A stretch of 64,000 nt of DNA from a virus (taxonomy: Duplodnaviria > Caudoviricetes): the IMG/VR virus record IMGVR_UViG_3300011008_000002; one strand, 5' to 3'. The notes below the pieces were generated by a model. That model had not been told where the DNA came from. It searched no databases and was given only the letters and a program-made list of their open reading frames with translations. The position numbers and the translations under genes were made by a program. Shown here in pieces: positions 1 to 64,000 of this stretch (the stretch's first letter is position 1; every line of letters begins with the position of its first letter).

Positions 1-1846
1 ATTTCTCCGTAATCAAATTCCAAGGACACTGCCTCTCAAGAATTTCATCCACCAGACTTTCGATTGAAACCTCAGAATCGAGATTATCAACCATTGCCTT
101 TTTGATACTCTCATAATGTTGGTATGTTTCAATACGTTGCGCTTCTTGTTCTATAAGAGTATTCTTGATGTCATCTGTCATATTAGTAATATCAACAAAA
201 TCGCTTGGATACCTGTTCCTAACCATGATAGCAATAGTATTATAAAATCCTACATAGAAGATACGTAAGATATCCATAACCAACTGATTATCCATACCTT
301 TTTCTTCTTCAGGATTCCAATTCCCGTTATCCATCATAGTTTTCAGATTTTCACATGCAAGAGGAATTGCGATTCCTCCACCGTAAGTGACACCACCAAT
401 GTAAGCTTTTTCGCAGGCTTTAATGGCATCATCAAGGGCATCCTTTTTCGCTCTTAATTGACCTTCACCAAATCCACCAACATTGATAATGCCCATTTTA
501 AGCTTAAGCTTACCAAGACGGATAGTCTTAAGACCAACTTCTTCATTCACCATACTCTTGGCATTCATATCCTTGGCAAGCTTGTCAATCTCAGCCTGAA
601 TTGTATTGATCCTGTTCTGTAAAGCATCGGACTGCTCAATGTCACCAAACCCAGACACCACGATGTTCTTATCGGTAACACTAATGGTATCGCATACGCC
701 GAGGTATCCATCAGCCATTTTCTTTGTAAATAGCTCCATGTTCTCCCTGACATTATCACGATATGTCTTCATATCATCCTGATAAGCTTCGTCATTATCA
801 TAGGTTTTAACATTCGGCACGGGCTGTTTCATAGCCTCAACAAACTCCCGTAGAATTTCTTCTACCTCGTTGTTTTCTCGTGCATTGATGATTGCTCCAG
901 TAAGGAAACTGAAATCAATCAACATTTCTCTTTCGATGTTGAACTCTGCATTGTACCGAACCATAACCAGATTAGGGAGTGGTACATTCATCTTACTTGA
1001 TTTGATACAAGTCTGATTATATGCATCACGGAAATCCTTCTCAAAGTTCGGAGCCAATACGAATAACTCTCTGTTGAGAACAGTTCCTATGGCAGATGCA
1101 GCCATCATCAACGGCTCGAACATTCCAGCATTCATTGTATACGAGAAAATCATAATCGCCGGTCTGTCTGAAGTATATTTCTTCTCCCCAAGGTTATTCA
1201 CCTTGAACTCGCTGATCAACTTCGCACTCATATCATAACCGTCGCGGATTTCAATGAAACTGGACTCTGTACCAGAATCTTGTACCTTGATAATTGGATT
1301 TCTTGTTTCTTTGTATATATCCCTGATAAAACCGGCAGCTTCCTTATCCCAGTCCAAAGATACAAGGGCAATCTGATAAATAGTTTCCTCCAGATTTTCA
1401 TCCGTAATCTTCCAAGACGAGTTGCGAAGTTCTTCACAAATCTTCTCTACGCAGTACTCGATTGTATTGGACAAAAACTTCGAGTGAATATGATGGGTCT
1501 TCTTGTAATCCATCAATAACTGATGTATTTCGTTTGCTGCAATAAGACCAGTTGATGTACCATCGCCTGCCTTCATATTGATAGCGGTGGAAACATCAAT
1601 AATCATCTTCCTGACAACCGCAGCAAGTACGCTCTTTTGATAAATGATTGACTGTTCAACCGACCAGCCATCCTTCGTTGTAAGGAGTCGTCCACCCTCC
1701 TGATAAGCTGTATTCTCACCAAACGGACCATATGTCCTTGAGACATATTTAGCCATCTGAGAAAATACTGTATCAAACAAAGTTCTCAGTTCTTCTCCAT
1801 CTACCACATTAGGTTGCAGTGAAGATGGGTAATCCTTTTCAAACAT
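1..1846 (-). CDS. groEL: Phage-encoded GroEL-like chaperonin (3' end runs off the left edge)
   Basis: Not in the ORF track. Hand translation from ATG at 1846 (GGAGG RBS) gives MFEKDYPSS...SRTYGPFG...TTKDGWSV...AGDGTST, and later DALDDAIKA..GGVTYGGG. These are chaperonin ATP-site motifs. Confidence 0.9.
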   Translation of the reverse strand, partial: MFEKDYPSSLQPNVVDGEELRTLFDTVFSQMAKYVSRTYGPFGENTAYQEGGRLLTTKDGWSVEQSIIYQKSVLAAVVRKMIIDVSTAINMKAGDGTSTGLIAANEIHQLLMDYKKTHHIHSKFLSNTIEYCVEKICEELRNSSWKITDENLEETIYQIALVSLDWDKEAAGFIRDIYKETRNPIIKVQDSGTESSFIEIRDGYDMSAKLISEFKVNNLGEKKYTSDRPAIMIFSYTMNAGMFEPLMMAASAIGTVLNRELFVLAPNFEKDFRDAYNQTCIKSSKMNVPLPNLVMVRYNAEFNIEREMLIDFSFLTGAIINARENNEVEEILREFVEAMKQPVPNVKTYDNDEAYQDDMKTYRDNVRENMELFTKKMADGYLGVCDTISVTDKNIVVSGFGDIEQSDALQNRINTIQAEIDKLAKDMNAKSMVNEEVGLKTIRLGKLKLKMGIINVGGFGEGQLRAKKDALDDAIKACEKAYIGGVTYGGGIAIPLACENLKTMMDNGNWNPEEEKGMDNQLVMDILRIFYVGFYNTIAIMVRNRYPSDFVDITNMTDDIKNTLIEQEAQRIETYQHYESIKKAMVDNLDSEVSIESLVDEILERQCPWNLITEK

Positions 1847-1870
1847 GGTTAATTTCCTCCTTCATTTTAG

Positions 1871-1883
1871 TTATTCTCTTGTT
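1871..1883 (-). promoter_or_regulatory. Late-type phage promoter AACA-N6-TAA
   Basis: AACAAGAGAATAA upstream of the chaperonin; same form as the AR9 nvRNAP promoter consensus and recurs about 20 times in the window. Confidence 0.65.
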
Positions 1884-1904
1884 AGATAGGTATTGTAAAA
1901 TTAG

Positions 1905-2723
1905 CTAAACCGGAACACTTAATGAGTTAATAGAAAGATTATATTTCTCTCTATAATTGCTATTTGGTTCCTCTAATCTTAGTCGTCTGTAAGTTACCTG
2001 CTCATAAAACTTTTCTAGCTTGGTTCTATCCACCATCATATTGAACTCATAAGCCGGAACGATAACCTCAATCAATGATTGATGAGGATTTCTTAGATAT
2101 TTATCAACATCGCTTATGTTTTCAAACGTATAAGCATCTGCTCTGAATTCTTTAGCGTCAGCTTTCTTTTCTCCTATATAAATATTAATCTTGTTTAATC
2201 CATACCCTCTAAACGACTCATTCAAACTTTTCATTATGAAATCAGTTTGAAATGGTAACCATAAGGTAATAGATAATACGTTTCTATCGTTTGATAGTAT
2301 CTTTATCGTATTAGCAAATCCTGTAGACTGAATGAATTGGTCACAAGTAGGATTTTCTAATATATCTCTATATAAAAATCCTAAGTACTGGTCCATGGCA
2401 TCCTTAGAATTTGATTCCAAGAATTTTTCTTCATCAATCCAATCATATAAGATATTTTGATGAGTTTTAGAAGCAAATAATATTGTCAAATAAGTATCAT
2501 TGGATGGAGTATCTTCTACATCAGGAAGATTTTCCTCAAAATAATACTTAATGCAGTCATCAGTGTTTATTCTCGTCTTTATTTCATGATAAAAAAATAA
2601 ATCAATACAGAGCATAACGTTGAATACGTCTATAAAGAAATTAGAGCGTTTATATAACACAGTTTGTTTCATCATAATGAAACCTCCTTTGGGAAGAAGG
2701 TGGTGGTTAATATTAACCACCAC
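1905..2723 (-). CDS. Hypothetical protein (true start probably MMKQTVLY near 2675)
   Basis: Long ORF with GGAGG RBS before the internal ATG. Confidence 0.7.
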   Translation of the reverse strand: MVVNINHHLLPKGGFIMMKQTVLYKRSNFFIDVFNVMLCIDLFFYHEIKTRINTDDCIKYYFEENLPDVEDTPSNDTYLTILFASKTHQNILYDWIDEEKFLESNSKDAMDQYLGFLYRDILENPTCDQFIQSTGFANTIKILSNDRNVLSITLWLPFQTDFIMKSLNESFRGYGLNKINIYIGEKKADAKEFRADAYTFENISDVDKYLRNPHQSLIEVIVPAYEFNMMVDRTKLEKFYEQVTYRRLRLEEPNSNYREKYNLSINSLSVPV

Positions 2724-2732
2724 CGCTCATAT

Positions 2733-3152
2733 TTAGTTGTATACGAAGATTTTCCTGTTTTTTGTTGTTTTATCGCTGATTAGTCTGTTTTGAATTAGAC
2801 CAAAATGATATCCTGTAGCGATATCAGATACATTACCGTATGCATCAAACGATGAAAAGCGATATATAATGATTGTCCCTATATCACTTGAAAGAATACC
2901 TGGTAGTTTGTCTCTGATGCCGAACATATCAAGCTTACTTACGAACTCTAGCATATCTTCCTCGTATATGACATCAATGTCACTTACGATATATCCATTC
3001 CAACTATTTTCAAGATGGATTCTTCCGGCAATGATACCATCCGTAACTCCATTCTGAAAGGTTTTGATGTCGGATATGAATAATTTCTTTAATTCAGGAA
3101 ATGTTGTTGATACGTCTTCGATGAAATCTCTAACTTCCCTAGTTACTTTCAT
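2733..3152 (-). CDS. Hypothetical protein
   Basis: ORF coupled to the upstream gene. Confidence 0.65.
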   Translation of the reverse strand: MKVTREVRDFIEDVSTTFPELKKLFISDIKTFQNGVTDGIIAGRIHLENSWNGYIVSDIDVIYEEDMLEFVSKLDMFGIRDKLPGILSSDIGTIIIYRFSSFDAYGNVSDIATGYHFGLIQNRLISDKTTKNRKIFVYN

Positions 3153-3544
3153 TCATTATCACCTCCGCGTAGTTGTCTTCTTGTTACAATAGTTCCATCT
3201 GCATTTAACGCAGGGACTATTGATGTTGAACCATTATTGTTTCTGATACGGATATATACAACTCCTGTATCTTCGTATATGATATAGCTCCCATTTATAC
3301 TTCCGTCATAAGTGGTTCCATAATCAGTAACAAATGTCAAATTAGGTCTATACGAGTCCCAATTTGTTACAGAAGTTGTAGTTAGTTCATCACTTAGTTT
3401 AGTCTGGTCTTCTAGTGATGCTTTTGCGCAGATAACAATAACCCCAATTATTGATACTGCAAATATTAGTATTGTAAATAGAACATCTTTTCCTCTATTG
3501 TTAAGTTTATTGAATTTTCTTTCTAAGTTCTTTATGAATTTCAT
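3149..3544 (-). CDS. Membrane-anchored hypothetical protein
   Basis: N-terminal hydrophobic helix LFTILIFAVSIIGVIVIC. Confidence 0.65.
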   Translation of the reverse strand: MKFIKNLERKFNKLNNRGKDVLFTILIFAVSIIGVIVICAKASLEDQTKLSDELTTTSVTNWDSYRPNLTFVTDYGTTYDGSINGSYIIYEDTGVVYIRIRNNNGSTSIVPALNADGTIVTRRQLRGGDNE

Positions 3545-3625
3545 CGTTTCTCCTTTTGGTATAAAAGAAGATTAGGGAAAGTTGTTTCTCCCTAATCTTC
3601 CTTTCCCAATCATGCTGGTTTTATC

Positions 3626-3907
3626 TTATATTGTAGATGAGACATTGTGAACTGTCATGTTCTCAAATTTCTTGTAAGCATCAATGTACAACTCGTCTGT
3701 ATCGCCATTCAAGGTGAATTCATAGTACATACCATCAGGTAAGGTTGTACTTGCAAGTGCTTTCCAGTTCTGGAGAGTTTTGCACTGCCAAACGATGTAC
3801 ACTTCGTCCTCTGTTATAAATATTTTATCAGAAGGATCCAAATGCTTGTTTACATAGCTCACAAGTTCTCTTTTAACGATTTTAACAAATTTTACATCAG
3901 TCATCAT
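3626..3907 (-). CDS. DUF6275-like protein
   Basis: VWQCKTLQNWKALAST..DGMYYEFT.NGD...YIDAYKK pattern. Confidence 0.75.
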   Translation of the reverse strand: MMTDVKFVKIVKRELVSYVNKHLDPSDKIFITEDEVYIVWQCKTLQNWKALASTTLPDGMYYEFTLNGDTDELYIDAYKKFENMTVHNVSSTI

Positions 3908-3975
3908 TATTTCTCCTTATTTTAGATTATTGAGATACTCATTAAAAAGTATCAAGTTGTTTTGGTCTACTTAGT

Positions 3976-4776
3976 TTATTCTCCTTCAAAGGGGATATTC
4001 AAATCATCCAGATTGGTAATTTGATCAACAGGAGCATTCATTGCGTTTGTGTCAAACAATGATGGCTGACCATACCTTGCTCCGCCTCTCTGTGATGAAT
4101 ATGCACTGGACATTTCTGCCCCTACTTTGTTACCAATAGAGCGGATGTCTGTCGCAATCATGTCCTTAAACGACTTATCAACAACACGGTTAGCGTGGTT
4201 CCAAGCCTTTGAAGAACCTGCAACGAAGTTCTTGGTATCTTCATAGAACAGCAAGAATTCATTGTCCGTTATATCTCTGCCGCCGAATTTTCCGGTCTCA
4301 GGGTCGTAGTCTTTGATAACTTCACCATTACGGAATTCATATTCGATGACTTCCTTACTGGTGAGATTGGACGTATCAATGTTCTTAATAAGCCTCACAT
4401 AGGCAACCATGACACCTTTCTCACCAGTTCTCACACCAACACCGAACTGGTTAATTTCCGCCACAGGAACTGATATGAACTTATCCACCTTTTCTTTCAG
4501 TGCAGGAATAAGTTCATTTTCAATTCCTTTGAACAAGTCGACACACTTTACCCTGCTGATACAGGTAATCCAGCTATGTGCATAGTCGTATCTCCGCTTT
4601 TCTGTCCTCTCATTCTCTGGAAGTTCCGGAGTGATAACGATTTTTAACATATCACCCTGATAATCCCACTCCAAAGCCGTGGGTTTCTTCTGGGTCGAAT
4701 TGAAGGTTTGATAACCTCTCGTGCGAACATCTTTCTGTTCACTATTGTTTTCAGCCATTTTTAAATCCTCCTTCAT
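3976..4776 (-). CDS. Putative single-stranded DNA-binding protein
   Basis: Directly downstream of the DNA polymerase gene; flexible Gly-rich tail ending in acidic DDLNIPFEGE. Confidence 0.4.
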   Translation of the reverse strand: MKEDLKMAENNSEQKDVRTRGYQTFNSTQKKPTALEWDYQGDMLKIVITPELPENERTEKRRYDYAHSWITCISRVKCVDLFKGIENELIPALKEKVDKFISVPVAEINQFGVGVRTGEKGVMVAYVRLIKNIDTSNLTSKEVIEYEFRNGEVIKDYDPETGKFGGRDITDNEFLLFYEDTKNFVAGSSKAWNHANRVVDKSFKDMIATDIRSIGNKVGAEMSSAYSSQRGGARYGQPSLFDTNAMNAPVDQITNLDDLNIPFEGE

Positions 4777-4823
4777 GTTGGTTTAAGTATTCAATATATA
4801 CTTGTATCTTTGTTAATCCCATC

Positions 4824-6788
4824 CTATACATTCAGAATGTTTGACGCATATTCATTATCACCTGCTGTAATAGTAATAAACGATAGTGCTTTCAGTACAG
4901 GATAGAATGTTCCAGAATTTCTAGTGATGATTCTTTCCGTATCAATTACCTCATAAACCCATTCAGGTATTAAAGAATCATCATTTGGAAGGGCTAGATA
5001 TTTAACACCCTTTGTCTCAAGTTCTTTGATACCACCGTGAAATATATTTCTCCTGATAATATCTGCTTCCCTGGGGAATTTCGGTGCAAGTTTCTTCATC
5101 AATACTTCTTCATTTGGAATATTGATAAATACAACGTCACACTTGTCTGGTATCATAATAACATTATCTGGATTTAATATATTCCACAACAACGGTCCAG
5201 TAACTGCCCCTTGTGAATAAGGTTCTGCATAAGACCGTTCCACTTTACAGTTCATCCTAACAAGATAGGTTCTTTCTCTATTAGCAATAGACTCTCTAAT
5301 CTTCTTCTCAAGGTTAGCGACATCCCTCATAAGACCAACGACGTTTACTTTTGGGTCATTGATAATGTCTTTCCTAATAATACCCATTAATTCTTCTTCT
5401 ATATGGGCATTTACTCCTGCTTTCTTGAAGTCATGACCCTTCAACTCTATCTTGTTGACCTGCTTTCCTTCCCTAAGTCTAATATTCGCAATATATCGCT
5501 TTTTAGCATTTGCTAATAGAACCTTAGAGAAATAGAACTCGTTCTTTGTATTAAGTCTTTTATGAAACCTTGGTAATACGTTACAATCATCTGCGTATCT
5601 ATCAAGAAGCTCTCTTGCCATTCTTGTAACAAGATAAGCCAGTGTATTCACACTACAGAACCGTTTGTCCTCATCGTTCATAACTGTAGTAGAATGAGAC
5701 CAGATTGCTTCCTGAGTATAATTCACCCAAGGCTCAATATTGATAACGTTAGAGTCTGTATCTATTAAGATAACTCGTTCTCTTGGGTCATGTTTCAATC
5801 TATCTATCTGCTCTGTATAAGCATGATTATAGAAGACGAATTCTCTACAGTATTCCCAAACGAATTGTAAATCGCTATCAATATTTTCCGGTACAGAGTT
5901 AGGGCTACGGAAAGACTCGGTCTTATCAAAAATACCGATTAGTCTTGATTTAATTAAGTCGTTTTCGATAAACTCAAATAGGTTATTATTGTAATATAAC
6001 CTAGTAAGTTCTTCTACTGAACAATTTCTGAGAATGTTTCTCATCACCGGTTCATAGTCATTTTTCCATTCCCAGAAATGACTTTTCCATAACTTGAATA
6101 CATCTTCAGTGTCTCTAATAAGTCTAAGACCATCGACTGGTAATTTATGAGGGTCTTTTCTTATAATGTTTCCTGCCATAGTAACCAATTCCCCAAGTGA
6201 CTTGAATTTCACTGCATTATTGAGGAAGGCTTCAAATGCCATAGCTGTAGTTGATATTAGTGATTGAGCAGTACCTGTTGTACTTGCTGCTGTGTAGATG
6301 TTATACAACTGGAAGGTTCTAGCACCAAATGCTCCATATATAGCATTAATCTTAACCTTAGCTTCCATTTGCATCATCTCAAAATATTGATACTCGTATG
6401 AATCAGTCTCACCGTTTGGACCAAGATAAGTATCTCTTATCTTTTGATATTCTTTACGGGCTACAATACGTCCATCAATAACATTTTGTATTGGTGATGA
6501 ACGAATGTCTTGATTATAAAAGAAAGTTCCATTACCTGCCGCAATAGGTTTATTTTTATAAAACCAATCATATAGTTTAAGTAAATCTGCTTGTACCTTC
6601 ATATCATCCTGGTAGTCATTATGAAGATACGCTTGCGGATTTACAATATACTTCTGGGCAACATCCATTAGCACTTTACGTAAAACATTGTCACTTGCAT
6701 TCGGATATTGCATTTTGAAATAAACCATGTTATCATTCACCCAGTCTTGAACAAACTTTGACTGGAGAAGTACATTTTGATCAATCAT
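4824..6788 (-). CDS. Family B DNA polymerase, C-terminal catalytic subunit of a split enzyme
   Basis: Motif B KVKINAIYG, motif C ILIDTDS, KKRY; lacks exonuclease and motif A. Confidence 0.85.
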   Translation of the reverse strand: MIDQNVLLQSKFVQDWVNDNMVYFKMQYPNASDNVLRKVLMDVAQKYIVNPQAYLHNDYQDDMKVQADLLKLYDWFYKNKPIAAGNGTFFYNQDIRSSPIQNVIDGRIVARKEYQKIRDTYLGPNGETDSYEYQYFEMMQMEAKVKINAIYGAFGARTFQLYNIYTAASTTGTAQSLISTTAMAFEAFLNNAVKFKSLGELVTMAGNIIRKDPHKLPVDGLRLIRDTEDVFKLWKSHFWEWKNDYEPVMRNILRNCSVEELTRLYYNNNLFEFIENDLIKSRLIGIFDKTESFRSPNSVPENIDSDLQFVWEYCREFVFYNHAYTEQIDRLKHDPRERVILIDTDSNVINIEPWVNYTQEAIWSHSTTVMNDEDKRFCSVNTLAYLVTRMARELLDRYADDCNVLPRFHKRLNTKNEFYFSKVLLANAKKRYIANIRLREGKQVNKIELKGHDFKKAGVNAHIEEELMGIIRKDIINDPKVNVVGLMRDVANLEKKIRESIANRERTYLVRMNCKVERSYAEPYSQGAVTGPLLWNILNPDNVIMIPDKCDVVFINIPNEEVLMKKLAPKFPREADIIRRNIFHGGIKELETKGVKYLALPNDDSLIPEWVYEVIDTERIITRNSGTFYPVLKALSFITITAGDNEYASNILNV

Positions 6789-7198
6789 CTCATATACCTC
6801 CTTGTTAATAAAATGTAAATTGAGGTGTGATTTGCTATGATTGTAATATATTTATTATAATGGGTAAAAATAGAGAGTTGGAACATGTTCCAACTCTCTT
6901 GACCATCTTTTAGATTACATCAGCTAGCATCTGAGTAAGAAATTCTTGAAAGTTTTCTGATTCGAACTCAGTTCATTTCATTGACAACCCCTTTGATGGT
7001 ATTCATAATTTACCTCCTTGGTAAAGTATATTGTCATAGATACGTGATTTTAATATAGTAATGATTATGGGTTCTCAATTATTTACTGGTGGGTTATCTA
7101 CGTATTCAACACTATTAGGATAAATTATTCGATAGTCTCGTCATTATGGTTTCTACGGCTCAACAAATCAATAATGACTAAAATAAGGAGGTATCAGC

Positions 7199-7768
7199 AT
7201 GGCGAAGTATAGAACCTTGAGTTCAGACCCTCAAACAACAACGCCCACTATGGAGAATATATCTATACCTGTTGCTGAGTATGGTGCTTATCATTTTCCG
7301 GCTGCATTAGCCAACCTAATCCAAGGAACTATTCCTGTAAGGAGTGGTGGCACTGGTATTGATAGCCTCACTGGTGGAAAGTTGATGGCTTCAAATGAGG
7401 ACGGACTCATGATGGAAGAAATTGATGTCCCTGTTCAAAGTCTCGCTCACCTCAGGGGTAATATACAGGATCAGCTCGATAAGGCTCGTACTTATATCGT
7501 GGCTGTACCTACTACTGGTTGGGTAGAGAACCCTGATGGAGACGGATATAAGCAGGTGATTGAGGTTGTTGGTATGTTATCTGAAGACAACCCTGTCGTC
7601 GCTCTTGTCACATCTTCTGCAACCACGACGGATACTCTGAATGATCTCAGAGCAGCGTATGATTGCATTGACAAGATTTATACAGGGGTTGATAACATCA
7701 CGGTTTATTGTTTCGATGAAACGCCGACTACAGCCTTCTCGATTAGTCTTCACTGTATCGGTGCTTAG
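7199..7768 (+). CDS. Putative virion/tail-associated protein
   Basis: Late promoter at 7162-7174; fibre-like GTIPVRSGGTG segment. Confidence 0.45.
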   Translation: MAKYRTLSSDPQTTTPTMENISIPVAEYGAYHFPAALANLIQGTIPVRSGGTGIDSLTGGKLMASNEDGLMMEEIDVPVQSLAHLRGNIQDQLDKARTYIVAVPTTGWVENPDGDGYKQVIEVVGMLSEDNPVVALVTSSATTTDTLNDLRAAYDCIDKIYTGVDNITVYCFDETPTTAFSISLHCIGA

Positions 7769-7814
7769 AAAATAAGCACAAACCAAACAAAATAAAGAAA
7801 GGAGAACTAAGAAC

Positions 7815-8384
7815 ATGTCTAATCTTAGTGCATTGATGACACAGAACGGTTCTGTCGAACTCGGCGAAAACACATTCGAGAGTATGACCGATACCGATAT
7901 GGCAAACATTTTGGCTGTAGCTATGGAAGAAGCTATTGTTGAGAGTGTTACCGAGGAAATGCTTGCACCTGAGAATAATGGTGCGCTAATGGAGGGAACT
8001 TTGCCGGAAGATAAGTCCGTTCTGGAAGTTTCTATTGTCCGTTTGGATAAGAAGGCAAAGAAGCAGAAGGCGTACAAGCTTGCGATTTTGCAGTGTGCAA
8101 AGGATGCTGAAAATAAGGACTACAAGAAGCTTGAAACTCTCTGGCGTATGGAGAAGTTCTTGTTCAGGAAGCTTGAGAAGAAGTATGCCGCTCGTGCAAG
8201 GAGCCGTATGAATCAGACTGCGAACAAGGCATCTGGTAATCATCCGGTTGTGAAGAAGGCTAAGGGTGGTCTTACCAGGTCTCAAAAGGAAACTCAGAAG
8301 GCACTGGCTGGACAGACTAAGCCCCCTACGCAGATTAAGAACCAGTTCAAGACGATTACTGCCAAGTTGAAGAGCAAGGTTTGA
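7815..8384 (+). CDS. Putative internal head protein (acidic propeptide plus basic domain)
   Basis: Acidic N-terminal third with TFES/AMEE/IVES/LMEG/VLEV motifs, followed by a Lys/Arg-rich body. Confidence 0.45.
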   Translation: MSNLSALMTQNGSVELGENTFESMTDTDMANILAVAMEEAIVESVTEEMLAPENNGALMEGTLPEDKSVLEVSIVRLDKKAKKQKAYKLAILQCAKDAENKDYKKLETLWRMEKFLFRKLEKKYAARARSRMNQTANKASGNHPVVKKAKGGLTRSQKETQKALAGQTKPPTQIKNQFKTITAKLKSKV

Positions 8385-8531
8385 TGATCCAATCTTAATA
8401 CAATGGTACACTGAATTCAAAAGAATGAATGGAGATTATAATATCTACCATTCATTCTTTTATTCATATATTAAGAAATGGTGAAGTAGGTCACAATCAT
8501 ATATAATACATGAAAAAGGAGGATACGAAGT

Positions 8532-10844
8532 ATGGTTTTAGCAGACGGACTGGACATCCAGGACGATTTCGACATTACTAAGATTGATACTGGCTTAACT
8601 CCGAAGGCGAAAGAAATCATGAAGATGCTTGACGAAAAAGTATTTGTCATTGATGATGTCGTTGAGGAGGGCAAACGAATTGGGGATGAAAAAGGCGACC
8701 CCGACTATTTTCAGGAGTATTATCAAGATTTCTATAAGAAATTACTTCTGATGGAACTACATGGATTTGAGCATAAGGAGTTCAGGGAGCATCCGGTATA
8801 CTTCAAGTTTCATAATGATAAAAATGAAGTATTGAAGCACATGGAGTTTCGATATTTCGTGTTTAATCTTGTTTTCTGGTATCCGATTATAACAGTGGAT
8901 TCATCCTTATTAAATGATGAACATATTGTCACTCGTTCTATGGGTAAGAGGATGAATTCTAAATTCATTGCGGCTTATATGAATAAGTATTATGCAAAGC
9001 CGTATGCCAAGACTATCGGATACAGAACAAGGTCGGAGACATTTGCGGATGTGAACTTCTTACTCAATATGATTCCGCTTAAGTTCAATTCATTCATAGG
9101 CTTGTCTATCAGCATCGAGGAAATTCGTGACATGTCGAGAAGAATGCCCGGTTTCAAAGAGGGGCTTTACGTGAAACTCGATGAAACAAAACAGCCTATG
9201 GAACAGGAAATACAAAAACATGAATTTGACAAACTTCAACATGAAAGGATTGCGAATGATGAAGAATTCACAACCCTTAAAACGTTAGTTCAGTCAAATT
9301 CTGTAAAGATGGCTCAGCTTGCAGAGCTTGATTCAAACATTGGTCCTAAACCTGATGAACAGGGGAATACGATTCCAATTCCGATTAACAATAATTACGT
9401 TACGGGTAATTTGTCTTCTATCCCCAAGTATTATATAAACTGTATATCAGGAAGAAAAGCTGCCATTACTAACCACGAATATATGGGTCCTGGTGGTTAT
9501 GTCTTGATACTTGTTGCATTGTTAAGTTCTCAGGTGAAATTAAGTAAGACAGTTACTGATTGTAAGACAGCTAATCCGATACCAATTCTAGTTCGGTCGG
9601 ATGAACATCTGAAACATTTGAATGGAAGACGGTATCGAATGAATCAAAGGCAACTTTATAAAATAATCGACTATGAGACCGATAAGGATTTAATCGGTCA
9701 ATATATTTGGGTACGTTCACCCATTACTTGTGCAGCACACGACGGTGTTTGTATGGAATGTTATGGTGAATTGTACCACACAAACAAAGACTTATATTCA
9801 GCCGGATGCTATGCGGCTTTTACTCAGCTTAATCCTGTCGTTCAGGGGTTGTTATCTGCAAAACATTTCCAGGGTACATCTTCAAAACTGATTGATTTTG
9901 GAAATGGTTATGAGAAGTACTTTGTTATTGCTTCAACAGATGTCATATTAAATCCTGATTTGGGAGATGTTGAGTTATATTCCCTCATTATACTGACAGA
10001 GGATATCAGCTCGTCTGATTATATGAATGATGACGATGATATCGAGAAGGACAATAAGTTTAACGATGGTGGGAATAAGAGAAGAACAAAAAAGAAAAAG
10101 AAATCTGAGTCGGATAATGTCGAAGAATTTGATGGTGAACTTGGAGACATTACTGATGATGAGGCTGAGATTAGACTGAACTTTTATGTTCCGAAATTTT
10201 ATGTGGCAAAGAACCTTCACAGCAAGAAAAAGGAACTGATCGAAGTCACTCAGTTTATGGATCCAAATATTTCAGAACTTTATATGCATGATGATTTAAT
10301 TATGCGTATGAATGAAGGAGCGGTTGATTTGTTTGGTGGTAAAGAATATCTCTATCTTGACCTTGACGATATTTCTTATGATGAGTTTATCTTTATGGTC
10401 GATGTTAAGAATAATGAATTAACCGTACCTATGAAGAAAATTCAAGCACTAATTCACAATCAGAATCACGCAGGAGCTACGACTTATGAAGAAATGGCTC
10501 AGATGATGATTGATCTTACAATTGAATCAAAGATTGATGCGACGGCTGTTCATGGTGAGATGATTATCAGACAGCTTATTAGGAAACCGCTCAATCAGAG
10601 AGAAAGACCTGAGTTTTCCAGGATTATTATGCCTGAAGACTATACGATACTATCTGTTCTCACAGCATTGAAGCAGAACGAATCATTCTCTATGTCTATG
10701 AGTGCATCTTATCTGAAGTATCAGTTACTTCAACTTACAGATACTTTTAATAAGTACAAGCCTTCAGATTTTGATTGGTTCTATAAGCGCAACATTGTTA
10801 TAGATGAGAACAAAGAGTTCTACGGTGAACCAACTGATGACTAA
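8532..10844 (+). CDS. Phage multisubunit RNA polymerase beta'-like subunit (C-terminal part), probably non-virion RNAP
   Basis: VRSPITC....GVCMECYG zinc site; trigger-loop-like QGLLSAKH; early motif TATATTAA at 8467. Confidence 0.85.
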   Translation: MVLADGLDIQDDFDITKIDTGLTPKAKEIMKMLDEKVFVIDDVVEEGKRIGDEKGDPDYFQEYYQDFYKKLLLMELHGFEHKEFREHPVYFKFHNDKNEVLKHMEFRYFVFNLVFWYPIITVDSSLLNDEHIVTRSMGKRMNSKFIAAYMNKYYAKPYAKTIGYRTRSETFADVNFLLNMIPLKFNSFIGLSISIEEIRDMSRRMPGFKEGLYVKLDETKQPMEQEIQKHEFDKLQHERIANDEEFTTLKTLVQSNSVKMAQLAELDSNIGPKPDEQGNTIPIPINNNYVTGNLSSIPKYYINCISGRKAAITNHEYMGPGGYVLILVALLSSQVKLSKTVTDCKTANPIPILVRSDEHLKHLNGRRYRMNQRQLYKIIDYETDKDLIGQYIWVRSPITCAAHDGVCMECYGELYHTNKDLYSAGCYAAFTQLNPVVQGLLSAKHFQGTSSKLIDFGNGYEKYFVIASTDVILNPDLGDVELYSLIILTEDISSSDYMNDDDDIEKDNKFNDGGNKRRTKKKKKSESDNVEEFDGELGDITDDEAEIRLNFYVPKFYVAKNLHSKKKELIEVTQFMDPNISELYMHDDLIMRMNEGAVDLFGGKEYLYLDLDDISYDEFIFMVDVKNNELTVPMKKIQALIHNQNHAGATTYEEMAQMMIDLTIESKIDATAVHGEMIIRQLIRKPLNQRERPEFSRIIMPEDYTILSVLTALKQNESFSMSMSASYLKYQLLQLTDTFNKYKPSDFDWFYKRNIVIDENKEFYGEPTDD

Positions 10845-10859
10845 GGAGGATAAGAAAAA

Positions 10860-11252
10860 ATGGCTAACAAAGTAGATAAGCCTGTAAAGGCATTGAGTAT
10901 TAATACTGACAGGCATGGTGATGTTGTTCTTCGGATTAACGAGGGCGAGTTCGTGTTAGATGATAACGAGCAGTCGAGGCTTCTATTATGCCTCAATCGG
11001 GCTTTAGACCCCGGTGCCGGGTTGTTCCCGTTTATGGGATATTCGACCTTTATTGTATACGAAAACGGAGTTCTTGCAGCTTCTCTAAACGTATCAAAGT
11101 TGGATAAAGAAGGTAACAACTATCTGTTCGTGGTTACTTACAATCTGCCTGGTCAAACAGGGTATGACACGGATTTGTTCTTTGTGAACAACAAGACCAT
11201 TGAAGCGTTCGTTAAGAACCTCGGCAATGATATCGTCAACCGGGGGATTTGA
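10860..11252 (+). CDS. Hypothetical protein
   Basis: ORF with AAGGAGG RBS, followed by a hairpin terminator. Confidence 0.7.
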   Translation: MANKVDKPVKALSINTDRHGDVVLRINEGEFVLDDNEQSRLLLCLNRALDPGAGLFPFMGYSTFIVYENGVLAASLNVSKLDKEGNNYLFVVTYNLPGQTGYDTDLFFVNNKTIEAFVKNLGNDIVNRGI

Positions 11253-11378
11253 TAACAACCCAAGAGATGAGAGAAGAATGGAGTAGTTCCATTCTTCTCT
11301 TTTTATGTCAATGTATTTCTTTTTATACGTACTTTTACAGGGTTATAAGAAACTTGTAAAGAGAGGAGTAATAATATC

Positions 11379-12851
11379 ATGCGGATGAATAGGATTTATG
11401 CGTTTAATACGCATTACGCTATTTATGATTATCGTATGGGCGAAAATAAAGACCTTGAACGCCAAATGACATATCATGATTATGTAGCTTTTAAAGACTA
11501 TCCTAAATACGCATATGATAAAGATGAACAAGTTCTTTATATTCCCCGAGGTTTCGATTCGCACTACTTAGAAGAATGGAATAAAAAACCTATAACTATC
11601 GTAGATAATAACACGAATGTCGTTGAAGTGGGATTTGGGATGACACAGACCCCTATCAATATAAATGAAGAAAAAGCAATAAGGTTTTTAGTTGGTGAGG
11701 GGGAATTTAAAGACTTACGATACAAGTCGCAGAAAGTGCTGATTATGCCACCCGGTATGGGTAAGACATATTCAGCAGTTGCTGCAATTCAAAAACTTCA
11801 TATGCGTTCACTAATTATTATGAGAACTCAAAATCTCAAAGACCAATGGTTGGCGAGAATTAAAGAATATACTACAATGGGTGGTCCAAATATAGTTCAG
11901 ATAGAATCATCTTACCAGTTATTAGGTTATATGAAGAAGCCACCATCAAAAAACAAGAAGGTTTTTATAGTAACAAGAAGTTTACTAATGTCTTATATAA
12001 ACCGATACGGAGCAAAATCTTTATCTGATGTAATTGAAAGAATGGGAATTGGTGTGAAAGTATTCGATGAAGCTCATCAAGAATATGCCAGAACTCTTAT
12101 CATTGACTATGCAACTAATGTAAGATATACCTTTTATCTTACTGCAACATTTAAACTATCAAATACTGGTGATGATAGAGTATTTCAGAGAGCTTTTTAC
12201 GGAGTTCCTAAGTTACAACTAAAGAGAGATGATAGCGAACGGCATATTATTTATCTTGCCGTATTATTTAACTCTCATCCAAATGCGGTTGATATTGCAA
12301 GAATTACAGGTGGAAAAAGAAAATTCAATCGGTTTGCTTATATAGAATACGAATTGAACAAGGGATTATTACAGGAACATTTCAAGTCTCTTATAAATTT
12401 CTTTTTAGTTGATAAAAAGTTACACGGTAAGACGTTAGTATTATCATCAAAGAAGAGCACTTGCGATTATTTTGGTGAACTTGCTGATAAAGAGACGGAT
12501 GGAAAATTCAAGACTTGTGCATTTTACACAGGTAATAAGGTAGAGAATTACAAGGGTTTTGATATTATATCAGCAACTTCTCAAATGCTTGGTACTGGAG
12601 AAGATATCCCAGGATTAAGGTTTATGCATAATACGGAACCATTTGCGTCCTTACCAAATACAGACCAGTTCTCAGGGAGACTTAGACCATATGACCACGG
12701 TACAAAACCGACATACTACATTGAGTATATTGATGTAGGGTTTGATAAACTATATCAGTGGTATTTGAAAAGAAAGAAACTTCTTGAGACAAAAGCGAAG
12801 GAATGTAAGGAACTCAATTATATAATAAAAGACTACAACGAATACTATTGA
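11379..12851 (+). CDS. Superfamily 2 DEAH helicase (UvsW-like)
   Basis: Walker A PPGMGKT, DEAH, TAT, GEDIP, QFSGRL. Confidence 0.9.
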   Translation: MRMNRIYAFNTHYAIYDYRMGENKDLERQMTYHDYVAFKDYPKYAYDKDEQVLYIPRGFDSHYLEEWNKKPITIVDNNTNVVEVGFGMTQTPININEEKAIRFLVGEGEFKDLRYKSQKVLIMPPGMGKTYSAVAAIQKLHMRSLIIMRTQNLKDQWLARIKEYTTMGGPNIVQIESSYQLLGYMKKPPSKNKKVFIVTRSLLMSYINRYGAKSLSDVIERMGIGVKVFDEAHQEYARTLIIDYATNVRYTFYLTATFKLSNTGDDRVFQRAFYGVPKLQLKRDDSERHIIYLAVLFNSHPNAVDIARITGGKRKFNRFAYIEYELNKGLLQEHFKSLINFFLVDKKLHGKTLVLSSKKSTCDYFGELADKETDGKFKTCAFYTGNKVENYKGFDIISATSQMLGTGEDIPGLRFMHNTEPFASLPNTDQFSGRLRPYDHGTKPTYYIEYIDVGFDKLYQWYLKRKKLLETKAKECKELNYIIKDYNEYY

Positions 12852-12868
12852 AAGGAGTGAAATGATGT

Positions 12869-13174
12869 ATGGTAGATTCCATAAAGAATAGCTCTTTTAC
12901 GACAGAAGACGCGACTATGAAAGAACTTATCCTTAATACTGCTTGTAGAGTAGAAGCTATTGAACGATTACTTGAGTCAACAACTCATTTAGGAGAACAT
13001 ACTCCTCATATACCTCTTATATTGAAATCAGAGGTAGAGGGTTTAGCAAACTCTATCAAAAAGGAAAGTCCATATGCAAGTGCTTACAAGTCAGTTAAAC
13101 GTGAAGGTTCAGCATCTCACTCTGATAATACCTATCTCAGAGCATTTAGTCGTAATCTTATTGACCCATCGTGA
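12869..13174 (+). CDS. Hypothetical protein
   Basis: ORF with RBS. Confidence 0.55.
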   Translation: MVDSIKNSSFTTEDATMKELILNTACRVEAIERLLESTTHLGEHTPHIPLILKSEVEGLANSIKKESPYASAYKSVKREGSASHSDNTYLRAFSRNLIDPS

Positions 13175-13258
13175 AGTAAACCGGACAATGTAATATGTAA
13201 TCATTGTCCGGTTTACTTCATATATTATAACCGTACATAAAACATAAAGGAGGTTACT

Positions 13259-13849
13259 ATGGATACAAACTGCTATACAGATTTAGATATGTTTGCTAAC
13301 TTAGACAGATTAGTAAGCTGCTATCTTGAATTAGATTTTCTCGCAGAACATTCACCATCTCCTGATGATTGTACTGGTGAAGAAAATGAATTGTATTTCA
13401 AGATAATTGATTTGAGGGATACTATGTCAGAAATGTTTGATTTTTATAGAACAGAAAGTGAGGCAACTAAAGATATGAGAACTTTGAAAGAAACGAAGGA
13501 ACGCATCTTTGGAAAGACACCTGAAATACCTGTAAACGTAACCGATAATACTGATACGGAAGATGTCGACACGGATGATTTGGAATTTACTCCTGAACAA
13601 ACACAGAGACTAGATGACATACACAATGCGGCATATGAATTCTGTAAGGTTATAACTCAGAATGATGACTTACCGTGGAGTATGTATTCTCTTGGAGAAA
13701 TCGTCGATGTGGCTGTTAGATTAGTATTATCTGACCCTAATCTCGATATAGATAAGGTATATTTTCCTGCCATAGTTACTGATGATGGTACTGGAGAAGG
13801 ATATGTCAGTGACTATGAATATGGAGAAGCAGATCAATTATTTGAATAG
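13259..13849 (+). CDS. Acidic early hypothetical protein
   Basis: GGAGG RBS; TATATTAT early motif at 13221. Confidence 0.7.
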   Translation: MDTNCYTDLDMFANLDRLVSCYLELDFLAEHSPSPDDCTGEENELYFKIIDLRDTMSEMFDFYRTESEATKDMRTLKETKERIFGKTPEIPVNVTDNTDTEDVDTDDLEFTPEQTQRLDDIHNAAYEFCKVITQNDDLPWSMYSLGEIVDVAVRLVLSDPNLDIDKVYFPAIVTDDGTGEGYVSDYEYGEADQLFE

Positions 13850-13901
13850 TCGTTAATGATAACTCAGGTTGGGATTAGTAGTTTCCCAACCTGAGTTATA
13901 T

Positions 13902-14393
13902 TCATTTATATAGTACAACCCCTCCAGATTTCAAAGACTTCTTTACATTGATAGTCCTTTGATTAGATGACCCTTTGAACACAAGGCTGATATCTTTTTT
14001 GTCCATCTGAAACGGACCATCAACTAATACATCAATGTATTTTAGAATTTCTTTGGAACCCGGAATGTTTTCCCAAGTATATCCTGTGAATAACCATATA
14101 TCTTTATTGATAAACTTTTCATCAAAGCGTTTTACTAAAGATAATAATCCATCTTGATTTCTCGGATTTAATGGTTCTCCACCAAGGATAGATAAACCTT
14201 GATAACAAGATTGCTCAAGAGTTTTGAGTATCTTATCTTCTATGTCTTTTGTGAATTCCTCACCATAGTCAAAAGACCAAGCCACCTTATTAAAACATTC
14301 AGGACAATGAATGGTGCATCCTGATACAAATAAGGATAAACGAACACCTGGTCCATTAGCCACATCGTATTCTTTTATTGTAGCATAATTCAT
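13902..14393 (-). CDS. nrdG: Anaerobic ribonucleotide reductase activating enzyme (radical SAM)
   Basis: NGPGVRLSLFVSGC..HC.EC, GGEP, DVLVDGPF, GSSNQ. Confidence 0.95.
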   Translation of the reverse strand: MNYATIKEYDVANGPGVRLSLFVSGCTIHCPECFNKVAWSFDYGEEFTKDIEDKILKTLEQSCYQGLSILGGEPLNPRNQDGLLSLVKRFDEKFINKDIWLFTGYTWENIPGSKEILKYIDVLVDGPFQMDKKDISLVFKGSSNQRTINVKKSLKSGGVVLYK

Positions 14394-16588
14394 AGATGGA
14401 GCACCCTCTCATTTATTTCTTGAGTACGACCTTGATTCCAGTATTGCGTTCCTATGTAGCCACAGGTCCTTCTCGCAATAGACATCTTGCTCTGGTCACG
14501 ATTGCCGCACTTCGGGCATTCCCAGACAAGCTTATCATGGTCGTCCTTTACAATCTTTATTTCTCCATCATATCCGCAGCACATACAGTAATCTGACTTA
14601 GTGTTAAGTTCAGCATAGATAATATTATCATAAATGAACTTGATTACTGCTAATACAGCAGGTATATTATTCTGGAGATTTGGTACTTCTACATAACTGA
14701 TAGCACCACCCGGAGACAATGCCTGGAACTCAGATTCAAACTTGAGCTTTGTAAATGCATCAATCTCCTCTGTCACGTGAACGTGATAACTATTAGTGAT
14801 GTAGTTCTTATCAGTAACTCCTGGTATAATACCGAAGCGTTTCTGTAAACACTTAGCGAACTTATAAGTGGTTGACTCAATGGGAGTTCCATAGAGAGAA
14901 TAACTTATGTTCTCAGCTGCTTTCCATTCAGCACACTTATCGTTCATTTTTTGCATAACCTTGATACTGAAATCTTTACCTTCATCTGAAGTATGAGATT
15001 TTCCAGTCATCCTCTTACACATCTCATACAGTCCGGCATACCCAAGGGATATCGTACTGTAGTTATTGTACAAGAGTTTATCTATAGTTTCTCCCTTTTC
15101 CAACCTAGCAAGCGCACCATGTTGCCAGAGAATAGGAGCAACATCAGAAATTGTTCCTAATAGTCTTTCATGACGAAGCCTAAGAGCCTTGTGGCAGAGT
15201 TCCAGTCTCTCGTCAAATATCTCCCAGAACTTATCGAAATCACCATTAGAAGAACAAGCAACATCAACCAAGTTAATAGTAACAACCCCTTGGTTGAACC
15301 TACCGTAATACTTATGCTTTCCATTCTCACCCATACCAACGGTATCGGGAGTAAGGAATGAACGGCAACCCATACAAGTATAAACATCACCGTTCTTGTA
15401 TTGTCTCATAACCTTATTGGATATATAATCCGGAACCATTCTCTTAGCTGTGCATTTTGCAGCGAGTTCCGTAAGATACCAATATTCCGAATCCTCGGTT
15501 ATGTTATTTTCATCCAATGCATATATAAGCTTCGGGAACGCAGGAGTTATCCATACACCCTGTTCATTCTTAACCCCTTCAATCCTTTGCAGTAGAACTT
15601 CTTCGATACAGATAGCTAGGTCTTTCCTAGTTTGTTCATCTTCGGGTTCGTTGATATTCATATACATCGTAACGAATGGTGTCTGACCATTGGTTGTCAT
15701 AAGAGTAAGTATTTGATACTGTATAGTCTGTACACCACTCTTGATTTCCCTACGAAGACGAGTTTCAATCATATGGTTCTGTTGTTCTTCAGTCATAGAA
15801 TTGAATGCATCCTCGCCAAGCTCATCAATAGCATTCTTGCGAATTTTCTGTCTTGAAACATTCACAAAAGGAGCCAAATGAGCCAATGAGAATGACTGAC
15901 CGCCATACTGATTAGAAGCGACCTGAGCTATAATCTGAGTAGCTACATTACAAGCCGTTCCAAAACTGTGAGGCTTTTCAATCAATGTCTGAGTTATAAC
16001 TGTTCCATTCTGAAGCATATCTTCCAGATTAATCAGGCAACAGTTATGTTCAGGTTGAACGAAGTAATCAGTATCATGGAAATGTATAATACCTGCATCG
16101 TGAGCTTCCATAATATCAGGAGGAAGTAATAATCTCCTTGTAATATCCCTTGATACTTCTCCAGCCATGTAATCACGCTGAGTAGAATTGATTACCGGGT
16201 TTTTATTGGAATTTTCCTGCTTAGCCTCTTCGTTTGTGCGGTTTACAAGAGACAAAATCTTATTGTCAATGGAAGTTGTATTACGTACAATCTCCCTCTT
16301 ATACCTATATCTTACATAAAGTTGGGCAACCTCATATCCACGCATTTCCATGATGCCCACTTCAACCATATCCTGTATGTCTTCTACCTGAACTGCATGA
16401 GATGATTCAGCCACCTGCTTAGCGATATTTTCCGCTATAGCGACAATCTGAGAACTAGATAATCTCCTAGTATGATCAGGTTCTTCTTTGTTAGCTTTTG
16501 TAATCGCGTTGATGATTTTGGTGATGTCAAATTCGACTTCTTCACCACTCCTTTTGATGACGTTGGTCTTCACTACCATTGCATCCAT
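14390..16588 (-). CDS. nrdD: Anaerobic (class III) ribonucleoside-triphosphate reductase
   Basis: N-terminal ATP cone, ENSNK, HNCCL, MGCRS, C-terminal CxxC pairs, glycyl-radical RRTCGYIG. Confidence 0.97.
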   Translation of the reverse strand: MDAMVVKTNVIKRSGEEVEFDITKIINAITKANKEEPDHTRRLSSSQIVAIAENIAKQVAESSHAVQVEDIQDMVEVGIMEMRGYEVAQLYVRYRYKREIVRNTTSIDNKILSLVNRTNEEAKQENSNKNPVINSTQRDYMAGEVSRDITRRLLLPPDIMEAHDAGIIHFHDTDYFVQPEHNCCLINLEDMLQNGTVITQTLIEKPHSFGTACNVATQIIAQVASNQYGGQSFSLAHLAPFVNVSRQKIRKNAIDELGEDAFNSMTEEQQNHMIETRLRREIKSGVQTIQYQILTLMTTNGQTPFVTMYMNINEPEDEQTRKDLAICIEEVLLQRIEGVKNEQGVWITPAFPKLIYALDENNITEDSEYWYLTELAAKCTAKRMVPDYISNKVMRQYKNGDVYTCMGCRSFLTPDTVGMGENGKHKYYGRFNQGVVTINLVDVACSSNGDFDKFWEIFDERLELCHKALRLRHERLLGTISDVAPILWQHGALARLEKGETIDKLLYNNYSTISLGYAGLYEMCKRMTGKSHTSDEGKDFSIKVMQKMNDKCAEWKAAENISYSLYGTPIESTTYKFAKCLQKRFGIIPGVTDKNYITNSYHVHVTEEIDAFTKLKFESEFQALSPGGAISYVEVPNLQNNIPAVLAVIKFIYDNIIYAELNTKSDYCMCCGYDGEIKIVKDDHDKLVWECPKCGNRDQSKMSIARRTCGYIGTQYWNQGRTQEINERVLHL

Positions 16589-16816
16589 AATAGCAATAAA
16601 CCTCCTTTATTGTAAATTATTGGTAAATGATAACCAAGATGACTTTTATTTTACTACAAAGTCATCTTGGTTAGTTGCAAGTATCTGTTTGAGTATCCAT
16701 CAAAACAGTAAGTATGGTTTTATTGACTTTTACTCCGTAAATACAGCGTTGCAGCTAATTAGCTGAGCTGGTTTTACCCATTAATCTTTTGTTAAGTCTA
16801 TGGTCAAAACCTATAT

Positions 16817-19480
16817 TTACTCACTATCAGACGATTCCTGATTTTCAGCCATCTTAGTCTGTATCTGATTGTACAATTTAGTCTGTCTTGCTTTCATGAG
16901 AGATTGTTTGTACATGTCAGGAAGTAATTCCCAAGGAGCAGCCGGAGTTTGTTCAATAACAAGCTGTCTTGTCATATCCTCTATAATAAACGCTGTGATC
17001 TCTGGTGGGTTAGTTGTATCACCACCGACATATGTTTTTACCATGCTCTCGCATAACCCAATGTTATCATTCAACTGTTGGTTCGTTATATTGTTATTGA
17101 TAACTTTGGATTCTCTCAAAGATATCTTCATCTTATCAAGAATATTATCAGGTATTGCGTGAGGATAGCAATTCTTTACTAGCGTCTTTGCCGTTTCAGT
17201 AAGAGGACCGTTGAAGTCCTTCTTGATACTATTACATCTTGTAAGGTGCTTGATATTCGCCATACCAAGCATTGTTGCATACTCGATTTCGTCAACATAA
17301 TCGACCATAACAGCAGGAACACCAGTTGCACCGATTGCCATTTTCTTTAGGTCAGTAAGGAATTCATTATGCATATCAATCTGCTGACCTGAAACAACAT
17401 CCATCTCGAATGGTTTAACTTCATTGACACCCATGTCGAGGAAAAACCTCTTATTGATAGCACGATTTCCGTGAAGGATATTACCATTTGCAATCTGTAT
17501 AGGGTCTACATTACTATCCTCTAACTGATCCATCATATCTGAAATCTGATTGTTGATTTGACCATCTAAAGCACTTTCTTTCAGATAGTAAAATTCGCTA
17601 TCAGTTGATTTTGTAATGATGGCAGTTGTATAAAAAAGTATGAGAGATGTATACAATCTTGCATATAGCAGAGACCTCAGTATAACCGGTTGTCCATTAT
17701 CGTGTTCATCTGTATTCGTTTTCCAAGGAATTATAAACTCAGGACGAACGAACTTTATCCTTATAGGGTTATCCCTCCTTTCTGCATAGAGAATACAGTT
17801 AAGTATCATACTCTTTAACTGATTATCACCCTTTAACACATCTCCATACTTCAAATTCTTAAGAACTGAATCAACTATTCCGTCGATTACCACATTCCTC
17901 TGATTGAAGTTCATTTGATTGGACATGATATCAGTTACAGAAGTCCCCATTCTTGCATAATCGTAATTCTCGAAATAATAGTATCCTACAACGTAATCGA
18001 AAATCTTAATAGGAACTAATTGCCTTGGGTCTACGAGCTTTGTATGACAACCCAATACATCGTCAGATTGTTTCAGCATATTGGCAGTGATTTCATTATC
18101 GTTATTTGTTGTAAATCCATCATCCGTACTCTGAGTTGATTTCTTTGAAAACTTCTCAGATATTTCATTGAGCTTGTCATTATCAGTAATTCTACCGATC
18201 TCTGGTGTTTCCTTTGGTTGTTTTTTATCAGTTGGATATTGTATTGCTACAAGTTCTCCATCTTTAACAAATTTCTTTGTTAAATCTGATACGATATCTT
18301 TTCCGGCTTCGATATACGACGCAAACTTATCCTTATTAGAACCAGTCCGTACACCAATCTTACTGTCAAATTGAACATTACCTGATTTGATATCGTCAAT
18401 ATCTTGTATCAACTTGTTCTGAGTAGCTTTCATAGAAGCTGATATAGCATTTTGTATATGGTCATCGAGTTTTTTGTATGAACCAAGACCTTCAATATCA
18501 GGAATAGAAGTATCTTCGCATACTAGAATTTGTTTTGCATTCTCTTTGATGATATTGATTGTCTCTTGGATGACTTTCTGGTCATTAGAAAGTTTATCAC
18601 TTTTTATACTCTCTTCCAAAGTAGGGTCAATCGACTCAAAGATGGAAGTAACACTTTCCATACATGAGTCATAATCCTTATTATCACCAAACAAAGCGTG
18701 AGTATCTGTAGACTCGTAGAATGGAATTCCACCGTAACCCATTCCATGTGAGTTGTTAATGGCAATAAGTTTCATCCCTATTTCACTATAGGGAATAATC
18801 ATTATGTAATACGTCCCATATTTTATAGCTTTCGGAGCAACATGGTCACGTATTTTTATTGTCATTTTTTGATACTCTAAAGCTTTCTTTACGATTGATA
18901 CGTAAGCACTTGTATCATCTGTAACTCCAGGAAAGTCGATATCCATACTGATATCTTCATTCACCTGTTCAGCTCTAAGGACATTATCTCTTATAATGAG
19001 ATTTGCTTCTTCAAGCTGATAGAAATAGCTACAAACTGAATCTATCTCATCATAAATATGAATAATATCAGATGATGTAGATAAAAAATAAGAAGCTATT
19101 TGAGTATCACCCATTGTAAACAACTTATCGAGCTGAACATTTTTCAAAAGCTTATCTTGAGCAGCATTACCAGTTGTAAAACCATTTTTTCTGAATGCTT
19201 GTTGAGCTTTACCATAATCCTTATGACCAATTAGAGCATTAGCTATATAGTCATATGTACTATCGGTAGAGTCCTTTGAAGATTTTACTCCTTGATAATC
19301 TTGCTGTATGATATTATTATAACGATGGTGAATGTTAAGAAGTTCATCAGAACGACCACCATCGTCACCTGTAAACGCGATTGATTCTGACCGCAATAAA
19401 TTCACAAGTTCTTTGTTCATGTCTTCCATTCTTTTTAAGTCAGGAGTTAGACTAGAACTGTTGGATTTACTTTCCGCCAT
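16817..19480 (-). CDS. Putative portal protein
   Basis: 887 aa; KYGTYY, PRQLVPIKI..VGYYY and IGATGVP segments resemble jumbo/T4-type portals. Confidence 0.55.
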   Translation of the reverse strand: MAESKSNSSSLTPDLKRMEDMNKELVNLLRSESIAFTGDDGGRSDELLNIHHRYNNIIQQDYQGVKSSKDSTDSTYDYIANALIGHKDYGKAQQAFRKNGFTTGNAAQDKLLKNVQLDKLFTMGDTQIASYFLSTSSDIIHIYDEIDSVCSYFYQLEEANLIIRDNVLRAEQVNEDISMDIDFPGVTDDTSAYVSIVKKALEYQKMTIKIRDHVAPKAIKYGTYYIMIIPYSEIGMKLIAINNSHGMGYGGIPFYESTDTHALFGDNKDYDSCMESVTSIFESIDPTLEESIKSDKLSNDQKVIQETINIIKENAKQILVCEDTSIPDIEGLGSYKKLDDHIQNAISASMKATQNKLIQDIDDIKSGNVQFDSKIGVRTGSNKDKFASYIEAGKDIVSDLTKKFVKDGELVAIQYPTDKKQPKETPEIGRITDNDKLNEISEKFSKKSTQSTDDGFTTNNDNEITANMLKQSDDVLGCHTKLVDPRQLVPIKIFDYVVGYYYFENYDYARMGTSVTDIMSNQMNFNQRNVVIDGIVDSVLKNLKYGDVLKGDNQLKSMILNCILYAERRDNPIRIKFVRPEFIIPWKTNTDEHDNGQPVILRSLLYARLYTSLILFYTTAIITKSTDSEFYYLKESALDGQINNQISDMMDQLEDSNVDPIQIANGNILHGNRAINKRFFLDMGVNEVKPFEMDVVSGQQIDMHNEFLTDLKKMAIGATGVPAVMVDYVDEIEYATMLGMANIKHLTRCNSIKKDFNGPLTETAKTLVKNCYPHAIPDNILDKMKISLRESKVINNNITNQQLNDNIGLCESMVKTYVGGDTTNPPEITAFIIEDMTRQLVIEQTPAAPWELLPDMYKQSLMKARQTKLYNQIQTKMAENQESSDSE

Positions 19481-19603
19481 AATTCATATCTCCTTTCTTA
19501 GTTATTATGCCAAAAAATGAAGGCACTCTTATTATCTTTGTGGAAAGAGGAGATATCTACGAAAAAGAAGACTAGGTGGTAAACAAGTTACCACCTAGTT
19601 TCT

Positions 19604-20074
19604 CTACCAAGCATAAATCTCTATATAGACATAGTTATCATGTCCAATCATCAATGTATCTAATATTGATTGATATAGACTCTGATTGTCTATGTCGAAT
19701 TTTTTGTAAGCTACATTATATTTCCCTGATAACTCTAAATTCTTCCCATATCCTACATTATCAAGACACCATGCTGTTTTGATTGCATCATTATCAAAGA
19801 GATCGTTGCTCTCTATCACCCTCACCATTCTGAAACTGATAATAGAACAACCATTAATTATTTCAGTTTTTATGAAGTTGATGAGGTTCAATGATTTAGA
19901 TTTTTCAACGATAATTTTAGATGGATGAGCATCAAGTAAAGTTTCTGTTACATCGTACTCGTTAATATATATCGGTGGATAATACGATTCATAATCTAGG
20001 TCATTATTAGTTTCAAGATTGATTTTCCCCCGAATTGAACAGAATATCTTTGGCTCTCTATCTGGTACCTTCAT
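19604..20074 (-). CDS. Hypothetical protein
   Basis: ORF with GGAGG RBS. Confidence 0.6.
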   Translation of the reverse strand: MKVPDREPKIFCSIRGKINLETNNDLDYESYYPPIYINEYDVTETLLDAHPSKIIVEKSKSLNLINFIKTEIINGCSIISFRMVRVIESNDLFDNDAIKTAWCLDNVGYGKNLELSGKYNVAYKKFDIDNQSLYQSILDTLMIGHDNYVYIEIYAW

Positions 20075-20085
20075 ATCATACCTCC

Positions 20086-20604
20086 TTAAAATAAGTTACG
20101 TAGATTATCTTCTTTGCAGAATACAACCTTGACTGGGTGTCCAAGGGCAAAACTTATATCATTCATAATTTGATAAGTATCATATATTGCCCCATCAATG
20201 TATGCAAAACAGTGGTTATCACACCCGACAATGTATCTTCCAAATCTATGGGTTGCTAAAAATGTCCCGGTCGATACAACCATATTAGGTTCCACTGCTA
20301 CATAATGATATTTCTTCAGGTAGTTATGGATTGTTCCAATGTGATTCATAACCTTGTAATGGTTTAATCCTGATTTCGTTAATCCTAAATAATGATGTTT
20401 ATAATCATCTTCATTAGGTTTGGATGGGTCATCAGCCAATATCGCGCATACTGACCTTACTACGCAATCATCTGCATCAGAATCGTTGTTTGGATTCCAA
20501 TTTGTATTCGAATAACGTATATTCAGTAATTGCAATAGACCGTGTTTCCCATCCGTACCATATGTCACAGGTGGATTAACAAAGATAGAACCACTATCAA
20601 ACAT
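20086..20604 (-). CDS. Putative papain/C39-like cysteine peptidase-fold protein
   Basis: DCVVRS ... HCFAYIDG.IYDT (Cys-His-Asp pattern). Confidence 0.45.
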   Translation of the reverse strand: MFDSGSIFVNPPVTYGTDGKHGLLQLLNIRYSNTNWNPNNDSDADDCVVRSVCAILADDPSKPNEDDYKHHYLGLTKSGLNHYKVMNHIGTIHNYLKKYHYVAVEPNMVVSTGTFLATHRFGRYIVGCDNHCFAYIDGAIYDTYQIMNDISFALGHPVKVVFCKEDNLRNLF

Positions 20605-21396
20605 TTATCCAGTACCTCCTTCTTCATAGATTAGTACTAAGTAATCGTGTATTGTTTCAATATACATGGTACCACTACCACAAGGATAGGATGCATAGAT
20701 TCTAAGAAGTGATACATCATTTTCTTGTGAAGGGAAAAATGTATAGAACACATTGTTTGCTATAGGAGCACCCTTTCTCTTTACCCCACTAAACATGAAC
20801 AATGATTTTGCTAATCTTGTTGAAACATGACGCTTATCGACTTCTTGTACAATCGGTACAATCCCACCCTCTTTAATAACATCTAAATCTGAATCGGACA
20901 TTCTAGCCCAATACTCAGTCGGGATCAGTGATCTCTCATTATATAGATTGTCGAACCAATCAATGAGCTTAGCTGTATTCAATATATCGTCTCTGATTTC
21001 ATCGCGTAGTAATCTAGCTATAGATACTTCAATTCTTTTTGCTGCGATAGGGTCTTCAAATATTAGGAATAGCTCCTCCTCTTCGCATACATAGTATACA
21101 TTTTTTCTGAATGATGGGGAGTCTAATTTGATACCCTTAATTTTGTTAATGACATCCATTAAACTTTCTATATAATAAATGCCATTTTCTACCATAGATT
21201 TGTTAAATCCAGTGAATGGGAACCGTACTACATGCATACCGGGTATTTTTCCAGTATCCCAGTTGTTCTTCTTTGTGCATATCATACAGTCGTTTTTGAT
21301 GATGTATTCATCTCCAACTTTAGTAAGACGTGCCAGGAATGAAGCGAATGTATCAATTTCCTTACACGTTATTTTTGTTAAGTTTGACATAATCAT
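20605..21396 (-). CDS. Hypothetical protein
   Basis: ORF with RBS, in operon. Confidence 0.7.
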   Translation of the reverse strand: MIMSNLTKITCKEIDTFASFLARLTKVGDEYIIKNDCMICTKKNNWDTGKIPGMHVVRFPFTGFNKSMVENGIYYIESLMDVINKIKGIKLDSPSFRKNVYYVCEEEELFLIFEDPIAAKRIEVSIARLLRDEIRDDILNTAKLIDWFDNLYNERSLIPTEYWARMSDSDLDVIKEGGIVPIVQEVDKRHVSTRLAKSLFMFSGVKRKGAPIANNVFYTFFPSQENDVSLLRIYASYPCGSGTMYIETIHDYLVLIYEEGGTG

Positions 21397-21480
21397 ATCC
21401 TCCTTTATTGAGTGGTGTCAAACAGTGCGATTTCTTAAAAAATACCACCTTACTCCAAAAATAGAGTAAGGTGGCAGTTA

Positions 21481-21900
21481 TTATCCTTCCCATTCAGTAC
21501 ACGGGAAACCTGCTTCTGTCAGCCATTTTGCTACGAGAGTTCTGTGACAAAAGTCACCAACCTTTTCATAACAACACAATGCAGCATGTATATCGGGATT
21601 GCTCCATATCTCAGCCCCGGAATCCTTCAGCTTATCCGCAATCTCTGCCTTATTAGTATATACTATCTCATGAATGATGTCAGACGGATTAAGCTTATCC
21701 AGTACTTTCTCTGTATAAATCTTAGTATATTCATCTTCATTGATAAGTCCATTCTTATAATCCCTAAGCAAATTTCCCGGCGGCATTAATTCTACAATAC
21801 GTCCATTTGTAAACCATGTCGGAGACGAAAATGCAATAGAGATTGGATAGACATTTTTGGGAAGCTTCTTAATCTTCCCGAAGTATGATGTGTAAAGCAT
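21481..21900 (-). CDS. DUF488-like protein
   Basis: MLYTSYF...ISIA...P.W and LCCYEK..DFCHR. Confidence 0.7.
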   Translation of the reverse strand: MLYTSYFGKIKKLPKNVYPISIAFSSPTWFTNGRIVELMPPGNLLRDYKNGLINEDEYTKIYTEKVLDKLNPSDIIHEIVYTNKAEIADKLKDSGAEIWSNPDIHAALCCYEKVGDFCHRTLVAKWLTEAGFPCTEWEG

Positions 21901-21901
21901 C

Positions 21902-22723
21902 TTAAAAATACCTCCCTATATAAGATGTGAAAGCTAATGCTTTGAGTTCTGCACCAACAACTTCTGATTTATTATTTCTGTAAGCGTTGATTGTATATTG
22001 TACTCCTATAAAGTTCTTACGTAAAATTTCTAGCAGTATGAATTTCCAGACTGAGTTATCCATAGCATCGCTCCCAGTCTTTATGTTGTAGTCGTTTGTT
22101 TTCATAGCGAGTGAGTATTCTCCTGAACTACTCGTTGTGAATAATATCACCGATTTGATGAATGCGTTTCTTATCTCATCTGGGATTGAACTATAGTTCA
22201 AACTGAATACTTGATAAAGTTCTTGTAAATCCTTATTCTCAGCATAATTATCATCTGTTACTTCAGGAAATACACTATAGAATAAATCCCTAAAATCCTT
22301 TTTATGTCTGACTTTCCCATCGTTCATAACTTCATCAAGTATATAGGTATTCATCCATGCGCGTACGCAATCTATTTCTTCATCCCAGTTGTCATTTGAT
22401 AGTACTTCATTATCTTGCGGTACGACTCCATCTACGAAGTTTGCAACGGCTATAAACTGGTATGGATCAGCCTTTGCATATTCGATTAGTATATCTTTAA
22501 TCCTATATAAAATATCATCTTCTGAATCTCTCCGTTTGACGAATAGATTTATTGTATCCGGAAATACTCTATCCCCTTCTTTAACGTATTTGACGATTAC
22601 ATCATCCATCAAAAAGTTTTCTTTCAAGTAATAGACTACACCATCACAAGCTTGGTATATCCTTTTATCACCATTCGATGGTTTGTGTCCATTAAGATAT
22701 TGGAGTGAATATATTAGTTCCAT
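21902..22723 (-). CDS. Hypothetical protein
   Basis: ORF with GGAGG RBS. Confidence 0.7.
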   Translation of the reverse strand: MELIYSLQYLNGHKPSNGDKRIYQACDGVVYYLKENFLMDDVIVKYVKEGDRVFPDTINLFVKRRDSEDDILYRIKDILIEYAKADPYQFIAVANFVDGVVPQDNEVLSNDNWDEEIDCVRAWMNTYILDEVMNDGKVRHKKDFRDLFYSVFPEVTDDNYAENKDLQELYQVFSLNYSSIPDEIRNAFIKSVILFTTSSSGEYSLAMKTNDYNIKTGSDAMDNSVWKFILLEILRKNFIGVQYTINAYRNNKSEVVGAELKALAFTSYIGRYF

Positions 22724-22799
22724 TTTATCTCCTCCTATGCAATTAAGAATATGAGGCGGGTATGATAATAATTTATCAACCCACCTCCTGTTAGTGTTG

Positions 22800-23807
22800 T
22801 TATTCTGTAACCGATGGCGTCTTTAATTCACTGACAAATATCTCTTTTAGAGATTTACCTGATTGACAGTTCTCTTCATAGAACTTCACTTTATTCAAGA
22901 ACTGCTTTAGTAACATAGGTTCTGCCATCGTATAGTTGCTTTGTATCATGAGTTTGGTAAACTCTTTCTGAGGGTCAAAATCCCCCAACGCTTTATTACA
23001 AGCTTCATTAGCAGCTGTAAACCTTGCTGTAGCTTCCTTATTGGTTATACCCATTATGAATACGAACTCATCAATGAAATTGCCTATCGTATAAGTAACA
23101 AGATGAGTCCTATTCTTCTTAGAGTATACAACATATGGTTGCCATAATGTATCAACGAGTTCGTTTAGTACAAGTCCGCACTGGTTTACTGGCTTGTGTT
23201 CACAGAGTTCCTTAGCAAACGTATCAGCGAGTGTTGTACCCTTAAGGTTGTATCGGTTTATAGCTTTTACCATATCCCTATTTAGATCGTATACTACCTT
23301 CTCGATTTCTTCATCTGTAGAATCTTTCTTTATCGGTTCTGTTGGTGGCGTAAGGTGAATAATGTCTAGCATTTTTATTGATGTTCTCTTAAGCCATTCT
23401 GTTGCCTGAAGCGGAGTAAATCCGTTTATAATTGTGAGATTGAAGAGGATACCATCAACCATAGCTTTCATATCCAAATCTCCGAGTAGAGATAACTCTG
23501 CAACGTTAATTCCCGCTTCCTCAATATGTCTACGGTAGAAGTGTGGATCCCAATTCTCGTTCACAAATACCCTGATATTTTCAACAACGATATCCCGAAC
23601 TGTAGGTAAAGTTGATTCGAAATATTCAACGGTTGTTGACGTCTCGTTGATTATATCTGATATCTCATCTTCGGAATATCCTTCCATAATTTCTCCATTG
23701 AGATAAATATTCAGTTTTGGATCATTATAAACCTCGTGGAGATTTTCAGTAGTTACTGTCATTACAAACTCCTTTCTGTATGAAACGTTTATTGCATCCC
23801 ATGTCAA
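22800..23807 (-). CDS. Hypothetical protein (start likely MTVTTEN near 23762)
   Basis: Long ORF with RBS before the internal ATG. Confidence 0.7.
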   Translation of the reverse strand: MTWDAINVSYRKEFVMTVTTENLHEVYNDPKLNIYLNGEIMEGYSEDEISDIINETSTTVEYFESTLPTVRDIVVENIRVFVNENWDPHFYRRHIEEAGINVAELSLLGDLDMKAMVDGILFNLTIINGFTPLQATEWLKRTSIKMLDIIHLTPPTEPIKKDSTDEEIEKVVYDLNRDMVKAINRYNLKGTTLADTFAKELCEHKPVNQCGLVLNELVDTLWQPYVVYSKKNRTHLVTYTIGNFIDEFVFIMGITNKEATARFTAANEACNKALGDFDPQKEFTKLMIQSNYTMAEPMLLKQFLNKVKFYEENCQSGKSLKEIFVSELKTPSVTE

Positions 23808-23940
23808 TATTTAATTATTTTGTCGGTGTAACTTTCGGATTTTATTACATAATTGATCTCCCCTTTCTTTTATATAAATTAATATGATAGTAGACTTAGA
23901 TTACTAAAATCCTAGTCTACTATCATAATATATTTCTGTT

Positions 23941-25713
23941 TTACGCGATATCTTTCATCCGTTCGAATACTTCCAATGCCAAAGTTTCATAGGAAGGTAA
24001 TCCGAACCATTTTTCACCAAGAAACAAAGAATTTTTGGCAATTAAATCCTCCACAAACTCCTTCCCCGCGTCTTCATCATATCTTTTAAGTTTGTCACCG
24101 TCTATAATAAAAAGTTTCCCTATCATTGTAGCGGCGAATATATTGAATGAACAGATGGAGTTTGGATACATTGCGGAGAAATCGAAATCAATCGAGTCAC
24201 CAAAAAGGTACTTACTATGCTTGCCAAACAAAATGATACCATGATACCCATTGAGTTCAGGGTCTCCGTTGATAGCACCTTCAAATGAATCAAGAGATTC
24301 TTGTAAGTCTTTTTCAGAAATAGAATCATCATCTTCAAATTCATTTGTATGACGATGCCCTGTATTATCAAAGTTGACATTGTGACCTAATATCAGACCA
24401 TCATTTATTAAGAACTCTTTATAGAAGAATGCTCTTAACGATACGGTCTGTTTCATTCCATCCTTATAGTTACAATAACTATGCAGACAAGAGTTATATA
24501 GATTATAGCTGTCGTTACATTTCTCATTGATACCAGCTTGTAGCAAAGTATCGTTTACATTGTATATATCATAAAGCATAAAATCATTACGTGAAAACAT
24601 AATGAAGTTGCCTTTTGTTGAGTCGTATTTAATTTTTCCTTCACCAACTTGCTCCTTTGTTGCAATTGCATTCAATGAAACACTACGAAGAGTCGTCTGG
24701 GACCTTCTAAGTCCAGCATATACAGCAGGTTGGTCAAGGTATTTCGTATAACTAGAACAATCAAAATAGTTACGTTTCGTATCCCAATCAAAGTTATTAT
24801 TATCTTCATGATAATATAACGTAGTTGTAGGGAAATCGGAATGACAGAAAAGATTTGCCACATTCATTCCAAGCTTTTGAGTACGTCCGATGATGTATGG
24901 AATATCGAAATCCATATTCCATATAAAACAAATATCTCGTTTGAGTACATGGATTAAACGAAAAGTTTGAGTAAGTAATTCTTTCTCATCATCAAACGCA
25001 TACTGAATATATTCGTATCCAGGAAATGACTCATCAAACCTTTCGTGTAGTTTTTGCTGTAATTCCTCTTGTCTGTCGTTAATGAATGAAATAATTTGAG
25101 GATTGTCAGGTGTTTTAAGATAGAACGTACTTACTATCTTTTTTACCGGGTCAGTAATAGATAACATATCAATCGGACATTCACCATGTCTTGGAATAGG
25201 ACCATCCCAGTTCTTCTGGTCAACCTCAATATCGAGGAATATACAATCTACGTATTTTCTTTCATCATTGTCTAATTCTTGTTCCCATATAACTCGATAA
25301 TAAGTTTCAATAGGAATATCGCCGCCTAAACAATAAGACCACTTGTACAATTGTTGTCTAGCCTTTCTAGTCTTATTCTCATGATAGTATTTTACATATT
25401 CGGGTCCTGCCATATTTGCAATTTCTTTTAACACATCCCGATATTTTACTTCATGAGGAATAAGTTTTTCAATTTCCATATAGTGTCTAGGTTTCTTGAA
25501 GGTACTTCTTAATTCTTCTGGTACCTCATATATTGTGATAGTTGGATCTTTAATTGTGTAAATTGCCTTCTTTTTTGTTACTAAGTCTCTATATACAAAA
25601 TTCAAATAATCAGACCAACCGGTGTTTTGATTACCGTTTTGATAAATGACATCACAAAGCATCAGTTTTCTTCCGGCTAATTCTTTGAATACCAAAGGTT
25701 TCTTAGGACTCAT
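23941..25713 (-). CDS. Family B DNA polymerase, N-terminal subunit (3'-5' exonuclease plus motif A)
   Basis: ExoI DIE, ExoII WNMDFD, ExoIII YNVND, motif A DFDFSAMYPNSI. Confidence 0.88.
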   Translation of the reverse strand: MSPKKPLVFKELAGRKLMLCDVIYQNGNQNTGWSDYLNFVYRDLVTKKKAIYTIKDPTITIYEVPEELRSTFKKPRHYMEIEKLIPHEVKYRDVLKEIANMAGPEYVKYYHENKTRKARQQLYKWSYCLGGDIPIETYYRVIWEQELDNDERKYVDCIFLDIEVDQKNWDGPIPRHGECPIDMLSITDPVKKIVSTFYLKTPDNPQIISFINDRQEELQQKLHERFDESFPGYEYIQYAFDDEKELLTQTFRLIHVLKRDICFIWNMDFDIPYIIGRTQKLGMNVANLFCHSDFPTTTLYYHEDNNNFDWDTKRNYFDCSSYTKYLDQPAVYAGLRRSQTTLRSVSLNAIATKEQVGEGKIKYDSTKGNFIMFSRNDFMLYDIYNVNDTLLQAGINEKCNDSYNLYNSCLHSYCNYKDGMKQTVSLRAFFYKEFLINDGLILGHNVNFDNTGHRHTNEFEDDDSISEKDLQESLDSFEGAINGDPELNGYHGIILFGKHSKYLFGDSIDFDFSAMYPNSICSFNIFAATMIGKLFIIDGDKLKRYDEDAGKEFVEDLIAKNSLFLGEKWFGLPSYETLALEVFERMKDIA

Positions 25714-26248
25714 AATTTAACCCCCTTATTCCATCCATAGATTTGACAAAATCCCGTAGTAGTTCCTTAAAATTGCCGTCAGATGTACCATAGTCGAATT
25801 TTTCTTTGTCAATCCCTGCCTCTTCAAAGATATCGTCTTCCTTTATTTCAGCTCCATTAGCGAACCATGTTTCTCCGTCTGGTAAATCAATTTCATTTGA
25901 TGTCTTTAGAGCAACTAATAATATTTTCATCATCTGTATGATTTCTCTAGGTTCAAATACTATAAACCTATAGTCATCACCACAATAATCACCGTCCGCA
26001 TTATCCCATGATGACCAATTTGACGCAAGCCTTTTCTCATCAATCTTGACTGTACTTGGGAATAAGTCTATAACTCCATTCCACCTAGGCTTATCATCTC
26101 CGTCGGTATATGCTCCAGTTTTAATATATGGACCCTCTGCAAATTCTAAATTAACGTCTATCCATTCATCCAAATCCTTTTTCTTCATAACAGAAAATAA
26201 AGTATAATTTGGTAATCTTTTGAATTCTTCCAATGTCATTAATAACAT
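25703..26248 (-). CDS. Hypothetical protein (start re-called at MLLMTLEE)
   Basis: GGAGG RBS and late motif at 26271-26283; the longer track ORF overlaps the tube gene. Confidence 0.65.
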   Translation of the reverse strand: MLLMTLEEFKRLPNYTLFSVMKKKDLDEWIDVNLEFAEGPYIKTGAYTDGDDKPRWNGVIDLFPSTVKIDEKRLASNWSSWDNADGDYCGDDYRFIVFEPREIIQMMKILLVALKTSNEIDLPDGETWFANGAEIKEDDIFEEAGIDKEKFDYGTSDGNFKELLRDFVKSMDGIRGLNYES

Positions 26249-26366
26249 TTTATAGTCCTCCTTTGAATTTTTAAGAGTTTGTCTCAGACATCTTAATGAA
26301 CTAATATCTATACAAAACAAAGAAAGACACTTGGGAAACTTCCCAAGTGTCTTTGATATTGGTGTG

Positions 26367-27320
26367 TTACGGCGTTGTTTCTGTGGTGGATGTACCCCAA
26401 CCCTTGATGTTGTCACTAGCACCCGCACTAGGACTTTCATACTTCTTAGTCGATGCCGCACCATAAGTGTTATGATATGCATGATCGTCGAAGTCTTTCC
26501 AGTTAGTGATGCTAGGAACATCAATAGCCTTTTCAAGACTTGCCTTGTTATATCCAGAGTACATGTTCAGATAGTTCTTCAGAATATTGAACCTAGACAG
26601 AGCCAGAGTACCAATGTAATTAATCTGAGAACTCATATACTTGGATGCAGTGAACTCAAGACTAAGCTGAACAAGGTCGTGTGAACCCGGTTCGTATGCG
26701 AAATGACTATGATCGCTCGACTTCGGGAACATATTGGTCAGCAAGCATACATATTCAGCCTGTTCGCCAGTAGGATCTGTTGCAACATACAGCATCTCCA
26801 TAGTATGATTAGCCTGAGACAGATAGAGATCATCACGATACTCTATACCTTCAAGAATCTCCCTTGCACCGTGATAGTGAGATAGTCCGGTAAACGGATC
26901 AATCGTTCCAGTAATCCAGAAGTCAATATAAGTACGTATCAATGATCCCTGAGTCTCATAAATCTTTACAGTGATTGATGATGTATCATCCTTTACGTTA
27001 ATCGGTAATTCAACCGTGTTACCAACGTAACCAACCGTGGCACTTGTAAAGTCCACAGTATATCCCTGAATGCCATCTACTCCAGTATTTGCAAACTGAA
27101 GAAGATGACGAAACTTTCTGGTCTCATCAGGAAGCAGATGATCAACGAACCTGGGCATCTGCAAAATGAACATACGACCATAACCAGTCCTCAACAGGTC
27201 ATATTGCTTCAACGCGGCGTGGGTAGTATCAGTACCACCAAGCCAGTATGCAAAATTCTCGACATTCTCGACATTAGGTTTACGAATGTTATCCTGTAAA
27301 GTTGCTACTTCATTTGCCAT
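26367..27320 (-). CDS. Putative tail tube protein
   Basis: Directly downstream of the sheath gene; beta-rich; strongly biased codon usage. Confidence 0.6.
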   Translation of the reverse strand: MANEVATLQDNIRKPNVENVENFAYWLGGTDTTHAALKQYDLLRTGYGRMFILQMPRFVDHLLPDETRKFRHLLQFANTGVDGIQGYTVDFTSATVGYVGNTVELPINVKDDTSSITVKIYETQGSLIRTYIDFWITGTIDPFTGLSHYHGAREILEGIEYRDDLYLSQANHTMEMLYVATDPTGEQAEYVCLLTNMFPKSSDHSHFAYEPGSHDLVQLSLEFTASKYMSSQINYIGTLALSRFNILKNYLNMYSGYNKASLEKAIDVPSITNWKDFDDHAYHNTYGAASTKKYESPSAGASDNIKGWGTSTTETTP

Positions 27321-27343
27321 GATTCATTACCTCCTTTCCTAAT

Positions 27344-29710
27344 TTATGCCGCAGTTGACACTGTAACAGTGTCAACAACGCGAGGATCAATATAAAGTTC
27401 AAGTTCACCCCTCTGTACCACAGTCTTGAATGTGATATGAACCTTCAAACGAAGGAGAGACCTCTTCTCATCGCTCGGGGTCATTTCAAACTCTACGGAT
27501 ACATTACGGACATATGATCCAAGCCTATGCTGAAGGATGCTATCTGCATCACGCTGATATCTAGCACGATCTGCCTCTTCACCGAATTTGTAAAGCTTAG
27601 AAGCAATCAAATTATAAGCCGTGTTAATGGTCTTATGAATAATATACTCATTCATCTCAAGCAACCTGTCTGAATTGGACTGACAAGAAGTGATTGCTGT
27701 GGACCTCTGAACGGAATTATACGAAAGAGTTTCGTATGTATTCACGCGCAACTTGTACAACGTGTTTTTAACATCATTTGCATCAGGATCAATGACCGGT
27801 TTGAAGGAACCACGTACGTAATCAGTGCCTGCCTTCAAAATAGCCATATCCCTTGCAAGCGGTACACCATAAATGGTATACTGCGTAGCCATATGGTTCG
27901 GGATTGCCTTCGCCAACCAGTGAGTTATAGTAAACGTGCAAAGCTTACGGGTATATTCGAGGTCACGATAAGTGTAGCAATGACCGTCCTTTACAACATT
28001 GAACGCATAGATTCCCCTCATGTTCGCTGCGACATTCAGCAAACCAGAGGTTGTCGTAACAGTTCCAGTATCGAGATAAGTCATGAGATCATATTTACGA
28101 GCAGCAGCAAGTGCAACCATCTGTTTATTAACCGCAATGTCATATCCTGCGTCAAGGTTGAAATCAGCAGGAGACGAGAAACGAGACTTAATATAAGGAT
28201 CAATATCTCCGGCATAAGCCTTGATAAGAAGACGGTTGCGTTCAGCCTTGATTTCATCCTCAGACATATCATCCCAACCATCATTACCGTTCTTCATGGT
28301 AAATCCGTCGATGGCATATACGTTGATGTAGTCATCACCAGTGGTATCCTGTTCAATATTTTCAATGACGTTACCATCAAGCGATAGAGTATTAAATATA
28401 TCAAACGAAAATGGGGTAATATCTACATCATCCGTCGGTTTCACAGTGGCATTGTACAGTTCGCAAATAGCATCAAAGGTTTCCTGATAGATTTCTACAT
28501 AAATCCTCTTGGAACCAGTTTCAGGATCGTTTACGACGTCCTCCATATACGTGGAAGGATTTTCGTCATCATACATATTCAGACCATCCGGGTTAAGAGT
28601 AACCGTTGCGGTCTCCCTCTCAGTTAGTCCATCTTTCGTAGGCTCCATGACAGTGATAGAGTACTGATGAGCCGTAGGCTTATCTTCCTCCGACCAATTG
28701 CCATAGATATACTCGATCGAATCAACATCGTTCATATACTCAGTAACGTTTGCAAGACGGATATGGATATTGTCTCCATAAACGCCACGTCCCTGCGAGT
28801 AGAACAGGAACAACGGCATATTGAAAAATCCATCTGCGTCAGGATCGGATGAGATGAGACTGTTTACAGCAGCCTTCAGAGCATCAACCGTGGTCGCATT
28901 CTCAATATACGTTGCATAAAGAGCATATACCAACTTGTAGGAAGTCGTAGTCTCTTCCGTATCATCCTCAATATCCCCATCCTCAATGGTAGAACCACTG
29001 TCCTCAGAAGAGCTGTCTTCATCAAAGTTGAACGTCGGGGTCTCGCCCCTCTTGATTGCAGCCACAATTTCATTCAGGTTTGCCTGGTCGGTCCACTTAA
29101 TCTTAACAAGCTGACCTTCTTCAACGCCAATCGTAATAGCATCAATATCAGCTTCACGATATACAGCATCAATATTTTCGACCGTCACATCAGACTCTTC
29201 ATATCCATAGAACTTTCCATCGGAAGCCTGAATGTAGACCACTTCTTCATCCTGATAATAGTAACCGATCTTGGAATTAGTAGTGGTAGAACTTCCGCTT
29301 TCTTCAGTATCACCGCCGGTAGTTTCAGAAGAAGAGCCACTTCCCTCGGTATCGGTATCTGCGATTGCTTCCGTCTTGAACCGTGCCATAATGACAACGT
29401 TGGAATATGTTGCGTTATCAGGCTTCAGGTTCATGATATACATACCGCAGTTATCCGTAGCAAGTGCATTATCGGCATTATACGCCGCCTGACCCAACAG
29501 TTTGAAGTTCGGCTTACCAAACTCACGCAGATACTGGGTTTTGTCAGGCATATATAACAACTGATTGTCGCGTCCACCTGCAAAGAAACCAACCTGCATA
29601 CCATTGAATGATCTACGATAATCTTCAACTTCAGGTTCAGTATACTCAGAATTATCATATATCTGCACCGTGATATACGGGTGCTGATAACTGGTAGTGT
29701 TAGTACCCAT
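27344..29710 (-). CDS. Contractile tail sheath protein
   Basis: REFGKPN near N terminus; LDAGY, LRVN, RLLEMN and VHITFK..ELELYI near C terminus; late promoter at 29773-29785. Confidence 0.75.
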   Translation of the reverse strand: MGTNTTSYQHPYITVQIYDNSEYTEPEVEDYRRSFNGMQVGFFAGGRDNQLLYMPDKTQYLREFGKPNFKLLGQAAYNADNALATDNCGMYIMNLKPDNATYSNVVIMARFKTEAIADTDTEGSGSSSETTGGDTEESGSSTTTNSKIGYYYQDEEVVYIQASDGKFYGYEESDVTVENIDAVYREADIDAITIGVEEGQLVKIKWTDQANLNEIVAAIKRGETPTFNFDEDSSSEDSGSTIEDGDIEDDTEETTTSYKLVYALYATYIENATTVDALKAAVNSLISSDPDADGFFNMPLFLFYSQGRGVYGDNIHIRLANVTEYMNDVDSIEYIYGNWSEEDKPTAHQYSITVMEPTKDGLTERETATVTLNPDGLNMYDDENPSTYMEDVVNDPETGSKRIYVEIYQETFDAICELYNATVKPTDDVDITPFSFDIFNTLSLDGNVIENIEQDTTGDDYINVYAIDGFTMKNGNDGWDDMSEDEIKAERNRLLIKAYAGDIDPYIKSRFSSPADFNLDAGYDIAVNKQMVALAAARKYDLMTYLDTGTVTTTSGLLNVAANMRGIYAFNVVKDGHCYTYRDLEYTRKLCTFTITHWLAKAIPNHMATQYTIYGVPLARDMAILKAGTDYVRGSFKPVIDPDANDVKNTLYKLRVNTYETLSYNSVQRSTAITSCQSNSDRLLEMNEYIIHKTINTAYNLIASKLYKFGEEADRARYQRDADSILQHRLGSYVRNVSVEFEMTPSDEKRSLLRLKVHITFKTVVQRGELELYIDPRVVDTVTVSTAA

Positions 29711-29939
29711 GGTCTTTACCTCCTTATTTTTATTGATTTGTTTTTCATTGCACTGTACTGGGTTTTGTGCATTTATATGGTTGTGGATTAATGGACAAAG
29801 GCAATTTGTAAAACGATACTAATAACAAAATAATCTCTCCCCTATGGTAAGTCGTATAAGTTACCATAGGGGAGAGATAATGAATATGACTGAGAAACTT
29901 CCTTTACGTTCTTGTTATATCTATAATAATTTATAAAAT

Positions 29940-30127
29940 CAGGCTAGGTTAGAAGCTGCCAAGGATCAGTTCTTTACTAAGGCTGATCCTCGGCAGACAA
30001 CTTGGGCTGTAGATACGACATTTCGTGCGCTTCCATCTAGGCACGTCGTAGAAGCCTATGAACAGGGTCTCTAAGTAATGGGAGGGAATACTGACCTGCA
30101 ATCAGTTGGACCTCCCATTACTTTTTT
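29940..30127 (+). ncRNA. Candidate structured small RNA (two hairpins plus terminator)
   Basis: CTGCC-AGGATCAG/CTGATCCT-GGCAG; GGCT..TACGAC..GTGC/GCAC-GTCGTA..AGCC; AGTAATGGGAGG/CCTCCCATTACT followed by a T run; no ORF. Confidence 0.4.
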
Positions 30128-30266
30128 GTATGAGTTTCTTTAATATTATAAAAATAGTGGTGATAGGCAGTATATCCTATGTCTTGCGCTAATATAGATA
30201 CACGCCTCACGATAAGTATAGTTAGTTGCAAATAATTATACTTTACTATCTTGTATACCATTGATT

Positions 30267-31034
30267 TTATAACTTGAGGATATCCTCTATAGGAGATAGT
30301 TTTTGTTCCCTATCTTCAGCCGTCATAGAAAGACCGAGATCTACCATATAATTGAAATCCTCAAATGACAATCCACCAAATACTGACGACGCACTCATCT
30401 CACGAATATTAGCAAACCGATACCCAATCATCGCGGGTTTCTTTTGTTTTGCTATTACTTCACACCATCTGACATCTTGGTTATTTGGGTCTCTGCAAAG
30501 TTGAGCAGTAATTGTAGACAAAGTTGTTACAGGTACACTCAATGATATATCGTTCATAGTCATATTCTGTATCCAAGACGGTGTTAGTAAATCATATGGG
30601 ATATTGTCATCCATTCTCCCATCCAGATATGTGTCTACATATAGTGTCACATTAGAAAGATCTTGTATCATTTCATTTGGAAAACATTTGTATCCATCAG
30701 CGAATGTAAGGACACAGTATGGTTTTACATACGATTCAGGATATATCTGAATGTTCTTGTCACTATCAACATCTTGTGGATAAAAGTTTATATAAGTAGG
30801 TAGCTTCAATGTTCCTCTGAAAGTCGGCTTATCTTTTTCCAACGCTTCGTAGTTTTCATACCATCTATATGGTAATAAACCAAGTGAACCAACTGTGGAA
30901 CCTTCTATCTTACCGATGTTAGTGTCGATATATTTTTGCAAGATATAGACTCTTAACATACCTTTTGTTAATACGAAGTTTTGTCCATCCTTTTTAAGGA
31001 CAGAACTCATACTATTTTTAGCCATAATAATCAC
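30267..31034 (-). CDS. Conserved jumbo-phage-type protein, possibly an RNAP beta' C-terminal fragment
   Basis: SSVFGGLSFED loosely resembles the beta' C-terminal SF.SA.SF(Q/E) region. Confidence 0.3.
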   Translation of the reverse strand: MIIMAKNSMSSVLKKDGQNFVLTKGMLRVYILQKYIDTNIGKIEGSTVGSLGLLPYRWYENYEALEKDKPTFRGTLKLPTYINFYPQDVDSDKNIQIYPESYVKPYCVLTFADGYKCFPNEMIQDLSNVTLYVDTYLDGRMDDNIPYDLLTPSWIQNMTMNDISLSVPVTTLSTITAQLCRDPNNQDVRWCEVIAKQKKPAMIGYRFANIREMSASSVFGGLSFEDFNYMVDLGLSMTAEDREQKLSPIEDILKL

Positions 31035-31035
31035 C

Positions 31036-31776
31036 TCACTTATTATTCAACTGTGGTGACATCAACTCTGACCTGAACCGTTTGATTTCACTAATGAGAA
31101 TCTTTATATATTTATAAGTTCTCCGATATGCAAGTTTCTCTAATATCGACAATGAACCTTTTAATTTTATCAGAATATCCAAATCATGAGATAGTTCATC
31201 CACGTATTCGCAAAAAGCCAAAGTACGATAATAAGTTCTTGTATCTATCCAATCTTCATAGTGTAACCAATTCTGTACGTCATGTTCAAGCTCCACCACA
31301 AATGGAAATACATTTCTTAGAGTTATTCTCTGGTTGAATAAGATTGGTTTTACTTTAGACTCATACTTATGATTACCCCAGTGACAAATGTACGGTCTTT
31401 TAGGAAATAACCATAGGATTCTTATAAAATCCGTTTCAAAGCGTTTGTCATGGAACGGGCTTACTAGATTTTTGAACATATGATGTATTCTATCCACCAT
31501 TTCTTTAATCAATAAGCATTGATGCTCACTGCATACAATGTTAATAGAATCAATAAAGTCGGTGTAGTTTATGAGTCTAATCATTCCGAATTTACAATCA
31601 ACACTGCGGTATTTTTCTTTGAAATTCAATTCTTCGTTGATATCTACCCCGTAATTACAAATATCGCTTATTGTCAAAAATCTTCCTGAATTCTCTAAAG
31701 AGATTTCATCAGTCGAGTTGTTATTGTTTATATCTGATAAATGAGCGATAACTGCTCCAAGATTAGTTCCGTTCAT
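31036..31776 (-). CDS. Hypothetical protein
   Basis: ORF with RBS. Confidence 0.65.
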   Translation of the reverse strand: MNGTNLGAVIAHLSDINNNNSTDEISLENSGRFLTISDICNYGVDINEELNFKEKYRSVDCKFGMIRLINYTDFIDSINIVCSEHQCLLIKEMVDRIHHMFKNLVSPFHDKRFETDFIRILWLFPKRPYICHWGNHKYESKVKPILFNQRITLRNVFPFVVELEHDVQNWLHYEDWIDTRTYYRTLAFCEYVDELSHDLDILIKLKGSLSILEKLAYRRTYKYIKILISEIKRFRSELMSPQLNNK

Positions 31777-31849
31777 ACACGCTCCTCCTTTGAGTTATTA
31801 TAAATGGGACTGCAAGTTTTTATTACTTACAGTCCACTCTTAAGATATA

Positions 31850-32266
31850 TCAAGGATGACCTCTATGATGTTTTGACCTACGCTTAGGTCTGTCCTCCAT
31901 CTGACTTAACGCTGTGTAGGAAAAACACGGTGGAATTTTAGGCATACCAATCAGTGAAGGAAATGGTCTATTCATTGTTATGATTGGTAGCACTGAAGAC
32001 TCTCTTATGCTTTGTGCCGGAGTATCAATATAACTAAGAATTGAACATTTACCCCAGTAATCGTTTTTGTCTGATGGTATTAATAGTATATGTTGTTCGT
32101 GCTTACTAGGTATCTTATCATCTTCGATATACATACCACAGCGACATTTTATTATTCTATCGTTCTCAGCACGAACCATAATAGTATCTTGTGGAGTTAC
32201 AGTTCCACCGTTTATCAGATCTATGAGTTCATCAACTGAATATACTTTATTTGGATTAAATTCCAT
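31850..32266 (-). CDS. Hypothetical protein
   Basis: ORF in operon. Confidence 0.6.
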   Translation of the reverse strand: MEFNPNKVYSVDELIDLINGGTVTPQDTIMVRAENDRIIKCRCGMYIEDDKIPSKHEQHILLIPSDKNDYWGKCSILSYIDTPAQSIRESSVLPIITMNRPFPSLIGMPKIPPCFSYTALSQMEDRPKRRSKHHRGHP

Positions 32267-32269
32267 AGG

Positions 32270-33559
32270 CTATTCCTTTCTGAACTTATTAAGGAATTTA
32301 ATCATGGAATTCCTCAATGTTTCCTTTGCTTCATCGTTTAGTTTATTCTCAAGTAGTTGAGACAATACGATGTAAACAGCAGAATGGAATGTTTCATCCA
32401 TCTTATCAGGAAGAGACATACTGAGACTTCTAATAATAAAGAATACAGTAAACCCTTCCAATCCTTCAGGGTAATCACCAAGCGGTAAGAAAGTGTATTC
32501 AATACTCTGCTTAGGATCATCAGATAAGAATCCGAATAAATCATGACTAATGTCACATCTTTTCAGTTTCTTTGCATAGTGTTCTCCGATATCCTTGAGC
32601 CTCTGCTCATTCTTGAAATCTCTCAGAGAATTATATATAATAGACGGCTTCGACTCAATCAATTCTATCATATTCTCCAGAGTGAATGCTGAACGGATAG
32701 CCTTTGCTCTCTTTGCTTCGATAGTCTTTTTCTTGATGGTTTCTTCGTCATCACCATCTTTGATAACAGCCATATCCGTCAGTACCTTACTGTATGAGTA
32801 TACATCGTCCCTTAACGGGTTTAACGCCGTCGAGATTTCACTGGTGAGTTCGTCCATCTCTTTATTGAACCGATTTACCTCTTCGTCAATCTTCTTTAGG
32901 TATTCATCGTTCTGCTTAAAGTATAATATTAACCCACGCTTGAACTCAAGCTCCTGAGTCTCATTCTTAACTTCTGTATTGTTACTCAGCTCCAGAACCT
33001 CATGGGTAACGGGGTTTTCAAAGAAATTATTAATCCTCTCTTTTACCTTAGGGTCTTTTACGGAGCCCTTCAGATAACTCTCAAGTTCCTCTGCCGTTTC
33101 CCACTTATCCAAATGATATTGAATTACATCATCGGGACTTTGGAATTTTGCGGCATCCCCAACACCAATTGTCTTTAAGTCTTTGAAAGAAGCCCTTGTA
33201 ATACCATGCTTCTGTTTCTTTACATCCTCTGCATCGCGCCTTAAGTGACGAAGTTTTGAAGATGCATTGAGCATTTTCTGGGTTTCTTCAAAATCTTTCT
33301 CTGAGAATTCAGGGAGTTCTTTAGGTTCTTCTCCCTTTAATGTATCCGTTTCCATAGACTTTCCGTAGCTATCGGGTTCATCCGGAATAGAGAACGAGTC
33401 AAATTGTCTTCCATTCTCATTGATTAACATCCCATCCTCATTTGTAGATGGTTTCATTTCCTCTGAAGCGTTGTTATACTCGTCCATGAGTCTACTGGCG
33501 ATGGTTTCTCTAGTGTTTTTCCCTTCGCCAACAACTGCAACTTTAGATGCCATGTCCAT
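32270..33559 (-). CDS. Hypothetical coiled-coil-rich protein
   Basis: 429 aa ORF with GGAGG RBS. Confidence 0.75.
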   Translation of the reverse strand: MDMASKVAVVGEGKNTRETIASRLMDEYNNASEEMKPSTNEDGMLINENGRQFDSFSIPDEPDSYGKSMETDTLKGEEPKELPEFSEKDFEETQKMLNASSKLRHLRRDAEDVKKQKHGITRASFKDLKTIGVGDAAKFQSPDDVIQYHLDKWETAEELESYLKGSVKDPKVKERINNFFENPVTHEVLELSNNTEVKNETQELEFKRGLILYFKQNDEYLKKIDEEVNRFNKEMDELTSEISTALNPLRDDVYSYSKVLTDMAVIKDGDDEETIKKKTIEAKRAKAIRSAFTLENMIELIESKPSIIYNSLRDFKNEQRLKDIGEHYAKKLKRCDISHDLFGFLSDDPKQSIEYTFLPLGDYPEGLEGFTVFFIIRSLSMSLPDKMDETFHSAVYIVLSQLLENKLNDEAKETLRNSMIKFLNKFRKE

Positions 33560-33569
33560 AATCCTCCTT

Positions 33570-34316
33570 TTATCTTGATAAATGCGTTCTTATTTCGCTT
33601 CTAAGAGCCATTGATATATCGTCCGTGTAAGTACCGACTTCCGTCCTGATATATTCATGGAAAAATTCTCCGAAAATCATCTGTTGGTCAAAGTATGATA
33701 TAACATTGGCAATGTAGTAATCACCATTGTCAATGGTATTTAAAAACTCTTCAGATGTAATTCCTGCTTCTCCAGAAATGTATCGGATAACTTCGTCCAA
33801 ATTAGATAAAATCGGTACATTTAGTTTTGGTATATCTTTCTTTTTGTTTGCAAGGGTTGTGATATCGCCACTCTTTGCATTTAGTCCCATTTGGTCAGCA
33901 ATCTCTTTCTTGTGCTGATCAATATAGTTAATGAAAAACTCGGTTGTATTTGTTCTCTTGTCTAGTACAAAAAAGTGATAGAGAGACTCTAAAATCTCCA
34001 AAGAATCCAATGACTCTTCGTTGATGTTATTGTACCCGAGATTATAATGATGAATGATTGTGCGGATGAGTGAGTTTGCCCAATCTACCATCTCTGATTT
34101 GATACCGCGAGCGGAATCGTCATCAGCGCGTTCGTTGATGGCTCTGAATTTACTTAAAACCGTCTCCAAAAAATCTCTGCTCGTGTTGAAATCAGTATCA
34201 ATCTGATCCCTTATTGATGATTCCATAGTAGGCAGAGACAATGATTCCAATAAATCATCAGCTGTTCTTTGAGCTATATCATCTACTGCCAAATCTTCAA
34301 TATACTGTTCATTCAC
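33570..34316 (-). CDS. Hypothetical protein
   Basis: 248 aa ORF with RBS. Confidence 0.7.
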   Translation of the reverse strand: MNEQYIEDLAVDDIAQRTADDLLESLSLPTMESSIRDQIDTDFNTSRDFLETVLSKFRAINERADDDSARGIKSEMVDWANSLIRTIIHHYNLGYNNINEESLDSLEILESLYHFFVLDKRTNTTEFFINYIDQHKKEIADQMGLNAKSGDITTLANKKKDIPKLNVPILSNLDEVIRYISGEAGITSEEFLNTIDNGDYYIANVISYFDQQMIFGEFFHEYIRTEVGTYTDDISMALRSEIRTHLSR

Positions 34317-34464
34317 AATACAATTACCTCCTTAAGCTTGTAATTATATTAATTGTAAAGAAACTAATGGTTTTTTATGAAAATCCATTTGGATAGTATT
34401 TTATTACTATATTAAAATAGTAGATATAAAGAAACTATCAACTTAATACCAAGGAGGTTCAGTT

Positions 34465-34791
34465 ATGTTGCTAAAGATCGACGTTAATCAGTACAACAGG
34501 GTCATCGTGGACGATTACAGGATTGAATTTGTTCCTACGATGAGGGATGGTCGCAAAGTAGGACTCACTATCAGTATCGGTTATGTATCCGGAAAGAATA
34601 AATTCATCGGGCTTGTTAAGCCTTATGAGCATTTCCGTATTACTACGGAAATGAGAGGGTACAAGCAGGATATAGAAGTGACACTCAAGGGCTATATTAA
34701 TTATAGCGAAGACGGACTTGGGCGGGCGATGTGTTCCTTTACCCTTGACACAGAAGTGGTTAAGGAACACGTGACGACGACGATAGAGTGA
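34465..34791 (+). CDS. Early hypothetical protein
   Basis: Early promoter cassette at 34381-34460, GGAGG RBS, terminator hairpin after the stop. Confidence 0.7.
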   Translation: MLLKIDVNQYNRVIVDDYRIEFVPTMRDGRKVGLTISIGYVSGKNKFIGLVKPYEHFRITTEMRGYKQDIEVTLKGYINYSEDGLGRAMCSFTLDTEVVKEHVTTTIE

Positions 34792-34833
34792 TACATAACA
34801 GTGGGAGCTGACCAACAATCAGCTCCCACTATC

Positions 34834-37386
34834 TTATATCCATGAACTATCTGGATCTATTTTTTGTCTCCTTGGAGTACCATATTGATTGTATCCTCTA
34901 TTTTCTTGAGACTTTTTACGATTCATACCAGCCCATCTTTCTCGAAGACTTGCCGCACTACCATTTGTATCATCCAGTTGAGGTCTAGCGGGGTTCTTTC
35001 CATATTCAGGGTCTGCTTTTGTAATTTCCCCTAAAATGGAACCCATACCATCATCAACAACTTGTTGCAAGGTCTCACTTTTCTTTTTGTTATAGTTTTC
35101 TTCTAGTTTTGAACGAATAGTAGATTCATAAAATGCAACCATCGTTGGGAATTGAGACCTAATCAACGGATTTCTATACAACTCTTCCAGATTAGCAAAA
35201 TCTTCATCTTCAATCATATCATCTGGTAATTCACCCTTACGGAAACCATACCGCTCTAGTTTCTCACCAAAATAATATGAATACATTGCGATACACCAAG
35301 ACATTACACAGTCATCATGTTTACCTTCAGCTGCTTTGATAATATCATTCTTGATTACCAAATTCTTAATGTCTTCTACGAGGTTTTCTGATGTAAGGAT
35401 ATCTTTTCTAAACTTCACAGAGTCAACCAAGATAGTCATCATCATTCTTCTCGTTGTCGTTGTAGTGTTGATACCATAGTATTTACGACGCATTAATTCA
35501 TCTTTTAAGAAACCAACATCGTCATATACATCCTTTGTCAGAATAGATTCCATAGATGCTTCAGATGAAGCATAGATTCTACTCTTAAGAATAGCTGATT
35601 CCTTAAAGAAATCTATAACGGTTGTACCATTCCTATTTTTCTCAACACAGATGATGGTCTTTGGTATCCATTTCGTTAGCATATACTCTAGTAATTCCCT
35701 ACAACCTTGAGGAGACATCCAAGAACTCTTGAACTCAATAATAGTTTTGAATGTATAAGGGTCAATAACTGTTATAGCATAGTTATCCGAACCTGTACCA
35801 TCTGATGGGTCAAGCCCCATAAAATAAACCCTATTCTTCCGAATTTCTTTAGGGTCTACGTAAAACTTGATTTCATACATATTTCCTCTACCAAATTTTA
35901 CGACTTCTACAGGTTTCTGTTGGTTTTCATCAATCTCAGTAATGTCATCTTCACTGAAGGGTGAAGCATTATTACCAGAGAACCTCTGTAGCAAGATTTC
36001 CCTACGGATTTTCGGAATATCATTACCAACTGTGGAACAAGCACGAATAAACCAAGCTTCACCAAGACCTAGTTGTTTGTATGTATATTCAATATATACA
36101 ACTCTATAGTTTGATTTTTTGACAACATGTTTCTTAAGCTCCATTGGATGTACATCATAGAAATGTTCATCCCATATTACAGAGTCCCTCACTATTTTTA
36201 ATGCAGAACCACATTTTTTCTCATTGGACAAATCTCCGGGTGTAGTTGCAAACATACGACAAGAATGCATTCCATTCTTTAATGCGTTATAAGATGCCGT
36301 ATTGAATGCCATACCAGAGACCTGCACTGTGGTTTCAATACAGGTAGTGAATTCTGCCTCATCATAGAACTCAAAGTTATGCGAATCACCACGTCCAAGT
36401 TCTTCAGCAGTTTCTTCTGATATTGCACAGTTCATAACATCCGCCGTATTACCAGAAGCTGGCTCGTAGTATCTCTTTATGTTATTCGTTTTCCGCACTA
36501 ATTTTCCGTTATTATCATAAACCTGAGTACCCATATTAGCCATGTATTTGGGAAGAAGACCAATATAGGTTTTCATTCTCTTGAGGTTTGCTTTGCTGTT
36601 CTTTTCTTTATTGGCATAGAATGCGAATCCACCATTAGTAATACCAAACTTAAATGCCCAAGATAAGAAAGCGCAAACTCCAACTGATTTTCCAGTCTGA
36701 CGTGGTATAATCAGATAGAAATTGATGTCATTGATAAAACAGTAAGCAGCTGCTAAGGTTGCTCTGTTTAGCTCAAATGGAACAACACCAGCACCCTGTT
36801 GAGGTATTCTTACAACCTCTCGAAGATAGTAGAAGAAATTTAGTTGGCATTCTTCGATAACCATAAGAGCAATATCTGGTGGTAGATTTGGATCATGGGG
36901 GTCAACCCCCTGTAGCAATGGGTTTAGTAATAATAAGAAAAACTCATTATTTCTTATCCCAAGCATTTTTAACTGTTCATGCACTTTTAGAAAAGATTTA
37001 TTACGTGTCTTGTAATCGTGTATAGGCATCATTGCCTTATACCCAGTATTTATTGAGTTCGTTATACCAGTAGAATTATATTGATTATTACCTGATGATG
37101 GTACGTTTTTTGTCGCACCACCATCAAGTATTCTTTTCATAGCATCATCATCGAGGATAGGGTCATCTTCGATATTTGTGGGACGTATTGTAGTAGTCGG
37201 GATTTTTTGTTTAATCCTAACATTCATTGAAGCTGCACTCGAAATGGTTTCTTGATTCCCATATGCCATTTTACTCAATAAATTAGAGAAACCATCATCC
37301 TCTATTTGTTCCGCCAATTCTACTGGTGGTTGGGGACGCTCAATAAATTTCGGGCGTAGTCCTGTTCTTGGTGCGTAACGAACCAA
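34834..37386 (-). CDS. terL: Terminase large subunit
   Basis: Walker A PRQTGKS, Walker B FYDEAEF, TTPG, nuclease GLDPS and HDDCVMS. Confidence 0.9.
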   Translation of the reverse strand: MVRYAPRTGLRPKFIERPQPPVELAEQIEDDGFSNLLSKMAYGNQETISSAASMNVRIKQKIPTTTIRPTNIEDDPILDDDAMKRILDGGATKNVPSSGNNQYNSTGITNSINTGYKAMMPIHDYKTRNKSFLKVHEQLKMLGIRNNEFFLLLLNPLLQGVDPHDPNLPPDIALMVIEECQLNFFYYLREVVRIPQQGAGVVPFELNRATLAAAYCFINDINFYLIIPRQTGKSVGVCAFLSWAFKFGITNGGFAFYANKEKNSKANLKRMKTYIGLLPKYMANMGTQVYDNNGKLVRKTNNIKRYYEPASGNTADVMNCAISEETAEELGRGDSHNFEFYDEAEFTTCIETTVQVSGMAFNTASYNALKNGMHSCRMFATTPGDLSNEKKCGSALKIVRDSVIWDEHFYDVHPMELKKHVVKKSNYRVVYIEYTYKQLGLGEAWFIRACSTVGNDIPKIRREILLQRFSGNNASPFSEDDITEIDENQQKPVEVVKFGRGNMYEIKFYVDPKEIRKNRVYFMGLDPSDGTGSDNYAITVIDPYTFKTIIEFKSSWMSPQGCRELLEYMLTKWIPKTIICVEKNRNGTTVIDFFKESAILKSRIYASSEASMESILTKDVYDDVGFLKDELMRRKYYGINTTTTTRRMMMTILVDSVKFRKDILTSENLVEDIKNLVIKNDIIKAAEGKHDDCVMSWCIAMYSYYFGEKLERYGFRKGELPDDMIEDEDFANLEELYRNPLIRSQFPTMVAFYESTIRSKLEENYNKKKSETLQQVVDDGMGSILGEITKADPEYGKNPARPQLDDTNGSAASLRERWAGMNRKKSQENRGYNQYGTPRRQKIDPDSSWI

Positions 37387-37391
37387 TTTGA

Positions 37392-38711
37392 TTACCCTTC
37401 ATAACCGGCAGGATATTTTACATAGACACCATAACGGTCCCCGATCGTTGTGACATCTTTTGCTAATATTCTCTTTCGCATATCCTGCAATCTTTCCAAT
37501 CTGTCATCCTTTAGTAAATCAGAATTAACGTTACTCTTAGCCGCTTTCAACATTTTAGCTTCTTCTGCGGAAATTGCCTCGATGTAATCATATATTTTAT
37601 GTATGAAATACATCTTATCCTCAGGGGTTTTGATATCATCAATCTGTACAGAAAGAACATCTATCTCCCTTGAAGTTATCTTAGTAGCTTCCATAGTAGC
37701 CTTCAAAGCCCGCTTGCTGATGGTTTCGTATTCTCTGTTATAAGCTGCTTCGGATATAGACTTCATAGACATAACGGTATAACCATCTGTTTCAGTGTCA
37801 TATCCTGTAAGATTTCTTCCAATGAATTTCATCAGATTTCTCTGGAATGTTCCATTGGTAGGATTATTGTACTGAGCCTGAATAGAGCGGTTCAGAACAT
37901 CTCTCCTATCTCTTAGCATTTCAACAGAGTCTCTTGATAATTCAATACCAACCTCCTGTTCCTTATCAAAGCTCTTGCTATCAACAACCAACCTAGAACC
38001 GTCAGGAGATTTTAACAAGTGATCGTTCATATAAGACACGAGTGCGCCCTTGTATTCATCAGGTACATAAGCATCCGCGGCCATTTCGCAGTTCTTCTGT
38101 TCTGTCCTATTATTTACGATAATCATAAACTGTAATGTATGGGTGAACATCGGCAGAAGAATAGCCCTGATTGCTTTGCTATCCGATAACATCATCCTTT
38201 CAATCATAGAAAATTCCAATGACTTCAGTCTGAAGTTGCTGATGAGACGGATAGGGTTTTCTGTCATTACGTGACCGACTTCATGGCATAATAGGGCTAC
38301 AAATTCCCTACCTTCAGAAACACACAGACGGTCACCTTTGGTCAAAACTCTTGAGTCGATCTCAATATGCCACTCTTTGATCTCTGCCCATTTGTTCACG
38401 AACTCTGCATTCGATGTCTTAGGATTTGCCATAATCTTATTCAATTCCTCAGACTTTTGATATAACTCACTGATGTCTGGGGTAATTGACATAATGAATA
38501 GAGTACGGGCATTTGTATTCCAACTAATGGTTACCTTCTTAGAAGGAAGTAATGTATTTGGAATTACCCTCATAAGAGCACTATTGACTCCGGTTGCAGA
38601 CACCGGGTTTTTCTGTTTGCTATTCAAATAAGAATTGACTTCATTCTCAATTATCTTGAGTTGAGCCAATTCCGATGGAGTAAAAACACTCATCAGATTA
38701 TCTCCTTTCAC
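37392..38711 (-). CDS. Putative virion protein with zincin HEXXH motif
   Basis: LLCHEVGH followed by EMAADAY; late promoter at 38728-38740. Confidence 0.55.
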   Translation of the reverse strand: MKGDNLMSVFTPSELAQLKIIENEVNSYLNSKQKNPVSATGVNSALMRVIPNTLLPSKKVTISWNTNARTLFIMSITPDISELYQKSEELNKIMANPKTSNAEFVNKWAEIKEWHIEIDSRVLTKGDRLCVSEGREFVALLCHEVGHVMTENPIRLISNFRLKSLEFSMIERMMLSDSKAIRAILLPMFTHTLQFMIIVNNRTEQKNCEMAADAYVPDEYKGALVSYMNDHLLKSPDGSRLVVDSKSFDKEQEVGIELSRDSVEMLRDRRDVLNRSIQAQYNNPTNGTFQRNLMKFIGRNLTGYDTETDGYTVMSMKSISEAAYNREYETISKRALKATMEATKITSREIDVLSVQIDDIKTPEDKMYFIHKIYDYIEAISAEEAKMLKAAKSNVNSDLLKDDRLERLQDMRKRILAKDVTTIGDRYGVYVKYPAGYEG

Positions 38712-38861
38712 GTTTATAGTCTTTATATTAGATTTGTGTGGAATACAGGTGTTCTTATACGATAATCTATTTTCATGATACTAAGAAAAATACAACGATA
38801 TTAATTATGTAATACATAGGAAGAAATAATTTGATCTACACTCTTTACTACTACAAACGAG

Positions 38862-38989
38862 AAAGTATAAGATTTACAAAAGCATTCACCCTAATTCGTT
38901 CGATTCATAATACGAAAAGGTTTTGCTAATGTAAATCTTATACTTTCATCGGTAAGTAGGGGCGAAAGCCCCTACTGATGGATTTTTTG
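38862..38989 (+). ncRNA. Candidate long-hairpin RNA plus GAAA-loop terminator
   Basis: AAAGTATAAGATTTACA/TGTAAATCTTATACTTT 17-bp stem enclosing nested stems; AGTAGGGGC-GAAA-GCCCCTACT followed by a T run. Confidence 0.35.
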
Positions 38990-38991
38990 TA

Positions 38992-39720
38992 TCAGTTCTT
39001 TACAGCTAATAAAAATTCCCTGCTAATCAACGGCTGAAAGTCGATTAACTGGTCTGTGATTGTTTCGCAACATTCCTTTACTTCGGGGTTTGCTGTACCA
39101 AGACGATTACGCTCCTTGTATATATGAGCGAATTCAGCAAGATTAATTTTGAATACAAAATCCGATGGTATTGAAAGCATATACAATCCCCTCTTTACAT
39201 CAGGATTATCTTTCTCTTCTTCGAGTATATATCCATTAGTAGTCTTTACATAATTCCGCCCGTCTTTTGTTAAGGTCTCTGGTACCTCAATTCCGAGAAA
39301 TGCCAGTGCAACATCAGTAGGAATAATACGGTTCTTGTAATAATCCGAAACTTCAGAAGTGAACTCATTTTTTGTCTTAATCCTAGTGGAGTTACGAATA
39401 ATACGATTATCGAACCTTTTTGCATGGCTATCCCAGTCATCTTGCCCTGCTCGATGTAATCCATGTACTGTGACAGATAAATCTATGAATTTAAGTAATG
39501 TTATATGGGATGTACCCCACTTCAAAAGAATACTCATATTCTTGTCGTACTCTGGTTTTTTTGCTGAGTCTTTTGTAATGATATGACCATTACGGTATGT
39601 CATATCATTTACCAAACTTTGAAGATGTTCCTCATCTCTCCTTGTCCAATTTCTTTTGGACATCAATAATGAAGTAAATGCGGTTTCAATCCCAGTAACT
39701 GAATTTAACCATATTTCCAT
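38992..39720 (-). CDS. Divergent ThyX-like (flavin-dependent thymidylate synthase fold) protein
   Basis: H..LLKFI..SV...GLHRA...D.D.H....NSTR layout resembles ThyX, but the RHR motif is not canonical. Confidence 0.4.
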   Translation of the reverse strand: MEIWLNSVTGIETAFTSLLMSKRNWTRRDEEHLQSLVNDMTYRNGHIITKDSAKKPEYDKNMSILLKWGTSHITLLKFIDLSVTVHGLHRAGQDDWDSHAKRFDNRIIRNSTRIKTKNEFTSEVSDYYKNRIIPTDVALAFLGIEVPETLTKDGRNYVKTTNGYILEEEKDNPDVKRGLYMLSIPSDFVFKINLAEFAHIYKERNRLGTANPEVKECCETITDQLIDFQPLISREFLLAVKN

Positions 39721-39864
39721 TTATAGTCTCCTTTCAAGAACAAAGTTATCATCCCAATTGATGATTAGTTAGTTGTAATAAAATATATAAGAAGGTATAA
39801 GGATAACTCCTTATACCTTCTTTATACAATTGAATTTATCTCAATTTATTACGTCGCGCCCGAA

Positions 39865-41796
39865 TTACTCTGCGTCATCAAGATCCGTCAGGTTGTCGTA
39901 GTTCTTCAGCTTAAGCTGGAACGAAAGCGGAATATACGACTGAGTATGGAACGTAGCAACGCACATAACGTTCGGGTTGTTGGACATCTGAGAAATCCTG
40001 TGGTCGCGATCGAAATACAGAGCCCTCTTGAAGTGCTTCCAAGTAAGGAAGTTCTGCTCGTTCACAGGGAACACAAGACCACGGACGCCGTCTGCTTCCT
40101 TGAACTTCATGGACGTAATCAGACGTATAACGTTGCCGTCCTGCGTAGTAATACCCATGTTGTAATCAGACCTGATACCACCCATAATGGAATCGCCAGA
40201 GTTGATATGCCAATCAACATTGTTCCCGACAAACAGAGAAGCGATGTTCGGATGGCAATACGCAACGAGCCTGAACGGTTCGTTCTGGCATACACGCCTA
40301 ACCTCACGGATAACCGCATTGAGTTCGTTGGAAACCTTATCCTGCATGAACTCAAGCCGCTTCATATACGGATTGTTCTGCTCGTAAGTAAGGTCTACTT
40401 CGTGCGTAACAAATACGCGTCCCTTGAAATGCTTGAACGGATGCTCAGTAACGCCGCGCCACTTCTCCGTCTCATTTGCAATGCTCGTGATAACGGACGT
40501 ATCCTCAAGGTTATTGTACATTTCCGTCATACGGTTGATACCATACGCGATGATATCAATAGAAGCGGTCTCATTGTAGAGACGCATATCTTCAACCGTA
40601 ATAGGCAGATTTGCACGATATCCTTCCGGAATGGGGTGCTGCCAAGCATCGTACTCATCACGGAACGTCAGGTATTCCATATTGTTCTTATTGGATAGAT
40701 GTCCGCCGAACCTTACCTGCTTAACCAAACCGGTCAAAGAAACAACGCTGATGCGAGAACTGTACTCGTCATACGTTGCCATGATGGTATCTTCTGCATA
40801 ACTCTCAATCTTACCCGTAGCGTCCTTTACAGGGAAGCGAACAACGCCGCCCAAGGAGTTCTTCGGGGAGATAGCAGTCGTATCAAGGAACATCTGCAAA
40901 TTGGTGACTTCAACCATGTAGCTCGTTCCAGCACTGTTGGTAACAAGTGCACGAGCGCCGTCGATGCAGACATCAATGTCCAGAGCATCACCAATTTCCC
41001 TTGCTCCACCAGACTCACCAAGCAAATCAAATTCATTCACACGGAAAGTCTTGGAATTGTCGATCTTGTAATACTTCGTTACACCGTTAGTTGTCTCGGT
41101 GAAATCATACGCGGGAGCATCCGCTGCATCGGGATCAGTTACCGTAACTTCGGTAGCCGCATTCTCGGGATACCAAGCATCAGTAATCCTCTTACCCTTT
41201 GCAGAAGCCAGAATTTCCGCAGTTGCTTCATAATCATTGTATACATCCGGCTCAAGATGGCGCTTTCCATCCTTAGTCACGATGTACTTGTCCTGAGTCT
41301 TGATACGAATGAAATGCTGCTTCGGTACGATATACGGAACAAGATCCTTGCCGACAAGCGGAAGGTATGTACGTATGATCGCAAAAGGAAGGAACGCATC
41401 ATAAGGAGTAAGTTCTCCGATGCCCCTCTGGTTAGCAATACGCATTTCTGTGGAAGAGTTCTCCAGAAGCCTCTGGAGGTTTCCACGGTGCAGATCCGAC
41501 ATTCCGACAGCTTCAGAAACTTCGTCGTCGTCTTCAGTCATACTTTCGAGATATACAACAGCGCCATCCTCATATGCAGAGTCGCCAAAAGTCTGCAACC
41601 CAGAATTCTCAGCGGACTCCATTGCCATCTTCGTAACAACCGGCTCAATGTCTTTGGTATAAAGGCTCATAGGATCTCTGAGCACATCTGCAAAGCCAGA
41701 GCACTGCTGCACGAATGATTCCATCGTGGCAACTAAGTCCGAGGGAGCAGTCTTATACATGTTAAGGCGCTGGCTCCTAGACATAGTCGAATTCAT
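39865..41796 (-). CDS. Major capsid protein precursor
   Basis: 643 aa; strongest high-expression codon bias in the window; acidic propeptide with AMES/YLES/LLEN motifs; head-gene context. Confidence 0.7.
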   Translation of the reverse strand: MNSTMSRSQRLNMYKTAPSDLVATMESFVQQCSGFADVLRDPMSLYTKDIEPVVTKMAMESAENSGLQTFGDSAYEDGAVVYLESMTEDDDEVSEAVGMSDLHRGNLQRLLENSSTEMRIANQRGIGELTPYDAFLPFAIIRTYLPLVGKDLVPYIVPKQHFIRIKTQDKYIVTKDGKRHLEPDVYNDYEATAEILASAKGKRITDAWYPENAATEVTVTDPDAADAPAYDFTETTNGVTKYYKIDNSKTFRVNEFDLLGESGGAREIGDALDIDVCIDGARALVTNSAGTSYMVEVTNLQMFLDTTAISPKNSLGGVVRFPVKDATGKIESYAEDTIMATYDEYSSRISVVSLTGLVKQVRFGGHLSNKNNMEYLTFRDEYDAWQHPIPEGYRANLPITVEDMRLYNETASIDIIAYGINRMTEMYNNLEDTSVITSIANETEKWRGVTEHPFKHFKGRVFVTHEVDLTYEQNNPYMKRLEFMQDKVSNELNAVIREVRRVCQNEPFRLVAYCHPNIASLFVGNNVDWHINSGDSIMGGIRSDYNMGITTQDGNVIRLITSMKFKEADGVRGLVFPVNEQNFLTWKHFKRALYFDRDHRISQMSNNPNVMCVATFHTQSYIPLSFQLKLKNYDNLTDLDDAE

Positions 41797-44612
41797 GACT
41801 TATTTATCCTCCTTTTGTCTTTTATTTTCGCGTCTTTATCTCCAATTGAAACCGCCGTTTCGAAAAGTTTTAGATTCATTCGGAGAACGCTAATAATGAT
41901 ATTGTAATAATACAAGTTGAACGCATAATCGCCTTCACTGAATTGGAACTGGACAAATTTTTCAATAAAAGACTTTACGTTCTGGAGATTCTTCACTACC
42001 TTAGCCATCATGCTATTAGCTTCCGGCGTTGGTAATATGACTCCATTTACCGAGTCCAATACATCACTGACTGTTTGATGCATGGACAAAAAACTGTTCA
42101 ACAGGAAATAATTCTTTATTTCTTTGTTGTTATAGCGGTTCTCATTTTCATTATCTTCTTCGCTAGTATCATCAGAAGTTTCATCATCTGAAGATGAATA
42201 ATCATCACTGTTATCATCGCTGACTGCTTCTGAATTTTCTTCATCATCTGCCATTGCATTATAATCGGTGGCTTCTTCTCCATCATCGGAACCTTCATCG
42301 CCCATATCATCATCAGGTTCTTCTGTAGTACCATCATCTTCTGATGTATCTGTTTCTTCAGGTGGTTCATCTTCCCCTTCATCTGTAGTTTCAAGAGTAT
42401 CATCTGACGGAGTTTTAGGTTCATCGAGTTCAGCTCCTTCATCATCAGCCATAGTTGTATAATCAATTGCTCCCTCATCTCCCCCGTCACCACCGGTTAC
42501 GTCATCTTCATCACTATCGGGAGTGTCATCATCTGTGCCCTCTGTATTTTCATCAGACTCTTCATCCTCGTTTGACTCATCATCTTCTGCCCCCTCTTCG
42601 TCAACCATTGCATTATAATCAGTGGCAGTTTCGGGTTCTTCATCCTCTGAGTCTTCATCGTCAGTATCATCATCCTCTTCTTCGTCCTCATCATCGTCAT
42701 CGTCAGCTTCCATAATGGGCTTAATATTTAATGTGCGGACTTCTTTAGCTTCCATAAGAGATAGTGATTCTACTTGGTTCATTGCAATCTCTGCTAAAGC
42801 TGCATATAGAGCTTCCATTATTTTGTCTTTTTCAGACTCATATTTGAATGTATCGTCGAATACTCCTGCGCTAATCTGCGTAATCATCATACGACAAACA
42901 TTAGCGGACTTTCCATATGCATTGTAAATCTCCTCTGGAGATTTATTCTTATCCTTTGTAATATCCACTGTCTGTTGCAGTGTATTGAGATAATCTTGCA
43001 GAGAATAAGTCTCCGTAATCGGTTTATAATATTTCTTAAACCGATTATTTTTTCCGACATTCAAATCCTTTATCTTATACTTCCTTATGAAACGATTGAT
43101 ATTATCTGCAAGCTCCCTCTCTTCTTTTCTCTTAGCATAATTGAAGAATTTAATAGCTGACCTGACATGTTTTTCATCGGGCATTGGATAAGCCTTCCTT
43201 TTTGGAAGACCATAACAATCTTCAGGAAATTCATCCTTTTCCAATACGATGTCACCGAAACTAAAACTTTCCAATACTGGATTGTCTGCATCGAGAACCA
43301 AGTCAGGAATATGAATATCATCTGAGTCAAAGTCTTCACCATGAGAAGATAAATATTCTTCAATATCATCCCCGGGTTTCAAATCACCGGATGAAATTGC
43401 ATTCTGTAAGAAATCTCGAACTCTGACTTCATCTTGATAATCGTGAGACAATAGTACGTTGTATTCGTTTCTCACTGGTGGATTGTATTCACTTATAGAA
43501 CCATCTAATACATCTACGAGATTTTTGATATTGGAGAATGATACATCTGTGATTTTGATAGTTCTGGTTGGTTTAATTCCACTCTCTCTAAAAGTATACT
43601 CCTTTAGAGCAGAATCATTGCCGATACCAACATCTAATCCAGTTGCATCAATTTCATATACATAAATCGTTGTATTTATATCAAGTAAATCTGAATCTAT
43701 AATGAACTGATAACAAGGCTTGCTGATAACAAGATGGTCTCCTGCGAATACAACATTGAGTTCAGTTGTATCAATATCGCTATTTGCAGAGTCTTTTAAC
43801 ATATTCGTCAGTGACCTTGATGCACCAAACAGTTTTGCAGAGTCTTCATTGTCAAAACAGAAGGTAGACCATCCGGGTTTTTCAAATGAATTCCCGAGGT
43901 CTAAACTCATAGGTTTAAACAAATCAATCTCACAAGTTGTTCCATGATATAATTTCCCACACGGAACAATAATCGGAGATGTTTTCCCATCAACGCTCTC
44001 ATTCACAACATCGTGTCTCTCTAATTGTAGTTTAGCCTTTATATCTGTAGAGACAAACTGAGATGATAACAAAGCTTGTATATGCTCTTTCCTTAGATAT
44101 TTAGCAACTTGCTCAATATCATAGAATTTCCCATTTTCAGCCATATCATTATCAAGATCTTTTTCTTCAACCTTAGATTTATCATAGGAGCCACTATATA
44201 CTCCAATATATACGCCTGTAATACTACCAACGTATTCCAGAGGCATATCCCCACCCTTTAACAAAAAACCGGGTTCGTATCTTGAGTAATATTCAACTCC
44301 AGTATGATAGCAAAGATTTACATCAATCAAAGCCTCTTCGTTTGTCTCAGCAATAGCCTGTTCGATGTGTGATGAGTCTGCATCTAATGAACCACCTGGT
44401 ATTCTATACATATAGTCCCTTTTATTAGGTGGAGTTTTATCTATATCGTCTTTTAATCTTAAGAAAACCTTCCTAGCATCTTTAATTACGAGCATTTCTA
44501 CTCTTGGACGATATGGTTCATTTCCAAACCAAACAATGGGGTGATACACCCCTTTATATATGAAAGAATTATCACCTACATTGATAGGTCTACCACCGTC
44601 TGGTATTTTCAT
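41793..44612 (-). CDS. Multidomain head-associated protein: NUDIX + ART-like + DUF6582-like + Asp/Glu tract + helical C terminus
   Basis: NUDIX box PGGSLDADSSHIEQAIAETNEEA; LYHGT...YVYEID...EYT; YGLPKRKAYPMPDEKHVRSAIKFFNY; about 200-aa acidic tract; overlaps the capsid start (ATGA). Confidence 0.6.
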   Translation of the reverse strand: MKIPDGGRPINVGDNSFIYKGVYHPIVWFGNEPYRPRVEMLVIKDARKVFLRLKDDIDKTPPNKRDYMYRIPGGSLDADSSHIEQAIAETNEEALIDVNLCYHTGVEYYSRYEPGFLLKGGDMPLEYVGSITGVYIGVYSGSYDKSKVEEKDLDNDMAENGKFYDIEQVAKYLRKEHIQALLSSQFVSTDIKAKLQLERHDVVNESVDGKTSPIIVPCGKLYHGTTCEIDLFKPMSLDLGNSFEKPGWSTFCFDNEDSAKLFGASRSLTNMLKDSANSDIDTTELNVVFAGDHLVISKPCYQFIIDSDLLDINTTIYVYEIDATGLDVGIGNDSALKEYTFRESGIKPTRTIKITDVSFSNIKNLVDVLDGSISEYNPPVRNEYNVLLSHDYQDEVRVRDFLQNAISSGDLKPGDDIEEYLSSHGEDFDSDDIHIPDLVLDADNPVLESFSFGDIVLEKDEFPEDCYGLPKRKAYPMPDEKHVRSAIKFFNYAKRKEERELADNINRFIRKYKIKDLNVGKNNRFKKYYKPITETYSLQDYLNTLQQTVDITKDKNKSPEEIYNAYGKSANVCRMMITQISAGVFDDTFKYESEKDKIMEALYAALAEIAMNQVESLSLMEAKEVRTLNIKPIMEADDDDDEDEEEDDDTDDEDSEDEEPETATDYNAMVDEEGAEDDESNEDEESDENTEGTDDDTPDSDEDDVTGGDGGDEGAIDYTTMADDEGAELDEPKTPSDDTLETTDEGEDEPPEETDTSEDDGTTEEPDDDMGDEGSDDGEEATDYNAMADDEENSEAVSDDNSDDYSSSDDETSDDTSEEDNENENRYNNKEIKNYFLLNSFLSMHQTVSDVLDSVNGVILPTPEANSMMAKVVKNLQNVKSFIEKFVQFQFSEGDYAFNLYYYNIIISVLRMNLKLFETAVSIGDKDAKIKDKRRINKS

Positions 44613-44832
44613 AATTAAGACCTCCTTTCGTACTTAATTTACATCCTTGTGCAGAATAACGATTTTCTACGAGAATGTAAAATCTAGTTCATTGAAGTTT
44701 TAGTACTATATCAAATTTATAGATACTAGAAACCATATTGGGATGTTTATCATATATTTAGCTATCCAAGGTCAGATAGCTCAAAACCCATATTAGGTTC
44801 CTATCAAAAAATATTCGAAATTACAACAAAGT

Positions 44833-45066
44833 ATAATAGGGGTAACACTTCCGTTGACTTTCTAAGTTTAACAAGAATGGATAATTCTGAACAATTCTTT
44901 GATTTACTTGATGCTAGATATCCACACCTCAAGAGAGTCATGGTGCTAATGCTACTAATTATAGGGCGCAAGAAAACAAATATAAGTTGATTAAAGAGTG
45001 CGATTTCTATTACAGCGAGAAAAGAATATGAAGAGTGCGGTCACTTTGACCCACTCTTCATTTTTT
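44833..45066 (+). ncRNA. Candidate structured late small RNA
   Basis: Late motif at 44822-44834; closing stem TAATAGGGG/TTTCTATTA; inner stems TGACTTTC/GAGAGTCA and TGGATA/TATCCA; terminator at 45028-45066. Confidence 0.3.
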
Positions 45067-45253
45067 GTCTAGTTGTGAACCAATATCCAAATCTAATAAC
45101 GATCTCCAGAGTCGTCATTCTCGAATTGAATAAAGATTCACACCAGACTGATTTCAGAATACCCAATCTACAAGTCGTCTGGAGTACGATGTATCATGTA
45201 AATATCCCGAGGAAGATTTTTATCTTCCTACAAATATGTTGAACTAAATAAAA

Positions 45254-46456
45254 TTAATCATCTGGATATTCCATGCTATCAATATCTGATATATCCACCG
45301 CACCCATTCTAACAACTCTGTATTTCCTATTGAATTTATCATATACATAATCAGACCCTGGTCTGATATGTAATGATGCTAATATTGAAGGGTCTACATC
45401 AGACGGCAACTCAACTCCATCAACGGGTTCGCCATCTTCATCCAATGCTGCAAATTGATATTGACCATCACCATATTCATATACGCATATGTCAACAGGG
45501 TGTTTCTCATGAGCAATATTACCATACAAATCACCATTAACGAATTCACCGTTATCCATACGTATTCCGTTAATAGGTTGAGTAGGATTAAATCCCATAT
45601 TGACAGCAAGACCATCAATTTCTGATGGGTCACCCCCTATTTGTCCTTCTAGTAATGCAGATGGTTGGTCGTTTAATAGATTTCCACCGTCATCAAGGGT
45701 ATCATATTCAAAATTCGTATCTTGTTCATACCTCTGAAGACTTGCATTTACAAAATTTCTAGTTCCACCGTTAATAATACTCTTGTAGAAGTTATCTGCA
45801 ATCGTATCAGTATCTGCTCCACCACCAACAGTATCCTTGGTTTCTTTCATACGCCAATCAATCTGTTTAGAACGTAACGAAGCCATCTCCTTAATGATAT
45901 TCAGTTTCGTTGTATTAATTCCGTTATATGCTACAACTAAATCTGAGTAATTCTTTGTAATGCCAACGGAACGATTGCCAGAACCTTTTCCAGATTGAGA
46001 CATCCTATTGAGTTGGTTTCGTATAACAGAGCCATGAGACTTTACCTCTTTAAGGACTTCTGATAACATTGCCAATTCTTTTTTGAATACTCTACTGTAT
46101 TTATCATCATCCAGATTATCATCTAACTGAAATCCAGTCATTCGTTCATCAGTTACCGATTCGATTGGAGAATATTCAAAATCTTCATCATTCAAACTTG
46201 CCACAAATTCTCCCCATTGGTCTGGGTCTGATTGGACAGGATTAATTTCATTTGCCATACGTTCAATCTGACCCATTGGTGGTTTCTCCTCTTGTTTTTT
46301 TTCGGGGACTTTCACATCCTTTATAGAAAACGTTGAGTTTTTCGTTTTATGTGCTGGAGCTGTCATTTGTTCCAATTCTTTCAAAAAAGATTTGCGTTTC
46401 TTTTCTTTTTGATAAGATGCAAATTCTTCGTCGGATAAGACTTTAATTTCATACAT
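45254..46456 (-). CDS. Hypothetical protein
   Basis: 400 aa, GGAGG RBS, late motif at 46484-46496. Confidence 0.75.
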   Translation of the reverse strand: MYEIKVLSDEEFASYQKEKKRKSFLKELEQMTAPAHKTKNSTFSIKDVKVPEKKQEEKPPMGQIERMANEINPVQSDPDQWGEFVASLNDEDFEYSPIESVTDERMTGFQLDDNLDDDKYSRVFKKELAMLSEVLKEVKSHGSVIRNQLNRMSQSGKGSGNRSVGITKNYSDLVVAYNGINTTKLNIIKEMASLRSKQIDWRMKETKDTVGGGADTDTIADNFYKSIINGGTRNFVNASLQRYEQDTNFEYDTLDDGGNLLNDQPSALLEGQIGGDPSEIDGLAVNMGFNPTQPINGIRMDNGEFVNGDLYGNIAHEKHPVDICVYEYGDGQYQFAALDEDGEPVDGVELPSDVDPSILASLHIRPGSDYVYDKFNRKYRVVRMGAVDISDIDSMEYPDD

Positions 46457-46561
46457 TCGTCCATCCTCCTTTCCAAAACGTTATTATGGACTTGTTAAAA
46501 ATAGCAAAAATAATGAGATTGGAATTCATGACTATATTAACCTAGTAACTAAATCAAGGAG

Positions 46562-47032
46562 GTGAAATATATGTTAGAAGTTATACTATACACTGATGGG
46601 GCTGCTAGAGGAAATCCAAATGGTCCGGGTGGATATGGAATTGTTCTAAAGGTTCGAAACGATGATGGTGAAGAACATGAGTATGAATATTCGGCTGGCT
46701 TCAAAAGAACTACTAATAATCGTATGGAATTATTAGCGGTTATCGTTGGATTAGAAGCTTTAAAGGAAGCAGCAAATGTACTTGTAGTATCTGACTCAAA
46801 ATATGTGACTGATGCATTTAACAAAGACTGGATTAGTAATTGGAAAGCAAGTGGGTGGAAAACTGCTTCTCATAAACCAGTGAAAAATCCTGATCTTTGG
46901 ATGAGATTACTTAAAGCCATGAAGAACCATAACGTCACATTCAAATGGGTAAAAGGTCACGATGGGCATGAAGAAAACGAACGTTGTGATAAGTTAGCAA
47001 CAGAAGCAGCAGATAAAGTAGATAAAAAATGA
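46562..47032 (+). CDS. rnhA: Ribonuclease HI
   Basis: YTDGAARGNP, TTNNRMEL, SDSKY, VKNPDLW, WVKGH, NERCDKLA. Confidence 0.96.
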   Translation: MKYMLEVILYTDGAARGNPNGPGGYGIVLKVRNDDGEEHEYEYSAGFKRTTNNRMELLAVIVGLEALKEAANVLVVSDSKYVTDAFNKDWISNWKASGWKTASHKPVKNPDLWMRLLKAMKNHNVTFKWVKGHDGHEENERCDKLATEAADKVDKK

Positions 47033-47044
47033 GAGGTTATAGAT

Positions 47045-47797
47045 ATGAAACTGAACAATGACAGATTAGATGCATTAATAATCCAGGGTCTTGTTAGAAT
47101 AGATAGGAAAAACCGGGCAACGAAAATAATTGAGATGAGGTCTGATTGGAAAAAATTAAGTCAAATTGAAAAGGACGTATTTGACAATATTTCTGTCGGC
47201 ACGAATTGGGAATTGATGCGGCTTCACTATGATAAGGCAAATAAGTCTGAGTATTTTCCGAGATTTACTGATATGGTATCTTATGTCAATAGTGGAGAGT
47301 TTACATCACCATCGTTGGAATATGCACTTATTCAAGTATGGAACAATAAATTCTCCTATGAAGATAAGGTTAATGTATATAGGAAACTTGATAAACTGGA
47401 TGAGTTTTCTGAGTCTATTCCTATGATTGAGTACGAATATAGAATCTGGACTGTACAATTACCATATGCAGACGGTAAAATTCGTTTATATTGGACAATA
47501 TCAAAGGATGACTTATATAACCTTTATATGAAAGGAATGAATCCAGTAGGGCTTGATAAAGTTCCTCTCGAAGACCTAAAATACATTAATAATTCCGACA
47601 AAGTTGAACCTCGGTTAAATGATGAGATATCCCCGAGACATACATTCTGGCTGTATGATATTCCTGACGATGGAACATGGGGATTTGATTTCATGTTCGA
47701 AACAAGTATGTGTTATCAGAAAGCTTTCCACGTGGCGGCAGAAGATGGTTGCTGGATGTATGAAGCCGATGCAGAGTATGATGAGTTTAAAATATAG
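47045..47797 (+). CDS. Hypothetical protein
   Basis: ORF with RBS. Confidence 0.7.
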   Translation: MKLNNDRLDALIIQGLVRIDRKNRATKIIEMRSDWKKLSQIEKDVFDNISVGTNWELMRLHYDKANKSEYFPRFTDMVSYVNSGEFTSPSLEYALIQVWNNKFSYEDKVNVYRKLDKLDEFSESIPMIEYEYRIWTVQLPYADGKIRLYWTISKDDLYNLYMKGMNPVGLDKVPLEDLKYINNSDKVEPRLNDEISPRHTFWLYDIPDDGTWGFDFMFETSMCYQKAFHVAAEDGCWMYEADAEYDEFKI

Positions 47798-47907
47798 TAG
47801 AGCCTATTACATTAGGGGATGCCTCCATCCCCTAATATTTTTTTGTACTAAAACGTCACTTTCCACAAGTTAATAAATGAAATAACGAGGAAAGTGAGGA
47901 TATTTAT

Positions 47908-48747
47908 ATGGATATAAATTTGCTATTAAAAGCAGGGATGAAAGCTTGCGGAAGAGTTCTAAAACTTTTACCCACAGATGGACCTGATGGAATAGGTTCA
48001 CCTACAAAATACATGATGAGAACTATAGAAGAAGACACTTTGCCTTCTTTGGATATACTGGTTCCTTTTCTTATTAAGAAAACATTTAGTGTTGATGCAC
48101 TAATTCCTGTTGACGTTAATGAAAGTGATGTATTCAGTATCATTAATGACAATAGGCTTGCTATGAAATATATGAATGACGATAGGTATTCTACTTATCG
48201 TATTCCGTCTGAGATTACAGACGGACAAAAAATAGTTACAATAAAATCATGCGTACCTGTAAACGCAAACGGAACAGCTATGGGTTCTACCTTAGATAAT
48301 TTCTATAATGAACGTCCTTGGAATAGTAACTTCGGACGTACATCTAGCGGAGATTTATATGGAATGGTAATGGCTTCTGCTGTAGATTATGCAGATAGAC
48401 AGTTGATGGGTAGTATTCATAGAAACTTCCGGTTCTATTTCTTTGAACCAAATATACTCGTTATAACAAATTACTCTGGTACTCTTAATGCCACATTTGC
48501 TGTTAGGAATGACCCATCATTAATCACAATTGGAGATATGGCATTTGAAGGAGTAAGAAAGTTATTCATTCTTGACCTAAAGAAGAATATCTATAACGAA
48601 TATGGGAATTTTACAGAGATTGATACTGCATTCGGTACTTTGGACTTGAAGATTGGAGATTGGTCTAATGCGGAGTCAGAAAGAAATGAACTCTTTGATA
48701 CGTACAGAGCTACGTCTCATTTCCGTACATCTTCAATGAGATCATAA
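47908..48747 (+). CDS. Putative virion structural (neck/head-completion-like) protein
   Basis: Late motif at 47864-47876; lies next to the prohead protease. Confidence 0.35.
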   Translation: MDINLLLKAGMKACGRVLKLLPTDGPDGIGSPTKYMMRTIEEDTLPSLDILVPFLIKKTFSVDALIPVDVNESDVFSIINDNRLAMKYMNDDRYSTYRIPSEITDGQKIVTIKSCVPVNANGTAMGSTLDNFYNERPWNSNFGRTSSGDLYGMVMASAVDYADRQLMGSIHRNFRFYFFEPNILVITNYSGTLNATFAVRNDPSLITIGDMAFEGVRKLFILDLKKNIYNEYGNFTEIDTAFGTLDLKIGDWSNAESERNELFDTYRATSHFRTSSMRS

Positions 48748-48988
48748 ACCATAGAGGAGAGACATCGGGATTTGTCTCTCCTCTATGGCTTTCCACAGAA
48801 AGGTTAGAAAAAATATTGGTATTTACTTAACTATGTCGCCGGTGAAAGACGTTTCGTTAAGATTATGAAGCTATGCTTCATTAAAAAAATGTTAATAAAA
48901 ATACATTTTAATTGTAAATCAGTTTCGTGTAAAATATATGTATATATTAATCTTGTATATTACATAATACAAAGGAGGTTCTTTAGAG

Positions 48989-49177
48989 ATGAACGAAAAT
49001 AAGATGGTAGCAATCAGATGCATGTGTGGTTCTTTCCGCTACAAGGATATTAAGGAACTGTTTAGGTTGACATCTAAGGGTGTCGGGCAGGTCTTTTGCC
49101 CGTGCTGTAAGACTGCGGTGAACTATCGCATAGCTACCAATAATCCATATGCAAGATTAGCATCAGCAGTCGGCTGA
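48989..49177 (+). CDS. Small zinc-ribbon early protein
   Basis: CMCG...CPCC; TATATTAA at 48943; GGAGG RBS. Confidence 0.65.
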   Translation: MNENKMVAIRCMCGSFRYKDIKELFRLTSKGVGQVFCPCCKTAVNYRIATNNPYARLASAVG

Positions 49178-49234
49178 CAATAAACCCAAGGGTGACAAAC
49201 GCCCTTGGGTTTATTTTTTGTATGTTCCCGTGAG

Positions 49235-50137
49235 TTATACTCTCTTCCAAAGATCTGCATAACGTCTTGCGGTTTCCATTTCAGCCTGGAAGATAAATGT
49301 ATCAGAACCATTTTTGATTGAAAATGAATGGTTCCCATAAGTCTGTAATGTAGACATATCAAGATCAAACGACTCACATACGACCTTGAGATTGTCGGAA
49401 TCCCTCTCCAACATTTCTTTGATGTCTGAACCAAGAATAGCTCTGGAAGCATCCGGTAAAGGTTCATAACCAACCTTGATACTAATGATATTACTCTCGA
49501 AAGTCTTTTCTTCCCCAGTATAAAGCTTAGCGACCTTTGTTTTCTTAGGGTCAGCATAAGCTTCTTTATGAGAAGGAAGATGCACTTCATCATATGTAAT
49601 AAATCTCGGTGGTACCATAACATAGCTAACGTTACCCTTCTTATCAATAACAGCAAATCCTCTGTATGAATAAGACGGGTTGACACCTTGGATAATAGCC
49701 CTAGTTAGCTTTGTACCATACATACCATCATCAAGTGTCTCAATAGAACCTCTAATAAGGTTTCCATCTCTCCACATCTTCTTGATAATGTCGCAAGTAT
49801 ATTTCGGGTCGATTGTAGCAATCCTTGCAGGGGAACCATCAACCGGATGCCCAGCCTCGCTCTGAAGCTTATTATTGAGTATTAATTCTTTCACTTCATC
49901 AGTATTCAGAGATTTTTCAATCGCATCTCCTTTATAGTAACGCCTGTTTCTGTTTACGCAATCAAGAGATTGCAATATCGTATCGAACCTGACAAAGAAA
50001 AGCCCATTTTCCTTTATAACTTTCATGTTGGATACTTCATGAAAAGTATTATCATTTTCCATAAGGATAAATCCAAAAGGAACCTTAGGGGATATGGTTT
50101 TAGTAGCCATTATTGTTCTCCTTTCTGATATATTCAT
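49235..50137 (-). CDS. Prohead maturation protease (T4 gp21/PhiKZ gp175-like); start probably 50110
   Basis: NRNRRYY, SEAGHP, PSYSYRG, ITYDEVHLPSH. Confidence 0.85.
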   Translation of the reverse strand: MNISERRTIMATKTISPKVPFGFILMENDNTFHEVSNMKVIKENGLFFVRFDTILQSLDCVNRNRRYYKGDAIEKSLNTDEVKELILNNKLQSEAGHPVDGSPARIATIDPKYTCDIIKKMWRDGNLIRGSIETLDDGMYGTKLTRAIIQGVNPSYSYRGFAVIDKKGNVSYVMVPPRFITYDEVHLPSHKEAYADPKKTKVAKLYTGEEKTFESNIISIKVGYEPLPDASRAILGSDIKEMLERDSDNLKVVCESFDLDMSTLQTYGNHSFSIKNGSDTFIFQAEMETARRYADLWKRV

Positions 50138-50382
50138 TTATTGTCGTGTGCAGTGTGTAATCCCAATGATTACATTTTTATGCTGTATTTTACACTAAGA
50201 TAATTTTATAGGAAAGGGTGTTCAGGAGAACTTATCTATATAAAAGACAATAGAGGAAATAACGTTGAGTCCAATTTCTCAGTAAACGAAAATGTATGTG
50301 GGTGTTTGATGAAAATGGAAAATTGATATCAATAGAAACTGAATGATGACGCTAACAAGAGAGTAATTGGAGGTAAAGTATT

Positions 50383-50589
50383 ATGGCTTTAATAAAGACA
50401 CAATATGAGCTTTTCCAGGAATTCCTCTCTTCTCAAAGCGTCAGATATACAATCGAAGAATCATCCTCAAACGAATGGTATGGTACTAAGACAATTAGGA
50501 TATTGAACGATCATATACTCAGTTCAGGAATTTGTCACTTAGATTTTGATGCTGATACAGGCGATTTTATTGGAATTGAGGCAGAATGA
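50383..50589 (+). CDS. Small hypothetical protein
   Basis: Late motif at 50354; GGAGG RBS. Confidence 0.65.
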   Translation: MALIKTQYELFQEFLSSQSVRYTIEESSSNEWYGTKTIRILNDHILSSGICHLDFDADTGDFIGIEAE

Positions 50590-50654
50590 TTACAAAAAAG
50601 ACGATAGTGGATGATAAATTCACTATCGTCTTTTCTTATGCGATAATTTCATTT

Positions 50655-51686
50655 TTAGCCACGTCTTCTAAATTCAGATTCGACCAGAGTCATATCAGAC
50701 CTGTTATACAATGCAGTTGTTGATATGTCCGTATGACCGGCAATCACCTGAACTTCTTCTAACTTCATACCACGTTTTAATAAAGTTGTAATTCTTGTAA
50801 CCCTATATCTATGAGGGTGGGCGTGGTTTACTCTGGCTCTTTTTGATATTAATAATAACTTCTTTCGTATTGCATCTGGTTTCAATTTCGCATATGGAAA
50901 ATGAGTTGATACGAATAAGAAATCAGATTCAATTCCTTTTGATTCTCTATCTTTCATATACTCGTTGATATAAAACATAGCTTTATCTGTAAGGGGTACG
51001 ACCCTATCTTTATTTCCTTTACCGTGAAGTAATACTGTTTTCTTAACAGCGTTGATATCGGATACCTTTACTTGGCATAACTCCGATACACGACAAGCGG
51101 TAGAATAAAGGAATTCAAATATAGCTTTATCTTTAATATCCGTTGCATATACCATAATAGCTTCCATCTCCCATTCTGTAAATGGTTCTTCTTGATAACT
51201 ATCGTGTTTAATCTTAGAAAGTCTTTTAGCTGGACTTTTATCAATCATATCTTCATCAGATAACCAGTTAAAGAATGAGGAAAATATTCTCCTAATACCG
51301 TCCATAGATGTACTAGAATCATTCCCTTGTTGTTGATATACAGCCATGAAGTATCTGAGACTTGATGTCGACATATCACGAAATGTTAGGTTAGGATAGA
51401 AATCCATAAGCTTTCTGATGAAATATGCGTACCTTTCCAATGTCTTTTCTGAACGTCCTTCAATTCTCTTAGTAGCAAGGAATTGCTTAAGCATCTTTTC
51501 ATTATAATTATCATAAGGTACTAACTCAGTTTGTTTTTCTCTAATATCGTACTTGTAACAGGATGATATTATAAGGTTCTTAACATCCGTTATTTTATCT
51601 TGGTCTATGAAATTAGATAGCCCATCGACTAATTCTCTGATTAATGCTCCTTCAGAGTCCATATGAGTCTTCCTCCTTTCATACAA
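50655..51686 (-). CDS. Tyrosine recombinase (XerD-like, with SAM-like N domain)
   Basis: Catalytic set STACRVSEL, GKGNKDR, HPHRYR, GHTDISTTALY. Confidence 0.92.
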   Translation of the reverse strand: MYERRKTHMDSEGALIRELVDGLSNFIDQDKITDVKNLIISSCYKYDIREKQTELVPYDNYNEKMLKQFLATKRIEGRSEKTLERYAYFIRKLMDFYPNLTFRDMSTSSLRYFMAVYQQQGNDSSTSMDGIRRIFSSFFNWLSDEDMIDKSPAKRLSKIKHDSYQEEPFTEWEMEAIMVYATDIKDKAIFEFLYSTACRVSELCQVKVSDINAVKKTVLLHGKGNKDRVVPLTDKAMFYINEYMKDRESKGIESDFLFVSTHFPYAKLKPDAIRKKLLLISKRARVNHAHPHRYRVTRITTLLKRGMKLEEVQVIAGHTDISTTALYNRSDMTLVESEFRRRG

Positions 51687-51791
51687 AATAATAAATATAT
51701 ACTTTAAGACAAATTTTAATTTGTAAATTAAAAAAATGAATGTGAAGATAGAGGAACAAGGGTGGGAATGTTCCCACCCTTGTTTTGATAC

Positions 51792-52208
51792 TTAATTATT
51801 CAGAAACGCGCCAATCCTCTGGCAGTAGAAATAATCCCCAATGGGATAAGGATACTTCAGCACAAACTTCACGACGATGTCGAGATCTTTAGTAATTCCA
51901 TTAATCATATCTTCAATATCAGCAATCGCCGACAACTTAACGATAAAGTGGTCATCTCTCTGTTCAGTAAACCGCTTAATCATCTTCCTAGCGATGAACC
52001 CTACATTTAATTCGAGCATCGAAAAATACATATCGGTTTCCAACAAAGCACTGATGTCGGAAGTGAGTTTGTTGTACTGAGCTTCAGACAGCACTACCTT
52101 AGCGTCGGCAGTGAGTATGTCTTCAGCAGTGAAATTGGTTCCGTCGAATTCAAGAGATAACATTTTGACCTCCTTGTATATGTGAAATTGTTTATGGTTA
52201 TCAATCAC
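51792..52208 (-). CDS. Early hypothetical protein (start likely MLSLEF at 52163)
   Basis: Early motif at 52215-52222; GGAGG RBS. Confidence 0.65.
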   Translation of the reverse strand: MIDNHKQFHIYKEVKMLSLEFDGTNFTAEDILTADAKVVLSEAQYNKLTSDISALLETDMYFSMLELNVGFIARKMIKRFTEQRDDHFIVKLSAIADIEDMINGITKDLDIVVKFVLKYPYPIGDYFYCQRIGAFLNN

Positions 52209-52287
52209 TTGTTATTAATATATCACCAAAATTCGAAACTTATTTCGTCTCCGAACTTGCTGAAATCAATCTCCATATGAAACCTCC

Positions 52288-52587
52288 TTAATGGTGATAG
52301 TGGTTGTAGTGGCTCCTGTACCACTGACCGCTCGGACTGGTACACGTGAACTGGAGTCCTTTATCTCCCCAGTCATATGTACCAACCTTCCATCCTTTTT
52401 TGCGGAACCAATCAATGGCTTCTGCGATTGCATCCCATGCTGGATGCTTTTCGATATCCTTCGGGTCGTATTTGTCAAACACGGCACACAGAAAATCCTT
52501 CAGCTCATCTGGTTCATCCATGTTCATATGATACATGATGGTTGTTTCGAACCCCATAGAATGGCTAATTTTCTCGGGATACATCAT
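52288..52587 (-). CDS. Early hypothetical protein
   Basis: Early motif at 52619-52626; GGAGG RBS. Confidence 0.65.
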   Translation of the reverse strand: MMYPEKISHSMGFETTIMYHMNMDEPDELKDFLCAVFDKYDPKDIEKHPAWDAIAEAIDWFRKKGWKVGTYDWGDKGLQFTCTSPSGQWYRSHYNHYHH

Positions 52588-52655
52588 AATAGCTACCTCC
52601 TAAGTTTATTCTACAGATTTAATATATAATCAAATACATTTCAAAACGGATTTTG

Positions 52656-52691
52656 TAGTAGTCGTGTAAATTTTTGTTTACACGACTACTA
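52656..52691. terminator. Perfect 15-bp inverted repeat just upstream of the silent fibre cassette
   Basis: TAGTAGTCGTGTAAA-N6-TTTACACGACTACTA. Confidence 0.6.
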
Positions 52692-52712
52692 GGTTGATAT
52701 CCCATTTGTCCA

Positions 52713-52728
52713 TTAAATTCTGATTTAA
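52713..52728 (+). repeat. Putative recombination site A
   Basis: TTAAAT-TCTG-ATTTAA, encoding LNSDL in frame with the headless ORF. Confidence 0.5.
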
Positions 52729-53237
52729 CGGTCGAACGAAATCGGATAAGTCAGCTTGGATCTCTTGAAGAAGGATCAACTACAGGAGATGCTGAACTTT
52801 TGGACATTAGGATCGGTATTGATGGTACGACTACATATGCAAGTGCGGGTGAAGCGGTTAGGGAACAGATAAAGGGGTATCGCGATATATACGTTGGTGA
52901 GGATACTCCGCCAGTGAATGCAAAGGCATGGGTTGATACATCTGCGGATGATGGGTCAGTTACGTATATTCCAGAGATAGACGATAGTAATATCTCTTTG
53001 GTTGATACTTGGAGTTCAAGTAAGATTTCCAGTATGATTCAGGGGATGGTTATTTGTTCCTCTAGTGATGAACCTGAAAATGGAACTCCTATTTGGATTG
53101 ATACCGGTAGCGGTGCTGAGTTTTCAATACCTGAAATCAACGACTCCACTACGAGTTTGGTTGATACTTGGAGTAGTTCAAAGATTAATGCCGAACTTCA
53201 GAGTTTGTCGCAGCGTATAGCTGCACTAGAAAGTTGA
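52713..53237 (+). CDS. Headless tail-fibre C-terminal cassette
   Basis: Frame opens after TGA at 52695 and has no ATG/GTG/TTG until 52800. The phage-tail motif [28 protein letters not shown] spans that TTG. Two internal [16 protein letters not shown] repeats. Confidence 0.6.
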
Positions 53238-53252
53238 AGGGAGGGATAATAA

Positions 53253-54914
53253 ATGGCTAAAACAGTAAGCGATAATCTGTTAAAGGTTATCGGTAAAAAT
53301 GGGACTTATGAGAGTATCATAGGACTCAGAGGAGAGTCTGCATATGACATCGCCGTGAGGAATGGATACACTGGTACAGAGAATGATTTTTTGCTAGAAT
53401 TTGTACCAGATGATGTTGTACAGAACCTTATAGCGTTGACTACGAGAGTAAATAAACTTGAAGGGTATACTCTAGCGATACCTAAGGCGTCCACTTCAGA
53501 GCTTGGTGGAGTGAAAGTTGGTAGTGGATTATCAATTGATTCTAATGGTACATTATCAGCTAATGGTTACAATCTTCCAAAAGCAACAAGTTCAACTTTA
53601 GGTGGTGTTAAAGTAGGTACTGGACTGTCGGTTGATAATAATGGAGTTTTATCAAGCGATGTTGAACAGTATGAATTACCTAAAGCTTCTACATCTTCTC
53701 TTGGTGGAGTGAAAGTCGGAAGTAGGTTGACAATAGACTCTGATGGAGTATTGTCTGCTGATAATCAATCTTATGATTTACCGAATGCATCTGCTAGTAC
53801 ATTAGGTGGTGTAAAAGTTGGTAATAGATTGAGTATCGACGCGAATGGCGTGTTGTCAGCGAATGACCAAAGCTACACTTTGCCTACAGCAAGTGCAAAT
53901 GAAAAAGGTGGTATCAAGGTAGGGAGCGGTTTAAGTATTGATGGAAACGGAGTATTATCAGCTAATGAACCTACGATACCAACAGCAACTGCGTCAACTA
54001 TCGGTGGTATTAAGATAGGTGAAGGTCTCACTATACTCAACGGTGTGCTGAGTATTGATACAACCAAGTATATGCCTATACAAAACAATGCAGGATATCA
54101 TAATAGTGTATACAGGGGCAAAGACTTAACCAATGTATATACTATTGATGAAATATATAATAGGATTGATTCTGGTACTTTCGAGGATCTGTTTATTGGT
54201 GACTATTTCACGGTAACGATAAATACCTCATTGGGAGGGGAGGAAGAAGTAGAGTGCATACTAGCAGATTTTGACACATTTTATGATACACAACATTTTG
54301 GTTATAACGGTGATTTTTATGTTAGACGGCATCACGCAGTTATTGTTCCAAGAGATTGTTTTAAAGAGAAAGCCAGGTTCCATAGTTCGACATCAATTGA
54401 CGACATATTCAATAGTTATCCTTATAAGCCTGAGTTGATTAAAACAACTTTACCAATTTATGAAACAGCTATTAAAAGTGCGTTCAATAATAAGGTTATG
54501 GCGCATTATTGTAGAAACATGACTTCCTTTGATGCAAATATAGCTAGTAGTGCTGGTGCTGGACTTCTCGGTTCACTTACTAAGTGTAACTATAGTACGA
54601 CAATTCTTGAGTTAATGAATGCATATAATGTATTTGGAACATCTGAGATAAGTAGCTCATATTTGGACGGTTATGGAAATGATAAACAATTCAATCTATT
54701 CAGACATAATCCTGGAGAAATAGCATCTGGTCATGGATGGAACGATTCCCATACTTATAGGAAGTTAGGTTTTTATTGGTTATCTACCATTGTTAGTTCA
54801 AATAAGGCTGGATGCGTTGATGAACACGGAGCTATGGGCGCAGTATATGATATAACTCGTACAGGATATATCCGACCATATTGGGTTATGGGAAATAATT
54901 ATATGAGCTACTGA
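53253..54914 (+). CDS. Receptor-binding/fibre protein A (6 shaft repeats plus CLec-like tip)
   Basis: Six (L/I)P.A....LGG(V/I)K(V/I)G..L.I...GVLS repeats; YW.....IRPYW C terminus. Confidence 0.75.
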   Translation: MAKTVSDNLLKVIGKNGTYESIIGLRGESAYDIAVRNGYTGTENDFLLEFVPDDVVQNLIALTTRVNKLEGYTLAIPKASTSELGGVKVGSGLSIDSNGTLSANGYNLPKATSSTLGGVKVGTGLSVDNNGVLSSDVEQYELPKASTSSLGGVKVGSRLTIDSDGVLSADNQSYDLPNASASTLGGVKVGNRLSIDANGVLSANDQSYTLPTASANEKGGIKVGSGLSIDGNGVLSANEPTIPTATASTIGGIKIGEGLTILNGVLSIDTTKYMPIQNNAGYHNSVYRGKDLTNVYTIDEIYNRIDSGTFEDLFIGDYFTVTINTSLGGEEEVECILADFDTFYDTQHFGYNGDFYVRRHHAVIVPRDCFKEKARFHSSTSIDDIFNSYPYKPELIKTTLPIYETAIKSAFNNKVMAHYCRNMTSFDANIASSAGAGLLGSLTKCNYSTTILELMNAYNVFGTSEISSSYLDGYGNDKQFNLFRHNPGEIASGHGWNDSHTYRKLGFYWLSTIVSSNKAGCVDEHGAMGAVYDITRTGYIRPYWVMGNNYMSY

Positions 54915-54932
54915 AAGAAATGAGGTGTAATT

Positions 54933-55241
54933 ATGGTTTATACAAAACGCGAAAAGCTGTATAATAAAATTTATAGTATAGAAGTTAATGTTATCAGCCT
55001 TAAAGCTCAGCTTTCTTCCGATGCATCTCGTATCGGAGATTGGGCTGTGATTAAGTGCTACGAAGCTAAGCTTCAAAACAAAGAGCCTCATTACGACCTT
55101 GATAAGCTTCTTGCTGATCGTCAGGCGGCTCGTGATACAATCAATGAAAAGCAAGCTCAGATTGCTGCAATAGAAGCAGAGATGGCTTCTATGACAGAAG
55201 AGCAACTCAACGAAATTGTTGAAGAAATCGAACAACCATAA
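54933..55241 (+). CDS. Putative fibre chaperone/assembly protein
   Basis: Close paralog of 63551-63787 (SR.GDWAVIKCYEAKLQ.KEP.YD). Confidence 0.6.
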   Translation: MVYTKREKLYNKIYSIEVNVISLKAQLSSDASRIGDWAVIKCYEAKLQNKEPHYDLDKLLADRQAARDTINEKQAQIAAIEAEMASMTEEQLNEIVEEIEQP

Positions 55242-55250
55242 ACAATTTCA

Positions 55251-55266
55251 TTAAATTGGAATTAAA
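55251..55266 (-). repeat. Putative recombination site C
   Basis: Minus strand TTTAAT-TCCA-ATTTAA, about 10 nt after the chaperone stop. Confidence 0.45.
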
Positions 55267-55271
55267 TGGCT

Positions 55272-55466
55272 TGTAAACAAAAATTTACCATCAAAGAAAT
55301 AAGCATCAAGTTAGTCTTGATATACACAGGTTTAATCTACCAAAACTTTCCAATTCATCTTTTTACATTAAACTTCGGTTTATGAATTGTGGAAAATTTT
55401 GGAAGCTTGTAAATACGAGTCAATAGCTTGGAAAAATGTGCTATTTCTGGTAAACTTCTGTTTATA
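55272..55466 (+). ncRNA. Candidate ~195-nt rod-like RNA with cUUCGg apical loop
   Basis: Nested stems TAAACA/TGTTTA, TTTACC/GGTAAA, AGAAAT/ATTTCT, CAAGTTA/TAGCTTG, CAGGTTT/AAGCTTG, CCAAAA/TTTTGG, ATTCA/TGAAT, TAAAC-TTCG-GTTTA. Confidence 0.45.
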
Positions 55467-55532
55467 TGGAAAAACCTAGAAACTCGTCCACAGCGCATTT
55501 CTTAAAATGACAAAAAATACCTTGTTTGTCCA

Positions 55533-55548
55533 TTAAATTGGAGTTTAG
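55533..55548 (-). repeat. Putative recombination site B
   Basis: Minus strand CTAAAC-TCCA-ATTTAA; shares TTTGTCCATTAAATT with the flank of site A. Confidence 0.5.
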
Positions 55549-55695
55549 TCTTGGGTTTTAGTGAACTTTTATAGGATAGATAAACAGGGGTTTACAATTA
55601 TAATGGTCGATATGTCCTCAAATTCTGTTTTATTAAGTATATTAATTCACCGTAATTTAACGTTATTAGTTTTATATCGAGAGGGGAGATAATCT

Positions 55696-56064
55696 ATGAA
55701 ATTCGTCGAAACAAGTCGTAAAGAACGGAGACTACGTACCAATCCTAATAGTAGGTATTCTCAACTTCTCATCACAGGTATCATTGTTGATGTCAATGAT
55801 CTTGCAATGGGAAGATATAAAATCAGTGATACCTTATACGGGAGTCCTTGTAGACATTATAATGTCACTGTAATTATCGGAGAGGATATTATGGATTATT
55901 ATATTAACGAAGAAGATAAATGTGATAGTGATGAATATAAAATATCTGTAACTGGTATATGGACATCATTTACTAATGTTGATCCTATATATCCTCAAAT
56001 TAAGAAATATTTTCATGATATAGGATATGATATCGAATGCCTCGAAGTAGTTGGTCGCAAATAA
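55696..56064 (+). CDS. Early hypothetical protein (paralog of the next gene)
   Basis: MKFVE...YSQL.I.G; early motif at 55638. Confidence 0.65.
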   Translation: MKFVETSRKERRLRTNPNSRYSQLLITGIIVDVNDLAMGRYKISDTLYGSPCRHYNVTVIIGEDIMDYYINEEDKCDSDEYKISVTGIWTSFTNVDPIYPQIKKYFHDIGYDIECLEVVGRK

Positions 56065-56189
56065 TAACTAGAGTTAATTAATTCTAGTTATTCTTAATTG
56101 TGTTAAATCCATTTTGTGTGTATTTTATTGCTATATTAATTCTATAGATATAAAGAAACTATCAACAATAACCTACAAGGAGGTAACTT

Positions 56190-56558
56190 ATGAAGTTTGT
56201 TGAATCTGGTCGTATAGAGCAGAATCCGTTTGCAAACGCATCCACTTCTAGGAATGGAGGTGGTTATTCCCAACTATTCATCGGAGGATTTGTATTCGAT
56301 GATAGCCATGCTCCAATCGCAACATACACGATTGATGATACCTCTTGTGGAGAGTTTGGTAAGAGGTACGATGTGTCTGTGGTGATGATAAATAGGCATA
56401 TATATGGTTGGGAGTATTGTGTTGATACTGTTGATCGCAACAATCGTGAACATTCGACGTTCACGATAACCAATAAATATTACAAAGACATGAAAAAATG
56501 TCTGAAGGAGATTGGTTACGACATATGGAGTGCCGAAGAACTGGAAGACGATGCATGA
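56190..56558 (+). CDS. Early hypothetical protein
   Basis: MKFVE...YSQLFIGG; early motif at 56132. Confidence 0.7.
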   Translation: MKFVESGRIEQNPFANASTSRNGGGYSQLFIGGFVFDDSHAPIATYTIDDTSCGEFGKRYDVSVVMINRHIYGWEYCVDTVDRNNREHSTFTITNKYYKDMKKCLKEIGYDIWSAEELEDDA

Positions 56559-56691
56559 CAAATCCATTTCGTAGATATTTTGAAACCATATTAAAGATGT
56601 ATGAATGATGGAAAATGGTCATTCATCTCACATTGACGTAAGTTAGTGATACGTTCGTTACTAACTTCACTTATATTCCAAGGAGGAAGAA

Positions 56692-57147
56692 ATGATTAAA
56701 TTAACATTCAATCTCCCCAGTTTCCACAGGACTGGGAGGAACTCGTTCTCTAGCATACGTGAGGTTGGTATTGAAGACCTTGAGTATGCGGGGATGCGTA
56801 GGGTCGTGCTTGAGGAAGGAACGTTCGGTGCCTTCTTAAAGAGTCTTATTGAGTCACTCGACGAGGTTGGATATGATGATCTCGATGATCCCCAGGTCAA
56901 CACTATCTTTGATGTCATAGGTGATTTTATGGCTAAGGATAACGGTCGTTATATTGTGCGGTTAGATGACCTTGACAAAGATGAACTAGGCTCTCGTTTC
57001 TATAGAGGTTACAACTCATACAGCTACGAGCTTGTGTTTTCCGTAGCTTATGTTTTGAACGATGTTGTCTTTGTTGACAACATTGACGTGATATGGAGTA
57101 ATGATGATGAGGAGGAGGAAGAGTTCGATACATGGAAAGCTAAATAA
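56692..57147 (+). CDS. Acidic early hypothetical protein
   Basis: GGAGG RBS; CATATTAA at 56587. Confidence 0.65.
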   Translation: MIKLTFNLPSFHRTGRNSFSSIREVGIEDLEYAGMRRVVLEEGTFGAFLKSLIESLDEVGYDDLDDPQVNTIFDVIGDFMAKDNGRYIVRLDDLDKDELGSRFYRGYNSYSYELVFSVAYVLNDVVFVDNIDVIWSNDDEEEEEFDTWKAK

Positions 57148-57197
57148 ATAAAAAAAGAAAGGGCAAAGTCAATTTGCCCTTTCTTTTTTGTATTGGT

Positions 57198-58268
57198 TTA
57201 GACTTTTTTTGTATAAGACAAGTAAATCCAACCGGTCTTGCTTTTTAACTGACCCCAACCATCCTTAGTATTGATAATAGTATAGGTTCCTTTGTCTGTA
57301 ATAGCCCCAACCTTCGAATACGAAGTACCAGGACCAGAACGGATATTCAAGGAACTTGCTGTCACCTTAACCTTATAGGTTCCACTAATTGGAGCAGTCT
57401 CAAGAACTTGAGCAACCGACTTTATAGTCGTATACGCAAGGGAAATCCAACCCTTTCCGCTCTTAAGATAACCCCATTTGGTTCCGTCAGTAACCTGTTC
57501 CTTAACGATAGTATAGGTCTCACCTTGATGAACAGCCATTACCTTATCATACTTTACACCAGGACCAGAACGTACATTCAATTCCTTCGTATTGATGGTA
57601 ACTGTATAAGATGTAGTAGTCTGAGTGTTCTGATTTACAGGTTCAGGTTCTTCAGAAACAAGTTGTGCTGTCGTGTTGACATAGGTTCCTTTCATTGTAG
57701 CAGAGACATCCTTGCGGAAACCATCCATCGTATAAGGCATCTTAAGCTGCGTCCAATAATGTTCAGGATCGGCATGAGCAGACGCAAGCCCTCTCTTATT
57801 ACCTTCGTTATGAGAGAGAATAACACCATCCTTCAATGGATCAAGATTGTATTGCTTGCAAAGATAAGCAAACAGTTCAACTGCTGCGTTATAAGCAGTT
57901 TCACAATGCTTCCTTGCAATATCCCAATCAAGGACAGTAAATGTTGCCCCGCCAGTGTACTTGATCTTATTACTCTCGCACATCTCAACGCCGATGTGGG
58001 TATCATTCAAACTTCCATTCTTACCAGAAGCAGCGTGCCAACCTCTGTGGTTCCAAGGAAGCAATTGCCATACATCTCCAGTATTTGCGTCAATGAATGC
58101 GTGAACCCCCGCACGGCTATAAGATGCCTGATTGTAGATATTGTACCAAACTTGGGCACTCGGTTGAGCACATCCAACACTATGAAGTGTCAACCCTTTG
58201 ACTGTTGCCAACTTTCTCCCTGTTTTATAACAAGGGGAACTCGTTGCAAGTTTCGATAAAATATTCAT
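57198..58268 (-). CDS. N-acetylmuramoyl-L-alanine amidase with two SH3b domains (endolysin-like)
   Basis: LHSVG, VHAFID, GWHA, IGVEMCE, SH..HADP; two LN(V/I)RSGPG...WG.LKS..GWI.L.YT domains. Confidence 0.9.
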   Translation of the reverse strand: MNILSKLATSSPCYKTGRKLATVKGLTLHSVGCAQPSAQVWYNIYNQASYSRAGVHAFIDANTGDVWQLLPWNHRGWHAASGKNGSLNDTHIGVEMCESNKIKYTGGATFTVLDWDIARKHCETAYNAAVELFAYLCKQYNLDPLKDGVILSHNEGNKRGLASAHADPEHYWTQLKMPYTMDGFRKDVSATMKGTYVNTTAQLVSEEPEPVNQNTQTTTSYTVTINTKELNVRSGPGVKYDKVMAVHQGETYTIVKEQVTDGTKWGYLKSGKGWISLAYTTIKSVAQVLETAPISGTYKVKVTASSLNIRSGPGTSYSKVGAITDKGTYTIINTKDGWGQLKSKTGWIYLSYTKKV

Positions 58269-58414
58269 ATCTTATTTCTCCTTTCTAGGAATTTGTTATA
58301 CCATACAAAAATTAAACAACCGTCAAAACAGAGGCTACTAGTGGCTCACCTCCAAGAAAACCACCCCATTCACCTGTAGATTTGTTTTGACGGTTTGTTT
58401 TTTAACGGAAAACA

Positions 58415-59644
58415 TCAGATGTATTCAGCATTATCCATCCAGTCTTCAATAAAAAGGTCATTGTAGAGTTTATCCATTCGTTGAATAGTATGGTATGCAT
58501 TATACCATTGTGCGTTGCCTCTCCATGAACGATATTCATTTTGAGCATCAACATATGGTAATTCTCCATTGTTGACTTTCTTTGATAAACTCTTTAACTT
58601 ATTTCTTTGTCTTACGATATTATCGTGAGGCATTCTATGAATAACTTCTCCTGTTTCCGTTAATGTATACTTAGTTTTTAAGAACGTAAAGTTAGTTAAT
58701 GGACAGATTTGGGTTTTCTTCTGGTTCACATGAATACCCAAATCTGTACATATGCGGACGATATCATCATTTAGTAATGACTTCAAATAATCCTTACTTT
58801 CATGAATAATAGCGGTATCATCCATATATCTGTCATATAGATGATTACCCCTTACAATTTTACAGAAATTATCCATTTCTGTAGGATACAAGATTCCAGA
58901 AATCTGAGATATCTGGCTCCCAATTCCTAATGATTTTCTCATCATCTTTTCTCCAGTTCTTGCAGACTTTGGTATATCATTATAATAGTCCAAAGAACTG
59001 AATACTTCTTCTCGACAATGAGCATATTCTTCGTCAGTCATGTGGGAAACATCAACCTCAAATGTACTGATAAGGTATCTCACAATACCCATTGCAGCCT
59101 CATCTGGAATTTTCTCGTTTATGTAGTTTATTAGCTTTTCATGATCTATATTATCAAAGAATTTTTTGAAGTCAATAAGTAGCACGTAGCCCTTATTAGT
59201 TCCGTATCTACGATAATACCGATGCAGATGTACATCAAGTCTTTTTCTTGTAAACCCGATGCCTTTTCCTTTTACAGAAGCACCGTTGTCATAAATGAGA
59301 AATCTATGCAATGAAGGATTTAGGATATAATCACAAACAGCACGATTAATCACTCGATCAGAGATATGCAAAGATTTGATATGACGACGTTTACCTCGTT
59401 CGAATAAAGGAAATTCATAAAACGGTTTCTGATGATATGTATCAGTAGTCAGCATTCTGACTGTCCTATTTATATTTCGGAGCAAGGACGCTTCGTATCG
59501 TTGCACGGATTCCTTCCAATCTACGCCCTTCTTAGAATTATTGAACGCCGCCACCAAGTTATTCGCATTCAATAATTCATTGTAGAGAGAGTCCGAAGGT
59601 ATTTCTGAATCAATCATCCGTAAATCCCTCGTTTCTAGCACCAC
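58415..59644 (-). CDS. DGR reverse transcriptase
   Basis: DFKKFFDNI, GIGSQISQ (DGR SQ signature), RYMDD; adjacent to TR and avd. Confidence 0.93.
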   Translation of the reverse strand: MVLETRDLRMIDSEIPSDSLYNELLNANNLVAAFNNSKKGVDWKESVQRYEASLLRNINRTVRMLTTDTYHQKPFYEFPLFERGKRRHIKSLHISDRVINRAVCDYILNPSLHRFLIYDNGASVKGKGIGFTRKRLDVHLHRYYRRYGTNKGYVLLIDFKKFFDNIDHEKLINYINEKIPDEAAMGIVRYLISTFEVDVSHMTDEEYAHCREEVFSSLDYYNDIPKSARTGEKMMRKSLGIGSQISQISGILYPTEMDNFCKIVRGNHLYDRYMDDTAIIHESKDYLKSLLNDDIVRICTDLGIHVNQKKTQICPLTNFTFLKTKYTLTETGEVIHRMPHDNIVRQRNKLKSLSKKVNNGELPYVDAQNEYRSWRGNAQWYNAYHTIQRMDKLYNDLFIEDWMDNAEYI

Positions 59645-59744
59645 CTGACGTATCAGGATGCATCAAAGGATACATTTACCTCTCGGAAGGACAAGCTTTC
59701 CTTTCTTAATCGACCATATCGGCACTTAGCCTACTCGTAGTATG

Positions 59745-59845
59745 GTTTAAGAAATCGGGCGAACGCCATTGGAGTTCGACGCGTTGTTGTTATTGGAATT
59801 ACCATTGTTGTTGCAATTCGCGAAGTTCGTCGAGTTGACAACGGC
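59745..59845 (-). repeat. DGR template repeat (TR) with IMH*
   Basis: GCC GTT GTC AAC TCG ACG AAC TTC GCG AAT TGC AAC AAC AAT GGT AAT TCC AAT AAC AAC AAC GCG TCG AAC TCC AAT GGC GTT CGC CCG; 13 AAY codons and no third-position A. Confidence 0.92.
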
Positions 59846-59924
59846 TTTTTCTTCTCATCGAGATCAAAACTTGCCCATAGATGAATTGATAGAGCTTTTT
59901 GTCATCTATGGATATGTGTAGGTC

Positions 59925-60767
59925 TCATTGAAGAACTATAATTTCGTACATTTTATCATCTGTTGATGGGTTACTCGAATTATCAACAAATGAAGATGGT
60001 AATACCCTATATGGTTCAAGTGCCTCCTCAGAGATATAGTTAGTAATGTATTCCTCTGCATAAGACTTCTTTGGAGTATTTTCTTCTGATGCCTCTGGTG
60101 GTATAGAAACTTTCTCCTTTCTTTTGGAGTTTTTCTTTGTTTCTTTTTCTTCAGCTTTTAATTTAGCTATGTACTCTTGTTTTGCTTTGTTTTTACGTCT
60201 TTCGAAGTCCACTTCTCTCTTGGCTTCTAGTTCGGCAACTTTCTTGCCTAAACGACTTGTATCATTCTTTCTCCAAGCACGAAGTAGAGCTATCTCTTTC
60301 TCGATTAAATCTACGTATGGTAAGTATTTGTTGACATCGACATCAATCACTGTCATAACAAATTGCATTTCCTGTAGTAGTTGTTCACAACAACCAATAG
60401 CCTGAGTCTGATAGCGTCTTCTATCAGCGAGTTCAGATTCGGTTGTTGGATATAATGAGTTAGCCTGAATGATATTTCTTATGAGATATCTCGACTCAGA
60501 AGTAATTCGAGAACGGAGTTCGTTAATGAGCCATTCAGGATACTCATCAAGAATATTCCGAATATTGTATTTTTCTGTGATTTCGAGGAATTTCTCTCTG
60601 TCTTCCTCAGCCATTTTGTGAATACGAGCGTAGAAATCAGGATTACGAATTTTGTCCTTGATACCAAAATCCCTGAGCATAAGTAATACGAGTTTCCGTC
60701 TTAAAACGTATGCTGTGTGTAGAAACTCAAGTCTGGATGGACCACGTTTGCTTTTAAGCACTGACAT
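59925..60767 (-). CDS. avd: Avd-like DGR accessory protein with charged C-terminal extension
   Basis: Start re-called at MSVLKSKR (GGAGG RBS); ANSLYP, RR.YQ..AIG.C..L.QE, EI.LL..WRK; lies upstream of TR. Confidence 0.8.
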   Translation of the reverse strand: MSVLKSKRGPSRLEFLHTAYVLRRKLVLLMLRDFGIKDKIRNPDFYARIHKMAEEDREKFLEITEKYNIRNILDEYPEWLINELRSRITSESRYLIRNIIQANSLYPTTESELADRRRYQTQAIGCCEQLLQEMQFVMTVIDVDVNKYLPYVDLIEKEIALLRAWRKNDTSRLGKKVAELEAKREVDFERRKNKAKQEYIAKLKAEEKETKKNSKRKEKVSIPPEASEENTPKKSYAEEYITNYISEEALEPYRVLPSSFVDNSSNPSTDDKMYEIIVLQ

Positions 60768-60820
60768 TTCTTTGCCCTCCTGCTCATAATATAAATAGGA
60801 TATGGTAATATTTTCTACCA

Positions 60821-60833
60821 TTACTAAAATGTA
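60821..60833 (-). promoter_or_regulatory. Late-type phage promoter driving avd-TR-RT
   Basis: TACATTTTAGTAA matches NACA-N6-TAA. Confidence 0.55.
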
Positions 60834-60896
60834 GTAGTTGAAATAATTTATTAGAAAGGATGATTAGATATGAAAAAAATCATCCTTTCTAATAAA

Positions 60897-62156
60897 TTAG
60901 TTGTAGTAGTAGCTTGAAGCCCCATTGCTTAGTACAAACCAAGGAAATATTGCATTTTTCTGTGATGCTGGTTTTGGGTCTGGACCAAATAAGTCAGTAT
61001 TAAATAGAGCAAACTTAGTACTATTTACAACATCTGATAACCAATACCATGATGTATAATTAGAGCCAGCTTTAATAGGTCGGAATAATTCCCTATTATA
61101 TCTAAATGCCGCAAGTTGCATACTTTGATTACCTACATCATAGTATGACGAACTTAATAGGTCATAACCAAATAGCATAGCACTATTCAATAATGAGATA
61201 AATTTTGGTGGAGGGTTTTTAGTTATACTTGGATAGTAGTTGTTACTAGACGATGCCCCATCGAACCCTGCATACAAATTACTCTTTATGTTGGTATCGA
61301 CTGTGTCTGTTCCATATATATTTAATAGCGGTATTATACCATAATCCCGTAATGCATCTCTGAATAGTGTTGAATATGTAGATAACCCACCAGTAAATAA
61401 TTGAGAACCCATAAATCCACCAACTGTGGTATTAGTTGCATTCATTGCATATTCGCCGAAACATGTATCAGCTATCATAACGGCATGGTGATTACGACCC
61501 TCAGCGATGTTACCACCATTACCTGCATAGAAATAATCAAAATCTGCAAATATACATTTTACTTGCACATTTCCTGCACTTGGATCATTTATAGTTATAG
61601 TAAAGTAATCACCCACAAATAAATCGTCGAATTGTGCAGAGTATATTTTACTTTTTATTTGTTCAGCTGTATATATCCCAGTAAGATCTTTACCTCTGTA
61701 TATACTGTTATGATAGCCGGAGTTGTTCTGTATAGGCATATACTTACTTTCATCTATACTTAGTACCCCATTAAGTATAGTGAGACCGTTCCCTATCTTA
61801 ATACCACCTAATGTCGAACTAGATGCAGTAGGTATCGTAGGTTCATCAGCAGATAATACACCGTTTGCATCAATACTCAACCTATTACCAACTTTTACAC
61901 CGCCAAGGGTATTAGCGGATGCAACAGGCGGAGTGGTATCTATGTTAGCTACAGCGGCTTCAAGGTTAGTAACCCTAGTAAGTATGTTTTCAGGAACAAA
62001 TTGTTGTAAAAACTCGTTCTCTGTTCCAACAAACCCATTACGGACAGCTATATCATACGATGACTCACCTGGCGTACCAGTAACGGCTGCCATAGACTCG
62101 TAAGTTCCAGTCGATGGATTCTTAACCTTAAGAATAGGTTTCTTTAATGCTATCAT
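60897..62156 (-). CDS. Receptor-binding/fibre protein B (2 shaft repeats plus CLec-like tip)
   Basis: Paralog of A; tip YWLSDVVNSTKFA resembles TR-encoded AVVNSTNFA. Confidence 0.75.
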   Translation of the reverse strand: MIALKKPILKVKNPSTGTYESMAAVTGTPGESSYDIAVRNGFVGTENEFLQQFVPENILTRVTNLEAAVANIDTTPPVASANTLGGVKVGNRLSIDANGVLSADEPTIPTASSSTLGGIKIGNGLTILNGVLSIDESKYMPIQNNSGYHNSIYRGKDLTGIYTAEQIKSKIYSAQFDDLFVGDYFTITINDPSAGNVQVKCIFADFDYFYAGNGGNIAEGRNHHAVMIADTCFGEYAMNATNTTVGGFMGSQLFTGGLSTYSTLFRDALRDYGIIPLLNIYGTDTVDTNIKSNLYAGFDGASSSNNYYPSITKNPPPKFISLLNSAMLFGYDLLSSSYYDVGNQSMQLAAFRYNRELFRPIKAGSNYTSWYWLSDVVNSTKFALFNTDLFGPDPKPASQKNAIFPWFVLSNGASSYYYN

Positions 62157-62188
62157 AGCTTTTCTCCTTTCTTTATGTGAAAATATGT

Positions 62189-63343
62189 TTATCCAATAAG
62201 CCAGTATGGACGGATGCCCTTATAATTGTTGCGGTCTTCAGTTCCTATATTTCCATAGCTATTAATATAGAACCATTGATAATCGTTCGCATTATTATTA
62301 TATGGAGAGCCTAACCAGTAATCAGTATTATTACCATTTTTTCCTAATCCTGCTTGTTTATAATTAGAATTGAGCCTAAATATATCAAAATATCCATGTG
62401 TAAATGGTATGTCGTCACGATACATAGCAGTGAATTGTTCAAACCCAATAACGTTATTGACTAACATCAAAGCTAGAGTTACAGTTACCCAAGTATTATC
62501 TCTTTGCAGAAGTTGATGAGATAATATTCTGTTGTCCATAACACTATTGAGAGCCGTTTCATATTTTGGTAATATATATTGCTGTAAGCCGTTCTGATAA
62601 TTATATGATTTAAGGGTACTACTAGAAGTAGCATCAAGGTAGTTGGTTCTCGTAAAGCAATCTTTTGGTATTATTACTGCGTGGTGTTGTGTAACTGAAC
62701 CATAGTTAAGAAATGTATCGAATCCAGCAAACACGCAGTCAACTTGTTCATTACTGCTGTATGTTGTACTAATCGTTACTGTGAAATAATCTCCAATATA
62801 CAGATCGTCAAAGTGACCACTGGCTATACGATCACATATTTCAGTAACTGTGTATTTATTAGTGAGATCGTCTCCTCTAAGTATATTATTATGAATTCCC
62901 GCGTAATTATCAGAAACAACCACACCATTCACATCTAATGATAATACGCCATTTGTTACGGATAACCCATTCCCTACCTTTACACCACCAAGCGTTTCTT
63001 CTGTAGCATTTGGTAACGTATATTCTTGGGCGTTAGCAGATAATACTCCATTTCCATCAATACTTAGTCCACTACCGATCTTTACTCCGCCCAATGTATT
63101 AGCACTTGCTGTAGGAATTGTCACATCAATATTATCTACAGCAGACTCTAATGCACTTATCCGATTTAGTATATTCTCAGGAACAAATTGTTGTAAGAAC
63201 TCGTTCTCTGTTCCAGTAAATCCGTTAGCAACTGCAATATCGTACGATGATTTCCCATCATTCCCTACGATAGCAGCTATCTCGTCGTAATCCCCTGTAG
63301 TAGGGTTCTTCACTTTGAGGATAGGTTTCTTCAAAGCAATCAT
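62189..63343 (-). CDS. Receptor-binding/fibre protein C (2 shaft repeats plus CLec-like tip)
   Basis: Same N terminus as B (MIALKKPILKVKNP); ends in GIRPYWLIG. Confidence 0.75.
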   Translation of the reverse strand: MIALKKPILKVKNPTTGDYDEIAAIVGNDGKSSYDIAVANGFTGTENEFLQQFVPENILNRISALESAVDNIDVTIPTASANTLGGVKIGSGLSIDGNGVLSANAQEYTLPNATEETLGGVKVGNGLSVTNGVLSLDVNGVVVSDNYAGIHNNILRGDDLTNKYTVTEICDRIASGHFDDLYIGDYFTVTISTTYSSNEQVDCVFAGFDTFLNYGSVTQHHAVIIPKDCFTRTNYLDATSSSTLKSYNYQNGLQQYILPKYETALNSVMDNRILSHQLLQRDNTWVTVTLALMLVNNVIGFEQFTAMYRDDIPFTHGYFDIFRLNSNYKQAGLGKNGNNTDYWLGSPYNNNANDYQWFYINSYGNIGTEDRNNYKGIRPYWLIG

Positions 63344-63446
63344 AAAAGAATACCTCCTTTCTAATCATATAAAGAATAAAAAGTGAACGAGTCTAATTCC
63401 TTTTATATAGGAATGAACTCGTTCACTTTTTTCGTAACGCATTATC

Positions 63447-63462
63447 TAAAACTCCAATTTAC
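63447..63462 (+). repeat. Putative recombination site D
   Basis: TAAAAC-TCCA-ATTTAC; AAACTCCAATTTA is an exact inverted copy of 13 bp of site B. Confidence 0.5.
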
Positions 63463-63550
63463 GAGAGCAAGTGGGATTTTTACAACCCCACTTGCTTTGT
63501 TTATCCCAACCTCTACATATATTACCATTACTGGTAATTTTTAGGTTGGT

Positions 63551-63787
63551 TTACGCCAGCTGACCGTCCTCAGGAAGTGCTTCAAGCTGAGCCTGTAACT
63601 CATTGATCCTGTCACGGATTGCCTGACGCTCTGCAACAAGTGCATCAACATCATACGGCGGCTCCTTGTCCTGGAGCTTTGCCTCATAGCACTTGATTAC
63701 AGCCCAGTCGCCCACACGAGATGCGCTGGAATCCAGTTTTGCTTTCAGGGAGATGATTTCACCTTCGATTCTTTCACGCTCTGTCAT
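63551..63787 (-). CDS. Putative fibre chaperone/assembly protein
   Basis: Paralog of 54933-55241; follows the DGR target gene. Confidence 0.65.
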   Translation of the reverse strand: MTERERIEGEIISLKAKLDSSASRVGDWAVIKCYEAKLQDKEPPYDVDALVAERQAIRDRINELQAQLEALPEDGQLA

Positions 63788-63886
63788 CTTTTTATACCTC
63801 CATACTTTATTTTTTGCTTTTGGTCGAGATATTATATCTCAGATAGTTATTTATGCTGCCGCCAATGTTTTACAACATTTTGGCGG

Positions 63887-63979
63887 AATCGGGTAACGTG
63901 AGGTATCGTCCATACGCCCCACATGGGGGCGTGATTGGACGATACGGTTGCCTGACGGCAACCTCACGATTACCCGATT
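63887..63979 (-). promoter_or_regulatory. DGR homing hairpin/cruciform region downstream of IMH
   Basis: GGTTGCC-N4-GGCAACC; GTATCGTCCA..CGCCCC-ACAT-GGGGGCG..TGGACGATAC; outer inverted repeat. Confidence 0.7.
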
Positions 63980-64000
63980 AAGAAAAACGGGCGAACGCCA
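63970..64000 (-). CDS. 3' end of the DGR target gene (VR/IMH); the rest is outside the window
   Basis: T GGC GTT CGC CCG TTT TTC TTA ATC GGG TAA = GVRPFFLIG*; 13-bp identity to the TR 3' end. Confidence 0.8.
   Translation of the reverse strand, partial: GVRPFFLIG

Follow-up and report, generated by a model that had tools for sequence, protein, structure and literature searches.

A candidate two-state tail-fibre switch by DNA inversion, enclosing a DGR, in a gut jumbo phage

Results

The DNA described here belongs to a gut jumbo phage of lytic type. Its contig is 229 kb long, and the window, the 64,000-nt stretch that was analysed, forms one end of it. Both contig ends fall within one variable region (VR) of a DGR and share 38 nt of it. 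The genome forms a closed assembly, and the VR/TR overlap together with synteny in a related phage (G001) suggests that the two ends join. We compared the locus with that of three related jumbo phages (L043, L037 and G001), which with this genome make four lineages.

At the left of the locus lies a gene for a XerC/D-like tyrosine recombinase (50655-51686, minus strand; Pfam PF00589 Phage_integrase, 1.1e-36; PF13495). As the initial annotation had stated, it is intact: the reading frame is complete and the catalytic set R199, K223, H292, R295, H318 and Y327 (R-K-H-R-H-Y) is invariant across 25 homologues. Its NCBIfam matches are XerA/XerC/XerD-like, with every score under the equivalog cut-off, and in the structure model the N-terminus is a two-helix extension without a beta arm-binding domain or fold. 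A genome-wide domain search gave one PF00589 match, which makes this enzyme the sole site-specific recombinase of the genome. The same search returned no match to the serine-recombinase (Resolvase) domain PF00239, as would be needed for a serine-invertase switch of the Gin/Cin/Pin/Min type.

A perfect inverted repeat of 32 bp (0 expected by chance) has class-1 site A as its left arm (52713-52744, plus strand; core TAAA-TTCTGA-TTTA). Site A lies 1,027 bp from the recombinase gene, which is external to the repeat. Its partner A', an exact inverted copy on the minus strand of the window, is found 1.6 kb beyond the right end of the window (L001:10451-10482). A minus-strand partner just past position 64000 had been predicted from the window; it is indeed present, with an in-frame LNSDL, inside a fibre-like late gene of 231 aa (L001:10289-10984). 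The genome holds only two class-1 sites and only two tips. The expressed gene and the start-less cassette A each carry the repeat in frame, with the same 11-residue reading, and beyond it the tips are only 51% identical in protein, with synonymous sites saturated (pS 0.78). In the 231-aa gene, the first 54 residues are constant and a recombination-type site sits at codon 55, composed of the core and 17 further identical bases. The protein has no Pfam or PHROG match; its paralogy and context suggest a fibre or adaptor role. An AACA-N6-TAA late-promoter-like motif stands 40 nt upstream of this constant gene in the present genome, in L037 and in G001, and none was found upstream of the stored cassettes of the four lineages, save one weak non-AACA match in L043.

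The headless C-terminal cassette A (52713-53237, plus strand) has 174 codons counted from site A, within an open frame of 175 codons (52698-53237), and the DNA upstream of it lacks a start codon, an RBS and a promoter motif. In comparison with the relatives it is under purifying selection (pN 0.31-0.37 vs pS 0.67-0.72). On the other side of site A, 47 bp outside it, a hairpin (52656-52692) carries an accessory motif, TAAA-TTTTTG-TTTA (52667-52680), and forms a 16-bp perfect inverted repeat with positions 55272-55287.

The 32-bp repeat bounds about 12.9 kb of DNA, which is organised as two convergent arms. Arm 2 starts with the A tip and continues with the 553-aa distal fibre of the stored module M2 (53253-54914, plus strand; PHROG tail-fibre and head-fibre repeat matches, five 34-aa repeats), a putative fibre chaperone of 102 aa (54933-55241, plus strand) and, at its end, three small genes of 122, 122 and 151 aa with no assigned function (55696-57147, plus strand), the first two of which are preceded by TATATTAA-type promoter-like motifs. 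Arm 1 comprises the A' tip, the DGR target, a chaperone, two fibres, Avd, TR, RT and an amidase. The putative chaperone of this expressed module, M1 (63551-63787, minus strand, 78 aa), is 71% identical to its 102-aa counterpart in M2, and the two paralogous fibre genes (60897-63343, minus strand; 419 and 384 aa) match the DGR target and the 553-aa fibre at the N-terminus. A strong hairpin terminator (63377-63431) separates the 384-aa fibre gene from site D. The last gene of the arm, an endolysin with Amidase_2 and SH3 domain matches (57198-58268, minus strand), converges on arm 2 at a hairpin (~57145-57199).

The DGR consists of a reverse transcriptase (RT; 58415-59644, minus strand; PF00078, 1.3e-15; 76% identical in relatives), a template repeat (TR; ~59752-59848, minus strand, from TR/VR comparison), an Avd-like accessory gene (59925-60821, minus strand; PHROG 3206, Avd protein of DGR, 1.3e-6) and a target gene (63880-64000 in the window, minus strand) that runs across the contig junction. 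Between TR and RT lies an RT-2 RNA-like structured element (59604-59748, minus strand; Rfam RF03077, 34.9 bits against a gathering cut-off of 40, E 3.8e-5). Once the 38-nt end overlap is removed, the target protein has 332 aa and ends in ...GVRPFFLIG, with the VR at its C-terminus followed by a GC-rich palindrome. The RT is accompanied by a TR/VR pair that differs almost only at TR adenines (27 of 28 mismatches), the VR being located 3' in the target gene. The two contig ends differ across the VR overlap at TR-adenine positions, with one exception, and represent two haplotypes in one sample. Because the ends carry different VR haplotypes, we conclude that the DGR is active or was so recently. 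The initial annotation had placed the whole DGR between sites B and D and had taken its target as the switched cassette. Only TR, Avd and RT are located there; VR and target lie to the right of D and leave the window, and the target is a complete, separate gene downstream of the switched gene.

The coordinates and strands given earlier for four 16-bp sites (A at 52713, C at 55251, B at 55533 and D at 63447) all hold. The sites do not form the single family that had been proposed, and fall into two classes. B (55533-55548, plus strand; TAAA-TTGGAG-TTTA), D (63447-63462, minus strand; TAAA-TTGGAG-TTTTA) and the degenerate, class-2-like C (55251-55266, plus strand; spacer TTGGAA) share the TAAA/TTTA arms with class 1, differ from it in the 6-bp spacer (TTCTGA in A) and are located at module ends, C directly 3' of the M2 chaperone and D directly 3' of the M1 chaperone. 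They are unlikely partners of A and look like a second, heterospecific class of site. B and D have 13 bp in common in inverted orientation, and B and A have the same 15-bp left flank.

Comparison of the motif counts with the background, as proposed in the initial annotation, gave a strong enrichment at the locus: eight of the 18 TAAA-N6-TTTA motifs of the genome lie here, a degenerate pattern spanning A and D has 2 matches vs 0.01 expected, and the class-2 core occurs in the 229 kb only at B and D. Around B, a cluster of TAAA-N6-TTTA motifs (55274, 55369, 55451, 55534 and 55581) with TGGAA repeats occupies 55272-55594, and its layout is conserved beside the class-2b site of the relatives.

Both site classes occur at the same places in the three related jumbo phages, and the recombinase gene adjoins the stored module in 4 of 4 lineages. 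The sequence of the class-1 repeat is particular to each lineage: L043 has 24 bp in inverted orientation and L037 a perfect 31 bp in direct orientation, and in three lineages the outer edge of identity coincides exactly with the TAAA core. This boundary-limited identity, with its own sequence in each lineage, amounts to concerted evolution of the class-1 site. Class-2 sites are found twice per genome, always directly 3' of the final gene of a module, even where no gene comes next (L037), and their relative orientation tracks that of class 1. Alternative orientations in related genomes had been anticipated, and the stored module is found both ways round, inverted in two lineages (this genome and L043) and direct in two (G001 and L037), with the orientation differing only between lineages, whose recombinases are about 66% identical. 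Within the L037 species, a single arrangement is seen in five of five samples. With the class-1 pair direct in two lineages, the same enzyme would there delete the segment, and inversion is therefore not the conserved outcome. Headless cassettes are a constant of all four lineages, with open frames of 174-401 codons under purifying selection (pN 0.23-0.37 vs pS 0.67-0.82).

Discussion

We propose that the locus is a two-state switch of tail-fibre modules, operated by site-specific inversion and enclosing a working DGR, and we give this reading a probability of roughly 0.6. The sequences of both states of the tip can be read directly: the late gene to the right of the window joins the constant head to the A' tip, and an exact inverted 32-bp copy heads the promoter-less, start-less cassette at 52713. 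The XerC/D-like recombinase, which we infer to act on the class-1 sites, would exchange strands in the 6-bp spacer and flip the 12.9 kb. Such a flip would join tip A in frame to the constant head. It would also place the late promoter ahead of the 553-aa fibre and its chaperone, which would take over the position of tip A', of the DGR target and of the chaperone of the latter. The phage would then alternate between a DGR-mutated and a fixed receptor-binding set. With less certainty, B and D, with spacer TTGGAG at the 3' module ends, may allow the same enzyme to invert independently the inner 7.9 kb, which holds the fibres, Avd-TR-RT, the amidase and the three small genes.

An inversion at A that swaps cassettes had been put forward in the initial annotation. 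Its geometry fits, with tip A, the 553-aa fibre and chaperone in position to replace the A' tip, DGR target and chaperone; the flip itself and its reversibility are predicted from the arrangement of the sequence. No flipped joints were seen in public contigs of the source sample (Logan, ~4x deep), exact 26-mer and 32-mer searches with the repeat gave no matches in IMG/VR and JGI metagenomes, and a chimeric constant-plus-A protein is absent from a set of 5.8 billion proteins. As neither junction reads, chimeric proteins nor within-species orientation variants were found, we infer the activity of the switch from its layout.

The absence of the alternative orientation from every data set examined is also what would be expected if cassette A and its neighbours were leftovers of a module duplication, the repeats being kept by occasional homologous gene conversion and the recombinase serving integration or multimer resolution. 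A homologue 49% identical to the recombinase does lie at a prophage edge beside host genes, in an integrase-like context, and the class-1 pair of G001 has decayed to about 10 identical bases. Nevertheless, we consider a relic unlikely. It would have to accommodate headless cassettes that stay open and selected in four lineages, repeat identity that stops precisely at the core boundary in three, and a second, non-coding site class conserved at module ends. Moreover, no prophage copy of these phages and no close relative were found among 185,579 species-representative genomes, and the closed assembly likewise speaks against it.

Still less probable, in our judgement, is a one-way or copy-type replacement of cassettes in place of reversible inversion. 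Here, recombination first at class-1 and next at class-2 sites, by excision and re-insertion or by exchange between sister genomes, would swap modules while the inner DGR/lysis block keeps its orientation, as in a natural recombinase-mediated cassette exchange; alternatively, direct-type relatives would delete 12.5 kb. The bracketing of each module in four lineages by two site classes with common arms and unlike spacers is consistent with this, as is the retention of a perfect direct class-1 repeat in L037. A second lysozyme is encoded beyond the limits of the segment and could leave deletion products able to lyse. However, both site pairs are inverted in this genome, which points to inversion and not excision, deletion or swapped forms were not found in assemblies, and the spacer-determined specificity on which the scheme depends is presumed by analogy with other tyrosine recombinases.

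That the TAAA-N6-TTTA motifs are merely transcription-factor operators for early and late genes around the module, with the class-1 copy a coding coincidence, is very improbable: the motif is short and AT-rich and clusters intergenically beside TATATTAA-type promoter-like sequences, but operators leave unexplained the perfect in-frame inverted repeat, the headless cassettes and the strict class-2 placement 3' of modules regardless of a following gene.

An extension of the switch that we offer tentatively, and hold to be doubtful, is that one recombinase with two heterospecific cores (the same arms, with spacers TTCTGA or TTGGRG) at the 5' and 3' ends of modules forms a natural cassette-exchange device. 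Whole modules, each of tip, distal fibre and chaperone, would be swapped by nested inversions in inverted-type genomes, or by excision and re-insertion in direct-type genomes, with the orientation of the DGR/lysis block kept. The DGR could then mutate the stored target and bank pre-diversified receptors.

Among the closest known systems is the Rin shufflon, found in prophages of Bifidobacterium and Eggerthella (Mavrich et al. 2018, PMC6109161; PMC8778435). In these temperate siphophages, several small cassettes are packed into 2-4 kb, the sites measure 10-11 bp, and inversion has been seen in reads. The BV01-like tail-fibre shufflon (PMC13596623) is a further close system. As in Rin, the present locus is phage-encoded and has a XerD-like tyrosine recombinase beside it, modelled without a lambda-type arm-binding domain. 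It likewise combines the constant N-terminal part of a receptor-binding or fibre gene with short in-frame inverted repeats at the constant/variable junction and promoter-less, start-less alternative C-terminal cassettes that are maintained as coding. In contrast to Rin, it has a second site class and two tips, separated by 12.9 kb in a phage of 229 kb, with a downstream fibre and chaperone for each tip; the DNA predicted to flip, as judged from sequence, encloses a full DGR, two more fibres and an endolysin.

Similarly to the G segment of Mu, the C segment of P1 (Gin, Cin) and p15B Min, which are two-state host-range switches, the locus has convergent arms that each begin with a headless fibre tip followed by an assembly gene, inverted repeats at the constant/variable junction and a recombinase gene just outside. 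Those systems, however, use serine invertases and a Fis-dependent enhancer, whereas this genome is without a serine recombinase, and the G segment is 3 kb with tip and assembly genes only. The R64 shufflon (Rci, sfx sites) is a plasmid pilus-adhesin system of seven sites and four segments. It shares with our locus a tyrosine recombinase and asymmetric sites (spacer and inner arm conserved, outer arm not) that open each cassette in frame, but the sites have no sequence similarity and the recombinase here is XerA/C/D-like, not Rci-like. An R64-like multi-cassette shufflon had been the original proposal. A shufflon in the strict sense has at least three interchangeable cassettes with a common site; with two class-1 sites, two tips and a different spacer in the other sites, the locus instead resembles a switch with two states, like the G segment, in which a second inversion may perhaps be nested.

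As in phage DGRs such as that of Bordetella BPP-1 (Mtd) and those of gut phages, we find an RT, an Avd-like gene, adenine-specific TR/VR differences and a fibre-like target that has the VR at its C-terminus, with a GC-rich palindrome after it. Unlike in those, the whole DGR lies within DNA that is putatively invertible, and of the two modules that could be exchanged, one contains its target. Two programmed changes of host range are known in phages, the swap of fibre tips by inversion and the hypermutation of tips by a DGR, and our literature search for both in one device found no report. Fibre switches by inversion are already known from small phages; none is known with a hypermutation system inside.

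If the inversion takes place, a continuously mutating and a fixed receptor-binding set would stand under a single late promoter and be chosen by flipping 5.6% of the genome. The lineages, at least four in number, further offer a natural experiment on the way in which site orientation, inverted or direct, and site classes with their own spacers shape the outcomes of tyrosine-recombinase reactions. For assembly and annotation the locus carries a warning, in that the VR breaks contigs and intact fibre genes resemble headless pseudogenes.

Site A has an exact inverted partner in a late fibre-like gene

The four 16-bp sites A–D were all recovered where the initial annotation had placed them, and the partner that it predicted for A beyond the window end exists: searching the rotated genome gave one exact copy (A′), on the opposite strand and 1.6 kb past that end. 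A and A′ are identical over 32 bp, with a sharp stop on the outer side. A′ occupies codons 55-65 of a gene for a 231-aa fibre-like late protein (the constant gene, L001:10289-10984; L001 and L002 are other parts of the same contig), and A lies in cassette A, an open frame without a start (52698-53237, +), both encoding the same eleven residues in frame at the repeat. Past these residues, tips A and A′ are 51% identical and synonymous sites are saturated. Inversion between A and A′ would attach tip A to a constant head of 54 residues.

The constant gene carries AACACATCTATAA at −40 (L001:10249-10261), after a terminator hairpin. This putative late-promoter motif, AACA-N6-TAA, is kept at the equivalent position in the relatives L037 and L022 and is compatible with an AR9-like late promoter for a phage-encoded RNA polymerase. 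Upstream of cassette A, we found no AACA-N6-TAA motif, start codon or RBS. Motifs of the TATATTAA type stand ahead of small genes at 52588, 52215, 55650 and 56140.

The segment between A and A′ measures 12,894 bp when the contig ends are simply joined and about 12,856 bp once their overlap is taken out, and consists of two arms converging on a hairpin near 57170 (feature order in the window is from an ORF listing and family scans). The first arm comprises tip A′, the target of a diversity-generating retroelement (DGR), a 78-aa protein (63551-63787, −), site D, a terminator, two fibre paralogues of 384 aa (62189-63343, −) and 419 aa (60897-62156, −), an Avd-like accessory gene (59925-60821, −), the template repeat (TR), the reverse transcriptase (RT; 58415-59644, −) and an amidase endolysin (57198-58268, −). 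The second comprises tip A, a repeat-rich 553-aa fibre (53253-54914, +), a 102-aa protein (54933-55241, +), sites C and B, and three small genes (55696-57147, +); a 454-bp non-coding stretch occupies 55242-55695. The 78-aa and 102-aa proteins, putative chaperones, are 71% identical, and each closes a module that opens with a tip: module 1 with the DGR target, module 2 with the 553-aa fibre. Outside the segment are a GH24 lysozyme, the tyrosine recombinase (50655-51686, −) and two small genes between 51686 and 52698 (−).

No Pfam, PHROG or NCBIfam family matches cassette A, the 231-aa protein, either chaperone or the small genes, and an Atlas look-up yielded no more than weak leads to fibre repeats, all below 0.9. 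Five proteins at the locus have related fibre N-termini or tips. A 354-aa protein encoded upstream of the lysozyme (L001:7461-8525) carries DUF6273, which also matches the C-terminal end of the 384-aa fibre weakly.

The contig ends meet in the DGR variable region

The window corresponds to bases 57-64056, read on the reverse strand, of one virus contig of 229,126 bp, 97% complete according to CheckV. The TR (about 59752-59848, −) matches both contig ends, with 27 of the 28 differences at TR adenines, and the ends share a 38-nt overlap of variable region (VR) in which they carry different variants (window 63984-64000 and beyond; L001:11939-12000; L002:1-56). It follows that the genome is circular or circularly permuted, that the assembly stopped at a VR of mixed sequence in the sample, and that the DGR is still active or was so until recently. 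In the P0124 contexts, contigs break at the VR only. The concatenated target frame is shifted until the 38-nt overlap is removed, after which it encodes a 332-aa protein ending in ...GVRPFFLIG, with its own ATG and RBS and an N-terminus common to three other fibres. No second VR was found for this TR. Between the TR and the RT gene, 59604-59748(−) gives a sub-threshold match to the Rfam RT-2 RNA (34.9 bits, E 3.8e-5).

The sites fall into two classes

Each site follows the pattern TAAA-N6-TTTA, and the classes differ in the spacer: TTCTGA in class 1 (A and A′), and in class 2 TTGGAG at B and at D, where a T is added, or TTGGAA at C. A search of the 229 kb for the class-2 core that tolerated one mismatch found B and D only. 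Counted genome-wide, as the initial annotation had proposed, the general motif shows no excess (18 copies vs 15.5 ± 3.8 in shuffles), but 8 of the 18 lie at the locus, five of them within 310 bp around B. A 3-kb stretch contains seven motifs where about 0.14 would be expected (Poisson estimate from the genome counts). In addition, module 2 is bracketed, at 52666 and 55272, by a perfect 16-bp inverted repeat built on the same pattern (spacer TTTTTG / CAAAAA).

We also note a 17-bp perfect inverted repeat at 52183-52199 and 55234-55250. One of its arms spans the stop codon of the 102-aa gene and runs up to site C; the other is intergenic, upstream of a 123-aa gene near the recombinase, and is followed by no site-like sequence. 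This repeat may be the footprint of an old rearrangement.

Site classes and gene order are kept in related lineages

Recombinase homologues with 66-67% identity are found on contigs of 228-244 kb. Three of these lineages keep the same gene order: constant gene, target, chaperone, fibre(s), Avd, TR, RT, lysin(s), stored cassette, recombinase and prohead protease. Every lineage has one class-1 site in the constant gene and another heading a start-less cassette, as well as a class-2 site directly 3′ of the last gene of each module. The class-1 pair is perfect over 32 bp in the present genome, 24 bp in L043 and 31 bp in L037, whereas in G001 no more than about 10 bases are identical. A class-2 pair is present throughout (B and D in the present genome). 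Both pairs are inverted in the present genome and in L043, and direct in G001 and in L037, where five samples have the same arrangement. The class-1 repeats are identical within a lineage and different between lineages, a case of concerted evolution limited to the site. Stored cassettes stay open over 174-401 codons, and their pN (0.23-0.37) is below their pS (0.67-0.82).

Among INPHARED phages no relative was found, save a weak endolysin match. A Logan contig of a related phage begins exactly inside the class-1 site (L026:1), as expected since the assembler's word length is the same 31 bp as the repeat; breaks inside the class-1 repeat could therefore serve to find more members of the system.

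An inversion switch is the favored reading

Taken together, we consider the locus to be an active inversion switch, with a probability of roughly 0.6. The core geometry proposed in the initial annotation holds, while details such as its single site family do not. A run search gave a single match, as Logan contigs at about 4x, and three runs compared with 50001-64000 show no joints or loose ends at A–D; this result is uninformative and does not count against inversion. The exact 32-mer and 26-mer parts of the repeat are absent from IMG/VR and JGI metagenome contigs, protein searches with the 231-aa protein and the L037 constant protein returned no chimeric (switched) or deletion forms, and no flipped state was seen in the sequence, contig and protein data sets searched.

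Exchange of modules at this locus through the two site classes is conceivable, and we regard it as rather unlikely. Direct sites in two lineages would delete, not invert, and the device's conserved function may therefore exceed inversion, for example as cassette exchange via two site classes or as one-way deletion.

The gene at 50655-51686 is the sole tyrosine recombinase in the genome, which has no serine recombinase. The protein matches XerA/XerC/XerD-like families, in each case below the equivalog cut-off; XerC-like, XerD and XerA proteins are its nearest relatives of solved structure, and its catalytic residues are all invariant. The model (pLDDT 86) reveals a two-helix N-terminal extension, and a lambda-type arm-binding domain was looked for in it and not found. 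No close relative exists in GTDB species genomes. A 49%-identical homologue sits at the edge of a small prophage, beside host genes, so the family may act as an integrase. The P0012 and P0023 contexts represent other phage types.

The 15 bases TTTGTCCATTAAATT are repeated directly at 52705-52719 (outer flank of A) and 55525-55539 (module-side flank of B), and B consequently looks like a hybrid with its left half from A and its right half from D. We considered that B may be a hybrid scar of a class-1 × class-2 deletion, which would account for the left flank in common with A. Recombination of A with B, C or D as the main route, implied by the single family of the initial annotation, is rejected because the central bases differ between inverted partners (TCTG vs TCCA/CCCA) and A has an exact partner.

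Comparison with known switches

Published phage tyrosine-recombinase switches include Rin, which acts on receptor-binding genes in Bifidobacterium and Eggerthella prophages (PMC6109161, PMC8778435), and the BV01-like tail-fibre shufflon (PMC13596623). The present locus is closest to the Mu G segment in arm layout and to Rin in enzyme class. The Rin shufflon and DGRs occupy different prophage clades (PMC8778435), and our literature search found no paper with a DGR inside, or switched by, such a device. New here, as read from sequence, would be the segment size, the enclosed DGR and endolysin, whole-module exchange, the second site class and the jumbo-phage setting; activity is a proposal.

Elsewhere on the contig, the gene of a YpsA/SLOG-family protein overlaps that of a microbial-type poly(ADP-ribose) glycohydrolase (L001:3386-4934). 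The pair is kept in relatives L043 and L044, and may serve in counter-defence.
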